NCBI GenBank assembly: GCA_025786725.1
Contig: JAHLTZ010000004.1
Location: 496,001-560,000, forward strand
DNA from: Syncephalis fuscata S228
Taxonomy: Eukaryota; Fungi; Zoopagomycota
Direction: 5' to 3'
DNA length: 64,000 nt
The stretch's first letter is position 1, and each line of letters begins with the position of its first letter. The translations under genes and the position numbers were made by a program. Below, piece after piece: positions 1 to 64,000 of this stretch. Under the pieces are notes generated by a model. It was not told the DNA's origin and made no database searches. It saw only the letters and a program-made list of their open reading frames with translations.

Positions 1-446
1 ATGTAATTGCTTCGTGCCTACAGTACTTGTTGTCTGAACTATTGTAAAATCACAAACGTGTAATATTTGATAAAACAATCTATCGCCGATAAGCATTGCT
101 ATATATAGACTAAACATCGTAAACTACTATATGCAAATGCAACAAAAATCCAGCAAACATGTTTACAAAAGCAGATTTGGTATGTGCAACTCTGATCGTT
201 ATACTTGTGAAACTGGAATACCAGGAATGACCGTTTTTATACCACGTTTATACCAATTATTTGAGTATTGCGTGTATTTGTTTCAAGTACAGATGCTATG
301 GATGTCCGATTGGTTTCTGTGTGATAATCTATACTATAAAACAAGCAGCATTGCTACCATAGCGAATAGATACTACAACACATTTTACTTTCCAATTGAT
401 TTACTCAGATCAGCAACGATATCTCTGCTATTACCATAACGTAAAC

Positions 447-667
447 ATGCAGGCCTTTAACGTTATCGCCACCGTCTTGCCGTGGTCGCATGCATTTCAA
501 GTAGCCAGGCTAAGCCAGCCATCTTGAATGGTCTAGCTTCACCCACCTTAAGTCTTATATCTCCAGGCGAACCATGCACTCCTAAAGGTGTCAAATGCAC
601 TGCTGGCTACACTTGCACTGCGGACCCCAAGCAATCCAGACACTGGACATGCCAAGAGACAAAATAA
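447..667 (+). CDS. Small secreted cysteine-rich peptide (~73 aa), apparent 1-bp frameshift near 478
   Basis: ATG447 gives MQAFNVIATV. Adding one base at ~478 joins it to AVVACISSSQA-KPAILNG...CTPKGVKCTAGYTCTADPKQSRHWTCQETK*, i.e. a signal peptide plus a 4-Cys C-terminal domain. Confidence 0.5.
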
Positions 668-898
668 CAACCACCGATCAAAACGAATAGAGAGCACACT
701 CTAATAAAGTCTTACTTTTTGATTCTAAATTCTACAAAGTCAATCATTATTCATATACATGTATAACAGTTATAATGACAGTCAATATATTGTCGTGTAT
801 TGTGGAATTAAATCATAGCCAATTCATCAACAACGTAGTGCTTAATTCTTTTATAAACTAGGGAAATAAATCAAATCTATGACCCAAAGATCATGAGA

Positions 899-2120
899 TT
901 AGACGAGTGTGTGCACTGCCTCTGCAATGCTAATCTGTGCCTGCGCCATATTAGCCAAATAGGTGGTCATTAGCTGGTCTTGCAAATGATCATTGAATGC
1001 AGACTCAAATCCAGCCTCGTCAATCTTGGGCACCGAAGCAACAGCATCCATAATACGACGACCTGTCGTAGAGTCAGCCGAGACAGTACCGGCCTATATA
1101 GCCATGATGCCAATATTAGTACATATTACAGGTAATTACTGGGTAAATAATAATTATTGTCCGTACTACACTTACATTCACAGCATCAACATAGGCTGTA
1201 GTGCGATCTACCAATGCCAACACCTTACGAATGGCACGTTCCAAGTTTTCCAAATCAGTGCCCAATGGAGCCGAACGATCTTCTTTGCCACGAGCCAATG
1301 CCAACAAGTCCACTAGTCAACGTATAATTCGTCAATTATTAACGCTGTATTAATTAAAATAATTAAAATAATACTTACAACCACTGCGCTCGGCATCGTT
1401 GGCACGTACTTCACACTGGGTTGGTGTCAATAAAGAACGCTCAGCCTTTTGGGCCAATCCGACTGGTGCACTAAAGTACGCATTAATATTTCATTGTTAT
1501 AACTATCGTTCTTATACAACAATTGTTATAAATTAGCTATTTTACCTAACGAATGCCTTTAAGCCTAGACGATCGGTCGATAGACGTGTATCGAGCAACA
1601 GATGGACAGATGGTAGCTGGGTACACTCGGCCGCATACAACTCTTGTATTTCGGCTGCCTTACTTAATAGCTCATTGCCTGTAGCATACCTAACAAGTCA
1701 ATTAGTGCCGTGAACCTTTCCATATGGCTATATGCCAAATTATAACACACCAGCCAATAACGACTTCCTTCTGGTTAACACGCTGGTGCAGTTCAAACAT
1801 CGAGCGGTGGTAATCCATATCCAATGACAACTAGACACGGGCATTAGACACCACATATTTGACAATACTCGTTTAACTATTAGCTAGTTTACCTTTTTGG
1901 AATTGCTGTCGTATGGCACTGAGAACGCGTTACGTATCTCGATAACACGTCCATCATCTGATCGGACACCTAGCAGAGTGCCAACTACTTGTCGCTGATT
2001 GTCATCGCGGCGTAGATAGTGATCTAGTACCGTGAATAGAACAACAGGACTAACCGTCAGATTTGGCGTAGAGACGGCAGTGGGAAGGGCCAGATTCAAC
2101 GTGATCAAGCTATCGGCCAT
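899..2120 (-). CDS. eIF3f: Eukaryotic translation initiation factor 3 subunit F (MPN domain), multi-exon
   Basis: TVSPVVLFTVLDHYLRR..VVGTLLGVRSDDG..IEIRNAFSVP; C-terminal HLQDQLMTTYLANMAQAQISIAE; GT-AG introns. Confidence 0.9.
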
Positions 2121-2216
2121 AATGAATAAACAGACAAATGGCAAAAAAAACTCTTACTGTGTAGAAAGAAAAAAGGCGTAGTGTTAGTGGCAGTGTGGAG
2201 GAGTTGATATGATTGT

Positions 2217-2236
2217 TGTGTGTGTGTGTGTGTGTG
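2217..2236. repeat. (GT)n microsatellite
   Basis: Run of gt dinucleotides upstream of eIF3f. Confidence 0.9.
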
Positions 2237-2361
2237 GCATAACCAAAGATTGATTTACATAGAATTAAAAATTAAAAATAGATAATACACACACATTCAC
2301 ATCATATCAAATATTCATATCTATCTATGGCTAGTAAATGTATGGAAAATGATAGATTTAT

Positions 2362-4165
<1,804 letters not shown>

Positions 4166-4436
4166 TTTCAATAAACAGACACACACAAGCACGCGTACAA
4201 CAGTAGATGGCACAAGATGACAGGATAAAGTAAGTAGTAAAGAGGGTGGAAGAGGAATAACAACCGAGATGTGTTGAATGTGTGGTATCAGAATCTATTA
4301 AATTATTACGTCACTTAATAGTTGATTACTATTATTATTATTATGTTATTAATGTTATTTGCATTATTATTGAAAATATTTATAATTATATTCATATTTA
4401 TTATTACGACTACTTCAATCTATTGTCAAGATTGAG

Positions 4437-6164
4437 TTATTTGGCCAATCGTTGTTTTTCCATGCATCCATGGCTGTAAAACAGTAGGAATCCGTATACG
4501 GCCATCGGCCATTTGATGTGTCTCTAATAGAGCAATAATAATTCTGGGTATGGCACAGGCCGTACCATTAAGCGTATGAGCAAATACAGGCTTTTCACGC
4601 TGATGTGACCGCCAACGAATATCGAGTCGTCTAGCTTGATAATCGGTACAATTAGAAGCGCTAGTTACCTATTCATAATACTTGTGTAAGCGCAACTTAA
4701 TGATACTAGCAATGAATTACCTCGCCCCAATCATTGCGACCTGGCATCCATGCTTCAATATCGTATTTGCGATAAGCACTGGCGCCGAGTTCCTCAGTTG
4801 GCATATCTAGTACACTAAATAGAAATATTAAGTACCTATTACTATGCAATAATACCATTATTGCTATTACCGATAACTTAATCCCAGCTCATTCAATAGC
4901 GTTTCTTGCGTAAGACGTAGTTTCTCCAATACTGCATCACTGGCATCCGGTGGACAAACGGCAAACATTTCAACCTTGCTAAACTGATGAACTCGGTAAA
5001 GTCCACGGTTCTCGCGGCCACGCCCACCAGCTTCAGCGCGGAAACAACGGCCAAAAGCAACGACCCACTGCGGTCGATCAAGGATTTTGCCGGCGAATAG
5101 ACCGGCCAGTGGGATTTCTGCTGTACCTGATAAACAAAGCGAACTATCCATACTTTTATCGCCATTATCCGGTGCCACGCCATATGATTGACTTGCTTCG
5201 CCGTCTCTAGGTTGAAAGCCGCATGCATTGGCCACTTCAGTCCTCACAACATCTGGTGTTATTACCGGAGTGAAGCCAAGTGCCATACACCTTGATATGG
5301 CCCATTGAATAAGTGCAATTCTAGCAGTGCTGCTTCGTTACGTAAATAATAAAAGCTAGCGCCGCTTACTAATGCCGCTGACTCAAAGTCAAATAAGTCC
5401 CAACGCTGTCCTAATGCTACATGGTCAAGCCATGGACCTTGAAATGCTCCAGCATTCTTGTCTTCGGCCGTTTGTTTTTTAGATTGCTCAACAATTTTGA
5501 CAATACGTGCATTTGTTTCCGATCCAATAGGTGTATCAGGATGTGTATCGTTGGGAATACGTGTGGCAATTGACATAACCGTTGTATCGGCCTTCTGCAT
5601 TGCCGATTCCAATTGTGCTATTTCTTCTTTAACTTGACGTCCTTGCACCTCCAAACTATGAGCTGTCATTTCTTGTTCGCTAGGTGCAGATGATGTTTTT
5701 TTCGATTGCATTAATTTTTTCATGCTGTTTGACAGCTCATTACGTTTTGCTCTTAAGCTATTTAATGTTTTACCCAACGATAGCCAATGATCATAGGTTG
5801 TGCTGAATGTCTCCACATCAATGGCTGGCGCATTACGCTGTCTAGCATTAGCCGTGATCTGATCGATGCGTTCACGCATAGTGCGCAAGTCAAGACGCAT
5901 TTTAAATAGTCTATGTCCGGCTGCATTGGTGTCAGCTGAAGTGTTAGTCTCTTTTGAAGGGCCCTGATTCGCTGAACTATTGCTTGCTATTGCGCTAGTT
6001 GTTAATAAACTACGCCGTGACCATTGTTGTAACTCTATTGTGTTTTGCGTTAATCGGCAATACCTATTTAATTGCCAGCCATTTCTTGTACTAGTAGGAA
6101 TTGCCCATTGTCTACTACCGACGACCCAATGTCGCGTTGCATTGAAAACGCTCACTGTTTGCAT
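4437..6164 (-). CDS. Seryl-tRNA synthetase, probably mitochondrial (1-bp frameshift near 5316)
   Basis: GTAEIPL, FRAEAG...[35 protein letters not shown]; Arg/Ser-rich N-terminal presequence; two overlapping ORFs joined by one missing base. Confidence 0.92.
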
Positions 6165-6273
6165 AACAAGAGTAGTGCAATAAGATAAAATACCGTAAAG
6201 ACAAAGGAAAACAAAAACAAAAATTATAATATTAAATTAATATTAATAATTTTCATTAATGATTATACTTAAC

Positions 6274-7110
6274 AATATTTTATTTTACTGAATTACACAT
6301 TCTTTCTATTGAACATAGAGCTGGGTGGCGAGTGAAATGATTGTCAAAATAATCATTATCATAGATTTATTATCTTGTATGCATATATTATTGTATTATA
6401 AAACCATATTATTGTTATATTTTATCTCTAGATAGGTAGTAACGAATATAGGCAATGCAATAATTGTGTTGGCAATTGTGCACATATAGCAACGCGGACT
6501 ACTACTATCGATCTTGTACATACTGTTGCCAGCACGACTTGTAATGGTATACGTAGTAGACAAGGCACACTGTAAAAACTCATAACGTATATTTGATCAT
6601 AAATCAGTATTAAAACAGACATGTATTACTTATGTTAATAAATATGCAAATAACAATAATCAGAGTGAAAAGGTGAATAGCAAAAGAGCAGATTATAAAA
6701 GAGCAATGCAAGTACATAGTGTAAATAGTGTTTGTACTCAACTAGTAGTCAGTCAACTACTCACAATATCTAATTAGTATATATGAAGTGTACAAGTATA
6801 TGCTATGTATATATGATATCAAGTGTGAAGAAAGAGAAAGGGGAATGCGATGACGTAGATTGTGAGATGTGATCCCTGTCAGTCAATATTTATAAACAGC
6901 CAAGTTTAATTCATTAATAAATGGAGTGTAATAATAAAAGTTAATCTGCCCAACATGTCGTACATCATAGAACAACAAGTAAAGCAATAGTGTATTAAGA
7001 ATAAAAGTCATTTAGCATTAAAAACTACTCATTATTATAGAACATAAATTCAATATAATAGCAAGTATAATAAAAGCTCAATTAAAAGAATAAGTTATTT
7101 TGCCTCCAAA
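6274..7110 (-). repeat. Block X copy 1 (~830 bp), inverted near-identical copy of 30300-31139
   Basis: Reverse complement matches 30300-31139 almost base for base; the same 64-aa ORF appears at 6428-6622(-) and 30791-30985(+). Confidence 0.95.
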
Positions 7111-7269
7111 ACTAAGCTATTAATTAATGTTACTTATTCGTAATTAGTATAATTTAATAGCTTTACTATTATTATTTATTGTATATTCTTCGTATGACCC
7201 GAAAATTTAAACGTGGTCACGCTATGGCGTCTATTGCAAAGCACGACAAATATTAAACAGCAGCACATT

Positions 7270-9405
7270 TTAAAGGAACGACCATATAGTTCCAGTCACG
7301 GCACAGAACGCACTAAACATCAATAGTACTGTATCTATAATGCGCCAAACACCACGACGACCAAATATCTTCCAATGGCAAAAAACTGGGAAAATAACAC
7401 AAAGACTAAACGCATTAAAGCTGCCTACAAGCGACATGACACGATGAAACCCAGGAAATACAACAGCAATGAAACAAACAAGCGTTGATAGCGCAGATCT
7501 TAAGACCAAACGACGTGGGCGTGTCAGTTGGGCGGGTTTAAAGCAGCGTAGTTCAATAATTGAGATAACAGGATTAAGTCCAAGAGCAAACTTGCTAATA
7601 GGAATAAGTAGAAACATGTAAAGTGTAGCCATAGTTAATAGTTTAGGATAACCGGGAACTTTGGCCAAATTTTGCGTAATCTAATTATTTAAGTAAGTAT
7701 GAAGGCCGCCATGTTCAATATAGCTTACTTACCTCCTGCAATGCCCCATCCCCAAACATCAAATAACCAGCAAGTGCCATAGTGATGTAAGTTGACAGTG
7801 TGAACATATAAGCAATATTGGCCATTTTACCAAATTTACGTGGCTGGCTCATATCACGATAAAGATTTGGGAGTACGGGATGTCCAGCAAATCCAACCAT
7901 CAATAAACCAAAGCTGAGCGGTAGTTGTGACCAATCGGTAGGCAATGCATTGATGGTAGCCCATTGCCACAAAGAGCCAGGTGATGTTGATTTTGATAGG
8001 CCATCAAGTACAACGACCACAGTTAGCATCATGGTACTAGCTACACCTAGTACACTGCCATAAGCAAGCAAGCGTAGAGCCAACCAAGTTGTTGGTGTAA
8101 GTAAGGCCCAAGCAATCAATTTAGGCAGCTGTGGAACTGAGCTATTGGCCAGCTCAGGTCGAATAGCTACCAGCGAGTCCGATAGTACAATGACCACAGC
8201 CACACTCACTGCAACCAGTTCAATGACTAGCATGAATGTAAGTAGGTGGCGACCGGCTGCACCAAATGCCGCTTGTCCAATATCCGCATAGGTTATAAGT
8301 GTGCTATCAGATGAAAGACATTTTTTAATAAGACCTGCCGTATACCGAGTGGTTAATGCAACCAAAACAAGCATACTTAGGCCTAACAACCACCCAGTAA
8401 TTTGGAATGCTAGCGGCAAAGATAATACAGCAATGCCCATAAGTAAATTAACTGCATTAAATACAGATTGTGAAAAACTGCTATGGACGGGGGCTGGCTC
8501 AGCCGTAACTTGCAATGTTGAGTGTGGTTTCTCCGAGTGGATGCCAATGGTTACTGCCGTGTTAGTATTTGGTGTTGCACCATAATTGGTGCTATTGTAA
8601 GAAGCTATTTTACGATGTGGATCGTTTTTCGCCATCAGTGGAATATGTTCCTCAGCAATAGATTTATCATCCATTGCATCGATTCGGCTTGTCATTGTAC
8701 TAAGAAGTAATACTTCTGATGCTTCATTAATACTACTATTGTGGCTTGGTAGTCGCATAAGCTGTGAACTTGAGTGATCGAAATTCACGCCTACATCATA
8801 GTGAGATCCCAACGAACCGACAGGTAATGAACCACTATTTATCGATTCATTAGCGGTAATAATAACAAATTGATTATATTAGTTAGCGTTATGCTATTGC
8901 TATGATTGTTGTTATAGCAACCTTAGTATGCTACTTACATAATAGGCGCACCCTGAGCAGGAGACGAGGCGATCCACAAGCCACCCGGTGTGGGATACTC
9001 AAATGAATGATTATTGCTGATGTAACTACGTACCACGCTAATTACGGATGCGCCACTCGACCGTCCCCCATGCCGTCTATTCTCTTGGTAGTTGACACTG
9101 TTATTTTCATGCTCATCACCACTTAAATCATTGCTTATATTTGAGTTGATAGTATTACTGTCTTCTTCGTCACTAGAGGCTGAATAGCCAAAACCGGCTC
9201 TGTTCATAGGTATTTGTTCTTCGTCATGCCCTGTGGCCGTTGATTCAAACAAACGGAATCCAGGCCTGTAATTAGAATGACGATCTTGACCTACTATCGC
9301 TTGCACCCCTTCATTTGTATTTATTTCCTCTTGGTATTCAGATGGACATCTAGAAGAGCCGACGACAGTAGTGCCAGCAGTAGAGGATGACGATGATTTT
9401 TCCAT
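7270..9405 (-). CDS. Vacuolar amino-acid transporter (AVT1-like, Aa_trans/AAAP family), paralogue A, 3 exons
   Basis: SSFSQSVFNAVNLLMGIAVLSLPLAF, TYADIGQAAFG, GFAGHPVLPNLYRDM, FPGFHRVMSLVGS; long acidic N-terminal tail. Confidence 0.92.
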
Positions 9406-9982
9406 GAGATAAACACTATAAAAATGGCTTGTGCTGACTATGGTTCGTTGTTGCTTGAAACTATTTATCTATAATAAATAGATAAACAATAATATCTTTT
9501 TAATCACAAACAATAAATGAAAGCAATATCAATTAAAACAGATAAAGGAAATGGACAACGCGTGTTTACACACGCTTATACATACACACACAAATAAGCA
9601 AACAAGTAGGTAACGGCAAAGCACTACAGAAAAAATAAAAAAATAAAGAGAGGAGAACGAAGGTGAAAAAACGCCGATAAACACGCAGAAAATGATAGGA
9701 GAATGTCTGTGCAATGTTGATATATATGCAAGTGTTTAGTGCGGCAATAATAGCAAAAGCGGCGATAGCAGTAAAGGCGGTCACATTGATGCTTGGGCAC
9801 TCAAGGTTCTTTGTCGAAAAAAACGGATATAAAATGAGGCACTGAACATAAATGGTCCACGAATTGCTGTACGAGTGATGACGCATTTGCACGCGTATAT
9901 ACGTAATACTAGCAATAATGGTAGAATAAATTAGGACGAGAAAAGGGCAGACATTTCGTTGTTGTGTATGTTTGTGCAGGGG

Positions 9983-10956
9983 ACCAATCCCAGCCAAGCC
10001 GACCAACTTTGCGGTCACTGAAAAACAGCGTCTCCTCCAATGGCTGTTCACGCTGACCTCGTGTCTATAGCAATTATCATTAGATCGCTACGTCATGTGC
10101 AACAGAGTGACCACTTCTTGCAGCTGAATTAGCTAGCTACCCTCTCAGTGGTTTTTATTATGCATGGCGCTTGCCATGGCTATAATAAATACTAATTTCA
10201 ACAATTAAATAGTAATTTGACCCAATTGTTTAAACTTTATTATTGTTACTATTATTGAACGCTTAATATTCAATCTATTTATATAGTGGTAATAGTAACA
10301 TTTAATGCACTGTTTATTCAAATATACACTATTTGATTTACTCTGAGAAGTTTTGTATTATTACTGTTGTTCAGGTTGCAGGATATATCGCAGTTGCTAT
10401 GACGATATTGTTTTTGCATTGTATATAGCTTTGGCTGTTTAATAGCATTCACATAGAATATGGTCTAATCCTATAAGACAGCCAATATGATGGTTACACA
10501 GCTAAAGAGTATTTTATCATGCACACAAATTATGACAACCATTAACCGACCCAAAACAGCCATCATTATTAACAGTACAGGTTTGCTGATTAATGCGAAT
10601 AGCTAGTTATTGTATTCGACCAATTGATCTGCTCGTAAAAGGTTTCTGCTTAGTTGTTGTTGTCTATTAACAAAGTTGTAGCTATTTTGTAAAGTGTTTA
10701 CGTGGCAATTTAATACTACCTCAACTAGTTTTATTTTCGCAGGCAAGGCGTCATAGAGGTACGTTTAACTATTGTGTGCTATTTGTAAATTAAAGATATT
10801 TACTGTTTGCTTCCACATGCTGAATATTAATTAATTAAAAACAATCTATTAATTTTTAGTATAATCTGGTGCTAAATGACTATATTTGATAATATTTGCG
10901 CAATTAAACCACACATTCGTTCTATTAGGCATGAAACTGAATGATGCTAGATACTA
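9983..10956 (-). repeat. Block Y copy 1 (~975 bp, non-coding), inverted near-identical copy of 31195-32168
   Basis: Direct reverse-complement comparison; only a couple of mismatches seen. Confidence 0.95.
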
Positions 10957-11663
10957 ATGGTCAAAATATTTGTTATATAAATTTATTAACTACAAAGTAA
11001 ATTTTTTTACTTGATTTACTGTCATACACGCTATAGCTTTATTGTTGATATTTACGCACTTTTACTTGTTTGCTCATGGCGTTTTATATTATGTTGTATT
11101 TATTGGCTATTAAATGCATTTTAGAATAAAAAAATGAAATGATTATCATTCGTTATGTTATACTCTTTATGATTAGCGTGATGCTCACATATAATTTCAT
11201 TTGATTAAAAATTAGTATATGGTACAAATACTGCGGTGTTTGGGTAGATGCGCTATTAGATTGAGCAATATCCAACAAATGATAAAACCAAGAAAGAAAC
11301 AGAATATTTAGAGTCTGTCAATAGCCTTGTTCAGATAATTTATAAATCTTTGATGTAATCATACATAGCTGTTGATCTACAATAAAGTACACATTAACAT
11401 AAATTATAGTTAAACCGCAATTTGGTTGCAACATAAAATAAACTGTAAATAATAATTAATTTATTATTGCATATTAACAGCAGCAAAAAGGTATTATCCT
11501 TTGGAATAACTGGGGTAAATCATACCTGTGTTTTGATATGCTTTTAATTATATCAAAAAATACAGAGTGTCGTGGTGCGTGCGCAATTGGTATGCAATGT
11601 TAATTGGCTGTACATTAAATAGCTATTTAATTGATTGTATTTAAACATTTAGATAAATAATGT

Positions 11664-12151
11664 AACATACTATTTGATTTTTTTGAAACATTTAGAGCCA
11701 ATTATTATTGTTGTAGGTGGCCATGTGTAGAAAAATTGATTGAATATTAATAGAAACCATATGATGGCAATTCTATGTCATTCAGCATTTGTTGTTATTG
11801 TATCTAAATGGTCTCTTCTATTTTCTAATATTCTACTATTGCATTATGAGCATATCTGTGATGCAAGACTAAAACTAATATAATTATTATAAAAGTTGTT
11901 TATTAAACAGCCACTTCTTCTATAGCCAATCCGACTAAATAAATGGCATTTTGAACAATTAATATTATAATGACAATATATATGTATATATTAAAACAAT
12001 AATAAAGATAACTAATTAATTACATTATTATATAATAATTACACATGAATTAATTAATGTTGGATGCAACATTATACATGGAATAGTGATGGATAGGTGT
12101 TTAGTTGTGTCTAAAAGTATCAAGAAAATGAAGTGAAACGAGTAAATAAAA
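11664..12151 (+). repeat. ~490-bp direct repeat, copy 1 (left border of CRN island)
   Basis: aacatactatttgattttt...gagtaaataaaa is near-identical to 19578-20062. Confidence 0.95.
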
Positions 12152-13041
12152 TAAAGAGGACTTGGACCTGTCTGTCCACTGGCTGGACGAGTTGGTAGGT
12201 CAAAACGAGATAGCAATCACTGTAGGGAGGACATGGAACAATCAAGACTAAAAGGCAGATGACGTCCAGTAAATCACTATCCTTTGCTTTCCAAAATCTA
12301 ATGATTCAATGACATGGTCGCTAACTATGAGTAAAATGACGCAATCCTAAGTATAGTGGCTGTGCATTGTGACAAACCAGCAATTTCAATAGAATCTTCT
12401 CTTTCCTCCCCATCCAGTGACAGGATTGACAGAGATCTGCAGCAAAACTTTTCCTTCAAGTCGCGTTTCGTCATACACGGCTCTTTCCTCTTTCCGTTTC
12501 TCGTCTCATCCACCTTCACACGCCGTCAACTTCTGTCCCTCATTCACACGCTGTCAGTTTATGTCACCTCATCTCATCCTCACTCCTGTTGGTCTCTTCG
12601 ATTCCGCTAGTATGTTTGGGGCTGCTGGCATTTTCCTATTAATTCTGCACAATACCTCCCGAAAGGACCACGAAACGCACTAAAAAAGCGTCTTGTACAA
12701 TCCAAGATAAGCTTATCCCGACAGCAATAGACGTCTTTTCTCTCCGCCCCATACACCTTCTATCTGCTCTGCACCTATTGTGACATCTGCAAGACGTCAA
12801 AAAGAGAACTATGAGCCGTCTCATGTCTCACATGCCTCTCTGCTTGTCATTGCTGTCAGGCTGGCGCATCATGAGCCTACGTGACTCTTGTCGTCCTCTC
12901 ACTTCTTTATCTCTTGCTTGCTTTCTCTTATTCAGCCTTTTCGTTCTTACTCTACTACTACGTAACCTCAACATTGCCTTTAACCTTGTTTCTTTCTGTG
13001 TTACAAATCAAGATTAGCCAGTCTCAGTAGCACCTGAAGTA

Positions 13042-15512
13042 ATGTCGACCGTCTGGGTCAAGCTTCTTCAAGCTGCACCGAACAGTTCACGCTTTACGGA
13101 GCTGGGCATTGACCAAGTCCTAGTCGAAAGCAAGATTCCTAACCAAGAATCCGATGTCGCCGACCTTCGCAAAACACTTATCACTGATGTTGCTTTCAGA
13201 AACAAGCTTGATGGCATAGCCTCGTCTGACCTAAAAGTCTACAAGAATGAGGCCGACGCCGGCGATCCGGGAAAGGCCATCAAGCTGAGCAAGAAACTCA
13301 GCGAGCTTGTCGATGGCAATAGCGACGACAACCCGCTGATCGTTGTAGTACCACCACCTCCCAGTAAGTAGTGCAGGCGCGATATTGCCAGGTTACTAGT
13401 TATAAATGTTATCAGGTCTTCTCACACTTTATCCCATTTTTCCTACAGACAGTCCTTTACTTAAACGAAAAGGCGATTTTCTTGACGAAAAATCAGTATC
13501 TCGCCTGAAACAAGAATATGAACATGTGTACACTTTTACTACTTCAAACAGTAAGTTATTTTGGCTGTTGTTGTTAGTGGTGTGGTCTGTACTGGATGTG
13601 AATTTGTCTAACCCGCTGGTTTTTTACAGGGCCGCGTCACTTTGAGCACACTAATGAAGTATACCGGAGTATAACTTCTATATTGACCCAGACAAGTCCA
13701 GGAATTTGGAGAGACCTCCTCAAGCGCAGGTTTTTCTCTACGATGGTCACCGCCAGAGTGGCAAATCCACCTTTTGTCAGGCGCTATTACGGTGGTTTGA
13801 CGAGCATCCAAATAAGTTTCTGGAGATTACTGGTAGCCCCGGGAAAATTTCGAGATACCTCGTAACTTTAATGGTAGCATTAGATCAACCAAACAAGCCA
13901 AGCGTTCTGGGAGTCCATATGCATGGTCTTTTGTGCCGCCGACAACATCCGGTTCAACCTTGATTCTAAAGCCAATGTGAATTCAGCAACGTTCAAGCAT
14001 TTCTTTTCAAAGAGGCTCCATCCAAAGAAGATGATTCTCATCATTGACGAAGTTTCGTATCTGGCTAGTCTGGGCGACGGAGACCGGAATAGCAAGCAAT
14101 TTGCAGACATGTTCATCAGCGCCCTGAGAGCCCTTAAAGATGACCGCACCAACTTTAATCTATTTTCTCTTGCGTTTGTTGGCACCTCCAAAATTAGACA
14201 GCTTCTTATTCCCCACCAAGAACCTGGTTTATCAAGCCGTATTTCACCGTTTTCAGATGAGGGAGGACGACATTTTGGGGCCGACCAGTTTACCAAAGAA
14301 GAGGTTCAAAATCTCATGTTCCAGTATGCCAAACATGTGCCTGGATTTGACGCAACCGGTATCGGAGAAATATCTACGACCTACCTCTGGCCACAAAGGT
14401 TTGTCGGCGTTTGTGGCTGTTTTATTGAAAAAAGAAAAGAAATCCCATCCTTACTGTTGACGATTGGAAAATAATATTCAATTGGCAGGCCTTGTGCGAA
14501 GACGGAACATTATGACTCCATAATTCGGGCTCTTAAGCACCTCACAGAAAGGGCCAAATCTATCCTCATTAAAGTCCTTTATAATAAGACCGCTGAGGTC
14601 GAGGTAAGTTGACGATCTTGACTTTCATGTTTTAATTGTCAATTCGTCGTTCTTATTTACTTACTGATCGATTAATTTCATAGACGAGGAATTTCGCTAC
14701 AAAGTACCTTGTCTCGGAGGGAATGATTGTTCTTGTAGACCTAGCTGAAGATGGGCTTACAGCTACAGCCAAGTGCAGTGCGTCTATTCTTCGCAGTTTG
14801 ATGCTGGAAACAATGAGTATACAAGAAATCGAGCTATCTGAAGGGCCACCGAACGTGGATGAACTTGACCCTCGGTGGTTGTTGAAACATATAATTAAGG
14901 TGAGTGTTGTATATATAGTATAAAGCTCATTGGCAATGGATTGATATTGACATTTGTTTGGTCAATTCCTATTCATACAGAACCTGTCTATTCAGCGTCT
15001 TTGGACTAGGCAATCCTTGAACGCTGGCGGATTTCCGTCAGACTATGCGTTTCAAGCCGAGTTTGGCATTATCCTTAACAGTCTGCTCCCAGAGCGTACT
15101 CAGGATTAGGCTACAGAGCCTTCCTGGAAGTCAAGGATCGCGGCCAAGACAATGGAAGACTAGACATTCTCGTACATAATGGCCGCAACAGACCTAAATA
15201 CGGCTTCAAATTGATGGTTGATGCGACCGAAGCGGTATTTGATGAGCAATGTCGTCGTGCCGAAAAATACGCCCAAACTTACGGCTGTGCTGCGGTGTAT
15301 GTAATTAATCTATGTCCCAGCTCCAGTGAACAGCTAGGCTACTTTGGAAGCAAGTATGACAAAGTGGTCCCAGTGGTCGTGGCTATTGATCACGAAGGAT
15401 ATGAAGGTACGATAATTACGACGAGAATGATAATGATAGCATAGAGATTGTACGTCAAAATTGGGATATTGCATTTAGGGATATCGGACGAGTTATGTCT
15501 AGCTCTTCTTAA
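13042..15512 (+). pseudogene. Crinkler (CRN/CR-effector)-like gene: ubiquitin-like header + P-loop NTPase + PD-(D/E)xK REase-like domain; multiple frameshifts (pseudogene or uncorrected errors)
   Basis: Header DVADLRKTL..LDGIASSDLKVYKN..NPLIVVVPPPP; Walker A GHRQSGKST; Walker B ILIIDE; TSGHKGL; C-terminal GRLDILVHNG..YGFKLMV..QCRRAEKYA. Introns at ~13364-13448, 13551-13629, ~14604-14682 and ~14901-14980. Confidence 0.8.
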
Positions 15513-42728: not shown

Positions 42729-44507
42729 TTAAAGTGCTTTACGCAGAATACGTTCCAACTCCTCGAAATCATCGGTAGGTACACGAACAATTGGTCGGTT
42801 AAAGTATTGCTCGATAGCATTCATTTGTTCCCAGCTTTCACGATCATGAACAAAGTTAATGCTTACACCGGTGCGGCCAAATCGTCCAGTACGGCCAATA
42901 CGATGCAAGTAGGTCTCTGGATCTGGATTACCAGCACCATCTAGTGGAATGTCATAATTGACTACCATATTCACTTGAAGAATATCAATACCACGAGCAA
43001 GTACATTCGTCGTAATAAGCACTTTAGACTTTCCAGATCGGAACGAATCAATAACAAAATCACGTTCAGCCGGCTCTTGCTTGCCATGCAATGAAATAAC
43101 AGCGTGTCCTTCAGCACTCATACGACGAGCCACCTCATCGGCCGTATCACGACGCTAATAGCAATTATCATTATGATCAATATTACGCTTATCTAACTCA
43201 ATAGTCGCTACTTACTTTAACAAAAATAATACTTTGACCAATAGTGAGTAGAGAGTAAAGTGCAACCAATACATCAAACTTGTGGGTTTCACTTGTACAA
43301 TCCATAAAGAATTGCTTAATACCATCTACTGACAACTCTTCTTGCTTTAGACTAATCTGATTGGCATTGGGTGCAAATCGTGTAGCAAACTGCTTAACTC
43401 GTTCTGCATAAGTAGCTGAAAATAATACAATTTGACAATCTTTAGGCATCATTCTGCAATGGGTCAGTTTGCTGTTTTTGACAATGATTAAATACTTACG
43501 TGCGAATACGAAGACTTTGATCGCCCAGGCCTTGTTGATCGATCATGTTATCGGCTTCGTCGAGTACAAAAACGCGTACTTTGCTTGGATTAATGAGACG
43601 TCGTTTCATTAAATCGCCAACCTTTCCTGGTGTTCCAATAATGATATTAGCATTAATAGGTCCTGAAGGCGTCGATTCTTCTCCTGGCAAAGCGTAGCAT
43701 GCCGTAGCCTCAGTGTATTTGCCCATAGCCTTTACAACATCCATAATCTGTCGAGCAAGTTCGCGTGCTGGAGCAAGACAAATAGCCTACAGCGTAATAT
43801 TAATATTGCTATTATGTCATATAGCTATCAATTACCTGAGTTGCCTCGATAGTAGGATCAATGCGCGTCAACATAGTCAACACAAATGCAGCTGTTTTGC
43901 CAGTGCCTGATTGCGATTGACCAATCATATTTTTGGGTCTAATTCATAATAAAAGTATTAGCTTAAATACAATAATAATGATAAAGATACACTTACGGGT
44001 CAGAAAGTAATAATGGCAGCGCGCGTTCCTGGATTTTAGACGGCTTAGTAAACTTCATCTCATATAAACCCTTAATCAATGGCGCGCTCCTAAAAGTTAT
44101 TGTATTTTGTAAGTGATCAAAGAATATGGTCACTAAGACTGACGCGCTTCACTTACAAGTTTAGCTCTTCAAACGATTTAACCGAATAAAGCGGCGAATT
44201 AGGATCTGCCTGTTTATCGGCCAGTGTCACTTCTACTTCATATTGACCCTCGGGAAGTAGATTGGTCTTTGATTCTATTGAGCAGTATAGCAATGCAACA
44301 GCAACATAAGTTGCTATCCTACTTGCCAAGATGACTACTACCACTACTACTTACCTCCGTCATCTGTCTTGACGTTCGAAAGACCTTCGGCCAGTGCATC
44401 GACTGCATCTATGCTGGCCGTTTTTGCACCTATACACACATTAGCAATGCCAATTAGCAAACTGCTTAGCAACAGCACGACTATTTGGCCATACCTGAGT
44501 CGGTCAT
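42729..44507 (-). CDS. DBP5: DEAD-box RNA helicase Dbp5/DDX19, multi-exon
   Basis: [54 protein letters not shown]. Confidence 0.96.
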
Positions 44508-44789
44508 AATGAGAAAGGTAGAGAGGAAACGCTGTAATAAGTGAAATAAAATAAACACTAAGAATAAAGAGACTAGTATTAATGTTAAAAAATGCGTTTA
44601 TATCATTTTAATAGCAATAAATGAATGGATTACAAGTGTAACAAAAGATAAGCACGCGTACATACGCACATAATGTGTAAAGTGATAACTGACATGTCCT
44701 ATTGCCAATTGACTAGTGCAAATAGAGACAATAATACGAATATGAATAATGGCCTATCATGACGATGACTATAGGTATGACGGCGGCAC

Positions 44790-44963
44790 CTAATACCTAA
44801 CGATAATGTAGCAGGCGTGTATAATACCCGGAATATAGCCTAATAGAGTGAGACCAATGTTGATAAGAAGGTCGCAGCCGCAACCACGTTCGAATAGAAC
44901 ACCTAGAGGTGGAAAGATAACGGCACAAGCAAATTTGCAGATATCGGTACAGGTAAGAGGCAT
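44790..44963 (-). CDS. PMP3: Plasma membrane proteolipid 3 (Pmp3/UPF0057), 57 aa
   Basis: MPLTCTDICKFACAVIFPPLGVLFERGCGCDLLINIGLTLLGYIPGIIHACYIIVRY*; absent from the ORF track. Confidence 0.93.
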   Translation of the reverse strand: MPLTCTDICKFACAVIFPPLGVLFERGCGCDLLINIGLTLLGYIPGIIHACYIIVRY

Positions 44964-45594
44964 GGTGACGGATACTAGCTTATTTTCTTCTTCTTATTGG
45001 TGTGGCGGCAAGGGTGACTTGATATGCGCTACTAATGAAAGCGTGTCGCTAATGGTAAGAGAAGAGAAGAGAGTAGCAGTAGTGTAGTAGTAGTAAAGCT
45101 GTTCAACGCAATAGTGTTATTATAATTGCTATGACTTGATGATGATGTTGTAGTAGTTTTGCGAATATCATGCAAATAAAGAATCATTTTATATATATGT
45201 TCAGATGGCTGCCAAGAATTGTTTCTAACATCCTGTAGGTTGGAAATGTATCGATGACTGCATGGATAGCTGATAAAAATGGAACCCACGAGACAATGAG
45301 TGGAACGGTGTTAAACCGGATATGCAAATTATTCTAATCAAATTTCCTATTCCTACAAAGGTGTGTGTAGTAGACTACAATTATCACAGTTACATGAATT
45401 GCTTCCACGTGCTATCAGTTATTAATAGTTCTTTGAAACAATGGCCTTACACTAAAGAATTGACATCATATGTTGTCATTGTGCAGTTAATTCACATACA
45501 TACAGTAATCTTGGCGTAGTTGACTACGTTGCAAATGATGTACAGAACCCGTAATACACTACGGCTAATCTTTTATTATTAATCCATGTGTATG

Positions 45595-45626
45595 GTGTAG
45601 TAGTAGTAGTAGTAGTAGTAGTAGTA
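45595..45626. repeat. (TAG)n microsatellite
   Basis: About ten tandem gta units. Confidence 0.9.
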
Positions 45627-45849
45627 AATACAAAGAATAGACCACAATTACAATAAAATATATTACAATGACGATTATTCTTAATTAAATTAATTATAGT
45701 AATAAGAAACATGCTCATTTACTCTATTGATACTTGTCTAGGCATATTCACGTGTCATTATTGACCATTAATAAAATGATAAAGAACAGAAATAAAGAAT
45801 ATATGATTACAGGGAAGGTACTTTTTGCGTTGAACAAACGTGTTATTTA

Positions 45850-48486
45850 TTACTGTTTCAAATCAGCCAACGCTTCTACGAGGCGATCATGGACGGGTGT
45901 ACCAGCATAAGTGTCTCGTGTACGGCCAACAAGACTACGTAGTAGAGAGCGAGCCTGGAATTGCCAATCTTTCGCTACAAGTTGCTCTACTTGCTGGCCA
46001 TCTTCAGTAGTTTTGGTAATAGATTGGGGACCCAAATTGCGATACAGATCAGCCGTTTCAATAGCCATGTCGGCTACCGCCTCAAATTCTTCAGCAGATG
46101 ATTCACACGAACTACTATGCAACAAGGCTCGATATGCTTTAATTTGTGCATCTAAGCATTGTTCGTAGTCATTGGCCCAGAAATAAAAGCGTGAAACAGT
46201 TTGCCAAATACGCGAATTATTAGTAATACGTGCCGTGATGACATTGCGTAATAAATATTCAAATCGTTGCCGTAATCGACATTTGGCAGAGTTCTCTGCT
46301 TCGGCAGCATCGCCTACCGTTTCAATAGGTGCATCAACGACACGCGTCACCATGGTTAATAAATGTTCGAGGGCCTTAATATCGACACTTTCCGCGCCCA
46401 CTTTATCGGCTCTAATCTCCACGACTTGCTGCATTGCTTGTATTGCTTGTTGGCACTCGCCAACTTCCATGCAAATGTGCATAAAGTTTGTCCATACGCG
46501 CCAATTATCTTGACTATTGCGAATGGCTTGTTTAAGTGCGTGATAAGCCTCCGTTGAACGACCCAATCGAATAAGCACTGAAGCTTGGTTGTTCCACGCT
46601 TCAGCATTCTCGTCGTTAAGCGATACGACACGTCTAAATGCCGTCTCGGCCATTTCCCAATCTTCAATACGTAAAGCGGCACATCCAGCAATAAACCATG
46701 TATTTTCAAATAATGGATTAATAGCTAATGCCTTCATATAACACTCAAGACTTTTACGCCACTCTTCAGTACGGAAGTAATAGCCGGCCAATGAACGCAT
46801 AGCCCGTGCATATCGTTGTCCGGATAACTCCCAAGCCTTCTCGTAATAACTATAATCCTTCTTAATATCGCCCATTAAACACCACATCTTGGGTGATTTT
46901 GGATCTCGCTCAAGTTCTCTTTCGATGACTTTCAATGCTTTATTGTCATCTTCTAGTGAAATATAACATTGAATAACATCTTCCCACATTTCAAGTCGTT
47001 CAAATATTTCCAATGCACTACGTACAACACCGATGGACATATAACGTTCAGCCAATTCCTTTTCCATCATCCATTTAGATGGCAATAAAATATCGTATAT
47101 ATAAGCCAGTCGTTCAGATGCTGATGATTCATCAAGAGGAATTTGATCAATAAGCGCTTGTAGCTGTAGAGCAGATCGTTCAACGGTACGTAATTTGTTG
47201 CTTTCTAAACGAGATCGTAATAGCAAACCCATTGTATGAACCATCCAGTTATTAGGATGTTGCAATACACGTTGAACATAGGCATTCATCTCATTGGTAG
47301 TCAGTCCGTGATCTGGATTAGTATTCTTTACGTTTAGACAAAAGGCCAGCAATAAGCACTGATCAATAACACGTAAATTGGACTGATGGTGTGGATCCAA
47401 TACATCTGTTACTGTACTATTGTTATTATTGTCAGTAGTTGCTGTCGTTGATTGCTTAGTCAGCGCAATAGTTTCTAATAAAGTATCGTCATTTAAGGCT
47501 AGTGTATTTGGCATGCCTTTTACTGTATCAGATGTTGTTGTTGTTGCTGCTGCTTCTTGTTCATTGGTAGCACTGGCCGCAACAATAACCAATTGACTTT
47601 TATCGTCGATTTGGAATTTGGTTCGCTTGCCTAGAGCACCGGTTAATTGCCAGCGTAATCCTGTAGCCTCTTGCGCCTTGGTAAACATCTCAACAGCCAA
47701 TTTATCTTCGCCATACCATTGCAGCATTAGACCACGTTCAAGCCAATAGCGTGGACGCAACTCTTCTTCCATCTCCTCTTCTGAATTAAGCAGCGCCTTT
47801 TCCATACATGACATATGGTTGATAATAGCGTCATAGAGTGAACCGGCGCCATTATCAAGTAACTGTTGTTGAGTAAATAAACAACGGGCAGCCCACCAAT
47901 AGCTAGAGGGTGGTGAAATAGGCAAATCCGGTTCACTGGTTAATCCGTCGACTAGGATGGCTCGAGCCAGTATAATATACAATGGACGTAATGCTAGATG
48001 GTATACATCTTCACTGTCGACCGATAATTGTTGCACTAGACGTGGCAATTGAGCCTGTACCTTAACGCGTAATGGTTCAGGAAGTAGTAGTTCAGGCTCT
48101 AGCGATAACACTGGACCTGTCCATCCCGATTGATAGAAAGCGTTAAGACAGGCTGCACCTACTACAAGTACTTGAAATGCTTGTTCAGGATGTGCAGTAG
48201 TGATTTGCTTTACACGTTGAGATATCCATTCAGACAAATTGATATCATTATCGCCAATGGATAGAATAGAAGAGAGCGATGTATCATTAGCTTCTAGTGT
48301 TAAATCGGTACCGAATAGCGCCTTGGCTGTTGTGCCTTGCAAGATATCAGCGTAACATCCATTGGCAAACGTATTAACGAGTGCTTCGTTGGAATTAGCT
48401 GGCCAGTCTGCATTATCTTTAGACGGTGGTGATAATGGCTTGCTCACAAGTAGCTTCCATTCAAGTTGAGCAATAGAGCTTGTCAT
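45850..48486 (-). CDS. EMW1: TPR protein Emw1/TTC27, intronless 878 aa
   Basis: LTGALGKRTKFQ, LNDDTLLE, NWMVHTMGLLLRSRLE, ERLEMWE; TPR array. Confidence 0.9.
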   Translation of the reverse strand: MTSSIAQLEWKLLVSKPLSPPSKDNADWPANSNEALVNTFANGCYADILQGTTAKALFGTDLTLEANDTSLSSILSIGDNDINLSEWISQRVKQITTAHPEQAFQVLVVGAACLNAFYQSGWTGPVLSLEPELLLPEPLRVKVQAQLPRLVQQLSVDSEDVYHLALRPLYIILARAILVDGLTSEPDLPISPPSSYWWAARCLFTQQQLLDNGAGSLYDAIINHMSCMEKALLNSEEEMEEELRPRYWLERGLMLQWYGEDKLAVEMFTKAQEATGLRWQLTGALGKRTKFQIDDKSQLVIVAASATNEQEAAATTTTSDTVKGMPNTLALNDDTLLETIALTKQSTTATTDNNNNSTVTDVLDPHHQSNLRVIDQCLLLAFCLNVKNTNPDHGLTTNEMNAYVQRVLQHPNNWMVHTMGLLLRSRLESNKLRTVERSALQLQALIDQIPLDESSASERLAYIYDILLPSKWMMEKELAERYMSIGVVRSALEIFERLEMWEDVIQCYISLEDDNKALKVIERELERDPKSPKMWCLMGDIKKDYSYYEKAWELSGQRYARAMRSLAGYYFRTEEWRKSLECYMKALAINPLFENTWFIAGCAALRIEDWEMAETAFRRVVSLNDENAEAWNNQASVLIRLGRSTEAYHALKQAIRNSQDNWRVWTNFMHICMEVGECQQAIQAMQQVVEIRADKVGAESVDIKALEHLLTMVTRVVDAPIETVGDAAEAENSAKCRLRQRFEYLLRNVITARITNNSRIWQTVSRFYFWANDYEQCLDAQIKAYRALLHSSSCESSAEEFEAVADMAIETADLYRNLGPQSITKTTEDGQQVEQLVAKDWQFQARSLLRSLVGRTRDTYAGTPVHDRLVEALADLKQ

Positions 48487-48688
48487 GATACTATTAGCCA
48501 GTAGAGTAAAGTGGTAACAGGTCGACTATCTTACACGAAGACGTAATAGAGTGGTAAGGGAGGGACTAGTATTAACAAATACAGTGGCGATTTATAAAAC
48601 AGAAAAAAAAGAAAAAAATTAGTCATCTTTCCAACAGATTCCTGGTTCTTCTTTATTGTCCTGTCTAATTGATTGGCTGGCTTCTATT

Positions 48689-50460
48689 ATGTCGATTAAA
48701 GAAACGACAGTGCCTGCTGAGGCAGCAGAAATGGATATTGGTCGTGAATCAGCTGGTGAAGACCAAGAACCAAGTGTGCCAACTACATTTAAGGAATTGG
48801 TATGTATAGGGTCTAGTGAGGCTGACTATAGTACTTACTCTATGGCTATGAATAGAACGTCATTGACCCGCTATGTGAAGCGTGTGATAAACTAGGCTTT
48901 AAGCATGCTACGCCCATTCAAAAGGATTCCATTCCTTGGGCATTACAAGGTAAGTAAAATGTAGTAAATATACTGAATAATCTAATAGTAGGATTACTAT
49001 CAATAATATAGGTCGTGATATTATCGGATTAGCTCAGACTGGTTCTGGTAAAACAGCAGCATTTGCTTTACCTGTACTACAAGCATTATGGGAGAATCCA
49101 TCGGGTTTATTTGCCTGTGTATTGGCACCTACACGGTAAGTAGATATATATATATATATAGGTATTCAATTATACTAATAATATTAATATTTTCAATATT
49201 CATAGTGAATTGGCATTTCAGATCTCTGAGACGTTTGAAGCACTTGGATCTGTGATTGGTGTACGCTGTGCTGTTATTGTTGGTGGCATGGATATGATGT
49301 CACAATCTATTGCCTTGTCTAAAAAACCACATATTATTGTGTGTACACCTGGACGATTACAAGATCATTTAGAAAATACAAAAGGATTTAGTTTAAAAAC
49401 TATTAAATACTTGGTAATTATTTCATTAATACACTATTTAAATACTAATCATTGATATTAATATTAAATAGGTGATGGATGAAGCGGATCGTCTGTTGGA
49501 TATGGATTTTGGACCCAAGATTGATCAGATTCTTAAAGTGATCCCTCGAGAACGTAACACCTATTTGTTCTCAGCTACAATGACCACCAAAGTGGCAAAA
49601 CTACAACGCGCCTCATTACGTAATCCAGTCAAAGTTGAAGTATCAACAAAGTAAGTCAATAACAATAATAATAACAATAGTAATATTTATATGAATATTA
49701 ATAATGTATGTTAGATACCAAACCGTGAATACATTGCTGCAATACTTTCTATTCTTTCCTTTTAAACACAAGGATTGCTACCTAGTCTATTTACTCAATG
49801 AGATGGCGGGTAATTCAGCCATTGTTTTTGTACGCACTTGCAATGATGCTCAACGGCTATCATTGCTATTAAGATCACTTGGATTCCCTGCTATTCCACT
49901 TCACGGTCAATTAAGTATGGATAAACGATTGGCCGCATTGAATAAATTCAAAGCAGGTTCGCGTAATATTCTTATTGCCACAGATGTTGCATCGCGTGGT
50001 CTTGATATTCCTATGGTCGATATTGTACTTAACTATGACATTCCAACACATAGTAAAGAATACATTCATCGCGTAGGTCGTACGGCTCGTGCAGGCCGTG
50101 CGGGTAAATCGATTACTTTAGTGACACAGTATGATGTAGAGTTACTACAGCGTATTGAGCATATTCTTGGCCGTAAGCTTGATAGTTATGCAGTTGATAA
50201 AGATGCAGTGCTTATACTTCAAGAACGTGTCTCAGAAGCTCAGCGATACGCTACTCTTGTAGGTTACTTTAGTATTATATCATTGACATTTATTAATAAT
50301 GTATTTATGTAACATAACAATATAGGAATTAAAGGAGCACAAGACGAGTAAACGTGGTGGTGGTCGTCATAGAGCAGGCGACGATGCTGATCGAGATGAT
50401 GATGAAGTACAAGCTGGTATGCCGAATAAAAAGCGATCAAAGCGAGGTGGTCGTCGTTAA
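48689..50460 (+). CDS. RRP3: DEAD-box rRNA helicase Rrp3/DDX47, multi-exon
   Basis: [55 protein letters not shown]. Confidence 0.95.
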
Positions 50461-50753
50461 TCTTTTTTTTACTATAATTACTATAAATAAATGAATAAAG
50501 ATCTATAAATCACGTGATATATTCATAGATTTGTTTGCTAGTTTTCCCCGATTATGCCCGACTATGACGCGTAGTCTATATACTCTCACATTCACAATAC
50601 ACACACTCTCTCACCTATTTACTTACTTTCCTCGTACTCTTCTCCTTTCCTTCACTGCTTTCTTCACCACACCTTAGCACTAACTGTCTACACTCTTGTT
50701 GTTATTGATTACTATTTGGTTATTCATATTTAACCAACCATACTTATCGCATC

Positions 50754-53295
50754 ATGTCCTGGCGTGCTATTTCAGCGCTTTCGCGCAATACGATGCGTAC
50801 TCGCCGTGTACCGTCAGCAGGTAAGCGTTGCTTTACAATCCAAAGGACAAATAGCGCTATATGATGACGTGGAAGGCATATTTTATATTATATGTTTATT
50901 ATGCTAATAGACGTGTATTTTAATAGTACTTGGCCGTACATTCCATGCATCGGCTGCCACTAATCAAATTATTAGCACACAGCCATTACGTGCTCAAGTA
51001 AGCGAGGTATTTATCAAGAAGAGAGAAAGAAAGAGTAAATATAAATATGCTAATCTATAATGTATGTATAGGCCAAGCTACCAGGCAATTACACGATCAT
51101 TGACCACGACTTTGACGCAGTTGTTGTTGGTGCTGGCGGTGCTGGTCTACGAGCAGCATTTGGTTTGTCTCAAGCCGGCTTTAATACAGCCTGTGTTACC
51201 AAACTATTTCCTACTCGTTCACACACAGTAGCAGCACAAGTAAGTTAATTTATATACTGTTTATTAATGCTATTAATATGTAATATTTAATATTTATCTA
51301 TTGTAAAGGGTGGTGTTAATGCTGCCTTGGGTAATATGAGTGAAGATGATTGGAGATGGCATATGTATGATACAGTCAAAGGAAGTGACTGGCTCGGTAA
51401 GTAAAATACTAATTAATGGTAAATATATAGCTTATATTTAAATAGGTGACCAGGATGCCATTCATTATATGTGTCGTGAAGCACCAAATACAGTTATTGA
51501 ACTTGAACATTATGGTGTACCATTCTCACGTACCAAGGAAGGCAAGATTTATCAACGTGCTTTTGGTGGCCAATCTCTCAACTTTGGCAAAGGTATATAG
51601 CTATAGACTGGCTTATATCATTGAGTGCACAGCAATACTAATGGGCTATTAATGACTAGGTGGCCAGGCTCGTCGTTGTGCCGCCGTAGCTGACCGAACA
51701 GGCCATTCTATTTTGCATACACTCTATGGCCATTCACTCAAGTATAATACCAACTATTTCATTGAGTATTTTGCTCTTGATTTGATCATGGAGAATGGAG
51801 AATGCCGCGGTGTTATGGCACTTAACATGGAAGATGGCACACTTCATCGATTCCGTGCTCACAAGACTGTCTTGGCCACTGGTGGCTATGGCCGTGCCTA
51901 TTTCTCTTGCACAAGTGCCCATACATGCACTGGTGACGGTAACGCTATGGTAGCACGTGCTGGTTTGCCGCTACAAGACTTGGAATTTGTTCAATTCCAT
52001 CCAACAGGCATCTACGGTGCTGGTTGTCTTATTACCGAAGGTATGGACACTATTGATAGATGGATGAGTTTTTTATAAACATGGGTATATGTACATCATT
52101 AGGCTCTCGTGGTGAAGGTGGCTACCTGCTCAATTCCGAAGGCGAACGCTTTATGGAACGTTACGCACCTACAGCCAAGGATTTGGCCAGTCGAGATGTT
52201 GTATCGCGTAGTATGACTATGGAGATTCGTGAAGGCCGCGGTAAGTAGCTTTATAAAAATACTAGTTTTTATTTACATTCTATATTCGTTAAAAGGTATT
52301 GGGCCCGAAAAGGACCATATCTACTTGCAATTGTCTCATTTGCCTGCCGAAGTACTTAAGGAACGTTTGCCGGGTATTTCAGAAACAGCCGCTATCTTTG
52401 CAGGTAAATTAACAATTTACATATATATATACATGTATAAAGATGGCTAAATGATATGGCATTTATAGGTGTGGATGTCACTAAAGAGCCAATTCCAGTA
52501 TTGCCAACTGTGCATTATAATATGGGCGGTATTCCTACTCGCTACACAGGTGAAGTGCTAACACAAAAGGTACATAACTGAGTAAAATAATCCTAGCATT
52601 TATTCAAACTAATAATGTATTAATAGAACGGAGAAGATGTTGTAGTACCAGGTTTGTATGCTGCCGGTGAAGCTGCTTGTGTCTCTGTGCATGGTGCCAA
52701 TCGTCTGGGCGCCAACTCTTTGTTAGATATTGTTGTCTTTGGACGTGCTGTTGCACATCACATTGCCGAGACCCTTAAGCCAGGTACACCACATGCTCCA
52801 TTGTCAGCCGATGCCGGCCGTGAAACGGTCGAAAACTTGGATAAATTGCGTAATGCCAATGGCGACAAGCCCACAGCTGCTATCCGTCTAGATATGCAGA
52901 AGGTGATGCAGCGTGATGCAGCTGTGTTCCGTACACAAGAATCGCTCGAGGAAGGTGTCCAGAATATTGACCGTGTATTCAAGAGCTTTAACGATGTTAA
53001 AGTATACGATCGCTCTATGATCTGGAACACAGATCTGGTTGAGACATTGGAGCTGCAAAACTTACTTACCTGCGCTGCTCAGACCATGTACTCGGCGGCA
53101 AATCGTAAGGAGTCCCGCGGTGCTCATGCTCGTGAAGACTTCAAGAAGCGTGACGACGTTAACTGGATGAAGCATACACTTTCGTGGCAAGATCAAGAGA
53201 CGGGCGAAGTCAAGTTGGGCTACCGTGCTGTCCAATCGGCTACACTAGACGAGGCTGAATGCAGCAGTGTGCCACCTATGGAACGTGTCTACTAA
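50754..53295 (+). CDS. SDH1: Succinate dehydrogenase flavoprotein subunit, multi-exon
   Basis: [51 protein letters not shown]. Confidence 0.97.
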
Positions 53296-53418
53296 ACACT
53301 AGCCATTGAATTTGATTATTATTCTAATCGCGAGTATTTAGCGGTGACAGCAGTATCCGCGAAGATAATTATTTTTTCTTTGAAAACACCACTTATACTC
53401 AATATCTCTCTCTCTCTG

Positions 53419-53449
<31 letters not shown>
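53419..53449. repeat. (CA)n microsatellite
   Basis: Run of ca dinucleotides. Confidence 0.9.
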
Positions 53450-53453
<4 letters not shown>

Positions 53454-53558
53454 CAATGAGTCCTTTTTTTCTACTGTGATTTAAATCTATGGTTTTAAAA
53501 TATATTTTAGTAATAATGAGTGGATTTAAGTGTGAAAGTAAGATCCAAAGGACAATTG

Positions 53559-53986
53559 TTAATAACCGCCACGTAAAGCCAACACAAGATGCAATACAGA
53601 TCCACCGGTAATTTTGTAGTCATCGAGCGTTTTTTCATCAGACCTACATAAAAAATGGCGTAAACAATTAATGAATGGTTTATTTAATTTGAATGCTATT
53701 TACAACTTACATTTGTTTGCCACCATAAATCAACCTAATAAACATTGACCAAATATTAAATATTAATTAATGAACAAAACCGACTTAAATAAATATTTAC
53801 CGTTGCTGGATGGGAGGAATACCTTCCTTCTCTTCGACACGCTCCTTGACTCGTGTAATCTATATTGAACAAATAAATAAATATTAGTATAAAATATTAG
53901 TAGCAATATAGACTACATACTTTGTCGGACGTCTCAACGTCAATCTCAATCTCTTTGCCGGTCAAGGTCTTTACTTTGATCAACAT
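53559..53986 (-). CDS. NEDD8: Ubiquitin-like protein NEDD8/Rub1, 4 exons
   Basis: Spliced [57 protein letters not shown]; not in the ORF track. Confidence 0.95.
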
Positions 53987-54532
53987 GTTTGAGTAATCGT
54001 AGACAACAGTATAAAGAAGGTGGATTCAATGAATAGATGCTGTAAATAAAGTAATACTCCTACTCAGGCTACGGTAGTGCTATATTCCACGATGATAGCC
54101 GCAAGATGATAACAGAAAGAGTGAGTGGGAGTGAGAGATAAAAATGTAGAAGAGAGTGAGAGCGAAAGAGATAGAGAGATGTGCGTGGTATTCAACGTCT
54201 CTGCATCACGATGACACTCCTTTTGTGGCCTTTGACGATAGCGATGATACCAATGATGAGTCGACTGAAGATGGATTTACTGGCTTAGTTGAGCCAAGTA
54301 TTGTTGGGCTGTGCCTGACGGGCTATTGAGATTCGGACACTTCATTGGATCGACTAGATGTGGCGTGATTACGTGTCGTTTTAAATTAGTTGAAATGAAA
54401 AAAACGCCCATATTGGCCTTCGACGCGTCCTTACCGAATACCCATTGTTGTCGATTTAGTGTTTGTTTATCCATTAATATGGCAGATAATATTTATAAAG
54501 TAGTGGACATAGCACACTATTACCTGGCCACA

Positions 54533-56715
54533 ATGGCATCCGAGCACATCTACGCTGCTCTAGCCATTGGTATTAGTAGTGCATTATTTCTTACATGGCG
54601 GTGGAGAAGTAGTAGCTATAGCACACGATACATGACTACAGTTCGATCATTTAATGTAGATCCACCAAAAGGTAGTGTAAAAATAATGAATAATTGATTT
54701 AAATTTTATAAATTCATTTATATTAGAAAGTTTGCCAGGCTGGAAGACAGATGTGTTTTGTGCAAATTACTCGTTACGTGTAAGTATTGCCAGATTTTGA
54801 TTTTATGTAATTAATTAATTAATATTATTATTATTATTATTATTATATTTAGGATTTGGTTGATCCATTACTAATCCATTGCAGAGATCCAGCTACTGGA
54901 CAATCGCTGGGTACAGTAAAAGCCGATACACCAGAGCAGGTACGCGCGGCACTTGATAAAGCACGAAAAGCACAAATATCCTGGGCCAAGACCTCGTTTG
55001 CCCAGCGTCGTGCTGTATTACAATCGCTACTTAATTATATTGTCGACCACCAAGAAGAAATATGTCGAGTAGCTTGTCGTGATACAGGCAAAACACGTAA
55101 GCTTTTGTGGTAATGTAAATGATCATTATTAAACTCTAAAACAAATTATAGTTATGGATGCAGAACTGGGAGAAGTACTCGTTACGTGTGAAAAACTAAA
55201 ATGGACCATGGATAATGGCGAACAAGCATTACGTACCGAATCACGCTCCACCAGTATGCTCACTATGTAGGTATAAAAAATATTACTACTACTAATAGCA
55301 CTAATGCATTATTTATTAGTCATAAGCAAGCGGTTGTGGAATACTTGCCATTAGGTGTAGTGGCAGCACTTGTGTCATGGAATTATCCGTAAGTATTAAT
55401 GACTATGTTATTATTAGCTAAACCTCGTTTATTAACATTACACTGGATTTACTTAGATTCCATAATACATTTAATCCAATCATCAGTGCTATATTTGCTG
55501 GTAATGGTATTATTATTAAAACATCAGAACATGTAGCATGGTCTTTACCTTATTGGAGAGAAATAATCCACGCTTGTCTACGTGTTCATGGTCACGATCC
55601 AGAGTTGGTTCAATTCGTGTGCGGTTTTGCCGAGACAGGCGATGCTGTAGTGCGTTCAGGCGTTGATAAAGTAACATTTATTGGGTAGGATTTAGTATAA
55701 TTATTACATGGTTAATATTAATGTATTCATAGATCACCTACAGTAGGCAAACTAGTCATGCGATCGGCGAGCGATTCTCTTGTGCCGTGTGTTTTAGAAT
55801 TAGGTGGCAAAGATTGTGCAATCATTCGAGCGGATGCCAATCTAAACCAAGCATTACAATTGTTGATGCGCGGTGTTTACCAGAATTGTGGGCAAAACTG
55901 TATTGGCATCGAACGAATTATTATTCATCAAAGTCTTTACGCAAAATTCGTAGACATGATGTCGGAACAAGTAAACCAGCTACGTATGGGTGCGCCATTA
56001 GATGATACCGACGTTGATTGTGGTGCCATGACTATGGGAATGGAGGTAGGCCACCAATTAAATCATATGATAATACTTGTGTATTTATACATCATTAGAA
56101 CTCTCCTGTACTAGAATTAATTAACGAAGCAGTTAGTCAAGGTGCGCGTCTAATCGCTGGTGGAATACAGCATGTATCTACAACCTATCCACATGGCCAA
56201 TATATGGCACCGACCTTATTGGCCGATGTAACAGCTCAGATGCGCGTAGCCAACGAAGAACTATTTTCACCTGTAATGTTGATGATGCCTTGCGACTCTG
56301 ATGAGGATGCTTTGCGTATTGCTAATGCCTCGCCTTATGGTCTTGGCTCTTCTATTTTCACGCGTGATGTAGCGCGTGGTCATCAAATGTCGAGGCAGTT
56401 GCGTGTTGGTATGTGCAATATCAACGATTTTGCCGTCAATTATCTATGCCAGTCGTTGCCATTTGGTGGTGTAGGTGAAAGTGGATTCGATAGATTTGGT
56501 GGTGTTGAGGGATTGCGCGGCAACTGTTTGGTACGAGCATTGACAATCGATCGGCTGCCCGGACTCATTCAAACAGAATTCCGGCAATACTGCAATATCC
56601 AACTCGTGGGGCGGTTAAATCAGCGGCCTTTTGTGCAAATCTTATTCGTATGATTTACGCAAACAGTTGGCTTATAAAAGCAAGTTCTGCACTAGGACTG
56701 GCCAAGCAATCGTAA
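54533..56715 (+). CDS. Aldehyde dehydrogenase, Msc7-like with N-terminal membrane anchor (1-bp frameshift near 56577)
   Basis: WNYPFHN, LELGGKD, YQNCGQNCIG, EELFSP, YLCQSLPFGGV; IPAILQYP tail in the shifted frame. Confidence 0.9.
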
Positions 56716-56999
56716 TTTTTATATAAGCTATATTACAAGAATTTATTTATCGATTACCCAGTGCAATCAATGATTTTAATCTATTAATGTTATAATTTAT
56801 TGTATTATGACAATAAATAAATTGATTTTACAAATGTATTTTGGATGTTTGATTGTTAATTGATAACATAACCGTTTGTTGGTTTTTATTTGTGTAATCT
56901 CATTTGAATACTCGATACAAGTCAGCAGTCATTTGCATAAAATAATATGGTGCCGGGATTGATAGAAATGTTCCAGAAGCATTACTACAAAATAGACCG

Positions 57000-57691
57000 T
57001 TAAATAATACTATCCTTGTGTGTTTTACAAGTACAATTAAGAAGCTGATTATGTAAATCTTCACATTCATGCTCCTTTGCCTCTAGTCTTGTTTGTAGTG
57101 TAAGTATCTGCGCTTTAAGCTGCTTTTCTTTCTCCTCCGTTTTCATTTCAACCGTGAGTGCTACTGCATCCATTACTCTAAGAACTCGCCAGAATCGCAA
57201 TATAATTATTAGCGAAGCTGCTTCACGGGCTTACCCTTCAGTATTATTTCGGATACTAGTGAGCCGGCAATAGCACACGCATCTAGCATGTGTAGCCAGG
57301 AGGCAAAATAACGTAGACCAAAGGCATACAAATTCAGCAGTTGTTCAAAGGCAAATAGGCAAACGACGGCAAACGACAATTCAGACAGTATCTTGACGGC
57401 AATATGAGCTTCCCAGTCGTCTCTTTCAAACAATGAAATCAAAATTTCGATTAGAACAAAAACGAGATCGAGCACAACAAGTACAAGCACAATAACGTGC
57501 GCTTTGCGGGTTTCCAGTATCTGGGCAAGCTTACGTCGCAGCGGCAAATGCTGGTCCGAATTAGAGGCTGTCGTGGCATCCTCTAGCTCGGCAGAAGATG
57601 GCATATCGATGATACCATGAGATACTACCGGCTTTTCGATAGCAGATAAAAGTGGTGTATGAGCAGTGCTGGATTCCCAGTCTGAAGACAT
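57000..57691 (-). CDS. Voltage-gated proton channel Hv1 (1-bp frameshift near 57229)
   Basis: S1 VLVLVVLDLVFVLIE (selectivity Asp); S4 LRFWRVLRV (RxWRxxR); C-terminal coiled coil. Confidence 0.85.
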
Positions 57692-58280
57692 GACAAAATA
57701 ATGGTAGAGAAAAGTTGGTTGCGAAACACGTGGTGATCGCTAATAGTCGTAATGACGTTATGGCAGATCTTCTGTTTTCATGGGCTTTGCGCACAAATAG
57801 GCCGTATAACACGCTTATACTGGATTGACGATTGCTGCCCGACGCCCTCTTGTAACAATAAAAACTTTTACTGAAATAGGATTAAGAACAAATGATGTTC
57901 TATTGGCTGTTTTTTCGAACGTGAGCTGTTACCAAGCAGACAAAACGGAATGGTGTCGTTTATTTCTTTATTTTTTTATTTTGATTAGCCTCTTGTAATT
58001 TGTCTCTTGTTTGTTCTCGTGCACTTAAGGATATAATAGTGGAAGTAAAATTGGCAAATTTCCAACTCCGGCTATAATTTTGTAAGTTCCAGTAATTTAG
58101 CTACATAATCGGAGTTTTATGTTATTACAGCTATGTTGATAATAAAAGAATTTTCAAAAATACACCGTTTTTATTATAAATTTTAAAGATTATTTATTAA
58201 TTAAATCATTTTTTGTTTGCTTTACACTTTATCTGTTTTTGCGATGACAATCACCACAGATCAAACACTCTTTAATAACA

Positions 58281-58925
58281 CATGCTCTTTTTTATAGCTA
58301 TTTCATTAGTATTTTGTATTTGTTTTTCAATAAAAACGTTTATTTCAACATCAACTACTGTTTCAATACTATTAGTACTATTTACACAGCATATTTTTGT
58401 ATTGTATTTTTTAAGTTGTATTTACCACAAGTATATTGTTGGAAGTTTTTTAACAAATAAACATAATTGGCATTGCTTTTAATATTGCTACAATTGACTA
58501 AACTACATATATAAGCAAAGTTTTAAATTAAATTTTGTTACATTTATTGTAATTAACTTTTTTCCATCAGGGATTTTTAGCTTTGTAACTTTTATTATTC
58601 AACAGCATTATAAATACATAGTACTGTTACTCAAATAATCATAAAAATGTCTTTTTATAATACAAGTCATTTTAGTTTACTATCAGAATTTATACAATTA
58701 CAATTTCTGTTATAAATCTGCTGATTTGAGCCATTGTTATAAGCTAAAGTCATTTGATACTAAGCATATTTTTTATTAAGTTGGTATTAAAGCATTTGAC
58801 TAAGCTAATATTTCTATGTCTTTTCTTTTAAAATTACAATTGCCAACAAGTTTAAACTCGTCAATAGTAATCCTCAGTTCTTCGGCACTGGTAAACATAG
58901 TTTTTTTAACTAGTTTGGTAGACAT
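58281..58925 (-). mobile_element. Degenerate dispersed repeat, possible DNA-transposon (MULE/FAR1-like) relic
   Basis: Inverted copy of 16230-16690 with a ~100-bp indel; the adjacent short ORF MFTSAEELRITIDEF loosely resembles the start of a MuDR/FAR1 DNA-binding domain. Confidence 0.35.
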
Positions 58926-59206
58926 TATGGTAATTTTAAAAAAATTGGTGTATTTTTTAAATTCCACTTGATAATATTGCAAGCTAGCCCAATAGCAACA
59001 CACAGCTATTTATTGACCAGCGCATTCAGGTATAGTAAATCAAAAAGCTATTGTCTATTGACTTGGCTACATAAAACTTTAATTTATCAATGAAACCAAT
59101 TTTACGTTCATTCGTTTGGGCTATTCCCATTATATGTCATGATTTTTACAAATCAACATATGATAATAGCTAGAAAATAAGCTATAATATGATCTTTTCG
59201 AAATTG

Positions 59207-61878
<2,672 letters not shown>

Positions 61879-62419
61879 AGTAACTTTTTGTTCTGCTAAT
61901 ACACCGTCGTCTGCTGCTATAGCAAAAACTTGTTGGTAGATAAAAATGCTATCAAATATAGTAGTCCATATCAAAACACAGATGTACATTATCATCGTTA
62001 TGTCGTAATATAACCGTATCGTTGTTTTGTTAGCGTATAAACGTAATAATAATAATAAATTTTCTACGAAATTTACCTGTTAAATGAACAACAGAAAGTG
62101 GCGATTGCGTGATCAATAATTTGTTGTGAAAGATTTATCGATTCAAAAACTCGATGGCCTTTGAAGTTACGCTGTATATGGTTGGATTTTACTTTGGCCC
62201 CCCATTCAACGCAATAAGTCATTTTACGCAATCGACCATAATGATTTGAATGATTGATTCGCGTTTAAACCATCGTTCATTTGAAACATTAATTCACAAC
62301 AAATATTAACGTGATGTAACAACATTGTTATTACCATAAAATAGAATTGATTAAATTTAACAAAACATTGTATTATTAACTACTATTTTAAACATTTAAA
62401 TAGAACTTACATCCGATAT

Positions 62420-64000
62420 CTAAATAGTCCCCTCATAGGAGAAGACTGAACCCGCATCCTTAGCGGTGATTGTGTTGGTCTGAGATGGTCTGGCAAACTC
62501 AGCTGGTCTGCCATTTCCACTTTATATTGATTTGATGATATGAAAAATTCTTACTAGCCATGACATCCTGATTCCACACCACCTGGCAGTTTTAACAGAC
62601 TAAGATGGTTTGTTAAGTATGACCATTTATACTAATATTTTTATTGACTTTTTTTTCTTTCTTGATGGATCACTATTTAATTGTATATACAAGGCGTAGT
62701 TTAGAATAGATGTGTTTACAAGTATTTTATTTAACATTCAATAAACACTCTTGCTTATATACTAAATCTAGTGCTTAAAAGTTTAGTTGTCAATTATAAT
62801 ATCATGTTCTATGCTAATGACATTTTTTTATGCATTGATATCTATTCTCCTTACTTTACCAGTGACATTGTTCTGTAAATATATTTGATTTTATGCAATT
62901 GATTTTTATTCTTTCTTTTATTCCACCACTTGAACAATTCCCTTATCCGTATTTCAATTTGTTCGCAGTCTTTCTATGTACAATGCCACTTGATTTATGG
63001 CTTGTGTATATTACATTGATTATTAATTAAATAAAGATAATCGTTTTTACATTAAACAATTTATTAGTCATTTAATGTAATTTAATAGTAAAATGACTAC
63101 ATTTAATAATATTTACACATTTAAATTAAACTTTTTTTCTATTGAACATGAAACTAGCGTAATTCACATCAGGGTCCAAAATACCCATCAGCATAGATTC
63201 ATTATCCAGTATGCATATATTCAGCACACATATATACTCTATTTACATATATCATCCTCATCCTATTTCACAGTATTATATACTATTCTATTCCATATTA
63301 GATACATTCTATTGTTTATACGTTCTAATAAACTTCATTCATTTCCCTCATTACGTTATATGCACTATAACTTTAACATCGTTTTATACGCTTTCTTACC
63401 GTACATTTATCATTTATATATCATTCTATACTTGCATAGTCTTTCTGTATCAAAAATACATTTATTTTTATTTTAGCTTTATTATTAAAAAAGTTCAACT
63501 AATGTTGGTCATCTTGTTCATGCATATATGCTCAATAACTTAAACATTGCTAATCTCGTTCAACATTGTGTATCCATTATAATGTTTATTATTTTATTAT
63601 ATATTGGCTATACGCTGTCTATAGCCGTTGTCGGTATGGTTCCAACTCTTTTATTAATAAAATTAACATATTGCACTTAGTTTGTTCACTGAGTTATATT
63701 GGTAAAACAAATAATATGAATATGAACGGAGTTCTGTTTTATTGAAATTATTTATAAATAAATTAAGCCATGCCAATTAGTTATGCTTTTAATGTTAATC
63801 AAGCAAGGTGACGGGTATATATAGTAATAACACATACTGTGATGATATATGCATACTGTATAATAAATCTATAATGATGAGTATTTGATGATTGATGTCA
63901 CTCACCACTTGTTCCCATGTTCAGTAGATTGGATGTTATTAAATCTGGTCATTGGCACCCAAATCATACTAAATGGCTAATTTTGCGTCTATTGCAGTTG
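62420..64000 (-). pseudogene. Possible 3' part of a degenerate or unrecognised gene running off the window
   Basis: Spliceable coding-like ends (…LPGGVESGCHG|YGNGRPAEFARPSQTNTITAKDAGSVFSYEGTI*) and a donor site near 63905; intervening frames contain stops. Confidence 0.25.

What the first reader, a model, noticed from the sequence alone, without database searches (positions are those of the whole stretch)
13042..15512. Hidden Crinkler-type toxin/effector gene (Ubl header - NTPase - nuclease) fragmented across many ORFs
Seen: stitching 5 exons and several frameshifts gives an N-terminal ubiquitin-like header (DVADLRK..LKVYKN..NPLIVVVP), a P-loop NTPase (GHRQSGKST/ILIIDE) and a PD-(D/E)xK-like domain (GRLDILV..YGFKL). 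Known: this is the CR-NTPase+REase architecture of Crinkler effectors of oomycetes, chytrids and arbuscular mycorrhizal fungi, a family linked to transposons. Inference: a candidate host-directed or inter-fungal nuclease effector. The K at the expected catalytic E (GFKL) and the frameshift density suggest inactivation, or poor polishing of a multicopy gene.
Basis: partly seen in the sequence, partly recalled or inferred. Interest (0 to 1): 0.8.

Follow-up and report, generated by a model that had tools for sequence, protein, structure and literature searches.

The report
Intact Crinkler-type gene, blunted nuclease
In a fungus that parasitises other fungi, this spliced, transcribed gene likely only looks shattered because the genome assembly dropped about 20 bases; it encodes a Crinkler-type toxin-like protein whose DNA-cutting site has lost a key acidic residue, so it likely binds DNA or partner proteins rather than cutting.

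Summary
A five-exon gene runs from 13042 to 15512, and RNA contigs splice all four introns. It breaks at 16 places (20 bases), always by missing bases. RNA contigs without substitutions carry the extra bases, and neighbouring genes show none (7 gaps in 1,737 nt against 0 in 4,802). Read with X at the breaks, it is stop-free, 721 aa. The frameshifts are therefore most likely assembly errors, not decay. The database model (named Syncephalis fuscata) misses the last domain. Architecture: header, P-loop NTPase (AAA_22) and a restriction-endonuclease fold (best match BamHI, Z 7.5, modelled on a homologue). Mucoromycota homologues share three intron positions and carry Pfam Crinkler headers. This header links to Crinkler only weakly and indirectly, but sits on different C-termini elsewhere in the genome. 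The lysine at the catalytic glutamate is real: RNA confirms it, and 9 of 9 homologues have E. Three of five invariant acidic residues changed, against two of twenty others. Best reading: a nuclease-blunted Crinkler-type effector. The gene lies between 488-bp direct repeats. Verdict: a variant of a known family; moderate interest.

The parts
12631..13041 (+). Transcribed 5' leader, partly shared with other loci that carry the same header
   Evidence: RNA contig 12631-13079 without differences. P0014 aligns from 12811 and P0013 from 13000 into exon 1.
13042..13363 (+). Exon 1: 107-aa header, a divergent Crinkler-like (likely ubiquitin-like) domain ending in PLIVVVPPP just before a phase-1 intron
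   Evidence: 75% and 57% identical to the N-termini of P0005 and P0010, which differ downstream. Header relatives P0022 and P0019 hit PF20147 at E 8e-4 and 0.054, below the cut-off. hhalign to Crinkler headers E 0.002, probability 13%.
13449..13550 (+). Exon 2: linker with a basic KRK patch (possible nuclear signal, inferred); missing from the database model
   Evidence: Spliced on both sides in RNA; in frame by phase; absent from P0001.
13630..14603 (+). Exon 3: P-loop NTPase (Walker A 13745-13771, Walker B 14034-14051) and following helical region; 14 assembly breaks (18 bases)
   Evidence: AAA_22 32.4 bits, cut-off 27, on P0001. Breaks.
14684..14899 (+). Exon 4: helical region between NTPase and nuclease (HTH by family architecture, not tested)
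   Evidence: Open frame; about 30-35% identical to homologues.
14981..15512 (+). Exon 5: restriction-endonuclease-fold domain; two assembly breaks (near 15090 and 15414). Strand-2 Asp kept (15163-65); Glu to Asp at 15041-43 and 15136-38; Glu to Lys at 15208-10
   Evidence: Fold from homologue model; RNA contig 15091-15353 without differences and DNA-type contig 15006-15193 with 0 substitutions and 1 gap.
11664..12151 (+). Left 488-bp direct repeat of a 7.9-kb unit that holds the gene
   Evidence: 98% identical to 19578-20062.
19578..20062 (+). Right direct repeat; member of a dispersed repeat family
   Evidence: 29 contigs of run X3 lie on it at 19844.

Best explanation
This is a transcribed, spliced Crinkler-type gene, likely intact, whose 721-aa product (header, NTPase, restriction-endonuclease fold) has likely lost most DNA-cutting activity and is predicted to act in the host fungus by binding DNA or partner Crinkler proteins rather than by killing. 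Shown: splicing, domain order, intact Walker motifs, the nuclease fold of the family, the Glu-to-Lys change, and one header on several C-termini. Strongly inferred (about 0.88): the frameshifts are assembly deletions. Inferred (about 0.65): the nuclease is crippled. Inferred from the family only (about 0.5): the header delivers it to host hyphae, the basic linker takes it to the nucleus, and the NTPase switches its DNA or partner binding.
For: Intact gene: 4 of 4 introns spliced; RNA contigs with 0 substitutions carry 7 gaps in 1,737 nt, neighbours 0 in 4,802 nt (p 9e-5; 3 in 5,269 and p 0.003 if a low-depth non-coding contig is included). Homologue-placed and RNA-listed breaks coincide. With N at the breaks there is no stop and exon phases join. 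Family: homologues at 30-37% identity in Mortierellaceae, Rhizophagus, Endogone, Ambispora; Crinkler headers on P0003, L001, L004 above cut-off; three intron positions shared with homologous loci. Fold: pLDDT 80.9; the ten best structure matches are all restriction-fold nucleases, BamHI Z 7.5, rmsd 3.5, 126 aligned; Atlas features point to PD-(D/E)XK families. Blunting: E in 9 of 9 homologues, K here; 3 of 5 invariant acidic columns changed against 2 of 20 others (p 0.04). BamHI catalytic mutants still bind DNA (PMC8845596, passages); Crinkler variants without cell death keep their virulence effect and suppress active copies (PMC5947615, abstract).
Against: No activity, delivery or localisation was tested. 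The header has no direct Pfam or PDB match and its model was unusable (pLDDT 41.6). Z 7.5 is within the range the tool calls middling, Foldseek gave no E<=0.001, and the model is of P0002, not of this protein. K rests on the assembly plus one RNA contig. Nine of the 20 missing bases come from one contig (depth 1141 of 1847), and two listed places from contigs that also carry substitutions. p 0.04 rests on 25 columns and related sequences. P0012, left out of the count because it lacks the RLD strand, shows K in that column. A sequence-specific Asp four residues after the Lys might compensate.
Confidence: 0.45

Rival explanations
1. The nuclease is active with a rearranged centre: the kept Asp, the helix-1 Asp, the new Lys and an Asp four residues further on replace the family's Glu set, so it is an ordinary DNA-damaging Crinkler toxin.
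For: 20 of 25 invariant columns kept, including the strand-2 Asp, the E-x-K and the Arg; the domain is as conserved as the NTPase (41% to P0002); two of the three acidic changes are conservative.
Against: No counted homologue (0 of 9) lacks the Glu; single acidic losses cripple BamHI (PMC8845596, passages). No geometry could be measured on the model.
Confidence: 0.2
2. It is not host-directed. It is a selfish or internal-conflict gene, carried in a repeat-bounded 7.9-kb unit, whose toxic nuclease was recently disarmed and which may be starting to decay or restrains active copies inside the parasite.
For: Flanking 488-bp direct repeats, 98% identical, share variants that most laid contigs lack. 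No clear signal peptide (best 9-residue hydropathy 1.29). The review reports CR proteins in non-pathogens and links to transposons (PMC5289972, passages).
Against: No transposase or pol ORF inside the unit, no TG..CA ends or target duplication seen; introns are shared with distant fungi, so the core is an old nuclear gene; the same review notes that CR headers lack signal peptides in general.
Confidence: 0.22
3. This locus is a true pseudogene; the intact transcripts come from a near-identical copy or allele elsewhere.
For: Several related transcripts exist (98 contigs laid: 33 at 99% or more, 21 at 95-99, 20 at 90-95, 24 below). The RNA differs from the assembly at a few neighbour sites. No whole genome or raw reads were available.
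Against: Zero substitutions beside seven gaps is not how genes decay; all unambiguous events (14 of 14) are deletions; no stop codons; a second study's contig also shows a gap with 0 substitutions at 15006-15193.
Confidence: 0.1

Closest known systems
Crinkler (CR/CRN) proteins of the header + NTPase + HTH + REase type (Zhang et al. 2016, known here only through PMC5289972 passages; the paper was not held)
   Same: Domain order; header ending in a xLIVVVP motif at a recombination point; one header on several C-termini; no signal peptide.
   Different: Header below the Pfam PF20147 cut-off; strand-3 Glu replaced by Lys; found in a Zoopagomycota parasite of fungi. The numbered CR-NTPase and CR-REase subfamilies could not be assigned.
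Unannotated Mucoromycota homologues (P0002 Entomortierella, P0003/P0004 Rhizophagus, P0008/P0011 Mortierella, loci L001-L011)
   Same: GHRQSGK NTPase, same nuclease family, three shared intron positions; 30-37% identity.
   Different: They keep all five invariant acidic residues and carry classical Crinkler headers (P0003, L001, L004) or helical ones (L006, L008, L011).
RiCRN1 of Rhizophagus irregularis (PMC6131194, passages)
   Same: Fungal Crinkler with a predicted REase domain in a biotroph.
   Different: REase5 type with catalytic residues reported as conserved, predicted signal peptide, plant host; no sequence comparison was made here.
Cleavage-deficient BamHI (PMC8845596) and no-cell-death PcCRN83_152 variants (PMC5947615)
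   Same: Model for binding without cutting, and for Crinkler function without cell death.
   Different: Laboratory mutants of other proteins; the residue equivalence to BamHI is inferred from motif order, not from a residue-level structural alignment.

Membership tests
Crinkler (CR) proteins | N-terminal ubiquitin-like header (Pfam PF20147) | tested here: inconclusive
   No direct hit. 2 of 9 header-alignment members hit PF20147, best E 1.8e-4; hhalign E 0.002, probability 13%; reverse profile finds P0022 and P0019 at E 0.003 among 2,077 targets; model unusable.
Crinkler (CR) proteins | Header ends in an HVLVVVP-like motif that marks a swap point; header shared by different C-termini | tested here: met
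   PLIVVVPPP then a phase-1 intron; P0005 and P0010 align over the first 23% only; homologous cores carry other headers.
Crinkler (CR) proteins | P-loop NTPase in the C-terminal part | tested here: met
   AAA_22 32.4 bits against cut-off 27; Walker A and B intact.
Crinkler (CR) proteins | HTH between NTPase and REase | not tested
   No model or profile was run on this region alone.
Crinkler (CR) proteins | C-terminal restriction-endonuclease fold | tested here: met
   Homologue model pLDDT 80.9; ten best VIA matches are restriction-fold nucleases, Z 6.2-7.5; Atlas PD-(D/E)XK clan 10 of 10; window domain 41% identical to the modelled one.
Crinkler (CR) proteins | Translocation into host cells and nuclear localisation | not testable with these tools
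   Needs experiment.
Active PD-(D/E)XK nucleases | Strand-2 catalytic Asp | tested here: met
   RLDIL, invariant in 9 of 9 homologues and kept.
Active PD-(D/E)XK nucleases | Strand-3 acidic metal ligand | tested here: not met
   Lys here, Glu in 9 of 9 homologues; confirmed by RNA contig 15091-15353.
Active PD-(D/E)XK nucleases | Helix-1 acidic residue | tested here: inconclusive
   Asp here, Glu in 8 of 8 homologues that cover it.
LTR element or composite transposon | TG..CA ends, target-site duplication, mobility genes | tested here: not met
   Ends and flanks read; no ORF of 100 aa or more with a mobile-element domain inside the unit.

The most novel reading that the evidence does not exclude
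Syncephalis runs its own Crinkler arsenal against other fungi: a lineage-specific promoter-leader-header cassette is swapped at a phase-1 intron onto different toxin cores and moved in repeat-bounded units. This member is a selected pseudo-nuclease that keeps the host alive by occupying chromatin or by poisoning active nuclease partners, a natural dominant-negative effector for fungus-on-fungus biotrophy.
Probability: 0.15. Interest if true: 0.72.

Novelty: new variant of a known kind. Interest (0 to 1): 0.42.

Why it matters
The effectors of haustorial parasites of fungi are barely described. In the held library no paper has both 'Crinkler' and 'Syncephalis', and a 2026 mycoparasite-effector survey never mentions Crinklers in its main text. 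This locus gives a concrete, transcribed candidate. It is also a natural test of the open question whether Crinklers need nuclease activity and cell death to work. Practically, it shows how local assembly errors hide such genes: the public model invents introns and drops the nuclease domain, so effector counts from this annotation may be too low.

Tried and rejected
No whole genome is held, so paralogues and copy number could not be counted directly. Header: no Pfam hit at E 10, no meaningful PDB sequence hit, AlphaFold pLDDT 41.6, not fold-searched, shallow hhalign not significant; the Atlas held none of the headers tried. Two of the 11 header-search hits (P0018 leucine-rich repeat, P0020 fibronectin) were dropped as spurious. 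Nuclease domain: no Pfam, PADLOC or PDB sequence match. No prokaryotic relative by pattern scan (0 of 28 candidates); this scan is insensitive. No Rfam match in 10900-20200. No run is on record as RNA; X1 is taken as RNA from its spliced joints. Contig depth was not used to rank expression. Runs X2-X4 cover the gene only in patches and say nothing on copy number. Three look-ups of earlier findings were empty. Horizontal transfer from a host fungus was considered but not tested: identities of 30-37% and few taxa. Zhang et al. 2016 was not held; its supplements may already list this subfamily.

Full report
Setting. The window is intron-rich fungal DNA with housekeeping genes around the finding: seryl-tRNA synthetase, amino-acid transporter, Pex14, citrate transporter. 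No whole genome is held. A database protein, P0001 (473 aa, KAI9598397.1, named Syncephalis fuscata hypothetical protein), matches the locus at 92-100% in four pieces. It skips exon 2 and the frameshifted stretches and ends in intron 4, so it lacks the last domain. Syncephalis is described as an obligate parasite of fungi (PMC13188720 and PMC10386755, passages). The species label rests on database names only.

Observation. Contigs of run X1 splice 4 of 4 predicted GT..AG introns (table 5), which shows that X1 is RNA and that the gene is transcribed. Exons: 13042-13363, 13449-13550, 13630-14603, 14684-14899, 14981-15512.

Frameshifts. A frameshift-aware alignment of each exon to 9 homologues gave 15 events: 14 one base short, 1 ambiguous, no stops. 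Independently, RNA contigs put in 16 bases at 12 listed places in exon 3 (table 4; 32 further rows were not shown), close to the homologue-placed events. With N at those 12 places plus two homologue-placed ones, exon 3 has no stop in 330 codons; a 210-nt contig over that stretch has exactly four gaps and no substitution. None of 2,000 random placements was stop-free. Exon 5 has two breaks. The one near 15090 is backed by a second study's contig with 0 substitutions and 1 gap; the one near 15414 by an RNA loose end. The frame then ends at 15512, giving 721 aa with matching exon phases. Listed contigs without substitutions show 7 gaps in 1,737 nt; four contigs of neighbouring genes show 0 in 4,802 nt (p 9e-5). 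I left out one 18-substitution contig as a paralogue and one low-depth non-coding contig; with the latter p is 0.003. Deletions without substitutions or stops point to local consensus error. Caveats: nine bases rest on one contig, two places on contigs that also carry substitutions, and contigs cannot tell this locus from a near-identical copy. Related transcripts exist (98 contigs laid, 65 of them below 99% identity), which may be why polishing failed here; that is inference.

Family. P0001 found 11 other proteins among 7,994 candidates scored: nine share the core (Mortierellaceae, Rhizophagus, Endogone, Ambispora, two unnamed) and two from S. fuscata share only the header. A metagenome scan added 11 loci from 56 pattern matches; prokaryotic genomes gave 0 of 28. 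The NTPase passes Pfam AAA_22. Homologous cores carry Pfam Crinkler headers (P0003, L001, L004 above cut-off, L009 below) or helical N-termini (L006, L008, L011). Introns 2, 3 and 4 lie at the same positions in several of these loci, so the core is an old fungal gene with exchangeable heads. This matches the header + NTPase + HTH + REase layout described for Crinklers (PMC5289972, passages). The primary paper was not held.

Header. It has no direct Pfam or PDB match and did not fold. A profile search of 1.84 billion proteins gave 11 hits at E<=0.001: three S. fuscata proteins, one Paraglomus, five unnamed or generically named, two spurious. Two of them hit Pfam Crinkler weakly (E 8e-4 and 0.054); a nine-sequence profile aligns to Crinkler headers at E 0.002, probability 13%, and the reverse search agrees. 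It is likely a divergent Crinkler header, but this is not settled. At least five S. fuscata database proteins carry it (P0001, P0005, P0010, P0013, P0014), and two share upstream leader sequence with this locus. The header ends at a phase-1 intron, a natural swap point.

Nuclease. The C-terminal domain of homologue P0002, folded with an 11-row alignment, reached pLDDT 80.9. Its ten best matches among 48,161 chains are restriction-fold nucleases, led by BamHI (Z 7.5, rmsd 3.5, 126 aligned; ranks within 1 Z are tied). Foldseek found nothing at E<=0.001. The Atlas placed the domain of P0004 near PD-(D/E)XK families. Nine homologues reach the domain (5 of 11 proteins, 4 of 11 loci); P0012 was left out because it lacks the RLD strand, and it shows K in the column in question. 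Of 25 invariant columns the window keeps 20. It changes Glu to Asp twice, Glu to Lys once, and two hydrophobic residues conservatively. Acidic columns changed in 3 of 5, others in 2 of 20 (p 0.04). The Lys lies in an RNA contig of 263 nt without differences, so it is not an assembly error. Fold kept and acids lost is the pattern of a pseudo-enzyme. BamHI catalytic mutants keep DNA binding (PMC8845596, passages). Crinkler variants without cell death still aid infection and suppress active copies (PMC5947615, abstract), and Crinklers are reported to dimerise (PMC5289972, passages).

Surroundings. The gene sits in a 7.9-kb unit bounded by 488-bp direct repeats, 98% identical. The repeat is dispersed in the genome, but both copies share letters at four places where most laid contigs differ, so they look like sister copies. 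No LTR ends, target duplication or mobility gene was seen. Insertion by recombination at the repeat is a possibility, not a result.

Mechanism. Most likely the protein is made whole, is delivered by its header into the host fungus (inferred from the family), reaches the nucleus, and uses its NTPase to switch binding of a blunted nuclease domain to DNA or to partner Crinklers, modulating rather than killing. I give this 0.45; an internal or selfish role 0.22; an active rearranged nuclease 0.2; a true pseudogene 0.1.

Novelty. The architecture is known. New here are the corrected gene, its place in a parasite of fungi, the divergent header family and the selectively blunted nuclease. Literature checks: 'Crinkler' + 'Syncephalis' 0 papers; 'Crinkler' + 'Zoopagomycota' 4, of which one was read in passages and shows no link, three seen as listings; 'Crinkler' + 'mycoparasite' 20 listings, none on Zoopagomycota by title or abstract start; 'Syncephalis fuscata' 5 papers, 4 listed, none on effectors by title. 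PMC6131194 and PMC12957317 were read in passages. No supplements were read. Interest 0.42.

Noticed in passing
window 6258-10956 and 30301-35042: Inverted segmental duplication holding an amino-acid transporter gene: 89.6% over 3.9 kb and 98% over 856 bp.
   Followed up: partly
window 17603-18815: Non-coding element with 340-bp inverted arms (93-95%) and a third, 80% copy in tandem at 17940-18275; MITE- or foldback-like, no target duplication seen.
   Followed up: partly
window 16233-16792 and 58170-58838; 17131-17546 and 19136-19552: Further dispersed repeats (74-86%) inside the 7.9-kb unit.
   Followed up: no
P0005, P0010, P0017: Same header family on other C-termini without Pfam hits. By recalled motifs they look like another NTPase plus nuclease, a second REase type, and a kinase-like region; not tested.
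   Followed up: no
L001 2144-2260: The homologous locus also changes frame at the start of its nuclease domain.
   Followed up: no
window 33432-33531, 33608-33681, 34424-34495: RNA contigs skip stretches with non-canonical ends in the second transporter copy, probably transcripts of a diverged paralogue.
   Followed up: no
window 20563-27899: Run X3 has no contigs over these coding genes but covers AT-rich repeats, so it is not a plain whole-genome library.
   Followed up: no
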